A stretch of DNA of 64,000 nucleotides from a virus. This document shows positions 1 through 64,000 of this stretch, in pieces. Location of the stretch: IMG/VR virus record IMGVR_UViG_3300034066_002191; one strand, given 5' to 3'. Within the stretch, counting starts at the first letter, position 1. The number at the start of each line of letters is the position of its first letter. The notes below the pieces were generated by a model, which did not search any database, was not told where the DNA came from, and saw only the letters and a program-made list of their open reading frames with translations. Both the position numbers and the translations under genes were made by a program.

Positions 1-455
1 TTCAATACTGACTTTAAAATTGTGTTTACAGAATCTGATATTCTTCCTTCATACGCACCAACAACATAATAATCAGTAATAAATTTTTTTAAAAACTCTG
101 TTGTGCACAAATTAAAAGATAAAATTTCTTTTTTTGTATCAAACAATACTGGATTTCCTCTGAAAATTCTCAGTGCAGTAGCATCAGTATTAAAATTTAA
201 CTTATTACCATTCTCATCTGAAAATGACAAATAGACCTTTTCTGTTCCTTGTATGTCAGTATCATCCAATTCAGTAGCAGAAGTATTGCTATTGTTATTT
301 CTGTATCCAGTGTCAACGAATTCTATCTTCGAGGATATTGAAGTTTCTAAAATGCTTTCATAATATGTAAATTTGGTCAATCCTGTATCAAAATAAGTTT
401 GGGTTCCATTCTTTATGGATTCTATGACAAATTGAGTAGGATTTATTTTCTGCAT
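1..455 (-). CDS. Putative baseplate hub protein (gp27-like), 3' end outside the window
   Basis: ATG at 455 opens a frame (MQKINPTQFVIESIK...YYESILETSIS...VVGAYEGRISDSVNTIL) that runs off the window edge; the YYES..D-T-G pattern and position after the large hub genes fit cyanophage hub proteins. Confidence 0.5.
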   Translation of the reverse strand, partial: MQKINPTQFVIESIKNGTQTYFDTGLTKFTYYESILETSISSKIEFVDTGYRNNNSNTSATELDDTDIQGTEKVYLSFSDENGNKLNFNTDATALRIFRGNPVLFDTKKEILSFNLCTTEFLKKFITDYYVVGAYEGRISDSVNTILKSVL

Positions 456-478
456 TGGTTTTTAATCTTATGTATTAT

Positions 479-3400
479 TTACGCTGTTGGAGTCATGGCA
501 AGTATTAATGTATTTGTTATTACATCTGGATTTGATGCTGCACTATCTTTTGCTATGTCTGGTCTAGATAATGGCATTGGAGCAAACTGTGCCTTTGCGA
601 TTGATTGAGACTGTGTTGGGGGCTTAATATTTGATTGCGTTCTAAATATGTCCCACCAAGGTTTTTCTTCTTTTGAGTTTAGCTTCGGTTTATTTTTATT
701 CTTTTCTTCTAATAATTTTTGATTGAATTCTGCATTTGTTATTTTATTCCCTACTAAATTTGTCCAACTACCGTCAGCACTTTGTGTCCATGGCATTCCT
801 CCAATTGTAGCAGTTCTTCGCTTTGGTGGTTGATTTGGTGATGGAGTCTGTGGTGGTGGTTGATTTGGAAGCGGCGTATTTTTTCCTTTTGTATCGTAGG
901 CACCTCTAGTGAATCCCACATGCAAATGATCATAATGATTCCCATCATATTGTCCACGAGTAACTGATGGCTGCCCAGCAAACCAATATCCATAATGATC
1001 ATATATTAGAGCTTTAATTCCATATGAATTTCTGTTATTATATAAATGAACAAACAAACTAGTAAGTCTTGCAATTTCTCCTTTATTTTGTGGTGGTTGT
1101 CCTCTATGATCTGTAACATCAAATGCATTTGTAGCATGATCGGCACTGGCATGACCACCAACACGAGAATTACCTTTTGGATTAAAACCTCCAGGATTCG
1201 GTTCAAATTTTGGCCAGGCATTATTAGTAAAATATTTATTTTCTCCAACGGTAAATCCTTGTTGTAGAATCCATTTTCCTACTTGTATTAAATTCCCACC
1301 AGCAGCAGCAACAGTTCCAGTGACTATGCCCCTGTTTATTTCGGCTGGTCTCAATTGACCAGCTTTAAATTTTCCAATAGTTGCTCCCCTAGGCTCAAAT
1401 CCAAATGCATGTCCCGCTCTTCTTACTTCAGTTTCGTCAGCCAAATGATCATTTTTATCTTCAAATGATATAGATCTAAAATTATCTCTTGGTCCAACAA
1501 AATCTCTGGCGGATCTTTGTCTTGTTGTATCTAATAATGCTGCCGCAGCTGCTTCTAATTGGGCTTGATTTCTTCCTTGACTTTGTACATACTCAATTGC
1601 ACTTTGTTTATTTGTTATTTTTGACCATGCTGCGACTCCTCCCTTTTCTCTAACAGGTTGGAATTGTGTCGGATTTAAAATTGTATTTCTAATACTTCCT
1701 CCAGTTTTCCAAGGATCTCCCGGCATCGCAACTCTATTATAAATTGCTTGGGCAACATCTGCGTATCCTTGTGGACTTATTCCTTCAAATAATGCTGCGG
1801 TTGCGAGCAACCAAAAATCTGGACTATCACTACTAACTATTATGTCTCCAGCTTCTCCGAGACTTGGTGATATTCTTCCTTCAGGCTCTTCTCCTTTTAA
1901 ACCCATCTCTCTTCTAAGACTCTGGAATATTTCATTTGTTCTAGAGTTCAAGGCATTCTGGAAGGAGCGAGATATTGCCGCACCTAGTTGTTCTCCGATT
2001 GATGGCCCAGTTCTCAAAGTTCTTGATGCTGGTATAACTCCACCTTCTGCTGCAGCGACAATCGATCTCTGAATTTGATTAACTTCTTTTGATGATTGTG
2101 CAGCTATTGCATTATCGATTAATGTGGCAAAGTTATTTTTAATTTCTAGTCCAAGTAAAGGATCTGGTTTTTGTCCTAAAGGTAAATTTGATGTCGCAAC
2201 CATGATTCCACCAAAAAGTGGATCACGATTTTTATTCATGATTTCTGAAATATTTTTTAATGCCCTTAATGGGTTTTTCTTTCCTGGTTTTTTTGGCGAT
2301 GCAAATACTTTTTTAATTTGCTTCAATCCACCAACATTTTGTCCTGGCTGTGGAGCTTGTCTTCTTGATCTTTGTAATCTCTTTGTTCTTCTAGGTGTTG
2401 TCCTAGAAATAGTTCTACGAATTGGTCTTCCGCCTCTTGTTATCGCACCGCCAGCTGCTTTTTTCTGTACCTTTTCTCCCTGACCTTGCATTGATGTCGT
2501 GGCATCAAATAACGATCTACCAACAATGTCACCAAGTAAACCACCCCAAATAGGTCCACCAAAAGGAATCAATGCAGGAAAACTACCTAATGCTGCACCA
2601 ACTGCTGCACCAACTGCACCAGCAGCAGCTCGATCTGGTCTCTCTTTGAATATCAAGGTACTAATTAAAAAGTCAGCGATCGGACCAATTATAGGAACCT
2701 TTCCTAATATCTTTGCTCCTCCTTTTCCTAATAGTTTTAATGATGCACGCTGCTGTACATTACCTAAACCTCGTGCTCCTATATTGCCTGCCGTTCTCCC
2801 TTTCCCAGCAAGTCCACCAGTGGGAATTGTCCTCTGAGAAAATCTTTGCCTGACAGCACCTAAAGCTTGAGCTGGAGTTGATCCACGATTAATTTTATCT
2901 TGATATAATCGTGCCGCATCAAAGCCATACTTTTTGGTAATTGCCTCTTGTGCACGAGTTTGATTAAAATATTGTGACAATCTAGTGGGAGATTGTCCTC
3001 GTGGACCTACCCCAGGTCTAGGACTAATTCTTGTTGGTAATTTTTTTCCGCCACCGCCAATAGTGCCGGAACCAGCAATTGCAAGTCCAACAATAATAGC
3101 AGTATTTAAAAATTTGTTTAATGTGGAAGATAATTCATCAAACTGTTTTTCAAATTTTTCTCCGCCAACTTGCTTTGCGAGTGCTCTTACTTTGTCATAT
3201 TGTTCATATCCAAGATCAATTGCATCAACAAAATTTTTAAATACAGAACCAACAAAGTTTTCAGTAAATTTTATAAATGGATCTATGAACTTTAATGTAC
3301 TTAGTATTTTAGGGAGAAACTTTACCAACTTAGTAAAGGCAAATCCCATAAAAGTATAAAGAATGAAGTTACGGATTGCATCCAAAAATCCAGTTTTAGG

Positions 3401-3685
3401 CAATGCCCCTTGTAAATATTTTAATGGATTAATAAGTTTTGGTGTTTCTGCTTGTTTTTCTTGTTGTTGCCTCGTTCGTGTGATTCCTTGTCTTCTTTGT
3501 TGTTCCGTTTGTTGTCTCTGTAAAGAAGCATTAGATTTAACTAAAGTTTCAATTTTCCTTAAACTTTCATATATCGATTTTAATACACCAAGTGCAGTAT
3601 TTCCAGAAGAAACAGGAGAGTTCAGTGTTACTCTTCTTGTTCTCGGTATTAATGGAGTAGTAGGTGTTGCAGTTGGTGTTGCCAT
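479..3685 (-). CDS. Large baseplate hub/tail-associated protein with SleB-like hydrolase and C-terminal M15-like peptidase motifs
   Basis: 1068 aa; FEG..QGYADVAQAIYNR (Hydrolase_2/SleB-like); H-x6-D and HYDHLHV Zn-peptidase-like motifs; downstream of gp26/gp51. Confidence 0.6.
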   Translation of the reverse strand: MATPTATPTTPLIPRTRRVTLNSPVSSGNTALGVLKSIYESLRKIETLVKSNASLQRQQTEQQRRQGITRTRQQQEKQAETPKLINPLKYLQGALPKTGFLDAIRNFILYTFMGFAFTKLVKFLPKILSTLKFIDPFIKFTENFVGSVFKNFVDAIDLGYEQYDKVRALAKQVGGEKFEKQFDELSSTLNKFLNTAIIVGLAIAGSGTIGGGGKKLPTRISPRPGVGPRGQSPTRLSQYFNQTRAQEAITKKYGFDAARLYQDKINRGSTPAQALGAVRQRFSQRTIPTGGLAGKGRTAGNIGARGLGNVQQRASLKLLGKGGAKILGKVPIIGPIADFLISTLIFKERPDRAAAGAVGAAVGAALGSFPALIPFGGPIWGGLLGDIVGRSLFDATTSMQGQGEKVQKKAAGGAITRGGRPIRRTISRTTPRRTKRLQRSRRQAPQPGQNVGGLKQIKKVFASPKKPGKKNPLRALKNISEIMNKNRDPLFGGIMVATSNLPLGQKPDPLLGLEIKNNFATLIDNAIAAQSSKEVNQIQRSIVAAAEGGVIPASRTLRTGPSIGEQLGAAISRSFQNALNSRTNEIFQSLRREMGLKGEEPEGRISPSLGEAGDIIVSSDSPDFWLLATAALFEGISPQGYADVAQAIYNRVAMPGDPWKTGGSIRNTILNPTQFQPVREKGGVAAWSKITNKQSAIEYVQSQGRNQAQLEAAAAALLDTTRQRSARDFVGPRDNFRSISFEDKNDHLADETEVRRAGHAFGFEPRGATIGKFKAGQLRPAEINRGIVTGTVAAAGGNLIQVGKWILQQGFTVGENKYFTNNAWPKFEPNPGGFNPKGNSRVGGHASADHATNAFDVTDHRGQPPQNKGEIARLTSLFVHLYNNRNSYGIKALIYDHYGYWFAGQPSVTRGQYDGNHYDHLHVGFTRGAYDTKGKNTPLPNQPPPQTPSPNQPPKRRTATIGGMPWTQSADGSWTNLVGNKITNAEFNQKLLEEKNKNKPKLNSKEEKPWWDIFRTQSNIKPPTQSQSIAKAQFAPMPLSRPDIAKDSAASNPDVITNTLILAMTPTA

Positions 3686-3686
3686 A

Positions 3687-6116
3687 TTATGCTAACCCAT
3701 ATGCTCTAAGATTATCTTCACGATCTCCTAATGGAGATTTAGTGGAGAAAGTTGGAACCTGCGTTCCTCCGGTTGAAGTGGGAGGTGTAGATCTTGCAGC
3801 CGCAACTGGAATTTCTGTAAATGTAACTGTTCCTTGTCTTGCAACTCTTGGTCCTGGTTGTTTGATATCTGGAGAAGTAGGAACAAACATTGCATCAGAT
3901 TTTTTGATTCCAGTAAACTGCAATAAACTATCTATAGATCTCTCAAAAAAACTTTTTGGTTTTTGTTTTGGTTTTGGTGGAGCTGGTGGCGCTTGAAATT
4001 GGACTGGAATTGGAGCAGGTTTATTTCCATAGTTTCCTTGATTTACAAAGAAATTTGCTTGTGGATTTCTTAATACATCTCCCTCTTCAGGCTTCATATA
4101 TTTTTGTTGACTTACTCCATAAAATGCAGTTCTTGTCCCAATAAATCTCTGTGCCTGTTGCTGTAATTTGACATTCTTCAGTGCTTTTTCTGTATCTGAT
4201 ATTTCCTTGAGAGCCGACTGCATATTCCAACCATATTTTTTCCCTTTTGTGGAATTCATAACAGCAATGGCAGCTGATTTTCTATCATTAATATTTGACC
4301 AATCTTTCATGTTGTCAAAAATTGGTTGGTATTGCTTCGGTGCAAGAATAATATCTTTGATTGAATTTTTAGATTGATTGAAATTTGCCCCATATTTGTT
4401 GGATGCCTGAAGTCGATTATAAATTGACTGAGCCACATCAGCTCTTCCTTGTGGGGTCGTATCTTCTAATGCTGAAATTGCAAGGAGCGAGTTATAATCT
4501 GCTGCACTCAATTTTGGTCCTACTACTCCACCATCTTTTGCTAATTGAATGTTGTTTACAAATTTTGGTTTTCTTCCGGACACAAATTGATACAAATTCA
4601 ATCCTGTTTGGCTTTCTACTTTCTTTGCGTCTTCAGGAGTCAATACAATTTCTCCTGGTCTTGCTGCAACTAATTGTGTATCAGGTCCAGCACCAGTAAT
4701 ATTCAATCCAGAATCACGAGTAATTTGCTGACTTCCATCAGTTGCTATCTGTTCTATTCCCATAGAACTTGATTGATTTTTAGGTATCATTCCACCACTT
4801 CTAAATGCATAAGATGATGGAAGTGGTTGAGGTTTTGTTCTTTGATTTTCTTGTTTCTTTGGTTCTTCTGGCTTTAACTTTCTTGTCTGATCTGGCCCTT
4901 CTTTTTGTTTCAATAGTTGATATCCACCATACGCTGCAGCAACTGCAGCACCAGTATATAAAGAACGAACTCCAAATGTTTTCAATAGTTTTAATATACC
5001 AGGTATTCCAATTGCACGAATATATTTGGTAAGATTGATTGCTAGACCGACTGTAGATCTTATAAACTTACCAAATCTTGTCCCAAATAATATAAAAGTC
5101 CCGAGTATTGCTGGCCACCAATCTTTAAAGAATCGTTTTAAGGATTCAATTTTTTCTTTATTCTTTGGATCCGAAATCCATTTCACTAGTTCAGTGAAAG
5201 CCTTTCCTAGTAGAGTATAAAATATAAAATCAAAAATACGATCCAATATACCTTTTACTGGAGATATAACCTTTTCAAATGCGGCATAAGTTTTTTTTGC
5301 AGAAGATTCTAGAGCACTTTCTGCTTCTTGTCTCTTTTTTTGTTCTTCTGTAATTCTTGTGGTTCTTTGTGTTCTTATTGTAGTTGCTCTTTGGGAAGAA
5401 AGAGAAGCTAATATATTGTCTACTGATTTTTGTATCTTTAATAGTATTTGTATGACTGGGGCATCTCCTCCACCTGAGAGGGCACTAGAAGCTCCTGTAG
5501 GACCTATTGGAGGCTGATTTCCACCACCAGTAACGGCACGAGATCTTTGTGTTATTGCTCTGCCAATGTTTACATTACGAGTTCTGAATCTAGGCTGAGA
5601 TGGTTGAACAAACCTTCTTGCTGATCTTGGGGTTGGCTGTCTTCTTTGTGGTTGTCTTCCTGCTCTTTGTATTTCTCCTAAAAGTTCTTCGATTTTGTCC
5701 TTAGTTTCCTCATCTTCATCGTCCTGGTTATCTTGTTTTTGTTGGGCAGGAGGAGTTGGTGTAGTTCTTCTAGGAGGAGTTGGTTTTTTATTTGGTGCTT
5801 TTGGTGGTCTTTTTGATGCTGTTGGTTTTTTATTTTTCTTCTGTTCTTTTTGATATGCTTCTACTTGTTTTAATACTTTATCATGGACTTTACCAAAGTC
5901 CCCTTCCAAAGAATCTTCTTCAAATTCGTCATATTCATTTTCTGATATGGGAAACTCATCTCCTGGATTTGTTTCCACATACCATTTTACAACATAATAA
6001 TATAGTTCAGGATCTGCAGTCTCATTGATTCCTAAGTTTTTGGCAAAAATTATGGCATAGTTTTTTGACCTATTTCTAGGAAATTTAATAGTATCAATAG
6101 ACCATTTCTTTGCCAT
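3687..6116 (-). CDS. Large baseplate hub/tail-associated protein with SleB-like cell-wall hydrolase domain
   Basis: 809 aa; LED..QGRADVAQSIYNR...PKQYQP; paralogous architecture to 479..3685. Confidence 0.6.
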   Translation of the reverse strand: MAKKWSIDTIKFPRNRSKNYAIIFAKNLGINETADPELYYYVVKWYVETNPGDEFPISENEYDEFEEDSLEGDFGKVHDKVLKQVEAYQKEQKKNKKPTASKRPPKAPNKKPTPPRRTTPTPPAQQKQDNQDDEDEETKDKIEELLGEIQRAGRQPQRRQPTPRSARRFVQPSQPRFRTRNVNIGRAITQRSRAVTGGGNQPPIGPTGASSALSGGGDAPVIQILLKIQKSVDNILASLSSQRATTIRTQRTTRITEEQKKRQEAESALESSAKKTYAAFEKVISPVKGILDRIFDFIFYTLLGKAFTELVKWISDPKNKEKIESLKRFFKDWWPAILGTFILFGTRFGKFIRSTVGLAINLTKYIRAIGIPGILKLLKTFGVRSLYTGAAVAAAYGGYQLLKQKEGPDQTRKLKPEEPKKQENQRTKPQPLPSSYAFRSGGMIPKNQSSSMGIEQIATDGSQQITRDSGLNITGAGPDTQLVAARPGEIVLTPEDAKKVESQTGLNLYQFVSGRKPKFVNNIQLAKDGGVVGPKLSAADYNSLLAISALEDTTPQGRADVAQSIYNRLQASNKYGANFNQSKNSIKDIILAPKQYQPIFDNMKDWSNINDRKSAAIAVMNSTKGKKYGWNMQSALKEISDTEKALKNVKLQQQAQRFIGTRTAFYGVSQQKYMKPEEGDVLRNPQANFFVNQGNYGNKPAPIPVQFQAPPAPPKPKQKPKSFFERSIDSLLQFTGIKKSDAMFVPTSPDIKQPGPRVARQGTVTFTEIPVAAARSTPPTSTGGTQVPTFSTKSPLGDREDNLRAYGLA

Positions 6117-6121
6117 TTACT

Positions 6122-6298
6122 TTATAGGGATGCCTTTTTTAATTTTGCCTCTTCTTCCTCTAAATGTTGATTTAATAATGCCACATAGATGTCCCTTTCC
6201 CATGGCATTAAATTTTCAATCTCAGTCAAAGAATATTTATGATACTGCATCATCGAGAAATTTAACTTGAAATAGTTTTCAAGGTCCATATGGGACAT
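6122..6298 (-). CDS. gp51: Baseplate hub assembly catalyst gp51 (58 aa, missed by ORF track)
   Basis: MSHMDLENYFKLNFSMMQYHKYSLTEIENLMPWERDIYV..., typical T4-like gp51 signature, directly after gp26. Confidence 0.85.
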   Translation of the reverse strand: MSHMDLENYFKLNFSMMQYHKYSLTEIENLMPWERDIYVALLNQHLEEEEAKLKKASL

Positions 6299-6300
6299 TC

Positions 6301-7020
6301 CTATGAGAAAAAACTTGATAACCCTTCAAGAACAACTTCAGATTCGACTTTTGTATTTGGATTTTTTACTTTTACCGTATGGGATAATTTCGGCATAGTC
6401 TCAAAGAATTTTTCGATTTCTTTGAATTGTGTAGAATTCATCTGATCCAAAAATTCTGTAATTTCTTTTCTAGTCACATCAGAAGATGTCCAGACTTCTT
6501 CTTCCGTATAAATTTTATCGACGCAATCAGCAATCATTTCAAATGACTGTTCTGTTGCATTTTGATCAGAAAAATCAAAGTTGTTTTTGATGAACTGCTC
6601 CAGAGATGGATACTTCATTTCCATCATAATTGAATCATCAACTTTAATTTTGTTTGTATGGTCTTTATTTTTTTGGACTTGGATATCATCAATATTAATT
6701 TTTACTGGAACTGTAGTTTCTCCATCATCAGGACAAATGATGGAAAGCTCTACTTCTTCGCCAACTGATTTAGCACGAATATTCAAGAACAAATATTCGA
6801 TATCAAAAGTAGGAAGGGATTCTACTTTAATACCTTTTGTCTCGATGCAATTTTTAATTACAGTTTTGATTGCTGTAGTAATTTGTTTTGTATCTTCTGA
6901 TTCCAATGCAAGTAAAAGAAGTTTTTCTTCTTTTACGAGAAATGGTCTATATTTAATTGTTTGTCCGGTTGATGGCAAATCCAGATCAAAAACTGGTGCA
7001 ACAATCTTAGGTAAAGGCAT
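6301..7020 (-). CDS. gp26: Baseplate hub subunit gp26
   Basis: MPLPKI..P...LPSTG..IKYRPFLVKEEK...RAKSVGE...LEGLSSFF. Confidence 0.9.
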   Translation of the reverse strand: MPLPKIVAPVFDLDLPSTGQTIKYRPFLVKEEKLLLLALESEDTKQITTAIKTVIKNCIETKGIKVESLPTFDIEYLFLNIRAKSVGEEVELSIICPDDGETTVPVKINIDDIQVQKNKDHTNKIKVDDSIMMEMKYPSLEQFIKNNFDFSDQNATEQSFEMIADCVDKIYTEEEVWTSSDVTRKEITEFLDQMNSTQFKEIEKFFETMPKLSHTVKVKNPNTKVESEVVLEGLSSFFS

Positions 7021-7057
7021 ATTATATGAATAATATTAAATTCGTTTGATTATTTAT

Positions 7058-7849
7058 TTACCTTCGGTTTAACCCATTGAAGAATTCTTGGTCAGTACCA
7101 AAGGCTGGGCCAAATTTTGGTGTTTGTTGTGTTGGATTTGGCGCGACAATTTGATCAATTTTACTAGAACTAACAATATAACGAGTATAAGCAAACGATA
7201 CAGTACACTTCAATACCTGCGATGCCTCATAAGAAACCGGCATGGACATAATAGACATGGGATATGCATCAATAAAAACATAACTTAAATTTTTACTTCT
7301 ATTAATAGAATTTGGTTGTCCCTGTAACCCACCATAATCTCTTTCGAATTTCGTAAGACTTATGTTTGTTCTATATTGTGATCTGTCACCACCATCATTT
7401 CCATCTGGATAATTAATTCTATAAGAATATCTTTTACTTTCTAATCCTAAATTGTCGATATCTACATACTGTTCATCAACAATATATTGCATCCAAAACT
7501 CAAAAAATTTAATTACCTCATAATTGCTATCAACATAAAAAGTAAAATCGGCACGATCATCATACACTCTCCTATACGGAATCTTTTCTGTAACTCCAGT
7601 ATAATCCGTTACATCATGAGTATACAAAGTTGACCCAGGAAGAGTAGCATCACAACACGACAAATTAATTAACTCTTGATCAAAAGTAGCATCCGGACTT
7701 TGACTGAATGCTGTTCTTTTATCTGAGTACCATTTTGACAGACTTGGTGGAATATTTACTTGAAATTGGAAATGTGAAGTCAAAGCTGGGCGTAAAAGCT
7801 TTGACTTTATATCGTCTAGTTTATATGGCCTTGGTCCTACGATTGCCAT
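7058..7849 (-). CDS. Tail tube initiator / gp19-gp54-like protein
   Basis: DATLPG, FTFYVD, FFEFWM, DAYPMSI..MPVSY, CTVSFAY tube-fold motifs. Confidence 0.7.
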   Translation of the reverse strand: MAIVGPRPYKLDDIKSKLLRPALTSHFQFQVNIPPSLSKWYSDKRTAFSQSPDATFDQELINLSCCDATLPGSTLYTHDVTDYTGVTEKIPYRRVYDDRADFTFYVDSNYEVIKFFEFWMQYIVDEQYVDIDNLGLESKRYSYRINYPDGNDGGDRSQYRTNISLTKFERDYGGLQGQPNSINRSKNLSYVFIDAYPMSIMSMPVSYEASQVLKCTVSFAYTRYIVSSSKIDQIVAPNPTQQTPKFGPAFGTDQEFFNGLNRR

Positions 7850-7884
7850 CTAAATATTTTTAACCTTTATATATTATTTAGAAG

Positions 7885-8331
7885 TTGGCAAAGAATTATA
7901 TACAAGGATTCTATTCACCATCAAATCCAGAAAAGTATGCTGGAGATCCCAGAAACATAGTATATCGATCGTCTTATGAACTAAGAGCATTCAAATGGTG
8001 TGACTTATCTGAGAGCATTATTTCTTGGGGATCCGAAGAAGGTTGGATCCCATATAGAAATCCAGCCACAGGAAAAACACATCGATATTTTCCGGATCTT
8101 TTTATTAAAATTAAAGAGTCAAATGGAGAGATCAAAAAGTATCTAATAGAAATAAAACCCAAACGACAAACAATTCAACCAAACCCAACTCCAAAAAAGA
8201 AAACTAAAACCTGGCTGAATGAGATGAAAACATATCAAGTCAATCAGGCAAAATGGGAAGCAGCAGAAAGATTCTGTCAAGAAAATGGAATTATATTCAA
8301 GATAATTACAGAAAAAGAACTTGGAATCTAA
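7885..8331 (+). CDS. gp4: Head completion nuclease gp4
   Basis: NPEKYAGD..NIVYRSS.E, WGSEE, HRYFPD, IEIKP, NQAKW. Confidence 0.9.
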   Translation: MAKNYIQGFYSPSNPEKYAGDPRNIVYRSSYELRAFKWCDLSESIISWGSEEGWIPYRNPATGKTHRYFPDLFIKIKESNGEIKKYLIEIKPKRQTIQPNPTPKKKTKTWLNEMKTYQVNQAKWEAAERFCQENGIIFKIITEKELGI

Positions 8332-8334
8332 GAA

Positions 8335-8943
8335 ATGTTCAGACCACTAAACAATCAAGCTCGTAGACTTTGGGCCATATTTGGAACAGTCAGAAAATGG
8401 TTTTCGGAATTAACTAAATCCACTGAAAGAAAACTTCAAAGACAAGAAGAAGAATTAAATTTCGAAGAAGGAAAGCTCAGAAAGGAAGGAGCAAGAGTTT
8501 ATGTTTACGGTGAACTAGATAAAAAAAGAAAACAATTAGAACAACAAAAAGAAGAGTTCTACAGCTTCAAAAATTTAATCGACAATCTTCCAAAAAATAG
8601 ATCTCCTAATTTTTACTTTGATGCTTTAGTTGATATTCTTGCGAGAATGGGAAGAACAGAAGAATCGGTAGAGATTGGGAAAATTTATACATTTAAGTAT
8701 ATTGCGATCACTGAGGGGAAGTGGTACGATGTCCATCCAGTAAGTTTAATAGTCAAAAAAGGGAAAGGATACTATCAAGGAGTTAATTATCATTGGGAAA
8801 GAAGACCAGAATATATTGAAAGTCCTATCAGAACTTATAATTATGCCAGAATCCAGTCAATGTTTTATAGAATTAAACCACAAGAATTGGAGTATGTTCT
8901 GAGAGTTCCTTCTTTTTATCCTGTCTTTATTTCAAGGCGATAA
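8335..8943 (+). CDS. gp2-like DNA end-protector family protein
   Basis: C-terminal YTFKY.A....WYDVHP...GVNYHW; adjacent to gp4. Confidence 0.5.
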   Translation: MFRPLNNQARRLWAIFGTVRKWFSELTKSTERKLQRQEEELNFEEGKLRKEGARVYVYGELDKKRKQLEQQKEEFYSFKNLIDNLPKNRSPNFYFDALVDILARMGRTEESVEIGKIYTFKYIAITEGKWYDVHPVSLIVKKGKGYYQGVNYHWERRPEYIESPIRTYNYARIQSMFYRIKPQELEYVLRVPSFYPVFISRR

Positions 8944-9023
8944 ATAAATATAAAACTAATATAAATGTCTCATACTCTACGAAAAATTGAGATAACATTG
9001 TCCCTTATGTGGAGGGATTTCTG

Positions 9024-10400
9024 ATGGCAACTCCGGCAAACAATGTCACTATTTGGTCCCCTAAAACTGGAAGCATTTTAAATGGACCGATTAAAATTTC
9101 TACTCCACCATCAAATACCAAAAAAGACAATATACAAAAAGATTGGTCCAAATTAAATACAAATAGTGCAAATAGTGCAGTAAGAAATTTAGAGTATAGA
9201 ATAAATGACAAAAATGCAGTAGAATTTAGATATCCTACAACTTCTGACCCAAATGGACCCAAAACAACAGCAAATAGCATACAAGAAATAGCAGATGATA
9301 GATTGTATGTCGCAAATTATGGGTATACAGGAACAACCACAACTTTAATAAAAGACGCACTACAAAGACAATTAACCGCCGAAGCAGAATCAATCGAATG
9401 GTTTCCTCCGCCTCCTCCCGCACCTATTCCTTCTGGCGGAGGAGGTGCGGGAGGAGACGATGACGAGCAACAAACAAATCTTTCAGAGGCAATAGAAAAT
9501 CTAGGAAGAATAAATGATGTAGAAGCAAAAGAATTTGGGGAATTGAGATACCCAATAGGATCAGCTACAAATGGACAAGACTATATTCAATTTACTGTAT
9601 TTGAATATTTGCCACAAGAACGATCAGAAAGCAATTTAACATATAATGAAAAAAATACATTTAGTGGAAAAGAAAAGGGATTGGGAAGAATATTTCTACC
9701 AATACAACCAACTATTATGGATACAAATACAGTAAGTTGGGGAGAAGATAAGTTTGGAATTTTAGAAATGATAGGTGCCAATCTTTCTTTGGGAGCAATG
9801 ACTGGAGATAGTGCAGATGAACTAGCCACAAAATTTACAGAAACAGTCACTACCTCTGGAAATAAAATAGATCCAAAAATAGTCAGTGCAGTCCAAACAT
9901 ATCTGGCTAAAATGGCAGTAAGTTCAAACAACAACTTACTTTCTAGATTGACTGGAGCAGTAACAAATCCAAATTTAACTCTATTATTCAATTCACCTGA
10001 ACTAAGAAATTTTAATTTTAATTTTAAATTGACTCCAAGAACACAAAGTGAAGGAACAATAGTAAGAAAAATAATAAGAGTTTTTAAACAATATATGGCA
10101 GTACAAAGAAGTGCTGGCAACTTATTTTTAGAAGCTCCATGTATATTCAAGATAAGGTATATCAGGGGAGTCGATAGATTCAATAAAGAAAGAGATTTAG
10201 ATCACCCGGCATTAAATAGAATTAAAACTTGTGCACTCAGAAGCTTTAGTGCAAATTATACTCCCGCTGGCTCTTATGCGACATATAATGATCCAGCAGG
10301 AACAATGAGTTCTTATGATTTAACAATGTCATTTACTGAATTAGATCCTGTATATTGGGATGATTATAATGGAATACCAGTCGATCAAATAGGTTACTAA
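9024..10400 (+). CDS. gp48: Baseplate tail-tube cap gp48
   Basis: LRYP, IFLPI, NPNLTLLFNSPELRNFNFNFKLTPR, MSFTELDPVY; ATG 9024 has GGAGG upstream. Confidence 0.85.
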   Translation: MATPANNVTIWSPKTGSILNGPIKISTPPSNTKKDNIQKDWSKLNTNSANSAVRNLEYRINDKNAVEFRYPTTSDPNGPKTTANSIQEIADDRLYVANYGYTGTTTTLIKDALQRQLTAEAESIEWFPPPPPAPIPSGGGGAGGDDDEQQTNLSEAIENLGRINDVEAKEFGELRYPIGSATNGQDYIQFTVFEYLPQERSESNLTYNEKNTFSGKEKGLGRIFLPIQPTIMDTNTVSWGEDKFGILEMIGANLSLGAMTGDSADELATKFTETVTTSGNKIDPKIVSAVQTYLAKMAVSSNNNLLSRLTGAVTNPNLTLLFNSPELRNFNFNFKLTPRTQSEGTIVRKIIRVFKQYMAVQRSAGNLFLEAPCIFKIRYIRGVDRFNKERDLDHPALNRIKTCALRSFSANYTPAGSYATYNDPAGTMSSYDLTMSFTELDPVYWDDYNGIPVDQIGY

Positions 10401-10401
10401 A

Positions 10402-11397
10402 ATGGCATCATACTTTCGCGGAATACCAGATTTCGATTATGTAAGTCGTTTACTAGACGCAAAAATATCAGATTATATTCCAGTAAAAAACCTTTTTAAG
10501 CGTGGAAAACTTCGTGAGGATATTTTTGGAAATCTTCAATACTTCACGAAGTACAAAATCATTGGTGACGAGAGACCAGATAATGTTGCATATAAACTGT
10601 ATGGCGATGAAACTTTAGACTGGGTTATATTACTTTCAAATAATATTTTAAACATTCAAACAGAATGGCCATTAGCACAGTCCACATTTGATAAAATTCT
10701 TTTAGAAAGGTATGAATCTTATGATAATCTTTACAATGGCATACATCATTATGAAACTAAAGAATTGAGAACATCGTCTGGCGCAATTCTGTTAAGAGAA
10801 GGATTGATACTTGACGACTCCTGGAGCAATAATGGAAACTTTATAACAGGGGTCGAAATTAAGATTAACTATATTTTCCATTACTTTGATGAAGATTTGA
10901 CTTATGTTGTTCTAAATGAACCTATAGTAAATTTGAGGTCAGGAGATAAAATAGAAATTTATAATGTAAAAGATACTAGCTTCAATGGAGAATATGAAGT
11001 CATAGAGCTATTAGAAAATATAGGAGGTGAAGTTCGTTCTTTTAGATGTAGAAATTCTACTGCCAAGAGTCAAGATCAGCCAGAATTATCTGGAAATGAA
11101 AAGGTAGGGTATATCCCATATAAAGAAGTTCCCCAAGGAAGTTTATATTATTATCAGTATTATGACTCCAACATAAAAACGACAGTAAATATCCCAGTAT
11201 CACAGATATTAAGTCCAGTCACTAATTATGATTATGAAATCAAAATAGAAGAAGATAAAAGAAATATATTTGTACTAAAACAAAATTATCTGAATGTGAT
11301 ACTGAATGATATAGAAGTGAATTATCCTTATAAAGAAGGTGGACAACAATACATCAATGAAAGATTAAAGCGTGGTGAAAATATAAGATTAATGTAA
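10402..11397 (+). CDS. gp53: Baseplate wedge gp53
   Basis: YF..IPDFDY, KNLFKR, ERPDNVAYKLYGD..LDWVILLSN, IHHYET. Confidence 0.9.
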   Translation: MASYFRGIPDFDYVSRLLDAKISDYIPVKNLFKRGKLREDIFGNLQYFTKYKIIGDERPDNVAYKLYGDETLDWVILLSNNILNIQTEWPLAQSTFDKILLERYESYDNLYNGIHHYETKELRTSSGAILLREGLILDDSWSNNGNFITGVEIKINYIFHYFDEDLTYVVLNEPIVNLRSGDKIEIYNVKDTSFNGEYEVIELLENIGGEVRSFRCRNSTAKSQDQPELSGNEKVGYIPYKEVPQGSLYYYQYYDSNIKTTVNIPVSQILSPVTNYDYEIKIEEDKRNIFVLKQNYLNVILNDIEVNYPYKEGGQQYINERLKRGENIRLM

Positions 11398-11404
11398 TAA
11401 AAAA

Positions 11405-11420
11405 GGAGCCATTAGGCTCC
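11405..11420. terminator. Intrinsic terminator between convergent gp53 and gp32
   Basis: GGAGCC-atta-GGCTCC hairpin with an A-run on the left (U-tract on the minus strand). Confidence 0.7.
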
Positions 11421-11426
11421 CTTAGT

Positions 11427-12347
11427 TCATTCTGCTAGTTTGCTAAAGTATGATAGTGCATCATCTTCATCTTCGTCTTCTGTGATAGGAGACGACTTAC
11501 TGCGAGAGTAAGATTCTTCTAGTTCTTTCATGATATCGGTTTCTGCCGACTGTACCAAAGATTCTAGTTCATCTTCTTGCTCACGAATAGACTTTGATGA
11601 AGCTGAATTAGTTCCTAGTACATAATCAAGACGCTTCTGTAGCTCTTCTGGGGCTTTGAACTTTTCCCTAGAAATAAGTTCTTGGAGAGAGTGCTCATTC
11701 TTCCAAAGTTCTTCTAGCCTTTCATCGTCTCCACTGAGAAGCGGTGATGGAGATTCAAATACGCTATCATCATAATTTGGATATCCGGCCACTTGCTTTA
11801 CGCGAAGACGGAAGTTAGCACCAGCCCAAAGATCAAAAGGATCGATTGCTGGATCATCTTCGAATTCTGGCTTCATTGAAGCTTTGATTTTATCAAATAC
11901 TTTTGCGCCAAAACGGAAGATTTTGACTTGGCCTTCAAGTGAAGGATCTGCTGGATTGTTTACGATGTAAACATTGGCATAATAACTAAGTTTACGCTTT
12001 CGTGCTCGTGCTACTTCCTTGTCAGAATCTAGACCAGAGTTCCAGAGTTCTCCATTAGAACGACATACACAGCATTCTTCGCCAAGAGTGGTTGGACAGT
12101 TGTCGATGAACCAGCGTCCATTGACTTGGAAACCATGGTTATATAGTTTTACGAACGGAAGGTCTTCATTTGGAGGAGCAGGAAGAAAACGAATTACTGC
12201 GCGACCATTACCTGCCTTATCTGTTTCTAGTTTGAAAAGGTTGGGATTATCTCCAGTATTGTTGGATCCCATTTTTTCTGCTTCTTTGAGAAGCTTTTCG
12301 GTCAGGCTACCAAGTGAAGATTGCTTCTTAAGATCTTTAAAATTCAT
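11427..12347 (-). CDS. gp32: Single-stranded DNA-binding protein gp32
   Basis: DKAGNG.AVIRFLPAP, HGFQ, NCPTTLG..C.VC, RKRKLSYYAN, acidic tail DDALSYFSKLAE; start placed at MNFKDLKK. Confidence 0.95.
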   Translation of the reverse strand: MNFKDLKKQSSLGSLTEKLLKEAEKMGSNNTGDNPNLFKLETDKAGNGRAVIRFLPAPPNEDLPFVKLYNHGFQVNGRWFIDNCPTTLGEECCVCRSNGELWNSGLDSDKEVARARKRKLSYYANVYIVNNPADPSLEGQVKIFRFGAKVFDKIKASMKPEFEDDPAIDPFDLWAGANFRLRVKQVAGYPNYDDSVFESPSPLLSGDDERLEELWKNEHSLQELISREKFKAPEELQKRLDYVLGTNSASSKSIREQEDELESLVQSAETDIMKELEESYSRSKSSPITEDEDEDDALSYFSKLAE

Positions 12348-12418
12348 GTTGCGGTTGATACGATGGATACTGGGCGACTTTGGGGTTCCCAAGCCCATGG
12401 TCATATTATAGCACAGGG

Positions 12419-12751
12419 TCACTCGTCCTGCAAGTGGTTTTTGGCGTCCTCTATCAAATCAATCATGTTCTTAAATACATCATTGATTTTCATCTCCGAA
12501 GAAAATCCTAAAAACTTCATTGATTCATCCAATCTATTTTTCATTTCGATTGCATTTGAATCGTCCGATAAACTCAATCTAGTATATAATATTCTTTGCT
12601 TTTCAAGCAAATCTTCCAACATTTTTATGTGATTCATTTTTTCTTCTTTGCTCATTTCCTGAAATGAAAGAATACTAGAAGATATCCTTTCTTGTAAAAA
12701 TCCGATTTCCTTTAATTCGGTTCTTACTATATCTGAACTAAAAAATGTCAC
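12419..12751 (-). CDS. Conserved cyanophage protein (DUF1825-like)
   Basis: MTFFSSDIV...LLEKQRILYTRLSLSDD..A. Confidence 0.65.
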   Translation of the reverse strand: MTFFSSDIVRTELKEIGFLQERISSSILSFQEMSKEEKMNHIKMLEDLLEKQRILYTRLSLSDDSNAIEMKNRLDESMKFLGFSSEMKINDVFKNMIDLIEDAKNHLQDE

Positions 12752-13347
12752 AGCAATACTTTTCTTAAAATGTTCTTGTATTTATCCAAATCAATGGAAA
12801 GAAAAGGCGAATAATTTTTGATTTTTTTAGAAATCAATTCCCAAACCGGATCAAGAAGACCGTCATCAAATTTTTTCCTGTAATTTAACATTTGATCTAG
12901 CACTACCATTGTTTCTAACGATAAATTTCCAGACAAATATGCCTTTAAAATTTTTGGATGCTTGTTATTCTTAATTTCTAGATATTCAAAAAGATGGCCT
13001 TCTTGAAATGTATTCTTCAAGTCGTTTTCAAATACATATGTCAAAGATTGCCTTTTTTTCTTCCATTCAGTATAAGTATCGTTTCCATTTTTAATGATAT
13101 CGCCAATCCAAAGAGATGTGGGATCAGTGGAAGAAACAAAGTTAGAAACAAAAAAATCTACTATTTCTTCGTCTTTTTTCTGTCGTGATAATTTCTCAAA
13201 GAATAACCGATCTTTTCTTTTATTAAATGACTCTATAGATGCCTTTATTTTTCCACAGTATTTAAAATAATCATAAGTATCACTAGTAAAATGATGTTTT
13301 AGGGCAAGATACTGTTTGTAAGTTTCGTGAGGAGTCACTTTGGTCAT
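12748..13347 (-). CDS. gp59: Helicase loader gp59
   Basis: YLALKHHFT...YDYFKYCGK, F.KRKDR.FFEKL, between gp33 and gp32. Confidence 0.9.
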   Translation of the reverse strand: MTKVTPHETYKQYLALKHHFTSDTYDYFKYCGKIKASIESFNKRKDRLFFEKLSRQKKDEEIVDFFVSNFVSSTDPTSLWIGDIIKNGNDTYTEWKKKRQSLTYVFENDLKNTFQEGHLFEYLEIKNNKHPKILKAYLSGNLSLETMVVLDQMLNYRKKFDDGLLDPVWELISKKIKNYSPFLSIDLDKYKNILRKVLL

Positions 13348-13607
13348 AAAGGAAGTTTAGCTTTAGATGTTTTCTTAAGAAAATTCAATTCGATCGCATC
13401 ACATTTGAGTTTTTCTTTTAGTGGCTTAGAAATTAGCTTTGAAATAGATTCGACATCAATACTGTTAGCTTCACAATATTGGACAATTGCAGTGATATAA
13501 TTATACTCAGGATTTTCTTTTACTAAAGATTCTATTTCTTGGGCAAATTTATCTTGACACAGAAACTTTTTTTGGAACTCTTTTTTCAACTCATCTGATT
13601 GATTCAT
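13344..13607 (-). CDS. gp33: Late promoter co-activator gp33
   Basis: FAQEIE..V, YI.AIV.YCE, KLISKPLKEKLK.DA.ELNFLK. Confidence 0.9.
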   Translation of the reverse strand: MNQSDELKKEFQKKFLCQDKFAQEIESLVKENPEYNYITAIVQYCEANSIDVESISKLISKPLKEKLKCDAIELNFLKKTSKAKLPL

Positions 13608-14319
13608 ATTCTTTTAATTTATCGTAGGTGAATTTTTTTACATATTTTACAAGAAGTTTAATATATTTTTCGATGTCAGTTTCAATGTAAGTAACGACTT
13701 CTCCATTTTCACATGACATGATAATTACAAGTTGTTCTACTTCTTTTCCTGTTAACTCTTTAAGCATAAAACAATATGCTGCGGCCTGAACAAAGTAGTT
13801 TTCAATCCACTCTCTAGGTTTTGGTTTTTCAGATGATTTATAATCGATAATACTCAGTTTGCCATCATAATCGGCAATAGTATCTACAGTTCCTGCAATT
13901 TTAAAATAGTCACTATAAAGTGAACGCTCAATTGCAATGATATTGTCAATTTTGTCTAATTCAGATTTTGCGATATCGAAAAGAAACTTCGGTAAAGGAT
14001 CGGCGGAGGGCAAATCTTCATTTAAAATGTAGCTCTCAATTAAAGAGTGCATCGCAGTACCACGAGTTGTTGCTGCTTTTGTAATCTGATTTGCTTTTTC
14101 TTCTCCTACTCTTTTCCGCCAACTGACAAATTTTTCTTTATTATAATGTGATGTTACAGAAGTAACGGAAACAAATTTTTTTAATTCGTTTTCGCTTGGA
14201 ATCTTATAATAACGAATTCCGTCAATTGTTTCCCTTTCTAGTGCTGGAAGATTAATGTCAATATGATTAAACTTTTTTCGATTGATCGAATTCCACTTAT
14301 CAATTAAAGGATTACTCAT
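13591..14319 (-). CDS. PD-(D/E)XK exonuclease
   Basis: SVTSV, W.KRVGEE.A, RGT.MH, AGTVD, IIDYKSS, YFVQ..AY. Confidence 0.85.
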   Translation of the reverse strand: MSNPLIDKWNSINRKKFNHIDINLPALERETIDGIRYYKIPSENELKKFVSVTSVTSHYNKEKFVSWRKRVGEEKANQITKAATTRGTAMHSLIESYILNEDLPSADPLPKFLFDIAKSELDKIDNIIAIERSLYSDYFKIAGTVDTIADYDGKLSIIDYKSSEKPKPREWIENYFVQAAAYCFMLKELTGKEVEQLVIIMSCENGEVVTYIETDIEKYIKLLVKYVKKFTYDKLKEYESIR

Positions 14320-14367
14320 TCATTTTTAGAAAACTTTCATCCATTATAGCAGGTTCTTATGGCGTTG

Positions 14368-15129
14368 TCAAAGACCAAGTGAGTGTTTAGCTATCAAGTA
14401 TTCTTTCACTAAACCGGACCTAACAACATCATCTATACCAAATTCAACTGTCTCAAAAGATGGCATGATACTTAAAACTCTCATGAAATCATGTATTCCA
14501 TTCTTTTCATTCTGGCGAATCAAATCACTTTGAGACGCATCACCACTAAACATAATTTTACAATTTTCTCCGACCCTAGTGATAATAGAATCGTGTTCGT
14601 GTCCGTTCATGTTTTGGAATTCATCTACTATGATAATACAATTATCAAAAGTAGTGCCTCTTAGAAAACTAGACGACCAAAACTTTATTGTTTCTTGTGC
14701 TTTAAGATTTCCATATAACATCTCAAAATCATCATCAGAAGGAAGTTGGAACATGTATTTTACCATGTTCTTATATGGAATTTCAAATAAGGCACTTTTA
14801 TCTTCGTGTCCTCCAGGAAGAAATCCAATTTCACGAGTTTGAACTAAAGAACGAATAATATAAATTTTTTCATAAGCACTTTTTTCATTTAACACTTCTT
14901 GGAGTGCTTTATATAAAAGAACAAATGTTTTTCCAGTTCCAGCAGCTCCATATGCAACTAAATGTTTTCCTTCATCATAAAAATCAAATAATCTTTTCTG
15001 ATTTTCTGTCAAAGGTTCAATATCTAAAAGAAGTTCGGAATTAATTGGTTTTCTTCTTTTCATTTGCTTGGATGTCATACCAACTCCAATGGGCTGATAG
15101 TCATTTGTAGTCTTTTTCCTTCTTGCCAT
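14368..15129 (-). CDS. phoH: PhoH-family ATPase
   Basis: GAAGTGKT, IGFLPG, FLRGTT, DEFQN, GD..QSDL, DVVRSGLV. Confidence 0.95.
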   Translation of the reverse strand: MARRKKTTNDYQPIGVGMTSKQMKRRKPINSELLLDIEPLTENQKRLFDFYDEGKHLVAYGAAGTGKTFVLLYKALQEVLNEKSAYEKIYIIRSLVQTREIGFLPGGHEDKSALFEIPYKNMVKYMFQLPSDDDFEMLYGNLKAQETIKFWSSSFLRGTTFDNCIIIVDEFQNMNGHEHDSIITRVGENCKIMFSGDASQSDLIRQNEKNGIHDFMRVLSIMPSFETVEFGIDDVVRSGLVKEYLIAKHSLGL

Positions 15130-15132
15130 ATA

Positions 15133-15378
15133 TCAGATTTGCATTTGTGATTTACTTCCGCCAGCTTTATTGGCTTTTTTTAGGATTTCTCCCCACCCTG
15201 GATTTTTATTTACAAGGCGATCTTTCCATTCACCAATTTCTCCTGGACTTGCACATCCTTCTGACCAATCTCTTTGCCAATCTGGATTGTCTTTGTACCA
15301 TTGAGTGATGTCATGGACACTCATTTCAACAACTTTTTTCTCGCCCGTTTCTTTATTAACAATCGGATATATTGCCAT
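15133..15378 (-). CDS. Conserved cyanophage hypothetical protein
   Basis: MAIYPIVNKETGE..., usual position upstream of phoH. Confidence 0.7.
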   Translation of the reverse strand: MAIYPIVNKETGEKKVVEMSVHDITQWYKDNPDWQRDWSEGCASPGEIGEWKDRLVNKNPGWGEILKKANKAGGSKSQMQI

Positions 15379-15407
15379 GAATTATAAATTTCAAGATATA
15401 TTATTTA

Positions 15408-16160
15408 TTATGGACTCAACCGAGCACGATGTAGACGCTTCTCCTCATAATATTTCCAAACATTTGGTGTCCATTCCTGAAGATGGGGAACAAACTGTTC
15501 ACATAGTGCCTGGATTTCTAGTTGAGCGTCCATCTTTGCACGCAGGTCCATAATATGAAGAACAGAGCGTAGGTTAAAAGAAACCACAAAGTTCTGACGA
15601 ATTGCTTGTGCAAGATAATCCCTAATGTGTTCTTCGCACATTCCCTTTTCGTATTTTGTTGCATAACGCTTACAACCTTCTAGAATCCAGTTGAGTTCGT
15701 CTTGATAGTCTTCTTGTGTCCAATCGTACTTTTTGCCATAACGATTGGTATAGAAACCAGGAGGACGAACAAAGAAAACATCTTCTGGTTTGAGTTCACC
15801 GCTTGCTACCTTCAGAACCCGCTTTCCAGTATATCGTTGAGATTGAACATCAAATGTCACACCTACCCTGTGAGTCCTGGCCTGCATGGCAACATTGTGA
15901 ACATAGCCAGACACTGAGAAAGTAATTGCAGGGTGCTCTAGAGGTCCCCAGTGACCTTTCTCGTTACTTAAAAGACGATCTACAACCCATTCCCCACACT
16001 CCTGAGATGTAGGAGTTTTTTGAGAGTGAATTGGCGTTTCAGAATAGTCAGATTTACCAGCTTGATAAACGACTTTTTCTGGTTCAGCGTAACATTGGAG
16101 AACTACTACTTCTAAATTCTTATCAAGTTCAAGTAGATCTTTTGCTTTAATAGGCTTCAT
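15408..16160 (-). CDS. thyX: Flavin-dependent thymidylate synthase ThyX
   Basis: GHWGPLEH, RTHRVG...QSQRY, NLRS..H..DLR....AQLEI. Confidence 0.9.
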   Translation of the reverse strand: MKPIKAKDLLELDKNLEVVVLQCYAEPEKVVYQAGKSDYSETPIHSQKTPTSQECGEWVVDRLLSNEKGHWGPLEHPAITFSVSGYVHNVAMQARTHRVGVTFDVQSQRYTGKRVLKVASGELKPEDVFFVRPPGFYTNRYGKKYDWTQEDYQDELNWILEGCKRYATKYEKGMCEEHIRDYLAQAIRQNFVVSFNLRSVLHIMDLRAKMDAQLEIQALCEQFVPHLQEWTPNVWKYYEEKRLHRARLSP

Positions 16161-16345
16161 ACATCATTCTCCCATGTGTCTTTTTCGATCTTACGAAGTT
16201 TTTTTAATTCCTTCATCATTTCTTTAATTTCTTGATATGCAGTTTCTGGAGAAATTTTGTCACTGATCTCCAAACCAACAACATATTGGACTTTATCTCC
16301 AAACCTTGCAAGTGCTCTTTCAAATGCAGTTAATTCTTCGTACAT
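16157..16345 (-). CDS. Small conserved cyanobacterial/cyanophage protein
   Basis: LARFGDKV....GLE...KISPE.AY.EIK; translationally coupled to its neighbours. Confidence 0.65.
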   Translation of the reverse strand: MYEELTAFERALARFGDKVQYVVGLEISDKISPETAYQEIKEMMKELKKLRKIEKDTWENDV

Positions 16346-16604
16346 TATCGCTCCTCATAATAATCTGGTTCATAAGTATCTATAAGATCTTCTTTTTGTT
16401 CTACTGAAAAAAGCTCTTCCAATTTTATAGTATACTTATTTTCTTCTTCTTTTTCTTCTTTAATTTCTTTAATTTCGAGCTTAAGAGACTCAATCAAAAG
16501 CTCCATGTTCTTGATGATTAGATTTATTTTTTCTGGATTCATGAACTCGTTTCGTGCCCATCTATTATACACAAAAAAAGGAGGACTGTCAATCCCCCAG
16601 AGTC

Positions 16605-16706
16605 TTATGTAATTTGTGGCCGTTTTGCCATATTCAATTGTGCGGCTAATAGAAGTTTTTCTTTTTTTGCTTTTTTCTTAAGATAACGAACAAAATAAGT
16701 ATTCAT
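16605..16706 (-). CDS. Basic micro-protein (33 aa)
   Basis: MNTYFVRYLKKKAKKEKLLLAAQLNMAKRPQIT; ATG 1 nt after the preceding stop, with AAGGAG upstream. Confidence 0.55.
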   Translation of the reverse strand: MNTYFVRYLKKKAKKEKLLLAAQLNMAKRPQIT

Positions 16707-16707
16707 T

Positions 16708-16842
16708 TCACTTAAACTCCTTTATGAATTTAACGCCACGATATGCTTCATCGTATTGTTGAGGTTGTTGCTGTTTTTGCTGTTGTGCTTGACGACGCAC
16801 TTCGGTGTCATACTCGACGCCTCTATAAACAACCTTAGACAT
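16708..16842 (-). CDS. DUF4278-like micro-protein (44 aa)
   Basis: MSKVVYRGVEYDT...DEAYRGVKF with two YRG motifs; AAGGAG SD; directly downstream of the riboswitch. Confidence 0.75.
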   Translation of the reverse strand: MSKVVYRGVEYDTEVRRQAQQQKQQQPQQYDEAYRGVKFIKEFK

Positions 16843-16871
16843 TAGCTTAGCTCCTTTACTGTGTGTAAATT

Positions 16872-16922
16872 TGCGTTGCTTCTCCTTAAAGGATACTTCC
16901 GCTGGGCATTCCAGTCAACGAT
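16872..16922 (-). ncRNA. Glutamine riboswitch (glnA motif, glutamine-I class)
   Basis: AUCGUUG-A-CUGG/CCAG hairpin-CGGAAGUA-UCCU/AGGA hairpin-GAAGCAACGC; three-way junction with E-loop matches the glnA consensus. Confidence 0.85.
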
Positions 16923-16928
16923 AGAAGT

Positions 16929-16975
16929 AATATACTCCTAATTTTTATGTATGTCAAGAGTGTATTTATTGATAC
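16929..16975 (-). promoter_or_regulatory. Sigma70-type promoter with an adjacent NtcA box
   Basis: TTGACA-N17-TATATT (16957..16929), predicted +1 at the riboswitch start; GTA-N8-TAC at 16962-16975. Confidence 0.65.
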
Positions 16976-17023
16976 CATTTTGTATCGGGAATATACAAAA
17001 TAATGTTAAGATTTACAAACAAT

Positions 17024-17350
17024 TTATCTTTTAACAAACTCTAGTTTATATCTCTCTGGATTTAATTGTTCTACTATTACATCACAACCTATTTTCGGAT
17101 TGCAGTCTCCACATGTAAAAATATCTACGGCAGCATCTCCCCTTTCTGGCCATGTATGAATGGAGATATGACTTTCGGAAAGTAAACATAAAATAGTAAC
17201 TCCTTGTGGATCAAACTGCTTAAAAATAGTCTGACATACTGTCGCACCACTTATTATAGCAGCATTTTCCAACAAATCAACAAGAAAATGCACATCATTT
17301 AGATGTGCATAAGTACAACCATAGAGATTTAACAAATAGTGCTTTCCCAT
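17024..17350 (-). CDS. speD: S-adenosylmethionine decarboxylase proenzyme
   Basis: MGKH, F.PQGVT...LLSESHISIHTWPE...AAVDIFTCG. Confidence 0.95.
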   Translation of the reverse strand: MGKHYLLNLYGCTYAHLNDVHFLVDLLENAAIISGATVCQTIFKQFDPQGVTILCLLSESHISIHTWPERGDAAVDIFTCGDCNPKIGCDVIVEQLNPERYKLEFVKR

Positions 17351-19139
17351 CAGTCTACTGGATCTTCCTCATATTCTTTTATAAGGTCCGAAACTAAACT
17401 TTCCGTACCATCCATCGTTTTAATTTGGAATAAAGGAGATTTCATATACTTTTTTATTTTCTTGTATTTCTTAATTAAATTTTTTACCTCATCTCTATAG
17501 ATGATTATATTTTCTTTATTGTCAAATCCTGTGCTCATTTCTTTTTCTTAATATCTTTATTTTTATCGCCCCAAAGTCTAGGGTTAGTTCTACCATATCC
17601 AAAATCTATTTTTTTGACCGATCCTGGACCAAACTTATCATAGTATAAATCAAAAATATCTACTTTTTTTCTTCCTCTACACACATCCACATATGAATTA
17701 CTTTCTACTTCATAGTAGATTAGATATGCGTCATTAGGAACAGAAGTGTCCTTTATTTGATCTATAGTAGCATGTTCATAAATTAATTCACATCCATAAA
17801 CAGAATTTATTTTTTCCTTTTCTTCTTTTGTCCATTCTGTCATTTTCTTTTCTTTCAAAACAGTTTTCAAGACCTTCCACCCCATTGAATATCAGGATAT
17901 GCATCCATAACAACTTGATGGTTCATTTTATATTTAGATGTCAGCTGTTTGTCTTTTGTAAGAATTAAAATTTCAGCTTCAAGTGGATGTAATCCCTCAA
18001 GTAGATTGATAAACATAGTTTCTCTACGAATTTTTGATATAGAGTCGTTTCCACCTTTGATAAAATTATAAAAAATACTAGCTTCCTTCCTCAAAGATGT
18101 CCTTTGAGTTGCCATATGAGAATCCAATTTACTTGGATTACTCAATTGTTTTTCGATGCTGCCAGATAAAGTGTCGTTACCAGAAGTTTGTTCTTGGGAA
18201 CTAGAATATGGAACAGGACCCTCTGGTAAAATAGAAATTACACTTTCATCAAAATTCCAAATTAAAATGGAAACAAGAGCATCATTACGATACTCTTGAA
18301 GTATTTCTATTTTCTTTTGATTTGTTCTTTGTTTAGAAACCAGTTCAAGAATCTCATGCTGAAAGGGGTTCGGCTGTAATTGTACAGTTTCAGTCGTTGT
18401 CTTCGTCGCTGTCTTCTTCGTCTTCGTGATAGTCATTAAAATCTCCTTCAAAGCGTAAAGCAAGTATTTCGTCTGGAATCAAATTTCCATTTTTGTCAAA
18501 AAATTCTGGGTGCATATATGGCAATTTATTATCTGAAATATGTTGGCTCACCACCCAAACTATAAGTCCACCAACAAGGAAGAACAAAATTGTAACAAGG
18601 ATGCTTAATGTTATAGCTACTGCGACCATTGTTCTTTCTCCTAAGAATTTCTTTTCTTTATGTGTAATTCTACGCGAAAATGAAATTCTTGTTTAAAAAG
18701 AGAAACCATTTTCGCATAAACAAAACTGAAAAAACTAGGTTCCTCCTTTTTTATCTTATAGTTTCGGAGCATCAGCTCCATACCTCTATTTATTCGTAAC
18801 CTTCTTCCTTCTTCCCGGTCTTTTGTCATACAAGTATTTTTCAGTATCAGTCAAAATAGAATCAAGATAGTTACGAATTTTTCGAGCAAATGGTTTAGAC
18901 AAATAACCATATGCTTCCCTTAGTTGTTTATGCATTTCATCTTGCCCACCCTCAAGATATACATCTAATTCCTCAACTAAGAATTTTAAATTAATGGCGG
19001 TGGAGCTTTCCAAAAACTGTTTAGCCTCAACACGCTTTGCCTCTTTTCCCTTTAAGTACTGATAAAAATCCATAACAAATTTTTGCTCAAAAAAAGCATA
19101 GTCTATGGCTTTTTCTACATCAAAACAATACTCTTGCAT
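17350..19139 (-). other. Run of coupled conserved cyanophage hypothetical genes (17350-17538, 17535-17843, 17867-18463, 18390-18629, 18641-18829, 18786-19139)
   Basis: Tightly packed or overlapping minus-strand ORFs; 17867-18463 has the RRETMFINLLEGLHP.EA motif common in T4-like phages. Confidence 0.6.
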
Positions 19140-19376
19140 TTATACAATTCCGTTTTCCTTTAAGTATTTTACAGTATCCGTGCAGCCACCCAGATGGTGG
19201 TCATTCATAATGACTTGAGGAAATGTAGACCCAGTACCAAACTCGGCATAAAATTCATCTCTAGAAAAATGTTCTCCCAAGTTATAAACCACATGATCTA
19301 AATTTGAAAGCTTGAGAACTTGTTTAATCTTGTCACAATATGGACAACCATTTTTGGAATAAACAGTAAATTTCAT
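19140..19376 (-). CDS. Glutaredoxin (NrdC-like)
   Basis: CPYC, TFPQV, GGCTD. Confidence 0.92.
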   Translation of the reverse strand: MKFTVYSKNGCPYCDKIKQVLKLSNLDHVVYNLGEHFSRDEFYAEFGTGSTFPQVIMNDHHLGGCTDTVKYLKENGIV

Positions 19377-19404
19377 GTTTGTGTGTATTTTTAAAAAATA
19401 TTTA

Positions 19405-22400
19405 TCAATAGTTTGTTGGCTCCTCTCGATTTGTCAAATCGCCCTTTCCTCCTAGAGTTTTGACAAAAAGTTCGGTGAACCTTTCCATTTTAACTGGGTG
19501 AACCGATGCTGGATGTTGGTTAATTGCATTTCTGAGAGTGTTCAGTTCGTTCCATTCTTCCTGGGAAAGCATGATTTCCTTCGTATCATCCATTGCATTA
19601 TAGCACACAGCCATATTATGTATGAGGTTCTTAACCATATCTTAAGATTTCAAATCTTCAAATTGAATTCTGAAGATTTGCCCATCACAATCTTTGTAAT
19701 AAAGTTGATTGGTCGGTTTGTCCCAACCAATGTCCTCTGGTTTAATATGATCCAAAAATTCTTCCAGTGTGTATTTTTCTGTTTCTCTACGAAAAAACCA
19801 GACATCAAACGGTTTGTTGTCTGGATTCATTACTATTTTTCCATCAAAATTTTTTGGAATCAAAATAGACCTCCAAAGAAAGACGAACCTCCACCACCTT
19901 CTTTTTTCATTCTGTCTGTAATTTCTTCTATTTTATCGGAGAATTCTTCCATTTTTACAATACGATCAATTCCAATCAAAAGTTCGGAAATGCTATGGCT
20001 AATAGTAGATTTTTCTGATCGTGCTGCATTTGCCAGAGCGGCACGAAGATAACTCTGTGCTTCTTCTAGATTTTCTTTCACATTCTTTGATAATGCCACA
20101 AAATTCTCCTTAACTACATTAATATTTTATCACATCATAAAAATAAGTAAAGTGCGGTTGTCCGCACTAAACCTTTCGAAGTTCAAACGAACCATCACCG
20201 CGATCAATCCATTCCAACTGATCATTTTCTTTCCAACCAACTTTATCTAAGAGGTCATCTGGAAGATTAATGAAACAATCTCCTGTGAGGCCATCGAGCT
20301 CCACCGGAAGAATCCACTTATTCGTGCTTTGTTTGTCTTCCTTAATCCAAAATCCATCTGCAGTCATAGTCCACCCATCAGCAATAATTTCGTCATATGT
20401 TTTTTTATTTTCTTCTGGATAATAATATTCTTCAAAAAAATCATTCCAATCGTTATTAGGTCCGTCATGATACTCTCTTTCTTGAAGTGCAGCCTGGCAA
20501 CCATCTATTTTATCATTATCATTTAATAGAGCAAGGAACTCATATGCCCTACCACAAAGATGTTTATGATAATAATAATTTTCTTCTACTACTTTTTTAA
20601 TTTGTTCGTATATTTCTTCTGGGGGCACATCACTATCAAGTGCATCAAGGAATATGTCCCCAAAATTATTGTAAAAGACTTCGGTGGTAGTTTTCATGAT
20701 CAAGTATCCAATTCAAAATTAATCATTGTAGTGTTTTGTTCTTGTAACAAATCAATTTTATTTTGGAGTTCATAGATAACATTGGAAGTTTCCACTGATT
20801 CTTTCTCTAAAACTTCAATTCTTTTTATGAGATTAACGATCGTATCCATCAAAGAGTACTCTACACCAGTAACTTCATCTGTAATTTTTGCATATATGTT
20901 TCCGTAATCTTTCAGAAAATTCATGGCTTTTTAATTTGACGAAATGGAATGTTAAGAGTATCTTCGTATTTTAGTGGACAACCTTCAGTTGAACCATACT
21001 TTGATACCCATTTACTCAATAGCATCCTAGCATATTCTGAGCGAATTGAAAATGCTTCTGTTCTGGTTTGGAAGTATTCTCTGGATTTTTTTGGATATGT
21101 TTCTGCCTCTTCGAGCGTAGAATATTCTAACTGCATGAGAGAAAACAAGAAACTATTTTTATTGTTTTCAGTAGGATTTTCTACTAAAAAATCAATCATT
21201 TCCAACATAATAAATTTTTTTCTCAGGGTTGTTGAGTTGTTTTTTAATGAATTTGGTCGCAGATTCTAATGAATAAAATTTAATTACCTTTGGGAATAAT
21301 TCCATCTCCATAAAATTAAACCAAAAAAACAGTTTTTTATATTGTGGAAAAAAGCAAATTTCCCCACTTAAATCTGATTTTTCTACTATTCGATATTTCA
21401 TTGAGGTTGAATGATACCTGGCCTAGTATACTCTACATCATTCCAATGACGAATCACTCCAGCAACAATGAAACAATTTGTAATCAAGTAAGTCAAAAAA
21501 ATTACAGTTCGTATTACTGCGATAATATCCGATTCTCGATCGCATTTTGATGACTTTTCTCCAAGAGACTTTGCCCACCACCTAAAAATAGTTTTTGGTT
21601 TTTTCATTTTTTATTAGAATTTTTACCTAATTCCCAAGCAGTTTTCAACCAATCAATCATAATTTTTTGTTTCCTAAACGGATCTGGACATTGGATATCA
21701 CCAAAAAATCTTTCGGATCTACTAGAAAAACTTTCTATTTCGTAAAACCAATCATCAAAATCATCATACATTAGTATTATCTCCTTTTCCTCTTGGTTCT
21801 GTTTTCGATATTCTACAATCTTTTTTATTTAACATATACCTAGAAATATATTTGTCCAAATGCTCTTGGCAAACAAAAAAGCAAGTTTTTTCTTCTTTTA
21901 TATCTTTATGTACAAGTGTCAAAGGAAAGGTTTCATGAAAAGGCAAAGTGTCCAAAACTATTTCTTCTTTTGGTTTTTCTCTTTTACTTTGAGGTTTTAC
22001 TTTAACTGGTTTTTTGTTTTTCATTTAAAACAGATTGATAATAACGATTGTAAGCAAGAAAACGATTCATACTAGGAATCACTCCTAATGATTCACAACA
22101 TCTAATATAAGAAACAAATTCAAACCAAGGTGAGGTGGGATCCGTATCATTCATAATTTATAATCTATTTCTCCACCATAAGTAGACATTTCTTCCCAAC
22201 CTTCCTGTAGTCCTTTTAGGTAAAATCGAGTTGCATGAATACAATTTTCTTCGGTGAGACTTGTAATTAATCCTTTTCCTTCTTTGTCATAACTTTTCCA
22301 TGTTCCCCATCGTGCCTTTTCGATGTAAAAGGCACTATCATCAATCCAATTCTTTTGTTGTTCCATAATACATCATGTCCTCACGGTAACGAGTAATAAT

Positions 22401-24160
22401 AGCAGAAGCAAATTCGACAAAACTGTCCATATTATTTTGAAGTTGCTCTTGACTTTCATCAAAATTATTTGTAATATTCTCAATCATCTCTTCACTGGGA
22501 AGTTGCGACATAAGAAGAGAAAGCGCAGCAATTAAATACGATGCAATATTGTGTGCTGGACTCACATCTCGCATTGCGAGAATTGCATCAAATGTACTGG
22601 GAATTCCCTGTTCTTCGTCTCCATCTTCATCCGCACCATAAGAAGCAATAGCTCCCATACCACAAACCCAAATCAATTCAAAACACATGAAATTTTGATC
22701 GTCTGGAGAAATCACGATTAATTGGTCTTTAGTTGGAACAATCCCATTTCGCAAAGAATCGAAAATATACTCTGGAATTTCTTCTAATTCAAAATCAGGT
22801 GGAATACATTCTTTGAGATCATGACGATGCATGAGACATTGAATAAAATCATAAGTAAAATCAGTAATTTCTTCTCCTTCCTTTTTAATCTCGTTGATAC
22901 GAGATTGGAGAGATTTTAGGTCAAGTGAATTGGACTCAGTGCTCATTGGTCTTTATTTTCAGATTCTACATTAACATGGATTGCCCGACCTGTCAACTCC
23001 TTATGGAGCTCCAACGCCAACCTATCATATTTCCACTTCATAAGTAAGTTTGTGATTGGATTTTTTGGATGAAAACGAATCATCCAATATAGTCTTTCAA
23101 TTCTGATTAAGAATAATTTAAAGATAAGATTGATAGCATCAGAAACATTTTTGTCTACTATCATCATATAAACAATTATTCCAAAGAAAACTAAAAGAGT
23201 AGAATAATAAATTTGCATTTGTTAAAGTTTTGAATTGCCATCTAATGTGTGTCTGATGTTTTGGAGATATTCCAACACAAAATCTTGCCAAACTGTGAGC
23301 TCTTGATCACATTGAAGTTTTTTTGCCCGCATTCGGATTTCACTGTGAGGAGTTTGAATGTCTTCAATAAAAAGATCAATCGCTTCGAGTTGTTTACTTT
23401 GTGTTTTCATTTTTTGTTTTGACTATAACTGGACAACTTGGAATAACTTTTTTAATTTCTACTAAAATTTCACTTTTTTGTATTGGTGTGAGTCCAACTA
23501 TTTTTTGTAGTCTGTCAATAATTTGGAGTGCCTGAGAGCAACTTATTATGGTTGCCGATAACAACACAACCATGTTTTTTCCTAATTCTATTTCTATTTA
23601 ATCTCTTCGCATTGAATCATCATCATTTCTGAAGAAATTATAAAGATCATCAACCGACATAGAAGAATCCAAATGGGTGGATGGATCTGGATTACCTATG
23701 TCCATAATCTGCATAAATTCGTCTAGGCTCCCTTCTTTTCCCCTACCCTGTACGGCAATTCTCCTTGCTTTTCTGATAATTTCAGCAGCTGATCGATTCG
23801 CCTTTGACCATTTTTCAGCAAATATCATATCTTCTAGACTGACTTCTTCTCCTCTCTCAATTTTTCTTGCAATATTTTCCAATTTAAGTCTAATTTGAGT
23901 TGAGAGCATAATATTCTCCGATTAAAAAATATTTATTCGATGGATTTTTTTCTAGTGTGTTTTATTTTAACACGAGAAGATTCGGATTCAACAAATATTG
24001 TGCCAATTCCAGGAGTGGCTCTGTGATTTTCAATGAACTTTTTTGCCTGTAGTTCCGTATTTACGATTTCTAATTGCTGATTATTAAAAATGATCATTAG
24101 CTGCTTTTTCCCATAAGGAATTGCAGCATAATGATCTTGCGTGATAAATCCTTTTTTCAT
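19405..24160 (-). other. Accessory region of about 18 small hypothetical ORFs
   Basis: Dense, co-oriented, often ATGA-coupled 50-200 aa ORFs with no recognisable function except the one listed separately. Confidence 0.55.
20167..20703 (-). CDS. Hypothetical protein with C-terminal AbrB/MazE-like domain
   Basis: INLPDDLLDKVGWKENDQLEWIDRGDGSFELRKV. Confidence 0.6.
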   Translation of the reverse strand: MIMKTTTEVFYNNFGDIFLDALDSDVPPEEIYEQIKKVVEENYYYHKHLCGRAYEFLALLNDNDKIDGCQAALQEREYHDGPNNDWNDFFEEYYYPEENKKTYDEIIADGWTMTADGFWIKEDKQSTNKWILPVELDGLTGDCFINLPDDLLDKVGWKENDQLEWIDRGDGSFELRKV

Positions 24161-24525
24161 GTTATATTTTTTCGTGGTCTATAAACTTTCAATTCTTGTT
24201 TTACCATTTGAGTTCTCCACTCTTCAATTTGATTAAATCTTTCCTCCGTATAAAATTGTTGCTTTGGATACCATTCATAAAAAGCTGTATGTGCCTTTGA
24301 CCTATTGCAAGATTCACATGCACATATGACATTAGTGATGTGATCGGTACCTCCCTCTGCTTGTGGGATCACATGATCTAATGTTAAATTTTCTTCACTT
24401 CCGCAATAAGCGCATTTATGTTCCCACTTTTCTCGGATTGATTTTCTCCATAATCTTCTTGCTTCTTGTGGAGATGATGTTTCTAAATTGTAAAGGTAAT
24501 CTTCTGATGAATTGTAAAGTTGCAT
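24157..24525 (-). CDS. HNH endonuclease
   Basis: CAYCG...LTLDHVIP...GG.D...NVICAC..CN..K. Confidence 0.9.
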   Translation of the reverse strand: MQLYNSSEDYLYNLETSSPQEARRLWRKSIREKWEHKCAYCGSEENLTLDHVIPQAEGGTDHITNVICACESCNRSKAHTAFYEWYPKQQFYTEERFNQIEEWRTQMVKQELKVYRPRKNIT

Positions 24526-25191
24526 TCTTTAAATGAGAACTTGTAATATCTAGTAATTCTTTTATCGTAATATAGATGTAGATGAATTCTATATGATAAG
24601 AAATGTCTTTATCTCTCTGAAGACTTTGTAGAATGTTTTTTAGCACAAGCACTCCTTGCCCAAGCACGACTTAAACTATTTACATAAGAACAAGATTTTT
24701 GTTTTTCTCCACAATGAGGACAAACAGCATCTGGTGGATCTGAAATGTATCCTTCTGGGGTGTACACTTTCTTTTTTTGATTTTCTGTTTGTTTTCTTTT
24801 TCTGTGATTCATACAATCACTGGTTTTTGTTGTCCTTCTGGGAGTTTTTTCTTATGTGAATTTAATAAGGGAATTTTCCCAGAAGGAAGTCCAATCTGCC
24901 CTGGAAGTTGTTTATCCGTCGTTGAAGTAATATCAATTACTTGATCCATAATAAAGCGATGACGACTATAAGACCTATGATTAGGATCGAATCCAACCAT
25001 CATAATTGCATCATTAACATCGGCACAATGACATATGACCTTACCGTTCCTACGATCTTTCACTATCCAGTATTCGTTCATTGTCTGAAGTATTTTTTTC
25101 ATTATAGCTCAATTTTGGTGTTGTGTAAAGTCCAGGCCAAGTATCTCTAATAATTTCTGCGAGTTTATAAGATGTTTCTGAAGTAATCATT

Positions 25192-26226
25192 TTATCTAAC
25201 ATGATGTCCCCCAAACATAAATCTCATACCATTCAAGATTTTTGCTCCGAAGGATCCGAGATTGCGTGAGTTAAATCTTTCAAATAAGGCAGTAGTAATA
25301 ACAGGAGCGGGAACCCCCAAATCCACAGCGGTAGAAACAGTCCAACGACCCTCACCGCTATCGGATACGCCGCCAGAGAACTGTTTAAGGCTACCATCCC
25401 TGCGTAGCACATCAGCAGTAAGGTCAAGTAACCAAGACCCAACCACGCTACCACGACGCCATAACTCAGCCACCTCAGCAACATCAATATCATAGCAATA
25501 ACTTTCTGGATCTGCCATTGGAGCGATTTCCGCGTCTCCTTCTCTGATATACTGGGCACCTGCATTAGCGTTCTTGATGATGTTAAATCCTTCTGCGTAT
25601 GCCTGCATAATACCATATTCAATACCATTATGCACCATCTTCACAAAGTGTCCTGCGCCTGGTCCTCCACAGTGTAACCAACCATATTCAGCAGAGGTCA
25701 CATCAGATGTTGGATCCGTTCTATGGCAGGAGTGAATATCTGGGGAGAGTGCGGAGAATATCTTTGAACAAGTGGCGACTGCAGTATCTCCACCTCCAAC
25801 CATAAGACAGTATCCACGATCCAGACCATAAACACCACCACTAGTGCCGCAATCAATATACTGGATGCCCTGCTTTGCAAGTCGTTCTGCTCTTTTCCGA
25901 CTGTCTTTAAAATTGCTATTGCCATGATCAATAATAATATCTCCTTCACCACAATATCGTAATAATTCATTAATTGTCTCCTCTACTGTTTCGGCAGGTA
26001 CAACCATCTGAAAGATTCCTGGTTGCGTTCCACTATTTTTATTTTGCTTAACTACTTTAACAAGATTTTCAATAGAAGTTGCAATACCGTTAACATACCC
26101 ACTTTCGTATGCTTCGTTTGCTTTTTCGTAATTCCTACGATAACCCCAAACTTCTATTCCTGCTTTCATCATACGGCGAGACATACCTTCGCCCATTCGC
26201 CCAAGACCAATCAATCCTACTTTCAT
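25192..26226 (-). CDS. gnd: 6-phosphogluconate dehydrogenase (short, decarboxylating)
   Basis: GLIGLGRMG, DCGTSGG, GAGHFVKMVHNGIEYG, DSGEGRWT, FGGH. Confidence 0.95.
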   Translation of the reverse strand: MKVGLIGLGRMGEGMSRRMMKAGIEVWGYRRNYEKANEAYESGYVNGIATSIENLVKVVKQNKNSGTQPGIFQMVVPAETVEETINELLRYCGEGDIIIDHGNSNFKDSRKRAERLAKQGIQYIDCGTSGGVYGLDRGYCLMVGGGDTAVATCSKIFSALSPDIHSCHRTDPTSDVTSAEYGWLHCGGPGAGHFVKMVHNGIEYGIMQAYAEGFNIIKNANAGAQYIREGDAEIAPMADPESYCYDIDVAEVAELWRRGSVVGSWLLDLTADVLRRDGSLKQFSGGVSDSGEGRWTVSTAVDLGVPAPVITTALFERFNSRNLGSFGAKILNGMRFMFGGHHVR

Positions 26227-26429
26227 TTAATACTCCCAAGACTCGTACTGTTGTCTAAAATAAACATCAACTTTTTTTAAATCATCAAGATGGATGTCAC
26301 AAGTATAATTATGATCATCGCACCATTCTAATGCAAATGCATGTATTTTTTCATCGCTTTTTGCTTTATTGACTCCATATATTCTCGCAAAAGAAGACAT
26401 TACAAAATACCAACACTGGTGCTCTTGTT

Positions 26430-27089
26430 TCATTTTTCATCATTAATCACTTTTTCCCAATCTTTTTGGAACAATTCCAATCCTTTATCAGTCATAATAT
26501 TCTTATACATTGCCCAAAATACAATAGGTGGGATTGTAACCACATCTGCACCATTGAGGAAAGATTGTTCTACTTGTCTTACATCACGAAGAGATGCTGC
26601 AAGAATTTGTGTTTGTGAAAATGAATGATCAAATGCCTTACGAATGTTTTTGATAAGTTCAATCCCATCAATTGAATTATCCATCCAACGACCAACAAAA
26701 GGTGAGATATATGTTGCTCCTGCCTTTGATGCAAGAATTGCCTGAGCAACTGAGAATACCAAGGTTACATTAGTTTGAATTCCTTTATTGGAAAGAAACT
26801 TACATGCCTTAAGTCCTTCTACTGTACAAGGAACTTTAATTGTAATAGCAGATGAAATTGAATAGTATTGCTGTGCCTGTGAAAGCATTTCTTCGGCAGT
26901 ATCTGCAACAACTTCAGCAGAAATGCTTTCTAAATTTGAAAATGTGGTGGAAATTTCTCCAATGACTTCTTGAAGTTGTCTACCACTTTTAAGAATTAAA
27001 GTGGGATTTGTAGTAACTCCATCCAATAGTCCAGTCTCATGTGCTGGTTTAATTAATGAAACATCTGCGGTATCTAAAAAGATCTTCAT
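26430..27089 (-). CDS. talC: Transaldolase (TalC type)
   Basis: MKIFLDTAD, GVTTNPTL, TIKVP, NVTLVFS..QA.LA, YISPFVGR. Confidence 0.95.
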   Translation of the reverse strand: MKIFLDTADVSLIKPAHETGLLDGVTTNPTLILKSGRQLQEVIGEISTTFSNLESISAEVVADTAEEMLSQAQQYYSISSAITIKVPCTVEGLKACKFLSNKGIQTNVTLVFSVAQAILASKAGATYISPFVGRWMDNSIDGIELIKNIRKAFDHSFSQTQILAASLRDVRQVEQSFLNGADVVTIPPIVFWAMYKNIMTDKGLELFQKDWEKVINDEK

Positions 27090-27164
27090 ATAAAAATAAG
27101 AACTCATCTCTAATTATAATGAGTTCTTATTAAAGTGCTAGATTTTGTTACGAATTGAAGATAA

Positions 27165-27875
27165 TCAATATTTTTCTAGTGCGTACATTCCATTTTTCTC
27201 CACAATCGCAGAGCAAGTATCGCACCAATCCCCACAACACATATACAAAAGTTTATTAAAATATCTAATGTTGCCGTGATGAATGTGCCCACAGATTACG
27301 CCATCATATTTCTTATCTCTCTGAATACAGTATGACGCAATATCAGTCTCATAACGATTGATATAGTTTTTGCCCCTTACCGTATTCTTAAGAGCATAAA
27401 CCAAAGAAAATCTAAAAAACTTCTCTAACCAAAAACTTAATGGTGTTATAATCTCATATCCTTTATTGAAAATCAACTGCTTCCAAGAACCAGAAGAATA
27501 TTCGGAATACTTATCCCCATGAACACAAAGAAACTTGTTCCCCTTTGAATCTTCATGAACATATTCATCAACCATTCGGAAGTTCTTATGTTTAAAATCA
27601 CAATACCGACGAATCTGACCTTCGTGATTTCCAAGAATATAAACGACTTCCGTACCTTTCTTGATTAGATTCATAATCTGATGAACACATTCAGTATGTT
27701 CTTTTGTCCAACGAGTATTATATTTTTCCATACAGGCAATATCAATAATATCACCTACCATAACTAACTTTTTTGTTTTTAGATTTTTGATAAAGTTATA
27801 AAATTTTTCTGTGTTACATCTAGGTGTTCCCAAATGAACATCAGAAATAAAAACTGTATCGTAAGTCATAATCAA
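27165..27875 (-). CDS. Calcineurin-like metallophosphoesterase (LpxH-like)
   Basis: SDVHLG, GDIID, GNHE, HGD, GHIH, GDW. Confidence 0.85.
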   Translation of the reverse strand: MIMTYDTVFISDVHLGTPRCNTEKFYNFIKNLKTKKLVMVGDIIDIACMEKYNTRWTKEHTECVHQIMNLIKKGTEVVYILGNHEGQIRRYCDFKHKNFRMVDEYVHEDSKGNKFLCVHGDKYSEYSSGSWKQLIFNKGYEIITPLSFWLEKFFRFSLVYALKNTVRGKNYINRYETDIASYCIQRDKKYDGVICGHIHHGNIRYFNKLLYMCCGDWCDTCSAIVEKNGMYALEKY

Positions 27876-28134
27876 TATCGTGATGGTGTATATTCAAGGT
27901 CTCCAAGAATATCTTCTAGCATTACTCCATATTCTTTAAATCTTTTGTCACCAGCAATAAAACATCTTTGACGCATCCATACCGCATCGGCAAGAAGTTT
28001 TACTTGGTCTTCTGTAAGTGTTATGGTTTTCATAGTTAAAAGGTAACTGTTGTATGTATTAAAAATCTTGTGCAACTGACAATATAAACATAAAGAAACC
28101 GAAGATTATGAAGAATGTGAGAATTAATAGCATT

Positions 28135-28479
28135 TTATCTCTGTAGTCTCATGAAAGGACGAGTATCAGAAAATCCATGCTTAGCATATATTCTTCTCAA
28201 TTTTTCACTATTTGGACTAACTTCTATAGTTGAACCTTTTGGATGCTTAGCAATGAATTCTTTTCCCATTTCTCTTGCTCTTAAAGCATTCCTTCTTCTT
28301 GTTTCTGGATCTTTAGTTTCATCAGAATCAAATGAAACATGATGAGTATTATTATCACCTTTAAAACTATTAAATGTTACTCCACTTTCTGGATCATGCA
28401 TTGACTTATATGAATCATCTCCAGAGTGTTGATATTTTCTAGACTTAGATTCTAAAATAAATTCTCTAAATGTTTTCAT
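28135..28479 (-). CDS. Putative capsid-packaged internal protein, possible GNAT-like C-terminus
   Basis: N-terminus MKTFREFILE resembles the T4 internal-protein capsid-targeting sequence; AATAAATA late promoter upstream. Confidence 0.5.
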   Translation of the reverse strand: MKTFREFILESKSRKYQHSGDDSYKSMHDPESGVTFNSFKGDNNTHHVSFDSDETKDPETRRRNALRAREMGKEFIAKHPKGSTIEVSPNSEKLRRIYAKHGFSDTRPFMRLQR

Positions 28480-28507
28480 TTATATTAATACTTTTTTTAA
28501 TTATTTA

Positions 28508-28630
28508 TTATCCCCAGTAAATCTGACCAAGAGTGAATAAAACAAACACAAGAACTGTGAATACCATCATACCTACACCTGCCCAGATTACCCAGGGTTC
28601 CATAGGATGATGTTGATTATTATGAGACAT
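28508..28630 (-). CDS. Single-TM micro-protein (40 aa)
   Basis: MSHNNQHHPMEPWVIWAGVGMMVFTVLVFVLFTLGQIYWG; overlaps the end of the nuclease gene. Confidence 0.5.
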   Translation of the reverse strand: MSHNNQHHPMEPWVIWAGVGMMVFTVLVFVLFTLGQIYWG

Positions 28631-29060
28631 TTTGTTGGTGCTTTTGTAGATATTTAATCATTTCTTCCAAAAGATTTGTATTATCCCCTACCTGCCCCAA
28701 CACCATATTACAATTTCTACAAAGCAATTGACGAACTTTTCCGGTTTTATGGTCGTGGTCTACACAAAGTTTTTTCCACTTACCGTCACCATCAGATTTA
28801 CAAATAGCGCAAACACCACTTTGTTCTTCATACATTTTGGTGTGTTCATCAAGAGTAATACCATAAAGTCTTTTCAGGTCATTATTTTTAGTTCTTTCTG
28901 GATTTTCCTGATGTCTTGATTTCACTCTTACTTTATCGCATTCCTTACAAGATGAATGTCGAACTCCAGTTTTTTTATTACGGACATAAAACTCAGTAGT
29001 AAGTTTTTTTTCACCGCAGGACATACAGGTTCTATACAGGTCAGAGTATAGTTTAGTCAT
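28620..29060 (-). CDS. Free-standing homing endonuclease, Endonuclease VII-domain type (F-CphI-like)
   Basis: CMSC/CKEC zinc knuckle, YGIT, CAIC, VDHDHKTGKVRQLLC.NCN; immediately downstream of psbA, as F-CphI is in S-PM2. Confidence 0.85.
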   Translation of the reverse strand: MTKLYSDLYRTCMSCGEKKLTTEFYVRNKKTGVRHSSCKECDKVRVKSRHQENPERTKNNDLKRLYGITLDEHTKMYEEQSGVCAICKSDGDGKWKKLCVDHDHKTGKVRQLLCRNCNMVLGQVGDNTNLLEEMIKYLQKHQQNVS

Positions 29061-29085
29061 TTTCGTGTTTTCTTTCGTGCTTAAA

Positions 29086-29093
29086 TATTTATA
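29086..29093 (-). promoter_or_regulatory. T4-type late promoter for the free-standing nuclease
   Basis: Exact TATAAATA overlapping the U-tract of the psbA terminator. Confidence 0.8.
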
Positions 29094-29119
29094 AAAAAAA
29101 AGGAACTCCGAAGAGTTCC
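29093..29119 (-). terminator. psbA intrinsic terminator
   Basis: GGAACTC-TTCG-GAGTTCC (cUUCGg loop) followed by a long U-run. Confidence 0.9.
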
Positions 29120-29130
29120 CCTTTATTATA

Positions 29131-31798
29131 TCACCCGATGGTTGGTGCAGTCAAGGCAACAGGAGTGTTGCTAGCAGCAGCAAGATCAAGTGGGAAGTTG
29201 TGAGCATTCCTTGTGTTTTAACCTTTGTCGCCAAAGGGAGCGGACTATATCATCACTCATAAGAGTGTCGGACGCTAGTGGCGTATTACGGATGAAGCGT
29301 CATCCACCGCCTAGTCTCTGAACCTTCCTTACACGCTTGCAAGGCTTGGCTGCTGATTGTCTACGAGAGAGTTCCAGCAATTCATCCGATTTAACGAGCG
29401 CCATGCGTTCACAAAACGCTCGTGCATTACCTCCATTCCTAGTCCTGCTCTTGTCAATACATCAGCCCAAGTGTTAATCACATGACCTTGATTGTCTTGA
29501 ATGGACTGGTTGAAATTAAATCCGTTCAGGTTAAATGCCATAGTACTAACACCAAGGGCAGTAAACCAAATACCAACTACTGGCCAAGCGGCAAGGAAGA
29601 AGTGTAGTGAACGGGAGTTGTTAAAGGACGCATATTGGAAAATAAGTCGTCCGAAGTAACCGTGAGCCAATTATCCAAAAGTTTCCTTAAGGGTTGGACT
29701 ATATCTTCACCTATTAAAGGTGCTGGGCGCTCTTGCCTGTTATTAAGAAGACTGAACTTCTCAGGTAGTCTCTGAACCTTTCCTAGATGTATCTAGGACT
29801 TGGATGCTGATTGCCATATCCATAAAGGACTTAGGTTCCCAGCAGTTCACCCAGTTTAGCGTGACCCGCTCTGTCAAGCCACGATGTTATAAGTCTCTTC
29901 TTCTTGACCGAACTTGTAACCATAATTCTGTGACTCGTTCTCAGTGGTTTCACGAACCAGTGAAGAAGTAACCAGAGAACCGTGCATAGCACTGAACAGA
30001 GAACCACCGAAGACACCAGCAACACCCATCATATGAAAAGGGTGCATAAGAATGTTGTGCTCTGCTTGGAATACAAGCATGTAGTTGAAAGTTCCGCTGA
30101 TACCTAGAGGCATTGCATCACTAAAACTACCTTGACCAAAAGGATAGACCAGGAACACAGCACTCGCAGCAGCAACAGGTGCGCTGTAAGCAACACAGAT
30201 CCAAGGACGCATACCTAGACGGTAGGAGAGTTCCCATTCACGACCCATATAGGCATAGATGCCGATGAGGAAGTGAAATACAACGAGTTGGAAAGGACCA
30301 CCGTTGTAAAGCCATTCATCAAGACTTGCTGCATCCCAAATGTTGTATAGGTGCAGACCAATTGCATTAGAACTTGGTACTACGGCACCACTGATGCCTT
30401 CCATGAAATCCACTCTTCATCTTCATGAGGTACCCAACCTTCTAAAAATGAGGAGACCATAGACCTAAGTGAATAATGGGGAAATCTTGTACTTTTCGCC
30501 CACGCTTTCGCAGTAGGCTTTGGTTTACCAGAAGAAATCCAAATTTCATAAATTTCATCTGCGACCAACCAAGGTTTTATATTTTTACCCTGTTTCCACT
30601 TAGAAACTTTTTTAGCAACTTCGGGATTTTTCATTGGATTACTATCGCCAGATAGTATTGGGAGATTATTAGAGAGAGAAACTAATTTACTTTTCTCCAC
30701 ATTTCTAGTCCAATGATTATCACCAATCGCACCATTCCATTTTTCTGGATTAGTTTTTCTTGGGTGAGTTTTTCCTTTTAAATGTTCCCAATATTGGGGA
30801 TTTTTATGTCTGGCGTGATTTTCGCCAGTTCCCCAACCTTGAGGTTCATTTGATAGATTTAAACAACCATCATTTCCATAGTGCAAAGAGAGCATTTCTC
30901 TTTCAGTTCCTCTAAGATTGGTATCTTCATTAAATATTTCTAGGAATACCCAATCATCAGGATACTTTTTTAGAGAATTATGGAAGTGGTCGTTTCCCTT
31001 AAACTTTCTATGGAATCTTTCTCTTTTTTGAGAGTCATTGCGGTAGAACCCCAATAATAATCACCGTTAGAAAGTCTTAGTGCTAAGTAAGTTATCATGG
31101 AAGTTAGACTATATCTTCATCCTTTATTAATTATATCATAAAGGAGTTGGGCGCTCAAGCCTGTTATTAAGAGGACTGAACCTCTCAGGTAGTCGTTGAA
31201 CCTTTCCAAAGTGTACTTTGGACTTGGCTGCTGATTGGGGTGGTCTTCCCTTTCCAGCAATTCACCCAATTTACTTTTCACGATTACTCGTGAATGACAC
31301 CATCTAGATGTTGTTGCCGTAAAGTAGAGAACCAGCAACTGGTTCACGAATCCCGTCGCATCATCTAACAAACAACCATATCTTTTGACTTAGGTTGCTT
31401 CTGTTGATTAGTCAACAGTAGATGTGTGGACTATATCTTCACCCTTCATAGAAGGAGCTGGGCACTTAAACCTGTTATTAAGAGGACTGAACCTCTCAGG
31501 TAGTCTCTGAACCTTCCTCAAGTGTACTTGAGGCTTGGCTGCTGATTGCCTTTCGGTTTCCAGCAATTCACCCAGTTTCGTCAATACTCTTACGAGTAAG
31601 GGACACCGATTAGTTAATGTCTACGGGAGGTGCTGCAATAAATGCAACAATAAAACAGATAGTTGCCGCAAGAAGGCAAGGAATCATAAGAACTCCGAAC
31701 CAACCAACATACAGCCTATTATCGGTTGAAGTTACCCAGGAACAGAATTGTTCCCAGAGGTTTTCGCCAGAACGGCGTGAAGCGATTGAAGCAGTCAT
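29131..31798 (-). CDS. psbA: Photosystem II D1 protein, five exons: join(31617..31798, 31308..31358, 29877..30396, 29416..29667, 29131..29208)
   Basis: Exons sum to 1083 nt = 360 aa + stop and restore PPVDI|DGIREP, YGNNI|ISG, NIVA|AHGYF and MHER|[10 protein letters not shown]. Confidence 0.96.
29209..29415 (-). mobile_element. Group I intron 4 of psbA (207 nt, no ORF), after Arg334 (standard D1 numbering)
   Basis: Exon ends in U, intron ends in G; P1 ACGAGCGU/GCGCUCGU, P10 GCAU/AUGC; P, Q, R, S elements (AAUUGCUGGAA, AAUCAGCAG, AGAGACUA, AUAUAGUC). Confidence 0.93.
29668..29876 (-). mobile_element. Group I intron 3 of psbA (209 nt, no ORF), after Ala250
   Basis: P1 CGUGGCU/GGUCACG, P10 GAGC/GCUC, terminal G; AGAGACUA and AAGAUAUAGUCC form P7. 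Confidence 0.93.
30380..31098 (-). pseudogene. Intron-encoded GIY-YIG-like homing endonuclease with a frameshift near 31024-31029
   Basis: The ATG 31098 frame gives [24 protein letters not shown]; the -1 frame continues KRERFH...[19 protein letters not shown]...CLN; one extra A gives a 239-aa ORF. Confidence 0.7.
30397..31307 (-). mobile_element. Group I intron 2 of psbA (911 nt), within the Ile77 codon; nuclease ORF in the P9 region
   Basis: P1 ACAU/GUGU, P10 GAUG/CAUC, terminal G at 30397; full P, Q, R, S core lies before the ORF. Confidence 0.92.
31359..31616 (-). mobile_element. Group I intron 1 of psbA (258 nt, no ORF), within the Ile60 codon
   Basis: P1 GACAU/GUGUC, P10 UCG/CGA, terminal G at 31359; P, Q, R, S elements present. 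Confidence 0.92.
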
Positions 31799-31811
31799 TT
31801 TTCGTTAAAGG

Positions 31812-31925
31812 GTAAGTAAAAGTCCAGGGGGAACTGGATGGTTACAGTATGTCCCACACCACCCTCCAGTGTGGGTATGAGAGACTTTGTTTAACCTCCC
31901 CATAGGTCTCGGTTAGGAAGAGGAA
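31812..31925 (-). ncRNA. Structured psbA leader, PhotoRC-II-like RNA motif
   Basis: UAACC/GGUUA and GAGAC/GUCUC interleaved (pseudoknot-like), CCCACAC/GUGUGGG and UCCAG/CUGGA hairpins; location matches PhotoRC-II. Confidence 0.7.
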
Positions 31926-31964
31926 CAACATTAAGAACTTGTTACATTTCTTAACTTGTTGATG

Positions 31965-31998
31965 TATTTATTATAACACTGTCATGATTCCCTGTCAA
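31965..31998 (-). promoter_or_regulatory. psbA tandem early (sigma70) and late promoter
   Basis: TTGACA-N17-TATAAT (31998..31970) overlapping AATAAATA (31972..31965). Confidence 0.8.
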
Positions 31999-32040
31999 TA
32001 GGTACCAATTGACCAACCGTCCACCACAAGAATCTAAATA

Positions 32041-32253
32041 ATGAAAACTGATCCCATATATATGCCAAGGGAATGGAACACTCCCAAGAGAGAACCCTGG
32101 AACGCACCAATACATAATATCCTAAAAGCAATAGATAATCATACTCAAGAGTACTTTAAGAGTGGTGATATTTGGCATCTAGAAAAAGCAGATATGTTGA
32201 GACAATACTTAAGAGAACTTAAGAGTTGGATACATAAATCAGAAGGAAGATGA
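32041..32253 (+). CDS. Conserved cyanophage hypothetical protein
   Basis: MPREWNTP.REPWNAPIH..LKAIDNH; CTAAATA late promoter just upstream. Confidence 0.65.
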   Translation: MKTDPIYMPREWNTPKREPWNAPIHNILKAIDNHTQEYFKSGDIWHLEKADMLRQYLRELKSWIHKSEGR

Positions 32254-32313
32254 AAAAAATTTTTCTTATTGGAATGTTGGTTATAAGACTCATCACCAAC
32301 GAAGGAGTATTCA

Positions 32314-32646
32314 ATGAAGGAAGAAGACCTCAACCAAAAAGACAATTCCCAGAAATCATCAGATTCATCCGAAGACCTGCCAAGCGTGGTAGGAAAAAAG
32401 CACGGTTCATTATTGAATAAACTTATTTTTGTAATCTGTTGTGCTGTAATTGGATTTGTTGGAATCAACTTCATTGCTTGCAATTTTATGGTCCCAGGTA
32501 CAATCAATAGTGCTAATGTAAAAGGAGATCTAAAAAATCCCCCTCCTTTGGACTGCAAAGAATCCGAAAGAAGGGGATACGAAACACTTTTGACAATTTT
32601 AACTACAGTGATTGCATTGAGAACTAAAGTCGAAGATAGCGATTAA
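32314..32646 (+). CDS. Two-TM membrane protein (holin-like candidate)
   Basis: Two hydrophobic segments; convergent with and overlapping the lysozyme stop. Confidence 0.5.
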   Translation: MKEEDLNQKDNSQKSSDSSEDLPSVVGKKHGSLLNKLIFVICCAVIGFVGINFIACNFMVPGTINSANVKGDLKNPPPLDCKESERRGYETLLTILTTVIALRTKVEDSD

Positions 32647-33128
32647 GACATCCAGAGTTTTCCTTCCGCAGTTCTTCTTCTTGCCAATCCAACTTCAACT
32701 TTAGTTCCAGGATTACGATAAAGATAAAGAGCATCAGGTACTTTATCCCATTCTTTATTCTCCAGAACTCTGGTTATAGTATTAAAATTAGAAGATCCGT
32801 AGAAGCGAGCACCCAAATTATAACTAAAACTCAAAAGTGCTCCTTGTTGATTTTCATTCATTTCACTCCAATGTGGGATTCTTTGTAAGTGCGGAAGAAA
32901 TCTTTGTTCAATATCAAAGATTAAAAGTTTATCGGCATACTCTTGAGTAATTTTTTTTCCTATCTTAAATGGTTGTCCATTAAAATCTTTAGTGCTTCCC
33001 CATCCAATAGTAATTGGCAATCCTCCCGTTAATGGGTCTGGATAAGCGTTTAAATGACAACCCTCAAACTCCTTTATTAATTCAATACCAACTAACGAAA
33101 CATTATTAGGGTTAGTTGGCGTTTCTAC
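32643..33128 (-). CDS. GH24 lysozyme domain, probably expressed as a -1 frameshift fusion with the upstream gene
   Basis: LIKEFEG..L.AYPDP..G.LPITIGWG (E-D-T triad), ALLSFSYNLG, GLARRRTAE; first in-frame ATG is downstream of the catalytic residues. Confidence 0.88.
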   Translation of the reverse strand, partial: VETPTNPNNVSLVGIELIKEFEGCHLNAYPDPLTGGLPITIGWGSTKDFNGQPFKIGKKITQEYADKLLIFDIEQRFLPHLQRIPHWSEMNENQQGALLSFSYNLGARFYGSSNFNTITRVLENKEWDKVPDALYLYRNPGTKVEVGLARRRTAEGKLWMS

Positions 33129-33157
33129 TTTTTTGCATCGAAAATTCTTCCCCACCC
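33087..33157 (-). promoter_or_regulatory. Programmed -1 ribosomal frameshift signal
   Basis: GGGUGGGGAAG, 12 nt, in-phase A_AAA_AAG (33134..33128), UAG, 7-nt spacer, stem GCCAACUAAC/GUUAGUUGGU. Confidence 0.8.
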
Positions 33158-33823
33158 ATCATTACCTTTTGGAACCCACCTACGAGAAAGATCAGTTCTC
33201 TTATAGACAGCACCCTTACCATTAGTTACTGCACCAGTATAACCATCATTCAAACTCCCAAATGGATCATTAACAACATAATCACCACTAGGTGTTTTAC
33301 CAATCACAACTACCATGTGTCCTCCTGTGGGGTTAGATATAGGACCGCGATGAAGAATGCCAATAACAACAGGTCTATCAGCGGCAAGCTCTCTATCAAG
33401 ATCAGCAAAAGTAAGGCTGTAGGAAAAACTGGATTTAATGCCATATGACGCAAGAACCTTAGTCTGAACCAAGTGATCAGTGGTGTCACCGATTGAGAAA
33501 ACTTTTTGTACATAGGCATCGTCGCCTTTATCTCCTTTTAGTGTACCAGGTTTGAAATACTCAAGGCACATCGCACAGGCAGAAGAGTTGCAAGTTCTAT
33601 TTGCATCTCTATAGTTATCTGTCTGTGGATAGAAAGGAACAGGTAAAATTGATGATTTAGGTTTGTCTTCTTTAGTTCTAAAAATTCTCACCCAATTTGC
33701 ATTATCTTGTATCAACTCTTGTGCTTTCAGTTGCAAATCTTTTTCAAGTTGTTCAACCGCTGCAACATGCTTTGGATTTTTTTCATCATAAAACTTAAAA
33801 AAGTTATGAAGATCTATAAGCAT
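33125..33823 (-). CDS. Peptidase C39-like (papain-fold) protein
   Basis: VPFYPQTDN.....RTCNSSACAM, GGHMVVVIG, VVNDPFG (Q/C/H/D). Confidence 0.85.
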   Translation of the reverse strand: MLIDLHNFFKFYDEKNPKHVAAVEQLEKDLQLKAQELIQDNANWVRIFRTKEDKPKSSILPVPFYPQTDNYRDANRTCNSSACAMCLEYFKPGTLKGDKGDDAYVQKVFSIGDTTDHLVQTKVLASYGIKSSFSYSLTFADLDRELAADRPVVIGILHRGPISNPTGGHMVVVIGKTPSGDYVVNDPFGSLNDGYTGAVTNGKGAVYKRTDLSRRWVPKGNDGWGRIFDAKK

Positions 33824-33824
33824 T

Positions 33825-33983
33825 TTAATACCTAAACTCGTCTAATCTATCTAGCAATTCATTTAAGTGTCTATTCGCTAATGCCTTTGGATCACTTGTG
33901 TAATATGATTCAGATAAAAGTTTGTGTTTTTGCTTCAATATTAGAACTTTAATCTCATCTTTTGTTATTTGATTTCTTGGCAT
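33825..33983 (-). CDS. Small hypothetical protein (52 aa)
   Basis: MPRNQITKDEIKV...LANRHLNELLDRLDEFRY; ends 1 nt before the C39 start. Confidence 0.6.
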   Translation of the reverse strand: MPRNQITKDEIKVLILKQKHKLLSESYYTSDPKALANRHLNELLDRLDEFRY

Positions 33984-33986
33984 AAA

Positions 33987-34019
33987 CAAAAAAACTCCGC
34001 TTCTTATTTAGAAGCGGAG
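33987..34019 (-). terminator. Terminator of the hli/petF operon with a late-promoter-like CTAAATA in its loop
   Basis: CTCCGCTTC-taaataa-GAAGCGGAG followed by a U-run. Confidence 0.8.
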
Positions 34020-34044
34020 CTTAAAAGTATATAAAGTTTTATTA

Positions 34045-34164
34045 TCAGAATACGCCTGGAATTAGTTGACCTGTGGTGAGATAAGTACCAACAGCAACCA
34101 CAAATGCCAGCATACTTAGCCTTCCGTTAATTAATTCTGCCTGTTCAGTCCATCCGAATTTCAT
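34045..34164 (-). CDS. hli: High-light-inducible protein (39 aa, missed by ORF track)
   Basis: [22 protein letters not shown]...TGQLIPGVF; AExxNGRxxM and TGQxxPGxF motifs. Confidence 0.92.
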   Translation of the reverse strand: MKFGWTEQAELINGRLSMLAFVVAVGTYLTTGQLIPGVF

Positions 34165-34322
34165 TTTTGATTCCTCCGTGTTGTGTTTTGAATTACGATA
34201 AATTTATCTTTGGGTAAAGTGCCTGCGACACAAACTTTGAGTTCATCATCGTTAGCCCAGGCACCAGATTCAACAAGTTCTTGGAGTGCAACTCCAAGTT
34301 GTCCTAGCATATCAGCACTCAC
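34161..34322 (-). CDS. Small hypothetical protein (53 aa)
   Basis: GTGA/ATGA-coupled between petF and hli. Confidence 0.55.
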
Positions 34323-34609
34323 AGATTTTCTTCCTGTTCAGTGAGAATCACACAGTCACTAGTTGGATATGCTGTGCAAGTGAGAATAAACCCACCAGCA
34401 AGCTGATCATCATCAAGAAAGGTTTGATCTTCATTATCTACTGTACCAGAAATAAGTTTACCAGTACAAGCAGAACAAGCACCAGCACGACAGGAAGAAG
34501 GCAGATCGATTTCTGATGCTTCAGCAGCGTCTAGAATATATTGATCTTCAGGACACTCAAAAGTAGTCTCAGTGCCGTCAGGAGATTGTAGAGTAATAGT
34601 ATAATTCAT
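34319..34609 (-). CDS. petF: Plant-type [2Fe-2S] ferredoxin
   Basis: [13 protein letters not shown]...[11 protein letters not shown]. Confidence 0.96.
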
Positions 34610-34695
34610 TCGTAAGTTTTTGATAGTTGATTTACAGAGTGTGCTAGTAGTACAAAGAATGCAATACTAGTTACGGTAAAGATAACTTCAGTCAT
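34606..34695 (-). CDS. Single-TM micro-protein (29 aa)
   Basis: [29 protein letters not shown]; exactly bridges the hli stop (TGATG) and petF start (ATGA). Confidence 0.6.
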
Positions 34696-34904
34696 CAAAA
34701 GATACCAAAGAAAAGTTTGCCAGTGAGAGCATAAGAGATGATACCAGAAACGACACCAATCATTGCCCAACGAGAATTCGCTTTTTCTGCCTTCACAGCA
34801 TAAGGTTCAAACCCATAACGCTCAATATCTTCTTGGGACATCCACATTGTTGGTTCTTTGGCAAACATATTCATTTGGCCAAATTCATTTTTTGTAACGG
34901 TCAT
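34695..34904 (-). CDS. hli: High-light-inducible protein
   Basis: GQMNMFAKEP, AEKANSRWAMIG, TGKLFFGIF. Confidence 0.9.
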   Translation of the reverse strand: MTVTKNEFGQMNMFAKEPTMWMSQEDIERYGFEPYAVKAEKANSRWAMIGVVSGIISYALTGKLFFGIF

Positions 34905-34931
34905 TTATTTTTTGTAAAGTTTTACAACAGA

Positions 34932-34960
34932 ATTATATAGGAAGGTGGGGGACATGTCAA
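34932..34960 (-). promoter_or_regulatory. Sigma70 promoter of the hli-petF operon
   Basis: TTGACA-N17-TATAAT. Confidence 0.8.
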
Positions 34961-34978
34961 GCCCCCCATGTCACGAGA

Positions 34979-36445
34979 TCAGAACTTGAAGGTCGTCTGG
35001 ATTACGCCACCCCAGTTGGAATCGTTGTTAGCAAGACGCTGATTGTCACTACCGTAAATGATAGCAGGAGTAATGCTGATGTTATCGGACACTTGATACT
35101 TATAGAAGATTTCAAGAAGAGTGGACTTCTCAAGGTTCTCACCAGTAGGAGCTTGACCGATAGCAACACCAGCAGAGTTGCCATCAACAAACACATCATC
35201 CCAAGTTAGACCAGCAAACCAGGACTGACTATTGGTAGCATCACTTTGGGTGCCACTTACAGTGTTCCAACCATAACCTGCGGAGATGGAAGGTGCCCAA
35301 CCAGATTGGGTGGGTTCCCAGTATGCGTTGATGGCATAACCGTTAGAAGTTTGACCAGGAACCAGAGTACCTGATGCGCCGTTCAGACCATTGTAGGTAC
35401 GAACACGGGTGCCTTCAGTACCATAACGATAACCGAAAGCAGCGCCCCAGTTGGTGCCACGATAACCAATCTGTGCCAGAGTGTTTAGAGCGCCAGAACG
35501 ATCAAACTCACCAGTGGAACTATCGCTGCCGTTTTGTGCAACATAGTTTACACCAGCAACAAGACCTGTCTTCTTACCATATTGGATACCGAAACCAGAA
35601 CCAACTGCTTTGTTATAAACACCAGGAGCACCTGCTACTTGGAAGAAGTCAAGGATCTTAGATTCATATGCTGAAGGAACCCAAGCAATTTCAGTGTTGC
35701 GAACAAGAGCACCGGCAGTGATAGTTGTGGTGTTATTGAATGCAGGGAATGAATAGTACAGACGGTCAATAACTACATTGTTACCAACTTCACTGGAAGT
35801 GTTGTCTGCTTTATCCAGTTTGAAAATTGAAGAACTTGAACCAAAAGGATTGCTGCTGAAGTTAGCAGAACGCAGACGAGTGCGAAGCAGATCCTTACCA
35901 GTGAATGAAGTATCCAGGTTCAGACGCAGATCATAGTTAAATGCAGTGTGGGCAATATCACCATCTTTAGTTTTGTAATCATCAACACCACCGATTACGA
36001 AGTTTGCTTCACCACGAAGTTTAGTAGTGGTAGAGAACTGTTGTGCTTCAAGTGTAGTGACTTGTGCTTCCAGTTTGTCTACACGACCACGAAGAACAGC
36101 AAGTTCTTGTGCGAATTCTGCCTGAAGTCGCTTCAGTTCATCAGTAACTTCAGTCACACGATCCAGACATGCATTCAGAAGTGCTGCTGCCTCATAGCGA
36201 GTCATTGCACGACCACCACCAAAGGTTCCATTGGGATAACCAGCAACGCAACCATAACGCTCTACAAGGTTGCTGAGTGCCTGATATGCCCAATCGGTAG
36301 GACGAACATCAGAGAATTGAGTGATGCTAGTGACCTGGTCTTGTGAATATTGATTTACTCCAGATGTGAGGTCAGCAGCCATCGCTGCAGGAGCAACAAT
36401 ACCTAAAGCAACAGGTGCAAGCATCAGTTGTTGAAAAAATTTCAT
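34979..36445 (-). CDS. Cyanobacterial outer-membrane porin (SomA/SomB-like; SLH + OprB-type barrel)
   Basis: Signal peptide, QVTSITQFSDVRPTDWAYQAL..LVERYGC.AGYP, QQFSTTTKL, terminal TTFKF; start placed at MKFFQQ. Confidence 0.92.
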   Translation of the reverse strand: MKFFQQLMLAPVALGIVAPAAMAADLTSGVNQYSQDQVTSITQFSDVRPTDWAYQALSNLVERYGCVAGYPNGTFGGGRAMTRYEAAALLNACLDRVTEVTDELKRLQAEFAQELAVLRGRVDKLEAQVTTLEAQQFSTTTKLRGEANFVIGGVDDYKTKDGDIAHTAFNYDLRLNLDTSFTGKDLLRTRLRSANFSSNPFGSSSSIFKLDKADNTSSEVGNNVVIDRLYYSFPAFNNTTTITAGALVRNTEIAWVPSAYESKILDFFQVAGAPGVYNKAVGSGFGIQYGKKTGLVAGVNYVAQNGSDSSTGEFDRSGALNTLAQIGYRGTNWGAAFGYRYGTEGTRVRTYNGLNGASGTLVPGQTSNGYAINAYWEPTQSGWAPSISAGYGWNTVSGTQSDATNSQSWFAGLTWDDVFVDGNSAGVAIGQAPTGENLEKSTLLEIFYKYQVSDNISITPAIIYGSDNQRLANNDSNWGGVIQTTFKF

Positions 36446-36539
36446 AGAAATGTTTTTGTTTGTTCTATAGGACAAAAGGTTAAGAATTGTAACAGAATTC
36501 CCAACCGAGTATTTATTATAGGACGCTTCCCAAAATTTG

Positions 36540-37346
36540 TCAAGCGTCTGACTTAGATGGTTCGGTAATCCGACCAAGATATGGGTCAAACGAAGTGATT
36601 TGATCTACCGTGAAATCAGCTCCTCTTTGATGCCAAAAATTTCTAATTCCATCATGACTATTACGATGAAAAATATCAATATGATCAGGATGGATTGATG
36701 AACCAAGTTCAATTTTATAGAGAAAAATTGGAGTAGCATAAGTACACCCAGAATTATAAATCAAATCATCGGCTACTGGACGAGGCTTAACTCCGTTATC
36801 AAGTTTATACTTATCCCCACGAATATGATACTTTATAAGTTTTTCTGCATGATGCCTTGTAATGACATAACAAGCAGTTGAGAAGTCATTGACAAATCTT
36901 GTATGAATTGGCACCACAATATCACCAGTACAAATGATGGCAAGTTGAATGACATCCCAACAATACGGAACTCTAGCAATAAAATCAGCCCAAGTAAAAT
37001 TCCAACAATGTGCAAGACTCATATCACAGTCATCTTCCATAATAATCGCATAAGGACTGTCAGAAGTATTATACCAGTGATTAATTGCTTTCAAATGTGA
37101 TGTAACACACCCAATTTCACCAGATGTCATCATATCTGGATACTTACCTTTAATAATGTCACTTAAATCATCATCTCTGCCATCATGCGCAGAGATTCTC
37201 ATATAATTTTCAATTTCCCAGTGTTTGAACTGAGATTCCATGTATTCCCACCTTTCTGGTTGATCGTCCAAATTAATACAGTAAACTGGACCAAAATTTT
37301 TTAGTTTGTGTGTAGATTTATTTTTTTCCATTAGATCCTTATCCAC
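36540..37346 (-). CDS. Glycosyltransferase family 25
   Basis: YCINLD...ER, GEIGC..SH, IMEDD. Confidence 0.85.
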   Translation of the reverse strand: MDKDLMEKNKSTHKLKNFGPVYCINLDDQPERWEYMESQFKHWEIENYMRISAHDGRDDDLSDIIKGKYPDMMTSGEIGCVTSHLKAINHWYNTSDSPYAIIMEDDCDMSLAHCWNFTWADFIARVPYCWDVIQLAIICTGDIVVPIHTRFVNDFSTACYVITRHHAEKLIKYHIRGDKYKLDNGVKPRPVADDLIYNSGCTYATPIFLYKIELGSSIHPDHIDIFHRNSHDGIRNFWHQRGADFTVDQITSFDPYLGRITEPSKSDA

Positions 37347-38137
37347 ATTTCAGGTATTAAATCTTTTGTATTTTTATCAGAGTTACATTCCCCAAACCAT
37401 TTTATTGGTGCAATTACCTTTTCGGAATTTGCCAACCAAGCACCCCACCAAGAAAAAGAGGAATTCGCAATAATATGATATTTACACAAAGTCATAAGAC
37501 ATAAATCAACATAATGATCTCCAGATTCTGATATCATAAATCTATCGGAATTGAATATAGATTGCTCTTTGCACCATGCAATATCATCAGAAAAAATAAT
37601 AACTGGAATACCAGGATCCAAAAGTTCCAGTGCTTTGATGTAATAATCCAAATTCAATGGCGTGTGATTTAGATTGGTCAAGTAATCAGTGCGGCGAATA
37701 TGAAGGCTAACTGCGTCTCCGACTGATTTTATCATATCTTCGCAGGGTTTTAGAATTTCCTTTTTAAATACAAAATCTTCTCTGATTTCTTTTTCTATAT
37801 GTTTAAAGTATTTTTCTGATTGGAAAAATCCAGCAAGAGCAATTTCATCTGGACACATATTAAAAAGAACTTCGTCAAAATGAAAATGTCTTTCTTCTGC
37901 TATTGGGGCATATCCTCTGTCAAGCAACTTAATATTTCTCTGTTGGACATGAAGCATTTCGAATGGATAAAATAATTCTATTTTCATATCAAATCCATAA
38001 GGATCTTTAATTATATGACTATGATTTGGAATACAAAAATCATAGCCACGATTATGAGCAATACCTCTTAATGAAGCATACTGAAACATTTGATTTCCAA
38101 GTCTGCCCAACTGCCCCAAATGATTAAACGCTAACAT
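37331..38137 (-). CDS. GT11 alpha-1,2-fucosyltransferase-like
   Basis: GRLGNQMFQYA, GFFQSEKYF, HIRRTDY, IANSSFSWWGAWL. Confidence 0.92.
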   Translation of the reverse strand: MLAFNHLGQLGRLGNQMFQYASLRGIAHNRGYDFCIPNHSHIIKDPYGFDMKIELFYPFEMLHVQQRNIKLLDRGYAPIAEERHFHFDEVLFNMCPDEIALAGFFQSEKYFKHIEKEIREDFVFKKEILKPCEDMIKSVGDAVSLHIRRTDYLTNLNHTPLNLDYYIKALELLDPGIPVIIFSDDIAWCKEQSIFNSDRFMISESGDHYVDLCLMTLCKYHIIANSSFSWWGAWLANSEKVIAPIKWFGECNSDKNTKDLIPEMWIRI

Positions 38138-38951
38138 TCAATTGGCTCCTTCTTTCTTTGATATAATTCTGCGACTCATAATATCTTGTTATTGTATCTC
38201 TATCCCATGTTCTGATGTTTTGCCAAAGATTGTGATTGTCCATAAACTTTGGATTATGGTAATGGGAATTAAAGGTCCTGGAATGTTCCAAGTGATACAC
38301 AATGTCATTTACTCTACCGACCTTATATCCGAGTGCCTGAAGTCGATAATAATATTCACAATCTTCTGCTCCCCAAGAAATAAAATTTTCATTCCACATA
38401 TAAGAATCAATATAAACTTGGCGTCTAATCATCTGGCCCCATCCCATAACAGATGGCTGGAGCTTTGATGTCGAATTCAATGCTCTCAGATCAAATCCAG
38501 ATTCAATAAAAGACTCAAATGATGAAATTGGATAATCTACTGCATATTGATATACTCCACATCCATAAGGATAAACAGCATCAAATGCACCACTAGAAAT
38601 CATTTCATATGCATTAACATAACTTGCAGTGGGATAAACAACATCAACATCATAATTATAGACAATCTCAGTATCAGATACCATCAGAAGATCATTGAGA
38701 ATCTTAGTCTTATGAAAAAACTGATCGTCGGATTTCTCAAATATATGAGCCAAATTATCAGGAGATTTACCAAAAATATTTTTAATTACTGGGATAGCAC
38801 TGGAAGAAAATACAGATTCTTTGTCTACTTCTTTTACAATTATTTTACTTTGAGGAAAGTGGTGCGTAATATAAGAAACTGAAGTAATTATATTTCTTAG
38901 TCTATCTTCACTCTCGATTCTACATGGCATTAAAAATGTAAGACTATTCAT
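38124..38951 (-). CDS. GT-A fold glycosyltransferase (GT2/GT7-like)
   Basis: YDVD, NENFISWGAED, YHLEH. Confidence 0.8.
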   Translation of the reverse strand: MNSLTFLMPCRIESEDRLRNIITSVSYITHHFPQSKIIVKEVDKESVFSSSAIPVIKNIFGKSPDNLAHIFEKSDDQFFHKTKILNDLLMVSDTEIVYNYDVDVVYPTASYVNAYEMISSGAFDAVYPYGCGVYQYAVDYPISSFESFIESGFDLRALNSTSKLQPSVMGWGQMIRRQVYIDSYMWNENFISWGAEDCEYYYRLQALGYKVGRVNDIVYHLEHSRTFNSHYHNPKFMDNHNLWQNIRTWDRDTITRYYESQNYIKERRSQLNVSV

Positions 38952-39795
38952 AACTCACCTCAACCCAACTATCCAAAAGAAGATCGTCCATATTATAATG
39001 ACTATACATAGATCCAAACCAAGGTTTAGGAGCAACAATAGGTTGTGTTGGATTCCCAATCAACCAAGCACCCCACCAGCTCATTGTGCTGTTGGCAATA
39101 ATTCCTCCGGTGCAAAGAGACATCATACATAAATCAAAATAAGGAATTAGTGCTTTTTGTCTTCCCTGAAGAGTGTCACAAGTTTGTGGGTACCTTTCTG
39201 TATATTCAGAAAGCATAAACCTATCATCCTGGAACAATTCTTGTTCTCTGCACCAATCAATATCGTCAGAAAATACAAGCACTAGAGAATTTGCATCAAA
39301 ATGCTCTAGTGCTTTTTCATAATAAGAGATCGGACAAGCTGGATGCGCCTCTGGTTTAACCAAATAATCTCCTCGTCGCACATGAAGAAAGATTGGGTCA
39401 GAAAGATCATCTACTATTTCTCTACAAGGATTTAAAATAACATCCTTAAAAGTATAATCTCCACGAATAATATCTTTTACATTTGAAAAATATTTTTCTG
39501 AGGTAAAGTAATCATGAAGATTAACATTGTCTGGACAACTATCAAAAAATTCCTGGACGAAATGGAATTCCCCTGTGGAAATACTTTGTGTATTTAATAT
39601 TCCAAAGTTACTTTCGACTACAGACTCCATTGTAAAGCAGTCAAACAATCCGTAGTTTGAGTCTCCGTAGCTATTTGGTGAAGGAATTGTCCAATCAAAT
39701 CCACGATTTGCTGCAATACCACGAAGTGCAGCATACTGAAACATTTGATTTCCCAAACGCCCATTTGATCCTAGATGATTATAACTTATCGTCAT
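38944..39795 (-). CDS. GT11 alpha-1,2-fucosyltransferase-like (second paralog)
   Basis: GRLGNQMFQYA, HVRRGDY, IANSTMSWWGAWL. Confidence 0.92.
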   Translation of the reverse strand: MTISYNHLGSNGRLGNQMFQYAALRGIAANRGFDWTIPSPNSYGDSNYGLFDCFTMESVVESNFGILNTQSISTGEFHFVQEFFDSCPDNVNLHDYFTSEKYFSNVKDIIRGDYTFKDVILNPCREIVDDLSDPIFLHVRRGDYLVKPEAHPACPISYYEKALEHFDANSLVLVFSDDIDWCREQELFQDDRFMLSEYTERYPQTCDTLQGRQKALIPYFDLCMMSLCTGGIIANSTMSWWGAWLIGNPTQPIVAPKPWFGSMYSHYNMDDLLLDSWVEVSYE

Positions 39796-40613
39796 TATTT
39801 TTCCAAGTAAGTTTTATAAATGTAATCTTCATTGATAAGAAAGTTCTCAACAATTTCTAGATTTTCTTTTACCGCATCAAGTTTATCATAGTATAGTTCC
39901 TCTGTCAACTGAGAAAGATCAAAGTCATCAGTGAGTATGATGATGCCTTTTGGATTGAAAAACTTTCCAATATCGGGAGAACCATAATAAATTGGAATGG
40001 TTCCAGTAGCAAAACAATCTTGAATCTTTTCTGTAAAATAAGATTCATAAGAAGCATTTTCAATGGCCACAGAAAACATATAATCTACTAGACCTTCTTC
40101 TTTAGATTCAATTTCATTGAATCCCCTACCATAAAAATCAACTTTACCTTGAAGTTTTTGTGCCCAAGTCAGACGATGTTGATGTCCCTCACATATTACC
40201 TTATTAGAGCAAATCATGGAGACTAATTTAGTTTTATCATAGAGTTTTGGTTCGGTGATCCAACTTCCATACAAAGGAGCAAACTTAAATTTAGAATGCA
40301 ATTTAAGTAAATCTTTATGATGCGTAAAAATTGCATCATAAACTCGAACATAATAGAGGTAATTTCTCTTCACATCTTCAATGACCTCTGGACAAATATT
40401 TGCAGATTCTAATAACCAGGCATATTTCTTTTTGCTGTGCGTGTCATCAAAAGCAAGACTAATGTAGCGGTCTATATAAAAAGTTTCTTCTGCTCCAGAA
40501 TCAACCCACTTTATGAACTTTGATTCTTGTCTATGAATAGATGATGCTTTGTTGTTATTGTCGTAGTTGTTAAACCCACCACCAACTAAATTATATTTCT
40601 TTTTAATAGTCAT
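39795..40613 (-). CDS. GT10-like fucosyltransferase
   Basis: YMFSVAIEN.....YFTEKIQD.F.TGTIPIYYG. Confidence 0.8.
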   Translation of the reverse strand: MTIKKKYNLVGGGFNNYDNNNKASSIHRQESKFIKWVDSGAEETFYIDRYISLAFDDTHSKKKYAWLLESANICPEVIEDVKRNYLYYVRVYDAIFTHHKDLLKLHSKFKFAPLYGSWITEPKLYDKTKLVSMICSNKVICEGHQHRLTWAQKLQGKVDFYGRGFNEIESKEEGLVDYMFSVAIENASYESYFTEKIQDCFATGTIPIYYGSPDIGKFFNPKGIIILTDDFDLSQLTEELYYDKLDAVKENLEIVENFLINEDYIYKTYLEK

Positions 40614-40639
40614 ACATAAGATAATAAATTACAAATTTT

Positions 40640-41323
40640 ATGAAAGTCATTTCTTTTTCGTTATATGGAGATAATCCAAAATACACAATTGGTGCAATAA
40701 AAAATTCCAAACTGAGAGAAAAGTTTTATCCAGATTGGCAAATGAGAGTATATCACAACGACTCTGTGCCCAATTATATATTAGAAGAATTAGGTGCCAA
40801 TAATGTCGTTTTGATCAATACCAAAATAGATCAAGGAGTCTGCAATGCAATGTGGCGCTTTGCTCCTGCATCAGAAGAAGGAGTAGAATGTTTTATTTCG
40901 AGAGATTGTGATTCTCGTTTATTTGAGAGGGATGTTGCTGCTGTAGAAGAATGGCTAGAATCAGATAAAAAGTTTCACATCATTCGAGATCATCCTGGTG
41001 GACATGCCTGGGAAATCAGTGCTGGTATGTGGGGATGTAGAAATAAGTTTATAGAAAACATCCAAGAGAAAATAGAGCAATATATCCAAACAAGTTCTTG
41101 GGTTACCGATAGGGCAGTAGACCAAAGATTTCTACAAGAGATAATTTATCCTCAAGCAATTACAAGTTTATTTCTCCACGACGAATACTTTAATTATGAG
41201 GAAATTGGCACTCCAATCAAAAGAGACCGTAAGTTAGATAACTTTGCCTTTATTGGAGAACCATTTGACGAAGATGATAATCAATTAGAAAATCATCGTG
41301 ACATGATTATTCAAAGATATTGA
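40640..41323 (+). CDS. Conserved glycan-cluster protein of unknown function
   Basis: KVISFSLYG..PKY..GAI.N, MWRF, SRDCDSR, HIIRDHP, AGMWG, DQ.FL. Confidence 0.7.
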   Translation: MKVISFSLYGDNPKYTIGAIKNSKLREKFYPDWQMRVYHNDSVPNYILEELGANNVVLINTKIDQGVCNAMWRFAPASEEGVECFISRDCDSRLFERDVAAVEEWLESDKKFHIIRDHPGGHAWEISAGMWGCRNKFIENIQEKIEQYIQTSSWVTDRAVDQRFLQEIIYPQAITSLFLHDEYFNYEEIGTPIKRDRKLDNFAFIGEPFDEDDNQLENHRDMIIQRY

Positions 41324-42018
41324 AGACTTTCTGGGAGAATCTTTTGTCTATAAAGTGAAAGATTTTTCTCATACAACATTTTATCAGATTGATAAGGAAT
41401 AGCAACTTTATTTGCTGGCAAAGAACAAACCTTAATATGCCGTAAATCTTTGACCGTATATCCAAAAGAATATGCACGATAGGACATATCACCATCAGCA
41501 TAATAATATTGGTACTCTGGATTATACATTCCAATTTCTCTGAATATCTTCTTACGATATAATCCATAATTCATCACAATTTCTCCACCAGAATCAGCAA
41601 CATTACATAAACACCATCCAGATGTATGATCTACACCATCCAACCAATCTGGATTTTTAGTTTCATTAAAAGATCCATACTTCCAATTAAAAAGATAAAA
41701 GTCGTGGTTTGATTGTGTTTCAATGACTACTTTTGACCAATCATTACATAAAATCACATCATCGTTCCACTGACATACTATTTCATGAGTTGACTCACGA
41801 ATGCCAATATTCATAAAATGTGGATAAGAACTTCTACCACCAATCTCAATCAATTTGATTTGAGGATGATTGAGTTGTTTAATATAATCTACTGTTCCAT
41901 CAGTGCTTCCGCCATCAACCAACACAAGTTCTAGTCTTTTATCAGAGAGAACTGTATTTGCAATTAGGTCAGGAAGCATCCTTACACGATTTAATGTGCC
42001 AGTTACGATACTAATCAT
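41311..42018 (-). CDS. Glycosyltransferase family 2
   Basis: ISIV, LVDGGSTDGT, WNDD, YYADGD. Confidence 0.85.
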   Translation of the reverse strand: MISIVTGTLNRVRMLPDLIANTVLSDKRLELVLVDGGSTDGTVDYIKQLNHPQIKLIEIGGRSSYPHFMNIGIRESTHEIVCQWNDDVILCNDWSKVVIETQSNHDFYLFNWKYGSFNETKNPDWLDGVDHTSGWCLCNVADSGGEIVMNYGLYRKKIFREIGMYNPEYQYYYADGDMSYRAYSFGYTVKDLRHIKVCSLPANKVAIPYQSDKMLYEKNLSLYRQKILPESLQYL

Positions 42019-42788
42019 CTGTTTAAGTAATCTACGAATTCAAAATCATTTATTCCAATTATTAATGCAAGCAAACTAACATTTGAAAAACTGTACAAAA
42101 AGTGACTGCACTTTGAAAGCAAGTAAACGCTAGATAATACTTCCTCATTTACTTGAGAGCGATTTAAGCAATTGTGATGGATTGATTGAGACCCACTACT
42201 AATTTGAAGCGTGTTATCATAAATGATTCTACTACCATATCTATCCAACAAATACTCCAAGTAATATTTGTCGTCTGTTGCAACAAATATTTTTTCTCTG
42301 TCATTGGAATCAATTAGTTCAAAGACCGTTTCAATTTCTATTTCAGGAAGTTCTTCTTTTTTGTCAGTGCCTCTTATTTGAACCCCAAGTGTATCTCCAT
42401 CAATCCCCAATTTAACTCTCTTATTTTCAAATTTCTCTACATACTCATCTTTAATCCTAAGAATATTATTATAAACTTTATTCTTAACTTTTAAATTGTC
42501 TATATTTGCCGGAGTATGGGCATTATATTGTCCTTGATAGATTTGATTCGAAAAATATCTTTCCAACCACCATGACCCGACATTATAAAATTTATTCGAT
42601 TTTGGAGAAATGTTATCGAATAAATTCAATGTTTGACTTTCCACTACTTCGATATTAAAATTATCATTCACAATATAATGCTCCAAAGCCATATCAACAA
42701 TTCCACAAACAATAGAACAAAATCCCTTGTATGGGTAGTTAAATCTAGGATCAGAATATGATATGTAACCAGTTTCAGTCAATTCCAA
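42015..42788 (-). CDS. NodZ/GT23-like fucosyltransferase
   Basis: LGVQIRGTDK, IFVATDD, LLSKC......SNV. Confidence 0.75.
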   Translation of the reverse strand: MELTETGYISYSDPRFNYPYKGFCSIVCGIVDMALEHYIVNDNFNIEVVESQTLNLFDNISPKSNKFYNVGSWWLERYFSNQIYQGQYNAHTPANIDNLKVKNKVYNNILRIKDEYVEKFENKRVKLGIDGDTLGVQIRGTDKKEELPEIEIETVFELIDSNDREKIFVATDDKYYLEYLLDRYGSRIIYDNTLQISSGSQSIHHNCLNRSQVNEEVLSSVYLLSKCSHFLYSFSNVSLLALIIGINDFEFVDYLNR

Positions 42789-43476
42789 TTACCTCATTAA
42801 GACCTTTGGAATGAATTGATTCTGGATAATTTCTAACATAATTATGCCTATAGATTTTTGGTTTTTCCATCTTATAAGAATTAACCATATCCAAAAACCC
42901 AGTTTGCATCATGTGGATTTCTTCGGCATTTTCAAGTAGTTTAATATAATCAAACATCTTAAATTGGTAATCATTACGAATGATCTTATGTTCATCAGTA
43001 ACTTTATCCATATCGATATTATATCCTCTTTTTAGATCATCCAAAACAAAGATATAATTTTCACCATTAGGGTTTAAAGCCCTACAAACTTCATCTTCCT
43101 TTTCTAAATCTCTTTCAAAATAAAACTCATCAAATCTAATTTGAAAATCAAGACCAGCAAGATGATAAAATGCCTCATCAAAAGTCATTTTTCCCAAACA
43201 GCCATCAAGATTTTCAAATCCAGGTTTGATGAGATTATTTTTGACCGTACTATTGTTTTCGACAAACCTTATAGCATCCTCCTCAACATCAAAATTAAAA
43301 ATTTCTAGATTACTTAGGTCACGATACATATAACTCACATTATCGTAATAATGAGTATAACAAAAAAGTACTACATTATCATATTTTTTACAAAAATGGC
43401 GAACCATACCATTACAAATGATATGGTCACCAAGACCCAAGTGATGATGAATATACTTGAGCGACATATCACTCAA
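42775..43476 (-). CDS. Glycan-cluster hypothetical protein (GT-B-like)
   Basis: HHLGLGDHIICNG N-terminal motif. Confidence 0.55.
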   Translation of the reverse strand: MSDMSLKYIHHHLGLGDHIICNGMVRHFCKKYDNVVLFCYTHYYDNVSYMYRDLSNLEIFNFDVEEDAIRFVENNSTVKNNLIKPGFENLDGCLGKMTFDEAFYHLAGLDFQIRFDEFYFERDLEKEDEVCRALNPNGENYIFVLDDLKRGYNIDMDKVTDEHKIIRNDYQFKMFDYIKLLENAEEIHMMQTGFLDMVNSYKMEKPKIYRHNYVRNYPESIHSKGLNEVIGID

Positions 43477-43813
43477 CTCCCTTATATAGTTTTACAGAGT
43501 CCTCACGGAGAATTCTTCCCGTTGCGATAGCATCATCCACAAGAAGATTAACTGCTTGCACAAGACGAGGACGCTTTACTTTAAAGCAAATATCAATCTT
43601 ACGCTTCAATTCGGCAATTTCAGTGTCAGTCTTTGCTTCTTGAATTGCATCTTCCAGCATCCACATACGAGTATGAAGAATTGAAAGTTTCTCAATCACT
43701 TCACCAAGATTATCTGTTTCGATGTATTCAACATTAGGAAGTTCTTTGCGCGAAAGAACCTCATCAATTGTTTCTTTGATACATTCATCAATTAAATCGC
43801 CAAACTTACTCAT
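43469..43813 (-). CDS. Small helical protein (DUF4254-like)
   Basis: GEVIEKLSIL..RMW.LED.......ID.....R. Confidence 0.5.
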   Translation of the reverse strand: MSKFGDLIDECIKETIDEVLSRKELPNVEYIETDNLGEVIEKLSILHTRMWMLEDAIQEAKTDTEIAELKRKIDICFKVKRPRLVQAVNLLVDDAIATGRILREDSVKLYKGVE

Positions 43814-44982
43814 AATTCTCCCAACATAGTTTCTAGTAAATTCATATCTTTGTTTGAAACAAATTGATTGTTTCCGATGTAGACTCCATTTTCATGTATG
43901 ATATCTACATTTAAATTTTCGGTTTTACCACTAATACCATAAACATTAAGATATGGTTGTCTTAATAGATTACCACCAACAACAGGTCGGTATTCGATCT
44001 TATATTCGTTCAATAAAGAAATAAGTTTAGACTTGATTTCCTTTGTTTTACAAATGAAAGGGAAACAAAAACAACTGTTTCCTTCATTATACACTATTGG
44101 GTAGAAATTGTCTTTATTTTTCGGAGAAGACATGATTTCTATAAACCGATAATAAGTCTTATCTCTATTTTCAATGAACTTATCCAGTCTCTTAAGTTGA
44201 GATAACCCTAAAACTGCACCAAACTCAGTATTTCTAAAGTTATATCCATCGCTCACAAATAGAAAAGACTTTTCTATTTCAGGATTCCGATTTTGATAGT
44301 ATTTGAATTGTTCAGAAACTCTTGCAAGACCATGAGATCTCTTCATTTTCATCAAGTCATATAATTCCCAACTATTAGTAGAAATCATACCACCTTCTAC
44401 TGTAGACATATGATGCCCAAAGTAAAAACTAAAAGTAGCACCAAGACTAGTTTTACCTATCTTATTTCCACTTTTATCGAGGCATCCATGCGATTCACAA
44501 ACATCATCTATGAACAACGCATCAGGAAATACTTTACGATACTCTTCAATTTCAGCAGGGATACCTAATAAATGAGTCACAAATACTAGTTTGATATCAG
44601 GGTGGATCTCGGCAATAGTTTTAAGATTATCCAAATCAAAACTATAATTTTCAAGATTCACATCACAGAAAATTGGTGTAAGTCCTAGTTGAATGATCGG
44701 ATTAATATTTGTAACCCAAGTACAGGAAGGGACTAATACTTTATCGCCTTTCTTTAGTCCATAATTTTCTATAATAGAAGAAACTAATAAAAAGTTTGCA
44801 GTACTTCCTGAAGTTACAAACAAAGAATATCTACATCCCAACCATTTAGACCACTCTTTTTCAAATCGCTCAACATTTTTACCTTGAGTAAATTTGTCGG
44901 AAGTTAAAACAAATTTAGCAAGTTGAAATCTATCCCACAAAGAGATAGAGTTTTTCATAAGTGGCCACTTATAGTCGGACAT
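43810..44982 (-). CDS. DegT-family PLP enzyme, ColD-like GDP-4-keto-6-deoxymannose 3-dehydratase
   Basis: SGSTAN, DD.CESHG, SFYFGHHMSTVEGG (His where aminotransferases have Lys), GYNFR. Confidence 0.75.
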   Translation of the reverse strand: MSDYKWPLMKNSISLWDRFQLAKFVLTSDKFTQGKNVERFEKEWSKWLGCRYSLFVTSGSTANFLLVSSIIENYGLKKGDKVLVPSCTWVTNINPIIQLGLTPIFCDVNLENYSFDLDNLKTIAEIHPDIKLVFVTHLLGIPAEIEEYRKVFPDALFIDDVCESHGCLDKSGNKIGKTSLGATFSFYFGHHMSTVEGGMISTNSWELYDLMKMKRSHGLARVSEQFKYYQNRNPEIEKSFLFVSDGYNFRNTEFGAVLGLSQLKRLDKFIENRDKTYYRFIEIMSSPKNKDNFYPIVYNEGNSCFCFPFICKTKEIKSKLISLLNEYKIEYRPVVGGNLLRQPYLNVYGISGKTENLNVDIIHENGVYIGNNQFVSNKDMNLLETMLGEL

Positions 44983-45913
44983 AATTACTCCTATTTTTTA
45001 GGAACCAATCAATTGTAATCTTCAAACCATCTTCAAGTGAGGTTTTTGATTTCCACCCTAGAGAACTCATCTTCGATGTATCAAGTGCTCTACGAGGAGT
45101 ACCATTTGGCTTACTGGTATCCCAGATTAACTCACCATCATACCCAACAAGTCTTGCAACGATCTCAGATAGTTCCTTAATACTTACTTCTCTCTCAGGT
45201 CCAATATTAATAATTTCTGGGTCTTCGTAATTATCCATCAGAAAAACAAGACCATCTGCAAGATCATCAGAGAAAAGAAACTCTCTAGTCGGACTACCAT
45301 CACCAAAGCAGACAACATTCTCATTTCCAGAGTCTTTTGCTGTAACAAACTTATTAATAAAACTTGGAATTACATGACACTGTTCAATGATAAAATTGTC
45401 ATTGATACCGTAAAGATTATTGGGCATAACAGATACAGTGGAAAATCCATACTGATCTGTATATTTTTTACACATCATATACCCAGCAATTTTTGCTAGT
45501 GAATATGCAATGTTTGTTTCTTCGAGAGGTCCAGTCATCAAATATTCTTCTCTGATTGGAACTGGAGCATGTTTAGGATAAATGCAAGCAGATCCCAAAA
45601 ATAGCAGCTTTTTGCAGCCATTACGATATGCAGCATCAATTACATTTGTTTGTATCTGCAAATTTTCTCGAATAAAATCGGCAGGAATCGCTTTATTGTA
45701 ACCAATGCCACCTACCTTTGCTGCGCCCAAAAAAACATAATCTGGTCTTTCTTCAGCAAAAAAATCATCAACATCTTTCTGAATTCTTAAATCTAATTGT
45801 GCCCTAGAACGAGTCAAAAGATTTGTATGTCCATTAGATAATAGTTGTCTCGAAATTGCAGATCCTACAAGACCTCTATGCCCTGCAATAAAAATTTTAG
45901 AATCAATTTCCAT
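44969..45913 (-). CDS. fcl: GDP-L-fucose synthase / ColC-like epimerase-reductase
   Basis: [35 protein letters not shown]. Confidence 0.9.
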
Positions 45914-46910
45914 TAATACACATATCCTCAACTAATTGTTTAAAAGAAGTTTTAGGTTTCCAACCTAGAACTTCTTTTGCTTTCGTAGCATCACCTAATA
46001 AAGTCTCTACTTCAGCAGGTCGAAAATATTTAGGATTGACTGCGATAACCATATTACCACTATTCGTGTCATATCCTACTTCATCAAGACCTTCTCCATA
46101 CCAAGCAATCTTCATGTTAAAATAAGGTGCTGCCTCTTCGACAAATTGCCTAACTGAATATTGTTCTCCGGTAGCAATTACATAATCATCTGGTGTATCC
46201 TGTTGGAGCATTAGCCACATTGCCTCTACAAAGTCTTTAGCATGTCCCCAATCGCGCTTAGCATTTAAATTCCCGAGATGAAGTATATCTTGCTTCCCAG
46301 TTGAAATGCGTGATAATCCTCTAGTGATTTTTCTTGTGACAAAAGTTTCTCCTCTTCTAGGGGATTCGTGATTGAAAAGAATTCCAGAATTTGCGTGTAA
46401 TCCATATGATTCTCGGTAGTTCTTGACGATCCAGTATCCATAAAGTTTTGCGACTCCATACGGCGAACGAGGGTAAAATGGTGTTGTTTCTTTTTGTGGT
46501 ATTTCTTGAACTAATCCATATAGTTCTGATGTAGATGCTTGGTAAATTCTTGTTTTCTTTTCCATTCCAAGGAGACGGACAGCTTCAAGGATACGAAGTG
46601 TTCCTAACCCATCTACCATGCCTGTGTATTCTGGCATTTCAAAAGACACCTTTACATGACTTTGGGCACCCAAGTTATAAATTTCATCAGGCTGTACATT
46701 TTGTATGATTCTCACAAGATTGGTAGAATCAGTAAGGTCACCATAATGGAGAGTAATAGAACCATAGATATGATCAATACGGTGAGTATTAATAAGGGAT
46801 GCTCGTCGGACAATGCCATGAACTTCATAACCTTTTTCAAGTAGTAATTCTGCGAGATACGACCCATCTTGACCTGTGATTCCAGTACAGAGAGCAATTT
46901 TTTTAGTCAT
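45903..46910 (-). CDS. gmd: GDP-mannose 4,6-dehydratase
   Basis: [46 protein letters not shown]. Confidence 0.96.
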
Positions 46911-46969
46911 TTAATATAAAACCTCAGTAATGTCTAAATGCATATGTTGTTGTTTTTTTGTTTGCATTC

Positions 46970-47311
46970 CTATGTCCTTCCATATGCGTCTTCAATCCTA
47001 ACAATGTCTTCTTCATTGCATATTTTTCCAAGTTGGACTTCTACAATCATTATACCATCATTTCCACCAGAAATGCGATGTTTGGTTAAAACTGGAATAA
47101 AAACATAATCTCCAACTTTTATATTTTTAGTTTCTTCGTTTAATTCTAGTTTACCACCACCAGAAACTACAACCCAGTGCTCATCTCTTTGATTATGATA
47201 TTGCAAAGATATTTTTTGATTTGGATAGATATAGAGTCTTTTTACCTTGTATTCTTCGTTTTCTTTTAGATTTTCATACCAACCCCAAGGTCTATCAAAT
47301 CTATCTGTCAT
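46970..47311 (-). CDS. Cupin, type II mannose-6-phosphate isomerase domain
   Basis: RPWGWY, SLQYH..R.EHW.VV.G, EVQLG...EEDIVRIED.YGR. Confidence 0.9.
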   Translation of the reverse strand: MTDRFDRPWGWYENLKENEEYKVKRLYIYPNQKISLQYHNQRDEHWVVVSGGGKLELNEETKNIKVGDYVFIPVLTKHRISGGNDGIMIVEVQLGKICNEEDIVRIEDAYGRT

Positions 47312-48132
47312 ACTTCACAATTCGTAAAGTCTACTTGGCCGTTTCTAGTTGCCCAAATTGGATATTCTTTACCATAAGTATTCCAGATCCTAGCTTGTTC
47401 TGGTCCAACTGGAACTCCACTCATCCCAGCAGCATTCCAAATAGTTTCATAAGTATCATCCTCATGGAAAGTAAAATCATGTTCTTCAGACTTAATTTTC
47501 AATAAAAGAGAGAGGATCGATTGATCGTGTCTATGTTCTCTGAAAATCTCATTATTTGTCAATTTCGATGGACTATCATCTAGATATCTCCCATCATCTT
47601 TGACACAAATTGACATCCATTTTTCAACTAAATCTCGAATCATTTGAGTGTTTTTCAAAAAGAAAATTCCAGAAATTATTTGTTTTGTCATAAAATGTTC
47701 ATCGTCATCTCCCATAATATGACAATAAGTATCCATTTTTGTCCATTGAATTTCAGGTAAATTCAAAGTAAAAAACACTCCTTCAGTATCAATACATTCA
47801 TCATAATACTGATTCAATTTCACCAATCCATTTTTATTCAATTCACAACCAGAATCAACATACAATAGAATATCATTTTCTGGGATACTTTTTAGAGCCT
47901 CCAAAACAAAATAGGGTTTACATGCATAATATCCATAGTATCTCTGGTTTAATCCAGAACGAAGAGACATCATTGGTTTTATATGATTGTACCAAAAAGA
48001 ATTGTTCTCCAAGTCATCTTCCCCATATTCAAGTATTGACTTAAATATTCCAAAATTTTTTGCTTGATTTTTGATTCTCTTCTTTCCTATAGAAAAATTA
48101 TTATCCCCAAAATAAGTTAAGTGCAAATTCAT
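47308..48132 (-). CDS. Glycan-cluster protein of unknown function
   Basis: KPY, LLYVDSG, WTK.D, F.EHRHDQSILS. Confidence 0.6.
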   Translation of the reverse strand: MNLHLTYFGDNNFSIGKKRIKNQAKNFGIFKSILEYGEDDLENNSFWYNHIKPMMSLRSGLNQRYYGYYACKPYFVLEALKSIPENDILLYVDSGCELNKNGLVKLNQYYDECIDTEGVFFTLNLPEIQWTKMDTYCHIMGDDDEHFMTKQIISGIFFLKNTQMIRDLVEKWMSICVKDDGRYLDDSPSKLTNNEIFREHRHDQSILSLLLKIKSEEHDFTFHEDDTYETIWNAAGMSGVPVGPEQARIWNTYGKEYPIWATRNGQVDFTNCEV

Positions 48133-48195
48133 ATGGCAGTAATCACTGATTCATACGCATTATACCAAAAAAGAGGAGTTGTTGTCAACTCCTCC

Positions 48196-48617
48196 ATCAG
48201 GTCTGCCATGCACGCCACCAATTCTTTAACTGGAAATTGGAAACCAGGCGGGAGTAACCTCCACATCCGCACCAGTCGTCATATTTAATGTCCATACGAC
48301 GAGGACAATTTTGGGTCACAATTGGCTCCACCACTTAGTTTTGAGAAACTAAGAAAAGTTGTGCTAATTTACTCAATTCAATCATACTAAAGAAAACACA
48401 TAATAACAACATATCCCATAATCTAAATTTAATTACAAAAGGAACAATAAGTAGTCCCCCAATAAACTTCAATAATAGACCACTTTTGAAATCTCCCCAT
48501 AACATAATTTGATAACCAATAATGAGAAAAAGATTTCCAAGGTACCTAAGAACACTAGTTTTAGACATAAGGGAAGCACTCCGACCAGGGCAAGTTTTAA
48601 GTCATTCCGAGACTATT
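48196..48617 (-). ncRNA. manA-like structured RNA, apparently interrupted by an ORF
   Basis: 5' AGUCUCGGAAUGACU...CCCUGGUCGG block and two UUUC..UUUC..AAA..UGGYG pseudoknot modules upstream of the mannose/fucose genes; family recognised from memory. Confidence 0.55.
48335..48568 (-). CDS. Small multi-TM membrane protein
   Basis: 77 aa, three hydrophobic segments; stop lies within the structured RNA module. Confidence 0.6.
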   Translation of the reverse strand: MSKTSVLRYLGNLFLIIGYQIMLWGDFKSGLLLKFIGGLLIVPFVIKFRLWDMLLLCVFFSMIELSKLAQLFLVSQN

Positions 48618-48619
48618 TA

Positions 48620-48843
48620 CTATGCAGGAACATCGACTTGAAGATCTTCACAAAGAAGGCTCAAAATTAACTCATAATCAGCTTCCGATTCCTGATAAAA
48701 CTGAATTCCTTGCTCTTCATAAAACTTTTTAACTTTCTTGAAGAGTTTTGGTTGATCATATTCTAGATCAATTTCTCGGTTTGCGGCACGAGTAAGAGTA
48801 TAAATTGATTTGCGAAACTTTGAATTGAAAGGATGATTAGACA
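48620..48843 (-). CDS. Conserved cyanophage hypothetical protein
   Basis: MSNHPFNSKFRKSI..L..A...EIDL....PKL.KKV..FY. Confidence 0.55.
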
Positions 48844-48917
48844 TTAGTTGAATTTGATTCGTTCCTATTATAAGATAGAATTGGTGGGATGTCAAGAGAA
48901 AATCAGATTAACAAATC

Positions 48918-49130
48918 TTATGATGCTTCCTCATGATCCGTATGAATTCTGATAAGATCGTCATCAGAACAAGTTCCACCAAATACTTCTACCATTTCAT
49001 TATATGGAACCATAATTGCATTTCCATGCTCACTTGTTATAATTAATGATTCACCATTTTCTACTCTTTCCATCAAATAGTCAAAATCAGATTGAAATTC
49101 TTCTACTGTAAATGATTGAAGTTCTGCCAT
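48918..49130 (-). CDS. Phd/YefM antitoxin-like protein
   Basis: FTVEEFQSDFDYLMERVENGESLIIT..HGNAIMVP pattern. Confidence 0.65.
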   Translation of the reverse strand: MAELQSFTVEEFQSDFDYLMERVENGESLIITSEHGNAIMVPYNEMVEVFGGTCSDDDLIRIHTDHEEAS

Positions 49131-49174
49131 TTTTATGAAATTAAATTTACACAGATTAGGTAACAAATTCCTAA

Positions 49175-49250
49175 TCCGGATACTCAGATTTGAACTGAGA
49201 TTATTCCTGCTCCCAAAGCAGGTGCCATGACCAAGTTAGGCGATATCCGG
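49175..49250 (-). tRNA. tRNA-Pro (UGG)
   Basis: Cloverleaf; CCTGC-TTTGGGA-GCAGG; TTCAAAT T-loop. Confidence 0.9.
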
Positions 49251-49709
49251 GAATTTAAGCTATTTATTATTTGAGTGTATGAACATAATACCAAAGATAG
49301 GAACCATTGTCAAGAGAAAACAAAGAGTTCCTAAAAATAGACTATTGTTTAATAGTGTTCCAATCAGATGTCCCATTCTTCTTTTTCGTCTTCATAAGTA
49401 CATGGTTCTTCAAAGAGTTCAATCATTTTTTGCTGTAGAACTCTGTGTTGCAATTTTTCTATATCTTCTTCTGTTAATTTAATCACTTATATTTGCCTTC
49501 TCCTCCAAGAAATTTTTCTAGTGGATCTTTTCTTGTTTTTGATATTTCCACGGCTCTTTTATAAAACATATTATCTGTATTACCAGAAGCTTCGAATGTG
49601 GCTTTTATTTTTAACCAATTTTCGTATGTCCGTTGATCCATTAGAATATATCATATTATCACTAATTATAATTGGTAAATTCTCAGTGTCAACCATATGT
49701 CACGAAATC

Positions 49710-50081
49710 TTAATAACCGTGATTGGTAATAGTTTTCGTGTACTTCCTTAAAATCTCTCCGGCTCTAGAATTTGCTTCATTTTCGCATTCACTTCCGGTT
49801 TCTCCGCTCATTTCTTTTCCACTTTGTTTTTGATGATAATGTACAAGTTCATGCGCAAGAGTCCTATAGACATCTAATGGATGTCTCTGTGAAGTCTGAA
49901 TTTTGATTTCGTCCGTGCCAAGATTAAAACAACCAAAAGTCTTATTGTCAATAGAGAACTTGGGGTCATCTATTACAATAACTTTTGGTAAAGTAGATAA
50001 CCCAAGTTCATCCTTGACAAAATTCATAAAATCTTTAACCTGAACTTTTTTTGATTCAGTAAGAAACTCTTTAAATCTCAT
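49710..50081 (-). CDS. HExxH zinc-metallopeptidase-like protein with an internal-protein-like N-terminus
   Basis: MRFKEFLTE..., RTLAHELVH, ENEAN; CATAAATA late promoter upstream. Confidence 0.65.
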   Translation of the reverse strand: MRFKEFLTESKKVQVKDFMNFVKDELGLSTLPKVIVIDDPKFSIDNKTFGCFNLGTDEIKIQTSQRHPLDVYRTLAHELVHYHQKQSGKEMSGETGSECENEANSRAGEILRKYTKTITNHGY

Positions 50082-50103
50082 GAGTTTTTTATGTATTTAT
50101 GAA

Positions 50104-50185
50104 CGGAGAATAATAGAATCGAACTATCAGGTGTTATCCCGGCATCGTTTTCAAGACGATTTACCGACCATCGGTGCTATTCTCC
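50104..50185 (-). tRNA. tRNA-Ser (UGA)
   Basis: ATCGT-CTTGAAA-ACGAT, long variable arm, G73. Confidence 0.88.
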
Positions 50186-50198
50186 ACATGTATGGGCA

Positions 50199-50450
50199 TT
50201 ACTTAACTTCAAAATCCAATCTACGAATTTTTCTTTGCCTTCTGGCCTCTTGCCACATAATATCTTCATTTGTCAAGACTCTAGTAGATTCTTTTTGATT
50301 ATAAGAATTCAACATTACTATCCTAGACAGATCTACTGCTGATATTTTATCGCCTTTGATGGTTGCCATATTTGAGCACCCACAAGATCTCGATTGCCCT
50401 GGATGTTCTGTCACCTCAGTATTGCATTCTTTGCATCTTATTTTTAACAT
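50199..50450 (-). CDS. Small Cys-rich (Zn-ribbon) hypothetical protein
   Basis: CKEC...CGC.N. Confidence 0.6.
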   Translation of the reverse strand: MLKIRCKECNTEVTEHPGQSRSCGCSNMATIKGDKISAVDLSRIVMLNSYNQKESTRVLTNEDIMWQEARRQRKIRRLDFEVK

Positions 50451-50544
50451 TTTGATTCATTATGAATTTATTTGATTTTATTATTTATCATTAAAAACTC
50501 ACCTTCTTATGGGGAAGGTGAGTGAAAAATGCTGTTAAGGATCA

Positions 50545-50615
50545 AGCGGGCAACGAGGATCGAACTCGTGACTGGAGCTTGGAAGGCTCAGATGTTACCG
50601 CTACACCATGCCCGC
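50545..50615 (-). tRNA. tRNA-Gly (UCC)
   Basis: GCGGGCA acceptor, CTTCCAA loop, U73. Confidence 0.92.
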
Positions 50616-50880
50616 AGTAATAAGGGAATTATACCCTATTTATGATTTTATGTCAAGGGTTCTTGTGTACTACTTCAAGATCAACACCAATAGCACGAAG
50701 CCAAGTATTTACATTTTCCATAAGAAATTCATCATCTGGATTTTCAAAGTTAATACGAATATCACGAATTGTGTCATGATTATCATTCCTAGAGGAATAA
50801 CTAAGATCATAAGAAACATTCAAAACTTGTTTTTTGGCCATAATTATTCAAAATACAATAAAGAGATAATTAATATCTCA

Positions 50881-50960
50881 TACTCGAAACAGGAATCGAA
50901 CCTGCAAGCCGAAGCGGTTGATTTTGAGTCAACTGTGTATACCAATTCCACCATTCGAGC
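50881..50960 (-). tRNA. tRNA-Leu (CAA)
   Basis: GTTGA-CTCAAAA-TCAAC, variable arm present. Confidence 0.9.
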
Positions 50961-51037
50961 TGGCGTCTCAGGTTGGATTCGAACCAACGGCTAACCGCTT
51001 AGAAGGCGGATACTCTATTCCACTGAGTTACTGAGAC
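50961..51037 (-). tRNA. tRNA-Arg (UCU), CCA encoded
   Basis: CCGC-CTTCTAA-GCGG; ends GCCA, abutting tRNA-Leu. Confidence 0.92.
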
Positions 51038-51075
51038 ATAAGACAATCATAAGACATTCATCTTAGATTGTCAAG

Positions 51076-51149
51076 TGGAAACACTGGGGATTGAACCCAG
51101 AACCTCACGCTTATAAGGCGTGTGCTCTAACCAGTTGAGCTATGTTTCC
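51076..51149 (-). tRNA. tRNA-Ile (UAU)
   Basis: CACGC-CTTATAA-GCGTG. Confidence 0.88.
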
Positions 51150-51187
51150 GATAGGGTAATTATACCATATAAAAGATGAAATGTCAA

Positions 51188-51262
51188 TACCCGTGGTGGG
51201 ACTCGAACCCACACTGTATAGATTTTAAGTCTACTGTCTGCTGCCAATTGGACTACACGGGC
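51188..51262 (-). tRNA. tRNA-Leu (UAA), short variable loop
   Basis: GTAGA-CTTAAAA-TCTAT, 5-nt variable region, A73. Confidence 0.85.
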
Positions 51263-51319
51263 ATAAACTGAATTTAATGAACTTAAATCCCTTGGACCAA
51301 CAAGACAACTATACCACAT

Positions 51320-51715
51320 TCAAGGGCAGTTGTCAACCCACGGAGCACAAATTCGGATTTCTCCTCCCAGTGCTCGACACTCATCAGTATAGCACACAGA
51401 GGTGTCTACTGGTTTTTCTGAGCGCCTTGGTTCTGATATTATAACAGATCCATCGTCACCTGTCAAGCGTTCATACTCACGAATTGCCTTGTCTACAGTC
51501 CGCTCCACATCTCGTTCTACTATACCATGATCTTTTTGTAGTTCCGGTATTAGTGAGGAATCTGGTTGATATGTTTGCAGATATTCGTAAACAATGTCCC
51601 AAATATGTTTTTGATCTATCTTTAAGCACGAGGAAAGAGATGCTATTATTAAAGATAGGACTACAATAGTTTTAATAGGTGCTTTCTTTTTACCAAAATG
51701 AAATTTAACTTTCAT
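51320..51715 (-). CDS. Hypothetical exported/lipoprotein-like protein
   Basis: Basic-hydrophobic N-terminus ending LSSC; Cys-rich C-terminus. Confidence 0.55.
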   Translation of the reverse strand: MKVKFHFGKKKAPIKTIVVLSLIIASLSSCLKIDQKHIWDIVYEYLQTYQPDSSLIPELQKDHGIVERDVERTVDKAIREYERLTGDDGSVIISEPRRSEKPVDTSVCYTDECRALGGEIRICAPWVDNCP

Positions 51716-51757
51716 AAGAAAAGGGGAGCATCAGTCCCCTTTATTTATTCTGTTGTA

Positions 51758-52426
51758 TTAAACTTCTACCATGATTAGTCGGTTAGCATACTCATGTGCA
51801 TAAGATGTGCGAGCACCATGATGTCCCCAACCAATCCAACTATACGCATAGTCCATGTAACGATTGATAGACTTACCAGGAGTTTTCATCCTGTCCTCAA
51901 TTCGTTGCCATTGAACTTCAGTCGTTAGATAACGAAGTTGCGTGTGAAGTGATGATGGAGAACCACCATACCTCTTAGCAAAATCACCCAATCCATAATA
52001 ACGATCGGCAGATGTCCATTGAATCAGTCCGTAACCACGACCGCAGTTACCCCAACTAGTTCTGCTACCACCTTCACATATATTAGGCACAAATGTTGAT
52101 TCCTGCATAATATTGCCCATGATGGTAGCAAGGGCGTTTCTGTCTTTAACACCACGATCCTGGAAAAATGCCAGGGTAGCATTCTCATGTTCATTACACC
52201 CTTTACAAATTAGCCTTGTCTGTTTTGGCTTTGGTGCTGCAACCTCTCGGATTGCTGTCTTCCTTTCATCTACAAGATCAAACTCTTTGATAATAACAAA
52301 TGGTTTGGTTGTTGGTTCAACTGGGGGAGGAGGTCCCTGCATCTTGTAGTTGACGAATGGCAGTGATGCCGTACTGGTTGTAACCGCTGCCAAGATGGGC
52401 ATGGCTACTGTAAAGAAATTTTGCAT
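51758..52426 (-). CDS. Signal-peptide-bearing phage tail lysozyme-like protein (Phage_lysozyme2)
   Basis: ATIMGNIMQES.F.PN..E, GYGLIQWT...R, QL.YL. Confidence 0.8.
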   Translation of the reverse strand: MQNFFTVAMPILAAVTTSTASLPFVNYKMQGPPPPVEPTTKPFVIIKEFDLVDERKTAIREVAAPKPKQTRLICKGCNEHENATLAFFQDRGVKDRNALATIMGNIMQESTFVPNICEGGSRTSWGNCGRGYGLIQWTSADRYYGLGDFAKRYGGSPSSLHTQLRYLTTEVQWQRIEDRMKTPGKSINRYMDYAYSWIGWGHHGARTSYAHEYANRLIMVEV

Positions 52427-52558
52427 TAAAATTAATTGAACTCTACATCCGTATAGGCAAAGGAGAAGTTCCCTCTTCTCAGAGGGCAGCGCCCACGGCT
52501 CTAATTGTCACGATCAAAGTCTCATAATAAAAAACCCTGCTCATAACAGGGATTTTAC

Positions 52559-52587
52559 ATTATAAGTGAATATTTAGGATTTGTCAA
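52559..52587 (-). promoter_or_regulatory. Sigma70 promoter with embedded CTAAATA
   Basis: TTGACA-N17-TATAAT. Confidence 0.75.
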
Positions 52588-52817
52588 TCAAGAGTCATGA
52601 TTTCGATATCATCATCTAAATCAGAAGTAAGCCACTCAGAAAATTCTTCTTCCAGTGCAATGGCATTTTCAATTTGGTTTTTCTTTGTCAATTTAGAAAA
52701 CCTATCGATACTCCAATCACGAATATCGAGAATCAGGTTTTCCATTGAGGTTTGGTCGTCAGTCATAAATACTTGTTGATTCCAAATCATAGTAAACCAT
52801 AGTGGTAGGTCTGTCAA

Positions 52818-53234
52818 GTGTGGAATATAAAAGGAAAAGTGATCGATGAAGTGCCGGATGGCATGGAAGGATTTGTATATCTTATTACAAATCTGGAAAA
52901 TGGAAAAAAATATGTCGGAAAAAAAACTTTTTGGGAAAGAAGAAAAGACAGAAAAACCGGAAGAAGAAAAAAGAAAGAAGGTAATTGGAAAAATTACTTT
53001 GGATCTTGTGATGAATTGATTGCTGATGTGAAATTATTGGGGGAAGACAAATTTCTCCGCGAGATATTATATCTCTGTCCACATAAAAAATCCATGAGTT
53101 TCTATGAAACCATGGAACAGTTTAAAAGAGATGTAATTTTAAGAGAAGATTATTACAATACCAATGTAGAAGGTAAATTCTTTAGTTCAGAAAAAGACAA
53201 CATCTATGGTATCGTAATTAAATCTGAAGACTAA
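52818..53234 (+). CDS. Short GIY-YIG-like nuclease-domain protein conserved in T4-like phages
   Basis: GFVYLITN..NGKKYVGKK, W.NYFGS, F.REIL, YYN. Confidence 0.75.
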   Translation: MWNIKGKVIDEVPDGMEGFVYLITNLENGKKYVGKKTFWERRKDRKTGRRKKKEGNWKNYFGSCDELIADVKLLGEDKFLREILYLCPHKKSMSFYETMEQFKRDVILREDYYNTNVEGKFFSSEKDNIYGIVIKSED

Positions 53235-53260
53235 AAAAGGGAGCTAGATGCTCCCTTTTG
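53234..53260. terminator. Bidirectional intrinsic terminator
   Basis: AAAAA-GGGAGC-tagat-GCTCCC-TTTT between convergent genes. Confidence 0.8.
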
Positions 53261-53268
53261 GCTTATGA

Positions 53269-54609
53269 TCAGCCTTCTAGATACATTTCAGTGAGTTCTA
53301 AAATTGACTCTTCTGAGAGATTTTCTAGAATTTCAAATGCATCTTCATAAGTATCAGCATAACCTTCATTAATAAAATCTTCTAGAATATATTGTGCTAG
53401 GAGTTCAAAATCAACTGATTCTCTTTGTGTTTCGGAATATCCAGCTCCTTTCAAATTAAGAGGCAATTGTCTTTTGCCGCTACCGCCTTTTGATTTTCTG
53501 GCAGCTCCAAATTTTCTTTGACCACCAGAAGGAACTTTTACATCAGCACCAGCACTTTTTCCTGCAACTGGTTTGGTAAATAAAGTGGTTTGACCAGACT
53601 TTTCAGTTGGATATCTTCTTTCAGAAGAAGCTGGAGTAGCAGAATCAACTGCTCTCTGTCTCATGCCAGTTGAAGCCTTTCTTTCTGCAGAAGCTCGTTC
53701 ACGAGCAGCAAATGAAGCGGGAGTTCTTGTCACAGAAGGTGTAGATCTACCGGAAGAGGTAGAACTGAATGGATCGCCAACTGCCTGTCTGGCAGCATCT
53801 GCTCTACGAGCATTATTTGCAGCAAGATCTGCTCTACTCATAGGTTTAGTTTCTCCAGAGCCCCTACCAGCTCTACCTACCATAGCTCCTGCCTTACGGA
53901 GAAGTCTACCAATAGTTTTACGCTTAGAGCCAGTTTTGCTAGCGGCTTCTATTCCGGCTGTTCTGGCTTTACTACGCGCCAAAACAGAAGACCCACCATA
54001 ACTAGCTCCAGCTGCGGAGGTTTGTGCTTTCTTTTGGGCTCCCTCACCAGATTTTTCAATTTTTTGTCCAGCAGCAGTGGCACCTTTACGAACGAGACCC
54101 TTCAGAGCAGCCATAGCTCTACCAGGAAGACCCTTAGCACGCTCATAAGCACCAGCAGCAGCTTGTTTGCCAGCTCTCATGGCACCCATAGCAGCAGATC
54201 CAGCACCAGTTGCCGCACCCTGCACTGCCTTACCTGCTGATCTGAGAGCACCAGTTACAGCAGCTTTTCTTGCTTCTTTTCTTGCTTGTGACTTTTCTCC
54301 AGAAACTTGCTGTAGAGTTGCTTGTCTTTCTGCTTTTCTTTGTGCCATCCTTTGAGGAGACATTCTAACGGCTTCAAATAGAGCCTCTTCTAGAATCACA
54401 TCATCAGAAAATACACTCTCAATTAAATTATAAGACTCATCAAGAGTATTACCATAATCCATAAACTCCCAAAGAAGAGATTCCATGACCTCTTCAATTT
54501 CCTCTTGCATGAGATAGTCTACGAATCTAAGATTCTCATAGAATGTCTCATCAGCTTTTCTTGGGTTGTATAGGTTACCGTAAGCTTCGGTTAAATAGTA
54601 TTTCGACAT
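53269..54609 (-). CDS. Late-expressed low-complexity protein, putative internal head/core protein
   Basis: Acidic ends, Ala/Gly/Lys/Arg-rich middle; TATAAATA at 54641-54648. Confidence 0.55.
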   Translation of the reverse strand: MSKYYLTEAYGNLYNPRKADETFYENLRFVDYLMQEEIEEVMESLLWEFMDYGNTLDESYNLIESVFSDDVILEEALFEAVRMSPQRMAQRKAERQATLQQVSGEKSQARKEARKAAVTGALRSAGKAVQGAATGAGSAAMGAMRAGKQAAAGAYERAKGLPGRAMAALKGLVRKGATAAGQKIEKSGEGAQKKAQTSAAGASYGGSSVLARSKARTAGIEAASKTGSKRKTIGRLLRKAGAMVGRAGRGSGETKPMSRADLAANNARRADAARQAVGDPFSSTSSGRSTPSVTRTPASFAARERASAERKASTGMRQRAVDSATPASSERRYPTEKSGQTTLFTKPVAGKSAGADVKVPSGGQRKFGAARKSKGGSGKRQLPLNLKGAGYSETQRESVDFELLAQYILEDFINEGYADTYEDAFEILENLSEESILELTEMYLEG

Positions 54610-54676
54610 TTGTATAAAAAAATTCTTATTTGTCTTTATGTATTTATAAAAAAAGGGAGCTTATGCTCCCTTAAAA

Positions 54677-55870
54677 TTAAAGTTTAAATCCGCTAAAAGT
54701 ATCAGTTTTCATATCTTGTTTGATGCCACCAATTAAGTATTGCTCTGCTTCCACTTCTTGTGGGGCCACTTGAAGACCTTTAGACTCAATCCAATGGGAA
54801 GTCCAAGGAAGTGGATTATTATTTGCAGCAATATTGTATTGTGGTTTTAATCCTATTGATTTCAATCTACGATTCGCAATCCATTCAACATATTGCTGGA
54901 GAAGTTTATCATTAAGTCCAATCATGCTACCATCTTTAAACAGATAATCTGCCCATTTCTTTTCTTCGTTTACTGCACGGTCAAACATTTTATAGACCCA
55001 TGCCTCTTCTTCTTTAGCAATTTGCTTCATTTCCGGATCATCGCCATCACGCCATTTGTTTAATATATTTTGAGTAATAACTAGATGTTGATTTTCGTCT
55101 CTGGCAATTAAAGAGATGATCTTTGCTGATCCTTCCATGAGCTTAAGTTCGCCGAATGCGAAACTACAAGCAAAACTAACGTAGAACCTAATACCTTCAA
55201 GAATGTTAACATTTGCGATTGCTCTATAGAGTTTTCTCTTAACATCGTTGAGTGTTTCCTTTGCGTATGTGACTCCCTCAAGATTATGCATCCAAGTATC
55301 GGATACACCATATTGTTGTGCGGATTGAATAAAGTCATCATAAGATTCTGTAACGCTCTTAGCACGCTCTAGAATGCGATCATCAGTAATGATAGTATCA
55401 AACACCTCAGATGGATCAGAATAAACATTTTTGATAATGTAAGTATATGAGCGACTATGAATCATTTCCATGAACCCCCACACTTCCATACATGCTTCCA
55501 GTTCAGGAAGTGAGCAATATGGAATAAATGCCATACCAGGGCCTCGACCTTGGATGGAATCAAGCATAATTTGATATTTCAAATTAGAAGTAAAAATATG
55601 CTTTTGTTCTGGCCTTAAAGTTTGATAATCTCCACGATCTTTTTGTAGTGAAACTTCTTCTGGTCTCCAGAAATAACTCAACTGCTGTTGAGTCAGTTTA
55701 TCAAAAATTGGATACTTGTACGAATCGTACCTCTGGACTCCCAGTGGCTTACCAAAAAACATTGGTTGTTTCTTGGTATTAACTTGTTCGGTGTTAAAGA
55801 CTGTCATTCCTTTAATTTTCGTTTGAGTATCTTCAGTAGAAGAAATTTTAAATTGCATGTTAGTCCCCAT
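54677..55870 (-). CDS. nrdB: Ribonucleotide reductase class Ia beta subunit
   Basis: FWRPEEV, EMIHSRSY, LEGIRFYVSF, RDENQH, APQE. Confidence 0.96.
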   Translation of the reverse strand: MGTNMQFKISSTEDTQTKIKGMTVFNTEQVNTKKQPMFFGKPLGVQRYDSYKYPIFDKLTQQQLSYFWRPEEVSLQKDRGDYQTLRPEQKHIFTSNLKYQIMLDSIQGRGPGMAFIPYCSLPELEACMEVWGFMEMIHSRSYTYIIKNVYSDPSEVFDTIITDDRILERAKSVTESYDDFIQSAQQYGVSDTWMHNLEGVTYAKETLNDVKRKLYRAIANVNILEGIRFYVSFACSFAFGELKLMEGSAKIISLIARDENQHLVITQNILNKWRDGDDPEMKQIAKEEEAWVYKMFDRAVNEEKKWADYLFKDGSMIGLNDKLLQQYVEWIANRRLKSIGLKPQYNIAANNNPLPWTSHWIESKGLQVAPQEVEAEQYLIGGIKQDMKTDTFSGFKL

Positions 55871-55892
55871 TCACATTGAATATTTAAGCAAA

Positions 55893-58196
55893 TCAAATAG
55901 TACAACTTTCACAATCACTTTCCTGCGATTCCAAGATGTCATCCAATAATGATTGTAATTCTTGTTTTGGTTCTTCTGTTACCTCATCAGTTTTAATGTC
56001 ATAAGTGTTTTGGTAGTATGCCGTCTTATGTCCGTACTTATATGTGGTAAGAAAATCATTTGCCATCACTGAAACTGGCACCTCATTGTCTGGATAGTTT
56101 TCTGGATTATAAGACCAATTTCCAGAGATTGCCTGATCGAAGAACTTTTGCATCACAGCAACAATATTAATATAACCACGATTGGACTCCATATCCCAAA
56201 GAAGCGTATAATTGTTCTTAAGAGTGTGATATTGAGGAACAATCTGTTTGAGTGGACCTTTCTTGGATTTTTTAATGGACAAGTACCCTCTAGGAGGTTC
56301 AATTCCGTTGGTTGCATTTGACACAACGGAACTGCTCTCCGATGGCATTTGTGCGGACAATGTTGAGTGCCGAAGTCCATACTCCAAGATAGATGCTCTA
56401 AGAGTTTCCCAATCATGTTCCAAACCAATAGAAGAAATTTCGTCTACATCTTTTTTGTAAGTATCAACTGGAAGAATTCCATCAGCATACTTGGTACGAC
56501 CAAAGTATTCACAATGGCCTTTTTCTTTAGCAACTTGATTTGATGCCTTTAGAAGGTAATATTGAAATGACTCAGAAAGACCATGGACCGCATCCCATGC
56601 TTCTTGAGAATCATAATTGAATCCAAGTTTTGCCAAATAATGAGCGAGACCAATATACCCAATTCCCAATGATCTACGACGCTTTGTAAAGTTTTCTGCC
56701 GCTTTTACTGGATATTCCTGATAATCTATCAATTCATCCAAAGAACGAACGGTAAGATCACAGAGTTCTTCCAATTCTTCATCAGATTTCACTTTACCGA
56801 CATTAATAGCAGATAGAATACAGGTAGCAATCTCAGCATAATTATCATCGTCGATGTGCTGAATAGGTGTTGTCGGCTCAGTGATTTCTTGGCACAAATT
56901 ACTCATGGTAATTTGATCTTTATAAGAACTATGGGAATTACAATGATCTATATTCATTATGTAAATTCGACCAGTTTCTGCTCGTTCTTTTAAAACATTC
57001 AATATTAATTCTTGTGCCTTAACTTTTTTCTTTGGGATCGAAGGATTGTTTTCATAAGATACATAGAGATCATCGAATGTGGGTAGTCCAAAGTTATCAT
57101 AAAGTCCAGGCACATCGTTTGGAGAGAAGAGCGTGATTTCTTCATTTTTGATGAACCTCTCATAAAATATCTTACTAAATTGAATGGAATAATCTAGTTT
57201 ACGAACACGATTATCTTCTGTTCCTTTATTGTTTTTAAGAACAATAATATCTTCTATTTCTTGGTGCCAGATTGGGAAGTGGACTGTCGCGGATCCACCT
57301 CGTATGCCATTTTGCGTGCAACATCTGACAGTTGCTTCAAACTTCTTGAGAAATGGTACAACACCCGTATGTTGAACTTCTCCCCCTCTGATTTTGCCGT
57401 TGATGCCACGGATCCGACCAGCGTTGATGCCGATTCCCGCCCTCTGTGCAACATATCGACCAATAGCCATATCACTGCTAAAGATAGAATCGAGGGTGTC
57501 ATCAACATCAACAAGAACACAACTAGCAAATTGTCTAAGTGGCGTTCTAACTCCTGCCATGATGGGAGTTGGGATGTTGATTTTGTGCTTTGAGATTGCG
57601 TCATAATACCTCTTTATATAAGAAAGACGAGTTTCTTTTGGGTACCTAGAAAACATCGTAAGAGCAATCATAATGTACATAAATTGTGGGGTTTCGTACA
57701 ATTTGCCAGTACTACGATCTTGTACCAAATACTTATCTACGACTTGCCGTAATCCAGCATATGTAAACAAAAAGTCTCTGTCATGATCAATGTAAGAATT
57801 TACTTTATCAATATCTTCTTTTGAGTAATAGTCATAAATCTGATGATCATATATCTTCAAAGAAACGCAATTATTAATATGATCTTCCAAATGAGGAATA
57901 TCTATTGTCCCACCAAAGATTTTTTTACGAATAGAAAATAAAAGAAGTCGTGCCGCAACATACTGGTAATTGGGAGCTTCCAGAGAAATCAAATCAGAAG
58001 CAGATCTGATGAGTATTTCTTGGATTTCATCTGTGGTAATTCCATCATAAAATTGAATGCCAGATGTCATTTCTACTTGAGATGCAGAAACTCCGGAGAG
58101 CCCCCTACAAGCCTCACCAACCATCAGGTGCATCTTATCTAGAGCCAAACCCTCGATCCTTCCATTTCTTTTTTGGACTTTAATTCCGTTGGTCAT
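55893..58196 (-). CDS. nrdA: Ribonucleotide reductase class Ia alpha subunit
   Basis: ATP cone, PTPIMAG, SCVL, SNLCQEI, C-terminal CESC; no intron or intein. Confidence 0.96.
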   Translation of the reverse strand: MTNGIKVQKRNGRIEGLALDKMHLMVGEACRGLSGVSASQVEMTSGIQFYDGITTDEIQEILIRSASDLISLEAPNYQYVAARLLLFSIRKKIFGGTIDIPHLEDHINNCVSLKIYDHQIYDYYSKEDIDKVNSYIDHDRDFLFTYAGLRQVVDKYLVQDRSTGKLYETPQFMYIMIALTMFSRYPKETRLSYIKRYYDAISKHKINIPTPIMAGVRTPLRQFASCVLVDVDDTLDSIFSSDMAIGRYVAQRAGIGINAGRIRGINGKIRGGEVQHTGVVPFLKKFEATVRCCTQNGIRGGSATVHFPIWHQEIEDIIVLKNNKGTEDNRVRKLDYSIQFSKIFYERFIKNEEITLFSPNDVPGLYDNFGLPTFDDLYVSYENNPSIPKKKVKAQELILNVLKERAETGRIYIMNIDHCNSHSSYKDQITMSNLCQEITEPTTPIQHIDDDNYAEIATCILSAINVGKVKSDEELEELCDLTVRSLDELIDYQEYPVKAAENFTKRRRSLGIGYIGLAHYLAKLGFNYDSQEAWDAVHGLSESFQYYLLKASNQVAKEKGHCEYFGRTKYADGILPVDTYKKDVDEISSIGLEHDWETLRASILEYGLRHSTLSAQMPSESSSVVSNATNGIEPPRGYLSIKKSKKGPLKQIVPQYHTLKNNYTLLWDMESNRGYINIVAVMQKFFDQAISGNWSYNPENYPDNEVPVSVMANDFLTTYKYGHKTAYYQNTYDIKTDEVTEEPKQELQSLLDDILESQESDCESCTI

Positions 58197-59167
58197 ACTT
58201 TTTTCCATTCGTTAAACTTAAGTTTTGCTTCTAAGCCAGAGTAAGTATTTAATTCTATCATAGATTGGACATTATGTCCAGACAGAAACATTTCATTTAC
58301 ATCTTTTTCTTTAATCGTAATTGGCCATATTACGATTGAATCGCCAGACTGAATTTTAGAATCCATTCTTTTATGAATTTCTATATTCCTCGGCTCATTA
58401 TCATAAACATAAACTGGACGAGAAATATTTAGATCTACTAAGTTCAAATCGGATCCACACATTGCAATTGAATTTTTAATAAATGTAGAATCGAATGGAC
58501 CTTCTAGTACATAAACGAATTGTTCCAAATCCACATCATCATAACCATAAAGTTTTGGAGAATCTTTATCTAACATTATGGTAATATATTTTATTGGACT
58601 AGGGTCCAACGATCTTCCCTGGAATCCAACTAATTCTTTTTTATAATACAATGGAATTATTATTCTAGGTTCTTCATATTTTAAACTTTTTTCATCAAAT
58701 GTATGGATTAAAGAATTGGTCCATTCTTTAAATTTTTCTGCGTAGTAAAATTTAGATGCGTCCAATTTTCTATATTCTAGATACCGTTTTGACCTTTCGT
58801 TTTCTGAAGCTTTAGGTAAATTTAATCTAGTTTTAAATTTAGGCGTTTGAAACTTAAATTTTGGAGCCTCTGCTGTGAAGTTCTTTCCAGTAAATCCGGA
58901 GGAATATTTTTCCAAACAATATTCTTGATGCAGAACTGGATCAAATGTTTTTAAGAAATTATTAAGTGACACATTAATTCCACAATTATGACACTTATAA
59001 TTTGTATTATTTTTTACAGAGTAAAAATATCCCCTTGCTCTGGATTTGTTCTTCCTAGAATCTCCACAAATTGGACATCTGCAGTTGTATAGATTCTGGT
59101 TCTTTTTCGCAAATTTATCTACTCTCGAAGATATAAGATTGATGTACTTATCATCAATTAGATCCAT
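58193..59167 (-). CDS. gp61: DNA primase gp61
   Basis: RCPICGDS, CHNC, GFQGR, EGPFDS, DNEPRN, KDVN. Confidence 0.93.
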   Translation of the reverse strand: MDLIDDKYINLISSRVDKFAKKNQNLYNCRCPICGDSRKNKSRARGYFYSVKNNTNYKCHNCGINVSLNNFLKTFDPVLHQEYCLEKYSSGFTGKNFTAEAPKFKFQTPKFKTRLNLPKASENERSKRYLEYRKLDASKFYYAEKFKEWTNSLIHTFDEKSLKYEEPRIIIPLYYKKELVGFQGRSLDPSPIKYITIMLDKDSPKLYGYDDVDLEQFVYVLEGPFDSTFIKNSIAMCGSDLNLVDLNISRPVYVYDNEPRNIEIHKRMDSKIQSGDSIVIWPITIKEKDVNEMFLSGHNVQSMIELNTYSGLEAKLKFNEWKKV

Positions 59168-59226
59168 AATCTAAAATTAACCTTTGGTTCTTCAGTATAC
59201 CACCAATAGCCCAGAGCGTCAAGCCC

Positions 59227-59640
59227 TCACTTGAATGGTCTGTTTAATTGGTGGTGCTGTTGCATCTCTGATGGAGTCCACCAACCGGATGCCAAGGAAG
59301 ACAATGCTCCAGTCAGTACTACAAGAAGAACACCACAACCAACAGTCATCCATTTAATTTTATTAATTTCTTGTACTTTTTCTTCTATTGATTCTATTCT
59401 TCTTATGACTTGGGTATGATCTTTGTGATTATCTGCTTTAACATCATCTATCATTTTCACAATGATATTATCAGATTTATTACATTGTTCTATTCTTTCA
59501 TCGTGCACAGCTAACATTTTCATTATATTAGAATTGACTTCACTTAATTTTTCAATGGCGTCATCTAACTTATGTACTATATTAGAAAAGTCTAATAACT
59601 TTTGCTCTAGAACTGCTAACTTTACTGCTTCTTCTGACAT
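59227..59640 (-). CDS. Coiled-coil protein with C-terminal TM helix
   Basis: LAVLEQ...MLAVHDERI; hydrophobic C-terminal segment. Confidence 0.6.
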   Translation of the reverse strand: MSEEAVKLAVLEQKLLDFSNIVHKLDDAIEKLSEVNSNIMKMLAVHDERIEQCNKSDNIIVKMIDDVKADNHKDHTQVIRRIESIEEKVQEINKIKWMTVGCGVLLVVLTGALSSLASGWWTPSEMQQHHQLNRPFK

Positions 59641-59707
59641 GTTAGTGAATTTTAATTTTTCTCTGTCTTTAATCCACCAACAAATGAATTATACTAATAT
59701 TTATATT

Positions 59708-59941
59708 TTACAAGAGCCCCATTGACTTTAACCACTTTTCGTATTTCTGGTGATATTGTTTTGTTCTCTTATCAACTAAACCACCTATAGTTCTGCGAAA
59801 CATTCCCAATTCTGCTTTTGGGTCAAACCCGGCTGTTGGTCCTTCATTTGGAGAACTTCCGCTAAATGCTCCTCCCTGTCCTGGAGCATTTGCTACCATG
59901 TTTTCTCTTACAATTTGGATTACTCTGTCTAACTTACTCAT
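59708..59941 (-). CDS. Small conserved hypothetical protein
   Basis: MSKLDRVIQIVRE...GPTAGFDP. Confidence 0.55.
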   Translation of the reverse strand: MSKLDRVIQIVRENMVANAPGQGGAFSGSSPNEGPTAGFDPKAELGMFRRTIGGLVDKRTKQYHQKYEKWLKSMGLL

Positions 59942-60314
59942 TTGTAATTTTTTCCAATTCTTGTGCACAAAAAATATCTATTGGAATGTCATGTATATAC
60001 CCTCTTGGATACTCAGGCAGTTTATTCAAAAAGACTACAAAAGTTTTCATGTAAGGCCATAAATCATTATCAATTTTAAAAAACAACATTGGAGTAGTTG
60101 CTTCCCCAAATATATTATAAAGAATCACAAAATGGTTAATTAACAGGTGCGTTTTTAACACACCTGTATTTTTATACCTTCTGAATAATCTTTTTATATA
60201 TTTAAAATGATTTAAATCTCTATCAAAATCTTCTTTGGTCACTGCCTGAGGATTTTCATAATTTTTAATCGCAAATAAGAGAAAATTTTCCTCATTCAGT
60301 TCAGTAAACAGCAT
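59934..60314 (-). CDS. Conserved T4-like hypothetical protein
   Basis: FAIKNYENPQ...F..DL..FKYIKRL, LL.NH...LYN.FG. Confidence 0.75.
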   Translation of the reverse strand: MLFTELNEENFLLFAIKNYENPQAVTKEDFDRDLNHFKYIKRLFRRYKNTGVLKTHLLINHFVILYNIFGEATTPMLFFKIDNDLWPYMKTFVVFLNKLPEYPRGYIHDIPIDIFCAQELEKITNE

Positions 60315-60320
60315 GTAATA

Positions 60321-61082
60321 TCAAGCTAATGGATTTGAATCGTATAATGGGGTGTTTCCAGTTTGAATTCCAGACATTGCCACTAGGGTCTCAGTTTTAA
60401 CTCTAAGACTACCAGATGCGTCAATATATGTAGTCATCCCAACCCAACCAGCATGAGTTAGTGCATATGAAGTTGTTTGCGCAGAATCTAGTCCTGCGCC
60501 AGCAACACCATAGACTGAAGAATTCTGCTCTCCTGTCAATCTTGTAACAGTCACTTGAGCGCCAGATGCAATTGCAACATTAATTGTAGATGCAAGAGAA
60601 ACAATGGAGCCAGTAACTGAAGCTACTGACCTTGATACGGTACCACTAGCTAATGTATCTCCAGTCTGTATACCAGAAACTGAAACTAGAGTTACTTTAT
60701 CTGAGCCAATACCAGAAGTAGCTGCAGCTGATGTTCTAACAACTAGTGTTGTTTCTGCCGCTGATTGTGTTTTTTGAGTATATACACTGTCCCAAGTAGT
60801 ATACTTTGGCAGTTCACTTATATCAAATTGAACTCCAGAAATACTTGCACCACTAAGAGCAGAAGTAGAAGCAATGGAAAGTTGAGTAGTACTAGCAATC
60901 CCAACAATAATCGCATCACCAAAGTAACTGTTAGGTCTTGTGCCAAAACGAATTATATCTCCAATTGCAGCAGCACCAACTTGACCAAAAGTAGTTCCGC
61001 TACCGGTTACAACAAGAGTAGCGTAATCTAAAGATACTGTACCACCAGATCCTTTAGCATCATTATTTCCCCAGAGTGCCAT
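60321..61082 (-). CDS. Virion structural protein
   Basis: MALWGNND, HAGWV, RVKTETLVAM; TATAAATA at 61115-61122. Confidence 0.7.
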   Translation of the reverse strand: MALWGNNDAKGSGGTVSLDYATLVVTGSGTTFGQVGAAAIGDIIRFGTRPNSYFGDAIIVGIASTTQLSIASTSALSGASISGVQFDISELPKYTTWDSVYTQKTQSAAETTLVVRTSAAATSGIGSDKVTLVSVSGIQTGDTLASGTVSRSVASVTGSIVSLASTINVAIASGAQVTVTRLTGEQNSSVYGVAGAGLDSAQTTSYALTHAGWVGMTTYIDASGSLRVKTETLVAMSGIQTGNTPLYDSNPLA

Positions 61083-61173
61083 GTCTTTTTTCCGTAAAGA
61101 TTATTTTATATGAATATTTATAAAAAAAGAGACCTACTAAGAAGGTCTCTTTTTAATTTATGTTAGCAAAAAA

Positions 61174-61344
61174 TCAGCAATTTTTTAGAAGTGCAGTTCT
61201 TACTGTTCCTGCAATTACATCATCAATATCGTTATCAGTTGTTTTTACATAACGCTCAAGTAGTTCTACTACAAGACGCTTAGTATGACAAGAGTTCAAT
61301 GCAGCAATAAGAAGTGGCTTTACGACCTCTACTAATACTCCCAT
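61174..61344 (-). CDS. Small conserved protein (56 aa)
   Basis: MGVLVEVVKPLL...KRLVVELLE.YVKTTDNDIDD; AGGAGG SD. Confidence 0.65.
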   Translation of the reverse strand: MGVLVEVVKPLLIAALNSCHTKRLVVELLERYVKTTDNDIDDVIAGTVRTALLKNC

Positions 61345-61385
61345 AATGTCCTCCTTTGTAATTTTTGGATAGTATCCAAAAATAT

Positions 61386-61811
61386 TTAGGAATTAACAAC
61401 ACTTTGACGATAATAATCTATAAATTCTTTCAATCTTAGAGAAAGTTGTCTTGTTTTTGGCTTTGGTAATTTTGAACTTTTTTCTGGTTTTTTCAATTTT
61501 GGTTTCTTGTGCGGCTTAACCTTCAAATCTTTTGGGGCAGGAAATTCTGGAATCCACTTTTGAACATATTGTTTTGGCGTGGAAGAAACTTGCTTTTGTG
61601 GTTTTGGAGTTTGTTCAGTTTCTGGTGCAACAGTGACATATGAAACCCCCCCACCAGTTTTCTGTATTGGAGAACGATCTCTTCTAGTACTAACTCTAGC
61701 TCTTTCTGCTGGAGTTAGCACATCTCTTCCTTGTGGTCTGGGCCTAGATCCAGAAATATTTGCCTCATCAATTCTCGAAAGAAGTTGATTAAATGTTATT
61801 GACATTTTCAA
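61386..61811 (-). CDS. Basic low-complexity late protein
   Basis: ATGA-coupled to the upstream gene; Lys/Pro-rich. Confidence 0.5.
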   Translation of the reverse strand: MKMSITFNQLLSRIDEANISGSRPRPQGRDVLTPAERARVSTRRDRSPIQKTGGGVSYVTVAPETEQTPKPQKQVSSTPKQYVQKWIPEFPAPKDLKVKPHKKPKLKKPEKSSKLPKPKTRQLSLRLKEFIDYYRQSVVNS

Positions 61812-63079
61812 TTTTCAACTTTTTTAGGTAGACCTTTATGTGAAGTTTTCGCGTATTTGCGAATCTGAGCTTCACTCATTTCATCTACAATATCAAGAAC
61901 TTGTTGACTAACTTCAGATCTTGAAGTTTCTCCTCGTTTAACAGAAAGTGCCAAACCAAAAATCTTCTGTTGTTGCTTGCTTTCTGCTTTCTCTAAAAGA
62001 AATAATTCAATTTCTTCTCTGACTCCGCCAGGGCCAACACCTCTAGTAATCCCCCTGAGAAATGTCCCAGCTGCAGTACCAGCAGCACCAGCACCCGATG
62101 CTCCCCTTTCTCTCGCTTTCTTGGCTGCTCCAGCAGCTTCAACACCGGATAATACAGTTCTTGCCAGATCTCGTTTTCCTCTCTTGACTACATCAGATAA
62201 TGCAGTTCTTAATGTTTCTTTTGTCTCTGGAGATGTGACAAATTTTTTAACCTTTTGTGCCGCATTTTCAAATCCTTTTGGTTTAGTTTGAGATGGTACT
62301 GCAGCACTAACGGACTTATTTCCTTTGTCCACAGTAACTTTTTGCGCAGCAGTTGGCTTCTTTTTGGCTGCTTCTCTAGCATCAATTTCTGCTTTTATTT
62401 CTTCATAAGATTTTCCGCCCTTTCTTTTCTTAGCTGCTCTTGCTTCGGTCAAAATAAGATCTTCCGAGACACAGAAGACATATTCAATAAATTTATCCAC
62501 TCCGAGATCTTGAATTACCATCTGAAGTCCCTCTTCATTCAAACCCTGCTCATAAAAATACTCGGTGGCAATGTCGATAATTTCATCAACATATTCTTCA
62601 GTCAACTCTACACTTTCGCCTATATTAACATTAGGGTTAATATCTACTTTATTGGCAATACCAGAACGCTCTTTGATTTGTCTCTGCTTTGCATCTTCGA
62701 TATCTGATTCGACATCTCCTACTTTTTCATATAAATCATACCTCCAATCAGAATATGATTCATCCATTTTTTTCTTTTTTCTTTTTGGTGGATCTCCGTC
62801 TGGGGTGCGTCCCATAGCTCTTTGTATTGCATTATGCCTTGATCCAAGAAATTCGTCTTCTCCACTTTCTACTTTGCCATCTTCATCATAATCAGCGTCT
62901 GCTTCATCACCATCGTCATCATCATTATCTTTCTCATCTTCATCGTCATTCTTCATCTTCTTATTCTTTTCTTCAATATACTGAAGATATTCATCCCTTT
63001 CTGAGACCACAAGACCAGAAACAGATTCCAAGTAAATCTGCTTCATTTCATTTAGACTTTCTACAATACGTTCAGACAT
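61808..63079 (-). CDS. Putative internal head/core protein with C-terminal DUF3008-like segment
   Basis: Acidic repeats; KAESKQQQK.FG.AL..KRGE...M....IRKYAKT.HKGLPKK. Confidence 0.6.
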   Translation of the reverse strand: MSERIVESLNEMKQIYLESVSGLVVSERDEYLQYIEEKNKKMKNDDEDEKDNDDDDGDEADADYDEDGKVESGEDEFLGSRHNAIQRAMGRTPDGDPPKRKKKKMDESYSDWRYDLYEKVGDVESDIEDAKQRQIKERSGIANKVDINPNVNIGESVELTEEYVDEIIDIATEYFYEQGLNEEGLQMVIQDLGVDKFIEYVFCVSEDLILTEARAAKKRKGGKSYEEIKAEIDAREAAKKKPTAAQKVTVDKGNKSVSAAVPSQTKPKGFENAAQKVKKFVTSPETKETLRTALSDVVKRGKRDLARTVLSGVEAAGAAKKARERGASGAGAAGTAAGTFLRGITRGVGPGGVREEIELFLLEKAESKQQQKIFGLALSVKRGETSRSEVSQQVLDIVDEMSEAQIRKYAKTSHKGLPKKVEN

Positions 63080-63106
63080 TTGTATAAATTCTTAAAACCT
63101 ATACAG

Positions 63107-64000
63107 TTATTTATTGTTTAAACTCTTTCTATATTTTTTAATAAAATTTTTAATTTTTTTAGTATCGCTCATACGCATTGCATATTCTCTATATGGATCG
63201 GTTCCTACCAGTCTTTGATCGGCAGGAACTCCGGAAATATTAGTCCACTCTGTTAAATCTTTTATCCAAGACTTAAACATAATTCCATCTTCAGTTACGC
63301 AAATCAAATAGTTAGGACCACGACGAGTCACTTTACCAACTAAACCAGTATTTAAATTTTCTACTATATCACCAACATTAAATATTTTTTCTTGGTAGTA
63401 TTGTTCTCTCAATCCCAATAAATCTAATTTTGGTGCATATTCCCAGACTTCTTGTACTTCTTTTGGTGCTTTCTTTCCGAGCATAGTTCTCTGGACAGCA
63501 AAAAACATTGCCTGAGAGTCTTTATCTTTCATTCTTTTTGGTACTCCAGTTTTAAATGACTGGAAATTGTCGTCAACTGCGGCTTTTCTGAGTTTGGATG
63601 CCGACATACCAGAGACTCCATCGGCATCTGGATCTCTCGGACCAGCAGGAACTACATTAATCTCATCAAAAGAATATATCTGCCCATTATATTGGCCTGC
63701 CAATCTTTCAAATTCTGGTAGTCTTTCTGATCCAACAACAATATTGACTTTTTTATATCCATCTTCGTTTGCGGCAATTAAAACATCAAATATTGTTTTC
63801 ATTTTGTCATCATTAACAATGTTTTCCGTGAAATCAGGAAACATCTTTTTCATGTACTTAACTTTAGATGCTGGATCTAATGGATTCTTTTTTGTATCTT
63901 GTGTTCTTGAAGGATAGATCTTAAAATCGCCACCGGCAGCAATTTCTTTTGCTTTTTTGATGAGCTTTTCGTGACCAATTGTTGGTGGATTAAATCTACC
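63107..64000 (-). CDS. Cytidyltransferase-like nucleotidyltransferase, 5' end outside the window
   Basis: Frame open to the window edge: GRFNPPTIGHEKL, KNPL, VVGSER, GMSASKLR. Confidence 0.85.
   Translation of the reverse strand, partial: GRFNPPTIGHEKLIKKAKEIAAGGDFKIYPSRTQDTKKNPLDPASKVKYMKKMFPDFTENIVNDDKMKTIFDVLIAANEDGYKKVNIVVGSERLPEFERLAGQYNGQIYSFDEINVVPAGPRDPDADGVSGMSASKLRKAAVDDNFQSFKTGVPKRMKDKDSQAMFFAVQRTMLGKKAPKEVQEVWEYAPKLDLLGLREQYYQEKIFNVGDIVENLNTGLVGKVTRRGPNYLICVTEDGIMFKSWIKDLTEWTNISGVPADQRLVGTDPYREYAMRMSDTKKIKNFIKKYRKSLNNK

Follow-up and report, generated by a model that had tools for sequence, protein, structure and literature searches.

Self-splicing group I introns occur in the genes of lytic phages, often together with homing endonuclease genes. 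In phage T4 they are found in td, nrdB and sunY, orf142 of Staphylococcus phage Twort harbors three, and to our knowledge three introns per gene is the published phage maximum. These are, however, other genes in other hosts than the psbA gene considered here. Among the auxiliary metabolic genes of cyanophages psbA is the best studied, and it serves as their standard marker. The phage psbA introns that have been described are mainly of the single, S-PM2 type, as the first-pass annotation of this locus had stated (PMC5931967, PMC5083919). The S-PM2 intron lies after standard nt 1002, between Arg334 and Asn335, and it was shown to be spliced during infection (PMC5931967). The F-CphI gene follows directly downstream of psbA, and F-CphI cleaves psbA that lacks the intron, while presence of the intron blocks this cleavage, a finding published for S-PM2 and S-BM4 only (PMC6083498). 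The combination of intron and endonuclease was named 'collaborative homing' (Zeng, Bonocora & Shub 2009, as related in PMC6083498). Multi-intron psbA genes, in turn, were correctly held by the first-pass annotation to be typical of green-algal plastids, with ten introns in Oedogonium cardiacum (PMC2442088) and four in Chlamydomonas reinhardtii (as cited in PMC5931967). Floydiella (PMC2997540) is a further case, and in these algae the introns are of group IA, with LAGLIDADG, HNH or GIY-YIG genes; their host genome is a plastid and not a phage.

We have found that a psbA gene on the minus strand (31798..29131) of the window, meaning the whole stretch of 64,000 nt analysed here (IMGVR_UViG_3300034066_002191), is interrupted four times. 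Junctions were placed by tblastn against the D1 protein of phage S-RIM2 followed by a junction check, and an independent spliced DNA alignment gave identical exon and intron figures. Exon 1 (31617..31798; 182 nt; minus strand, like all features given below) runs from Met1 through the second base of the Ile61 codon. It is followed by a micro-exon of 51 nt (exon 2, 31308..31358), which extends from the last base of the Ile61 codon through the second base of the Ile78 codon and encodes standard Asp61 and Glu65. Exons 3 (29877..30396), 4 (29416..29667) and 5 (29131..29208) measure 520, 252 and 78 nt, the last consisting of 75 nt plus TGA. Introns of 258, 911, 209 and 207 nt make up 1585 of the 2668 nt of the gene span (59%), and their removal leaves a stop-free coding sequence of 1083 nt for a D1 of 360 aa that is 92% identical to the D1 of the intronless S-RIM2. 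The four introns, their sizes and junctions and the 51-nt exon had all been proposed in the first-pass annotation and were reproduced to the base, as were its intronic share of about 59% and its exact 360-aa product. The insertion sites fall after standard nt 179, 230, 750 and 1002, which correspond to nt 182, 233, 753 and 1005 of the gene itself, because the window D1 has one extra N-terminal residue.

All of the standard D1 residues that were checked are kept, namely D61, E65, Y161, D170, E189, H190, H198, H215, S264, H272, H332, E333, H337, D342 and A344. The 5' leader of the gene holds a PhotoRC-II RNA motif (31839..31933; Rfam RF01717, 79.2 bits against a cut-off of 39), which is also present upstream of the intron-rich psbA genes of phage S-SRM01 and of the uncultured phage contigs L053, L056 and L079. 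The gene is carried by a freshwater-type cyanophage and its D1 reading frame is intact.

The four insertions are true group I introns, and the earlier assignment to this class was borne out by the Rfam RF00028 model, which matched over its full length with 67.4, 94.7, 90.1 and 78.8 bits for introns 1 to 4 against a cut-off of 50, with E-values for the whole window of 6e-15 to 4e-23; paired P3-P9 elements were seen in the alignments. In each of the four, as had been noticed earlier, the preceding exon ends in U, the last base of the intron is G, and the intron has its own P1 guide with a U.G pair (5, 4, 7 and 8 bp in introns 1 to 4) and its own P10 (3, 4, 4 and 4 bp). In the Rfam alignment of each intron, 34-36 nt are inserted after the P7 5' strand, and this extra hairpin between P7 and P3', as read from the alignment, suggests that the introns may belong to subgroup IA. 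Introns 3 and 4 have guides that pair solely with their own exons. Those of introns 1 and 2 are nearly alike and their P1 helices are short, and the intron 2 guide forms 5 bp with the end of exon 1 versus 4 bp with its own exon 2, so it is conceivable that mis-splicing leaves exon 2 out.

Intron 1 (31359..31616; 258 nt) is inserted at site 179, has no ORF, and forms P1 as GACAU/GUGUC and P10 as CGA/UCG. In a tree of 69 intron cores with SH-aLRT support it was nested among LAGLIDADG-bearing site-179 introns of 714 nt, and its alignment with these relatives lacks their ORF segment of about 456 nt. From tree and alignment, intron 1 appears to be an ORF-less derivative of a LAGLIDADG-bearing site-179 intron.

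Intron 2 (30397..31307; 911 nt), at site 230, has its ribozyme core in the first ~225 nt (RF00028 match on 31351-31086) and an endonuclease ORF in the P9 loop, with P1 formed by ACAU/GUGU and P10 by CAUC/GAUG. A 9-bp helix (31103-31095/30406-30398) closes the 690-nt ORF loop and brings the intron's last base, the G at 30397, alongside the core. The endonuclease gene, of the GIY-YIG type, was located by ORF listing at 30380..31098; it begins with an ATG (31098-31096) inside the P9 strand and runs past the 3' splice site to a TAG (30382-30380) in exon 3. The segment with the N-terminal motif is in one frame and the rest of the gene in another, the two joining at an A6 run (31029-31024), which leaves no intact GIY-YIG ORF (PF01541), and the long downstream frame alone gave no Pfam match. 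Relatives that are 74-83% identical are intact at 239 aa, some of them with a PF01541 match, and the site-230 intron of contig L003 holds an uninterrupted endonuclease ORF. The window copy thus reads as an endonuclease gene that was broken by the loss of one base in the A-run.

Introns 3 (29668..29876; 209 nt; site 750) and 4 (29209..29415; 207 nt; site 1002) are both without an ORF. Intron 3 shares 95% identity with its S-SRM01 counterpart at site 750 and is identical to the intron of contig L020. The core of intron 4 is 99% identical to its same-site counterpart in S-SRM01 and 74% identical to the S-PM2 intron, the latter value being no higher than with the other introns of the window. In the tree the site-1002 introns of the window and S-SRM01 stand apart from a group made up of S-PM2, L042 and L075. 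Although it occupies the very site of the S-PM2 intron, intron 4 is of a different lineage and, by these comparisons, apparently not its orthologue.

Directly downstream of psbA, as in S-PM2, lies a gene for a free-standing endonuclease of 146 aa (28620..29060; Pfam Endonuclease_7, E = 5.7e-27). It is an orthologue of F-CphI, with 89% identity over all 142 residues of the S-PM2 protein, and it is 83% identical to the gene found in the same position in S-SRM01. The window shares with S-PM2 the layout of the known pair, an intron at standard nt 1002 and an adjacent F-CphI gene, and has three psbA introns more than S-PM2. As argued from its insertion position, intron 4 probably shields the window genome from the F-CphI orthologue.

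Of the phages that have been sequenced, S-SRM01 (MW015081) is the closest to the window. It shares the introns at sites 750 and 1002 (95-99% identity) and the downstream endonuclease, but it has three introns, the first being at site 276 with an HNH gene, and it is without the introns at sites 179 and 230. Its authors inferred a single psbA intron (PMC8557907), and its record shows two partial D1 coding sequences. With one of its three introns recognised, S-SRM01 bears out the earlier remark that gene callers will fragment such genes. In S-CBWM1 (NC_048106) psbA is joined from three pieces, with two annotated 'group I intron' features and an annotated intron-borne homing endonuclease; its introns are at sites other than those of the window (~645-649 and 1011), and their cores are divergent in the tree. 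The psbA genes of uncultured phages in IMG/VR and in JGI metagenomes are of the same gene type and hold the same intron families as the window. Contig L056 has seven introns and exons that include some of 13 and 17 nt, L041 (with L051) has six, the contig ending within the sixth, and at least five are present in L079, which shares with the window the introns at sites 179 and 230 and the 51-nt exon. The 51-nt exon is probably also shared by L084, in which Rfam and pattern matches point to a site-179 intron. The exact four-site set of the window was not found among L056, L041/L051 and L079.

Four introns do exceed the published picture of phage psbA in the limited literature that was searched, in which S-PM2 has one; the same search found no description of phage psbA genes with three to seven introns or of a link to plastids. 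The description of this gene as unusually intron-saturated nevertheless had to be given up, as public sequences hold two introns (S-CBWM1), three (S-SRM01), at least five (L079), six (L041) and seven (L056), and the interest of the result lies in the phage-plastid link. In the tree, introns clustered by insertion site (site 179, 18 rows, SH-aLRT 97; site 230, 4 rows, SH-aLRT 100; site 750, 8 rows, SH-aLRT 99), and each thus represents a homing lineage common to many uncultured phages. Should many freshwater and estuarine phages have three to seven psbA introns, gene callers and PCR surveys would undercount or fragment psbA, the production of phage D1 would hinge on several ribozyme reactions, and psbA would be a hot spot of homing-endonuclease traffic among phages.

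Taken as a whole, the locus is very probably a functional cyanomyovirus psbA into which mobile group I introns have moved on four occasions; splicing, immunity and mobility are predicted. Each intron would fold separately after transcription. Its internal guide would form P1 with the last bases of its own 5' exon, placing the U.G pair at the splice site, and P10 with the first bases of its 3' exon, and the intron would then remove itself by a guanosine-initiated two-step reaction; four such events would give the mRNA for a normal 360-aa D1. The introns would have come by homing from other phages. Intron 4 sits where F-CphI is known to cut in S-PM2, and the neighbouring F-CphI orthologue would drive the endonuclease/intron pair into intron-less phages by collaborative homing. 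It could be argued that psbA is instead a decaying pseudogene, in which at least one intron, most plausibly intron 1 and intron 2, is mis-spliced and little or no functional D1 is made. The P1 helices of just 5 and 4 bp in these two introns, with guides able to cross-pair, are in line with this, and the broken endonuclease of intron 2 attests to some decay at the psbA locus. However, homing introns usually end up losing their endonuclease gene, which is uninformative on the ribozyme; the scores of the four cores all lie well over the family cut-off, the five exons are free of lesions and have kept every key D1 residue checked, and the pair of introns at sites 179 and 230 with the 51-nt exon between them recurs with conserved exons in L079, an independent contig, and probably in L084. 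Decay of the gene is, in our view, highly improbable.

An assembly chimera, in which the introns of several co-occurring phage variants were stacked in one contig, is less credible still and can hardly be entertained. Intron occupancy does differ among close phages in similar samples, in which assemblers can mix variants, but introns 3 and 4 are found together in the isolate S-SRM01 in one continuous stretch of 1211 nt that is 90% identical to the window, introns 1 and 2 co-occur in L079 and probably in L084, and several independent assemblies have yielded contigs with five to seven introns. Since the same introns are seen at the same sites in an isolate and in many independent contigs, the arrangement is not an assembly artefact. 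It was also considered that regulation may be the main reason for which the introns are kept: the four splicing steps, being rate-limiting and sensitive to light or redox state, would gate the production of phage D1, a role put forward for the one intron of S-PM2 and also for psbA in Chlamydomonas. This would be compatible with a functional gene invaded by mobile introns, and the conserved PhotoRC-II leader that psbA retains speaks for it, as does the light-dependent change in the ratio of spliced to unspliced transcript that was reported for S-PM2 and noted for the psbA introns of Chlamydomonas (PMC5931967). Against it, site occupancy varies freely among related phages and endonuclease genes are gained and lost; selfish turnover therefore fits better than a selected regulatory set, and we regard a mainly regulatory role as unlikely.

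The first-pass annotation had also suggested that sites 179 and 750 may coincide with intron sites of chloroplast psbA. This held for site 179, at which Oedogonium has the intron Oc.psbA.1 with a LAGLIDADG gene in L9 (PMC2442088), exactly at the position of intron 1, the window copy having lost the ORF. It did not hold for site 750, as the nearest chloroplast site listed is 754 (PMC2442088), and sites 230, 750 and 1002 are all absent from the published chloroplast psbA site lists that were compared. The further hint of relatedness between phage and plastid introns was substantiated by a plastid-type contig (L045), in which exon 1 is exactly 179 nt long and the site-179 intron has a 5' end and guide nearly identical to the phage ones and a core 73-76% identical to them (73% for intron 1 of the window, blastn E = 3e-26). 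Intron 1 thus agrees with the plastid-shared site-179 lineage in site, guide and core, and at 258 nt it is without the LAGLIDADG gene in the P9 loop; its phage relatives of 713-720 nt carry a LAGLIDADG ORF that shares 55% identity with P0082, the ORF of plastid type.

At sites 179, 276, 408, 548 and 645, phage and chloroplast introns were found to interrupt psbA at the identical nucleotide, the phage junctions at 276 being the least secure, and phage and chloroplast sites approximately coincide at 497 and 570. For the plastid-type introns at three of these sites the best phage match was the intron at the same site: at 179 with 74% identity over 221 nt (E = 3e-32) and LAGLIDADG proteins 55% identical, at 570 with 73% over 186 nt (E = 7e-23), and at 276 with 72% over 123 nt (E = 1.6e-12) and HNH proteins 39-41% identical, a weaker likeness than at the other two. 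Plastid introns at 408, 497 and 645 had no same-site best match among the phage introns, and the claim of a shared lineage is therefore confined to sites 179, 276 and 570. On these sequence comparisons, we lean towards the view that the psbA genes of cyanophages and of green-algal chloroplasts may be supplied from a single pool of mobile group I introns. The green-plastid link offers a concrete, testable case of mobile introns common to bacterial viruses and eukaryotic organelles. If the view of a single pool is true, phages (or their cyanobacterial hosts) and algal plastids would have exchanged homing introns across domains, and the phage psbA genes rich in introns, in which as many as seven occur, would stand on the prokaryote side as the counterpart of intron-rich plastid genes.

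In prokaryote species genomes, represented by one genome per species, the intron pattern had no exact match and the plastid-type LAGLIDADG protein no relative, and thus a cyanobacterial chromosomal source was not found in this set. The neighbouring ORFs in GCA_006365115.1 had no Pfam match. As for the plastid-type contig itself, psaA/psaB and a transporter gene lie nearby, and a cyanobacterial origin was considered and rejected on the basis of its D1. This protein has 353 aa and starts with MTAILERRES, and in a comparison with PDB entries, which presumably sort into plants and green algae versus cyanobacteria, chains of 352-353 aa ranked above those of 360 aa.

When the window was searched by tblastn with D1 from phage S-RIM2, whose psbA lacks introns, five collinear pieces of psbA were returned within 29131-31798 on the minus strand. 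The exons, with junctions mapped at base level, occupy 31798-31617, 31358-31308 (51 nt), 30396-29877, 29667-29416 and 29208-29131 on that strand, and are separated by introns of 258 nt (intron 1, 31359-31616), 911 nt (intron 2, 30397-31307), 209 nt (intron 3) and 207 nt (intron 4), which together make up 59% of the gene span. The same lengths were obtained in a separate spliced DNA alignment. The joined coding sequence (1083 nt) specifies a D1 of 360 amino acids with 92% identity to that of S-RIM2, in which all 15 functional residues checked are present, the standard Asp61 and Glu65 being encoded by the 51-nt exon 2. In plant/Mesostigma numbering (the gene's own numbering is higher by 3) the introns lie at sites 179, 230, 750 and 1002, as the first-pass annotation had placed them. 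All four matched the full Rfam group I covariance model RF00028 at 67-95 bits (cut-off 50). The junctions, the model matches and the 360-residue product confirm the psbA with four group I introns proposed in that annotation as a real and intact gene, accompanied by endonuclease genes.

All four introns are preceded by U and have G as their last nucleotide; P1 measures 5, 4, 7 and 8 bp in introns 1-4, with a U.G pair marking the splice site, and P10 measures 3-4 bp. In the Rfam alignment an extra 34-36 nt was found between P7 and P3' in all four, suggesting that they may belong to subgroup IA. The ribozyme core of intron 2 fits within its first ~225 nt. Pairing of 31103-31095 with 30406-30398 gives a helix of 9 bp that closes a ~690-nt loop and places the terminal G at the core. 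We infer that the introns of the window are spliced; the sole experimental support for splicing comes from the S-PM2 intron, which occupies the intron 4 site (PMC5931967). Introns 3 and 4 have guides that pair with no exons but their own. The guides of introns 1 and 2 are nearly alike (GUGUC and GUGU), and the intron 2 guide could form 5 bp with the end of exon 1, compared with 4 bp with its own exon 2. If exon 1 were joined directly to exon 3, the reading frame would be kept and 17 residues lost, Asp61 and Glu65 among them.

In the papers examined, phage psbA introns are handled as a single insertion of the S-PM2 type. The window psbA has four, and the gene was at first regarded as unusually intron-saturated. 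That view did not hold against public sequence, where contigs of uncultured phages go beyond four. One of them (L056; Ga0209500_10005845, 950-4347) contains a phage-type psbA that is complete, is preceded by a PhotoRC-II leader and has seven group I introns, and its exons of 275, 133, 148, 13, 321, 102, 17 and 71 nt, two of them micro-exons (13 and 17 nt), join to an intact D1 of 359 amino acids. Another locus (L041) has five complete introns and one cut by the contig end, and a third (L079) has at least five, among them introns at 179 and 230 together with the 51-nt exon, as in the window. Among sequenced cyanophages, two psbA introns are annotated in S-CBWM1, and S-SRM01 has three (sites 276, 750 and 1002). 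Across the phage loci compared, about 15 insertion sites were found: ten at base level (179, 230, 276, 317, 548, 556, 645, 750, 1002 and 1011) and the others from single or lower-confidence junctions (408, ~497, ~570, 890 and ~992). The window psbA is an ordinary member of an under-described population and not an extreme. The anticipated fragmentation of such genes by gene callers was indeed seen in S-SRM01, whose psbA is recorded as two partial D1 genes and whose authors inferred one intron. A 387-aa JGI gene call (P0138), in which a D1 fragment (PF00124) is fused to an intron 2-type endonuclease, is a further example of such mishandling.

S-SRM01, a reservoir isolate, is the closest sequenced phage to the window; the phage collection and the IMG/VR set searched contain no copy of the window. 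A search pattern of 35 nt from the P7 extension matched 26 IMG/VR loci and 38 metagenome loci, most of them intron-containing phage psbA genes. A tree built from 69 intron cores showed strongly supported groups that follow insertion site (site 179, 18 rows; site 230, 4; site 750, 8), those at 317 and 645 included. Since the cores group by site, each window intron belongs to a presumed homing lineage that is tied to one site and common to phages, and is not a recent duplicate arising within the gene. A relationship among the 179, 230 and 750 lineages was also seen (69-76% core identity, with weak tree support). Intron 1 nests among introns of 713-720 nt that carry a LAGLIDADG gene, and when aligned with them it lacks precisely the LAGLIDADG segment. 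By both tree and core identity, the intron 4 lineage differs from that of S-PM2. Site 1002 is occupied by two distinct lineages in different phages, one in the window and the other in S-PM2 (L029) and two further loci (L042 and L075); a third set lies 9 nt downstream, at 1011, in S-CBWM1 and several contigs.

Site 1002, where S-PM2 has its intron, is also the position at which F-CphI, a characterised free-standing endonuclease, cuts psbA genes that lack the intron (PMC6083498). Intron 4 is located exactly at this site, and the ORF immediately downstream of psbA (29060-28620) has 89% identity to F-CphI. A GIY-YIG gene lies inside the intron 2 loop. The frame with its N-terminal motif gives way to a long second frame at an A6 run (31029-31024), and the ORF crosses the 3' splice site to stop at a TAG 15 nt into exon 3, in a frame other than that of psbA. 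Since its relatives are intact at 239 aa (PF01541 in some) and an intron at the same site in another locus (L003) holds an uninterrupted copy, the window copy is broken by one base, barring sequencing error or slippage. The P9 closing helix has the ATG (31098) of this gene in its 5' strand, and its 3' strand is made up of the final codons upstream of the splice site (30380-30406 region). With the start codon and these codons both in the helix, intron folding and endonuclease translation should be mutually exclusive.

It was also suspected that sites 179 and 750 coincide with chloroplast psbA intron sites. In Oedogonium these are 179, 276, 384, 408, 525, 548, 570, 645, 754 and 898 (PMC2442088), so that 179 stands and 750 does not, the nearest listed site being 754. 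Phage sites 179, 276, 408, 548 and 645 coincide with Oedogonium sites, with an approximate match at 570; among the phage junctions, those at 276 scored lowest (15-16 of 19). Plastid-type sequences were reached through relatives of the endonuclease proteins. One of these (P0082), with 55% identity to the LAGLIDADG protein of phage site-179 introns, sits in a contig (L045; GCA_006365115.1, VFQT010000156.1) inside a psbA (7593-9384) that has a first exon of exactly 179 nt and carries group I introns at sites also used in phages. The D1 it encodes has 353 aa and is of green-plastid type. The site-179 intron of this gene shares its 5' end and guide with intron 1, and the cores are 73% identical, supporting the phage-plastid relatedness first hinted at for this site. 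Two more plastid-type contigs, with rpoB and psbT as neighbour genes, have psbA introns that hold relatives (39-41% identical) of the HNH protein from phage site 276. When compared with all phage introns in the set, plastid-type introns at 179, 276 and 570 each had the same-site intron as best phage match, that at 276 being the weakest at the nucleotide level; those at 408, 497 and 645 had no same-site best match among the phage introns compared. These matches extend the relationship to 276 and 570 and support the view that intron-rich phage psbA genes may share intron lineages with green plastids at the three sites, a broader pattern that is worth a proper survey. Group I introns at phage-shared sites are likewise present in the plastid-type psbA genes of L086 and L087 (ENA ERZ25071726), L087 having at least seven introns in the part examined.

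Elsewhere on the minus strand of the window are a cluster of six tRNA genes (49175-51262), a wcaG RNA motif (48204-48308, 68 bits) and a glutamine riboswitch aptamer (16870-16922, 46 bits), the latter two over their Rfam cut-offs.

Follow-up and report, generated by a model that had tools for sequence, protein, structure and literature searches.

Layout of the peptidase-lysozyme locus

The window (the whole stretch of viral DNA analysed, 64,000 nucleotides) encodes on its minus strand a C39-like peptidase of 232 aa with an N-terminal helical module (33125..33823; from the ORF list and Pfam), whose reading frame ends GCA AAA AAG TAG. This end comprises a slippery heptamer, A_AAA_AAG, in phase with the C39 frame (33128..33134, minus strand) and, immediately 3' of it, the 0-frame TAG stop (33125..33127, minus strand); both are read directly from the letters, and the heptamer recurs in relatives. 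The -1 frame (32643..33128, minus strand; 161 codons plus stop) continues through the linker VETPTNPNN... into a GH24 lysozyme, an assignment based on Pfam, dN/dS and PHROG 3617, and a fusion of the two frames is predicted to be 393 aa long (232 + 161). Seven nt after the heptamer begins a putative frameshift-stimulating hairpin (33087..33120, minus strand), proposed from its fold and from compensatory changes in relatives, in which CCAACUAAC (33119-33111) pairs with GUUAGUUGG (33096-33088) as a perfect 9-bp stem; the additional pair G33120.U33087 brings the stem to 10 bp, closed by a 14-nt loop. An earlier reading of the letters alone (the sequence-only reading) had described the in-phase heptamer at the end of the ORF, the 9-bp stem with its G.U pair and 7-nt spacing, and a -1 frame leading from VETPTNPNN into a complete GH24 domain, and all three were recovered here. 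It had also stated that no ATG precedes the catalytic residues of the lysozyme. This holds for ATG but not for start codons generally, since a GTG (33153..33155, minus strand), seen in the sequence and not conserved, opens the -1 frame 21 nt 5' of the heptamer in this phage and is a possible independent start.

The GH24 part matches PF00959 with 80.1 bits (cut-off 22.3, E 2e-22) over profile positions 1-125 of 125, and the E/D/T catalytic pattern of the family, EFEG...YPD...TIGWG, can be read in the -1 frame translation. The C39-like ORF matches PF13529 with 49.3 bits (cut-off 24, E 1e-12), and its AlphaFold model (pLDDT 78.6) has a papain-like/C39 fold, for which the top Foldseek matches are Alr0975, the C39 domain of PCAT1, the C39-like structure 3ERV and the pseudomurein endoisopeptidase PeiR (E 2e-6 to 3e-4). 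A search of PDB sequences with the single sequence or a profile returned no matches. The putative catalytic residues Q67, C83, H169 and D186 do not vary among 27 homologues and occur in the expected order, without a superposition on a solved active site. The trans-frame product as a whole is colinear with PHROG 3617 over both halves.

The N-terminal module (residues 1-52; 33668..33823, minus strand), common to both predicted products, is a candidate dimerisation domain. This proposal rests on a predicted homodimer interface and on the arrangement in phage DSL-LC02, where the module heads the C39 protein and also a separate GH24 protein. Two copies of the 232-aa ORF modelled together scored 0.61, the best control reaching 0.01; at least 81% of contacts agreed between runs, pLDDT was at least 83, and the predicted interface was confined to residues 1-52. 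In calibration, 20 of 30 proteins whose solved structures are pairs of one chain attained this score, as did 1 of 23 with single-chain structures; these counts hold only roughly for this case because a custom alignment was used. The modelling suggests that the two products can pair via their common module, a pairing that is so far inferred and for which there are no protein data.

Conservation of the slippery site and its hairpin

Among 51 unique -1 junctions in homologues, 48 carry A_AAA_AAG in phase, one lineage carries U_UUU_UUU in phase, and the other 2 have an ATG of their own. All 48 of the unique A6G-type junctions read NNA AAA AAG, and a wider scan located the heptamer in 82 unique contexts. 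Some 80 related phage sequences retain the signal; the model phage S-PM2 is one of them, and there it has not been annotated. The heptamer is followed by TAG or TAA immediately or by a stop one codon further on, and in most junctions stops of the -1 and 0 frames flank it. The sequence-only reading had named conservation of heptamer, stop and stem among homologues as its own check, and for the invariant heptamer and the nearby stop this check is passed. The constraint extends to synonymous positions: the codon 5' of the heptamer is GCA, GTA, ACA or GAA (A/V/T/E), always with A as third base, in the rest of the gene Lys is encoded 501:268 by AAA and AAG, and one codon is used throughout in just 4 of 140 conserved columns.

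As negative controls we took 18 stand-alone C39 genes and 9 natural in-frame C39-GH24 fusions; the heptamer is absent from all of the former and from 8 of the latter, ACG-2014f being the only in-frame fusion lineage that carries it. A test for avoidance in the 66 ORFs of the window itself revealed no depletion of in-phase A_AAA_AAG (8 observed vs 8.9 expected), a result of low power that is neutral to slightly negative; by itself, then, the heptamer may promote slippage only weakly in this host. What is not due to chance is its exact position at the ORF junction and its conservation among relatives.

The hairpin of the window has a folding energy of -12 kcal/mol (z -4.5), matched by 1 of 200 shuffled sequences, against a competing structure of -13.3 kcal/mol in a 75-nt fold. 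In relatives the hairpins begin 5-8 nt 3' of the heptamer and their stems can be grouped by sequence into several classes that show compensatory changes. In class A such changes affect 5 of 14 pairs (96.6% paired, 0 of 500 shuffles as good), and in class B, to which the window belongs, 3 of 10 pairs (14 relatives, 96.4% of cells paired), so that covariation of the stem, the remaining part of that check, is observed in two classes. Frameshift-type junctions without a start of their own have a median z of -3.3 vs 0.0 for in-frame fusions (Mann-Whitney p = 3e-8, although the sequences are not independent); neither the in-frame fusions as a group nor the stand-alone C39 genes possess unusual downstream structure.

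Other RNA elements fared less well. A G-rich run upstream of the heptamer had been read as a Shine-Dalgarno-like stimulator, but it consists of the codons of an invariant GWGR motif and resembles GGAGG only poorly. Stand-alone and in-frame homologues, which do not frameshift, contain this run to the same extent; no effect can therefore be attributed to it, and we rejected it as evidence. A pseudoknot candidate in class A, between loop AUCCCUCA and UGAGGGAU in the EFEG codons, is 95.8% paired with no double compensatory change. One in the window (AACCCU / AGGGUU) was discarded, as it overlaps stem 1 and is not conserved within its stem class.

Independent access to the lysozyme frame is restricted in relatives. 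In 27 of the 48 junctions the -1 frame contains no ATG, GTG or TTG ahead of the catalytic EFEG, and in most relatives it is closed by a TGA 3 nt 5' of the heptamer. Across 62 homologues GH24 has a dN/dS of 0.16 (vs 0.11 for C39) and no internal stops at a dS of about 1.4; on these rates the lysozyme frame is under purifying selection.

The U_UUU_UUU site belongs to the S-CAM7 lineage, where it is in phase and accompanied by a hairpin of its own. In the tree this clade sits inside the in-frame fusions (support 100 and 99), and as far as phylogeny can tell its slippery site is of independent origin.

Decoding of the junction

With the C39 and GH24 frames joined by a conserved slip signal, a single gene most likely yields two proteins, a peptidase and a longer form that carries the lysozyme as well. 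The proposal of the sequence-only reading that a programmed -1 frameshift generates products of 232 and 393 aa is in this way supported by comparative evidence, the proteins themselves being unobserved, and we consider it probable that a cyanophage endolysin gene is expressed here through a programmed -1 ribosomal frameshift of the dnaX/IS3 type. On this model, ribosomes arriving at A_AAA_AAG from the C39 ORF would hold tRNA-Lys in both the P and the A site and would be slowed there by the hairpin 7 nt downstream. Most would then stop at the adjoining TAG, releasing the 232-aa N-terminal module plus peptidase, and some would slip back one base and continue into GH24 to give a 393-aa peptidase-muramidase. 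Since both products carry the N-terminal module predicted to dimerise, homo- and heterodimers formed through this helical module would be likely. Slippage by the ribosome and not by RNA polymerase, like its efficiency, is inferred without ribosome-profiling or cDNA data. The late expression and the fixed product ratio proposed in the sequence-only reading gain no support from the present evidence.

Decoding of both Lys codons by a single tRNA-Lys(UUU) is the condition that makes A_AAA_AAG highly shift-prone in E. coli (PMC5009743). This condition holds for the host of S-PM2, Synechococcus WH7803, whose 43 tRNAs include a single tRNA-Lys (anticodon UUU) and no CUU counterpart; the host of the phage in our window is unknown. 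The window encodes 7 phage tRNAs, none of them for Lys.

The same two proteins would result if RNA polymerase added an extra A (U in S-CAM7), placing the fusion in frame in some of the mRNAs. The slip sites are homopolymeric (A6 here, A7 in the junction of relative L036, T8 in S-CAM7), for which reason polymerase slippage is not excluded; rare genomic A7 variants exist, and in-phase A_AAA_AAA is strongly depleted in the ORFs of the window (11 observed vs 24 expected), from which long A runs appear to be costly. However, the runs known to give efficient slippage by bacterial RNA polymerase, such as that of Thermus dnaX, have some 9 bases or more, and A6 falls below this length. The covarying hairpins lie 5-8 nt downstream, the position of a ribosomal stimulator, whereas RNA downstream cannot act on the polymerase, and conservation extends to the G at the end of the heptamer, its exact phase and the adjoining stop, leaving transcriptional slippage in our view an improbable source of the fusion. 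An artefact or decay, be it a homopolymer error in sequencing or assembly, an A6/A7 polymorphism in the population or recent pseudogenisation of an in-frame fusion, could draw on the natural in-frame fusions of marine relatives and on 4 contigs with an in-frame A7 version and the same stem (L068, L071, L078 and one more). We find this hardly credible: among independent contigs matching the pattern in IMG/VR, A6 occurs in 117 of 120 and A7 in 3, and the heptamer and hairpin have been maintained at a dS of about 1.4 next to a lysozyme frame under the selection described above. An extra A in the reads, which the sequence-only reading had accepted as refuting its proposal, is ruled out by resequencing of isolates, S-PM2 having given A6 both times and three S-CAM7 isolates T8.

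Alternatively, the lysozyme could be a separate gene, started at GTG 33155 or by termination-reinitiation, with the heptamer no more than conserved Lys-Lys codons. Besides the GTG itself, there are 11 relatives (S-SRM01 type) in which an ATG, GTG or TTG overlaps a TGA one codon after the heptamer and in which hairpins are weak (z -0.7), and two (L045 and L075) in which the genes are genuinely separate and an ATGA overlap couples them; reinitiation may thus contribute in some lineages. As a general explanation it has very little in its favour. The GTG is not conserved, because a stop 3 nt 5' of the heptamer shuts the -1 frame in most cases, 27 of the 48 junctions lack any ATG, GTG or TTG before the catalytic Glu, and both lineages with clearly separate genes have lost the heptamer, whose synonymous positions are elsewhere frozen next to a variable preceding residue.

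Relation to known recoding systems and endolysins

A literature search found no published description of this frameshift site. The closest parallels to the frameshifted cyanophage gene are the IS3-family OrfA/OrfAB genes (IS911, IS150), which combine A_AAA_AAG with a nearby 0-frame stop and a downstream stem-loop, and in which the shift likewise extends a short product into a two-domain fusion with a common N-terminus; these encode a transposase and not a phage endolysin, and their SD-like enhancer has no supported counterpart here. E. coli dnaX (tau/gamma) shares the heptamer, the single tRNA-Lys(UUU), a stem-loop a few nt downstream and products with a common N-terminus, but there the shift truncates the protein because a -1 frame stop follows at once, whereas here it adds a whole catalytic domain. 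Conserved -1 recoding is also known for the phage tail assembly chaperones G/GT and the T7 capsid proteins 10A/10B, where two proteins of different length with a common N-terminus are made at a set ratio. These are structural or assembly genes that use other heptamers; in our case a lysis enzyme gains an enzymatic domain. The endolysins CTP1L, CD27L and Lys170 each produce a full-length and a shorter protein from one gene through an internal start, and the two have a domain in common and co-assemble. That common part is a C-terminal wall-binding domain, in contrast to the N-terminal module plus peptidase that would be shared here by frameshifting.

A more speculative picture is that of a recoding-controlled endolysin, which we put forward as possible rather than probable. 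The shift would have evolved at least twice (A_AAA_AAG and U_UUU_UUU) and would set the ratio of peptidase-only to peptidase-muramidase protomers, which would form dimers through the N-terminal module; muramidase dose, and perhaps lysis timing, would be tied to the translation state of the host in an abundant group of cyanophages from fresh, estuarine and marine waters. The translation state of cyanobacteria could be linked to burst timing if the efficiency of the shift depends on the physiology of the host. The role in lysis is itself inferred.

T4-like cyanophages have poorly defined lysis genes, and the present gene identifies a probable endolysin for S-PM2, S-CAM7 and many uncultured relatives, for which database annotations wrongly give 72-aa 'lysin' fragments without the catalytic Glu or two separate 'endolysins'. 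A lysis enzyme would thereby join the short list of phage gene classes with conserved -1 recoding. The family forms a natural series for following the rise and decay of frameshift signals: versions of the gene are fused in frame, joined across a frameshift, coupled, split or reversed in order, and two slippery sites of independent origin are represented. The same domains are found in the single-ORF C39-GH24 endolysins of the ACG-2014f type (PHROG 3617) and, reversed as GH24-C39, in S-CREM1 (PHROG 10051). The linker ...DAK(K)VE... is homologous between the trans-frame product and the single-ORF cyanophage C39-GH24 endolysins, which are ordinary in-frame genes and lack the heptamer in all but ACG-2014f. 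ACG-2014f alone looks dnaX-like, an unresolved case in which an in-frame fusion carries the heptamer together with an immediate -1 stop.

The peptidase-lysozyme junction

The window belongs to a T4-like cyanophage carrying psbA, hli and petF genes near the endolysin locus; its top DNA matches are to Kyanoviridae (~74% identity), and the DNA search returned no identical record. The sequence-only reading had placed a programmed -1 frameshift here, and what it described was accurate, as ORF, in-phase heptamer, stop, hairpin and -1 frame GH24 domain were all found in place. On the minus strand, the 232-aa C39-like ORF (33823-33125; ORF list and Pfam) carries, over residues 60-187, a Peptidase_C39_2 domain (49.3 bits; Pfam cut-off 24) and ends GAT GCA AAA AAG TAG, comprising an in-phase A_AAA_AAG heptamer (33134-33128) and the 0-frame TAG stop (33127-33125). 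Re-reading the heptamer G enters the -1 frame at GTA GAA ACG (V-E-T-P-T-N-P-N-N), which continues without stops into an entire GH24 lysozyme (80.1 bits to PF00959, profile positions 1-125 of 125) ending at 32643, with the motifs EFEG (containing the catalytic Glu), YPD and TIGWG all present. The predicted trans-frame product is 232 + 161 = 393 aa. A hairpin of 9 Watson-Crick pairs plus one G.U, with a 14-nt loop (33120-33111 with 33096-33087), begins 7 nt past the heptamer (-12 kcal/mol, z -4.5). The -1 frame could start at a GTG (33155) lying 21 nt ahead of the heptamer; this codon is not conserved in relatives. The proposed SD-like enhancer found no support, its G-run being the codons of the invariant GWGR motif present in all homologues, and the 'late' expression and 'fixed ratio' of the two products were likewise unsupported.

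In-phase heptamers were counted in all window ORFs of at least 100 aa, with expectations from synonymous shuffles. A_AAA_AAG occurred 8 times in 66 ORFs against 8.9 expected; the heptamer alone is thus not rare, and the case depends on its position and conservation. Neither A_AAA_AAG nor U_UUU_UUU was depleted in these ORFs relative to the shuffles; A_AAA_AAA (11 observed, 24 expected) and U_UUU_UUA (0 observed, 4.3 expected) were. According to a review (PMC5009743), A_AAA_AAG shifts with particular ease where one tRNA-Lys reads both codons. Synechococcus WH7803 gave 43 tRNA matches, and its 34 class-I tRNAs, all of which were read, include a single tRNA-Lys, which has the anticodon UUU, and none with CUU; this is the host of S-PM2, to which the tRNA result applies. 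The window encodes seven phage tRNAs, none of them a tRNA-Lys.

Around the gene, a 110-aa convergent ORF (32314-32646, plus strand; region 32250-32646) ends at the lysozyme stop. A 54-aa ORF precedes the C39 gene, and upstream of it a pattern scan found a terminator-like hairpin (34022-33992, minus strand; region 33825-34022) with CUAAAUA in its loop.

Conservation of heptamer and hairpin

With the C39 proteins of the window and S-CAM7 as queries, 105 IMG/VR loci were gathered and their junctions classified. Conservation of the slippery site was upheld: 48 of 51 unique junctions with GH24 in the -1 frame have in-phase NNA AAA AAG, one lineage has U_UUU_UUU, and the remaining two (L045, L075) have no heptamer but give the lysozyme an ATG of its own, within an ATGA overlap, so that none of the 51 lacks both slippery site and start codon. 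In L075 (2185-2801) the GH24 domain lies behind a different N-terminal module. The heptamer is missing from 8 of 9 natural in-frame fusions and from all 18 stand-alone C39 genes, which end ...GWGRVFQP* or similarly. The -1 frame of most frameshift-type sequences is shut by a TGA (within TTT GAT) 3 nt ahead of the heptamer; with the 0-frame stop after the heptamer, this is therefore the only possible site of frame change in these sequences. In 27 of the 48 A_AAA_AAG junctions the -1 frame offers no ATG, GTG or TTG ahead of EFEG.

A single codon is used in only 4 of the 140 conserved-amino-acid columns of the 48 unique coding sequences, and Lys elsewhere is encoded by AAA 501 times and AAG 268 times. 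Immediately before the two Lys codons stands GCA (24), GTA (20), ACA (3) or GAA (1), the third base always being A; a varying residue with a constant third-base A is the signature of selection on an RNA heptamer rather than on protein.

At least four sequence classes can be told apart among the downstream stems, each starting 2-8 nt past the heptamer: the window's class B (CCAACUAAC/GUUAGUUGG), class A (UCAACACCACA/UGUGGUGUUGA), CUCUACUCC/GGAGUAGAG, and AUUCC/GGAAU. Stem covariation was also borne out. Class A (19 sequences) has 96.6% of cells paired (slid controls, 30-47%) and compensatory double changes in 5 of 14 pairs, with 0 of 500 shuffles doing as well; class B (14 sequences) is 96.4% paired with 3 of 10 pairs compensatory, and its covariation score was equalled in 3 of 500 shuffles. 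When the 60 nt following the heptamer position were folded, the 38 frameshift-type junctions in which the lysozyme lacks a start codon gave a median MFE of -16.1 kcal/mol (z -3.3), against z 0.0 in 8 in-frame fusions and z -0.7 in 10 junctions with a start codon (Mann-Whitney p = 3e-8, the sequences not being independent). Strong structure therefore accompanies the need to frameshift. The class A loop AUCCCUCA (alignment columns 34-41 with 69-76; e.g. L014:2190-2268) complements UGAGGGAU in the EFEG codons, ~18 nt beyond the stem; this pairing is 95.8% complete and its changes are one-sided (wobble) only, leaving an H-type pseudoknot as a possibility.

Several metagenome-assembled genome contigs (L113, L123, L129, L131, L155), labelled Opitutales, Yoonia, Bordetella, Gammaproteobacteria and Rhizobium, match the D1 (psbA) N-terminus and are probably mis-binned cyanobacterial or cyanophage contigs.

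Isolated relatives and competing explanations

S-PM2 has GCA AAA AAG as in the window, then TAA and a different 9-bp stem (AGCUCUACU/AGUAGAGCU), with ATG, GTG and TTG all absent from the -1 frame ahead of the lysozyme. S-CAM7 reads GUU UUU UUU CCA CAG UAG, with in-phase U_UUU_UUU and an 8-bp stem (GUAGAACC/GGUUCUAC) 5 nt downstream, and its lysozyme has no start codon of its own. GenBank annotates both lysozymes as 72-aa fragments beginning past the catalytic Glu, without a joined CDS; an internal ATG serves as the start of these 'putative lysin' or 'lysin' CDSs (NC_006820 116499-116717, S-PM2p157; KU686213 158770-158988; MT586120 158149-158367), and the real lysozyme coding region begins at the frameshift site. 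Other arrangements exist. In S-SRM01 the heptamer is followed by one extra codon and a TGA overlapped by the lysozyme's own ATG, with weak structure; ACG-2014f encodes an ordinary 405-aa in-frame fusion needing no lysozyme start; S-CREM1 has one ORF in reversed order, GH24 then C39; and DSL-LC02 has separate C39 and GH24 proteins with the same N-terminal module on both, a small secreted-looking ORF lying between them (L004:1494-3195).

We consider it very probable that canonical -1 ribosomal frameshifting is at work, whereby a shift at the heptamer would yield a short peptidase plus a peptidase-muramidase fusion. Transcriptional slippage could give the same proteins, both slip sites being homopolymer runs, but A6 is short for polymerase slippage, and the kept phase, terminal G, adjacent stop and covarying downstream hairpins are ribosomal features; we regard it as unlikely. 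Independent initiation or reinitiation of the lysozyme fits the S-SRM01-like subgroup and possibly the window GTG, but nothing further, and as a general account seems quite improbable.

That sequencing error, polymorphism or decay produced the interruption can hardly be maintained against resequenced isolates, purifying selection and the rarity of the extra A that would make a single fused ORF. A6 stands in each of the two S-PM2 records and T8 in three S-CAM7 isolates, and the frameshift is no sequencing error. An IMG/VR pattern scan admitting A6 or A7 recovered at least 120 loci, and among the matches listed A6 outnumbered A7 by 117 to 3 (82 to 1 in unique contexts). The A7 contigs L068 (2187-2254), L071 and L078 (2187-2254) are in-frame fusions with the stem kept, nested among A6 relatives; their junction, GTA AAA AAA GTA G, gives a single ORF. 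They may be true reversions or homopolymer errors and, with A_AAA_AAA in phase, could still yield the short product by a -1 shift.

The in-frame fusion of ACG-2014f (KJ019148, L006:2028-2062) retains in-phase GCA AAA AAG and a 7-bp hairpin 6 nt past it (-9.9 kcal/mol, z -2.8). Its -1 frame meets TGA at once, so a shift would yield a C39-only product, much as dnaX makes its shorter product through an immediate -1 stop; this heptamer may be chance, because other in-frame relatives have none. In KC310804 (37611-38152) and podovirus S-CBP4 (HM559717) the C39 match is split in two pieces, under 'hypothetical protein' or no annotated gene, and may represent another interrupted endolysin gene.

Our full-text literature search turned up neither a report of this site nor one of any frameshift-built endolysin in cyanophages; PRFect cites as a frameshift case an older lactococcal lysin, described as 'encoded by two overlapping genes'. 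The -1 mechanism itself is of a known kind. New are the attachment of a catalytic domain to a lysis enzyme by this route, the double origin of the site within one gene family and the range of alternative architectures around it.

Predicted protein products and evolution

The C39 model has a papain-like fold (pLDDT 78.6), its nearest structures being Alr0975 (a gamma-glutamyl-cysteine peptidase), the PCAT1 C39 domain, 3ERV and the pseudomurein endoisopeptidase PeiR; Q67, C83, H169 and D186 show no variation. This domain is present in 106 cyanophage records, 45-kb podoviruses included, and is mostly annotated as lysozyme or endolysin, so that an endolysin role is a sensible reading, resting on annotation without functional data. 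Residues 1-52 are modelled as a helical module, to which the interface of a two-copy model is confined (score 0.61, best control 0.01; contact agreement at least 81% and pLDDT at least 83 across runs). Of 30 proteins solved as one-chain pairs, 20 attained that score, as did 1 of 23 solved as single chains; these calibration counts are only rough, as the model used our own alignment. The prediction supports, but does not show, binding between two copies of the 232-aa protein. As the module stands on both predicted products and on both DSL-LC02 enzymes, we infer that short and long forms are able to pair.

To judge from dN/dS (GH24 0.16, C39 0.11; 62 sequences, dS ~1.4), family matches and linker homology, the -1 frame is a real gene. 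The C39 ORF and the -1 part match PHROG 3617, whose members are single-ORF proteins, over positions 1-235 and 247-404, respectively, of its 405, and ...DAKVEE... of in-frame relatives aligns with trans-frame ...DAKKVE.... On a C39 tree of 103 rows the A_AAA_AAG type is scattered through a large clade holding freshwater and estuarine isolates. Within a clade of in-frame marine fusions (support 100) sits the U_UUU_UUU clade (support 99), which therefore marks a second origin of the -1 site, now with another heptamer and a hairpin of its own. Stem classes are discordant with the tree, where the window, of class B, has L009, of class A, as a near neighbour. The junction thus appears to mark a recombination boundary, with the heptamer outlasting the exchange.
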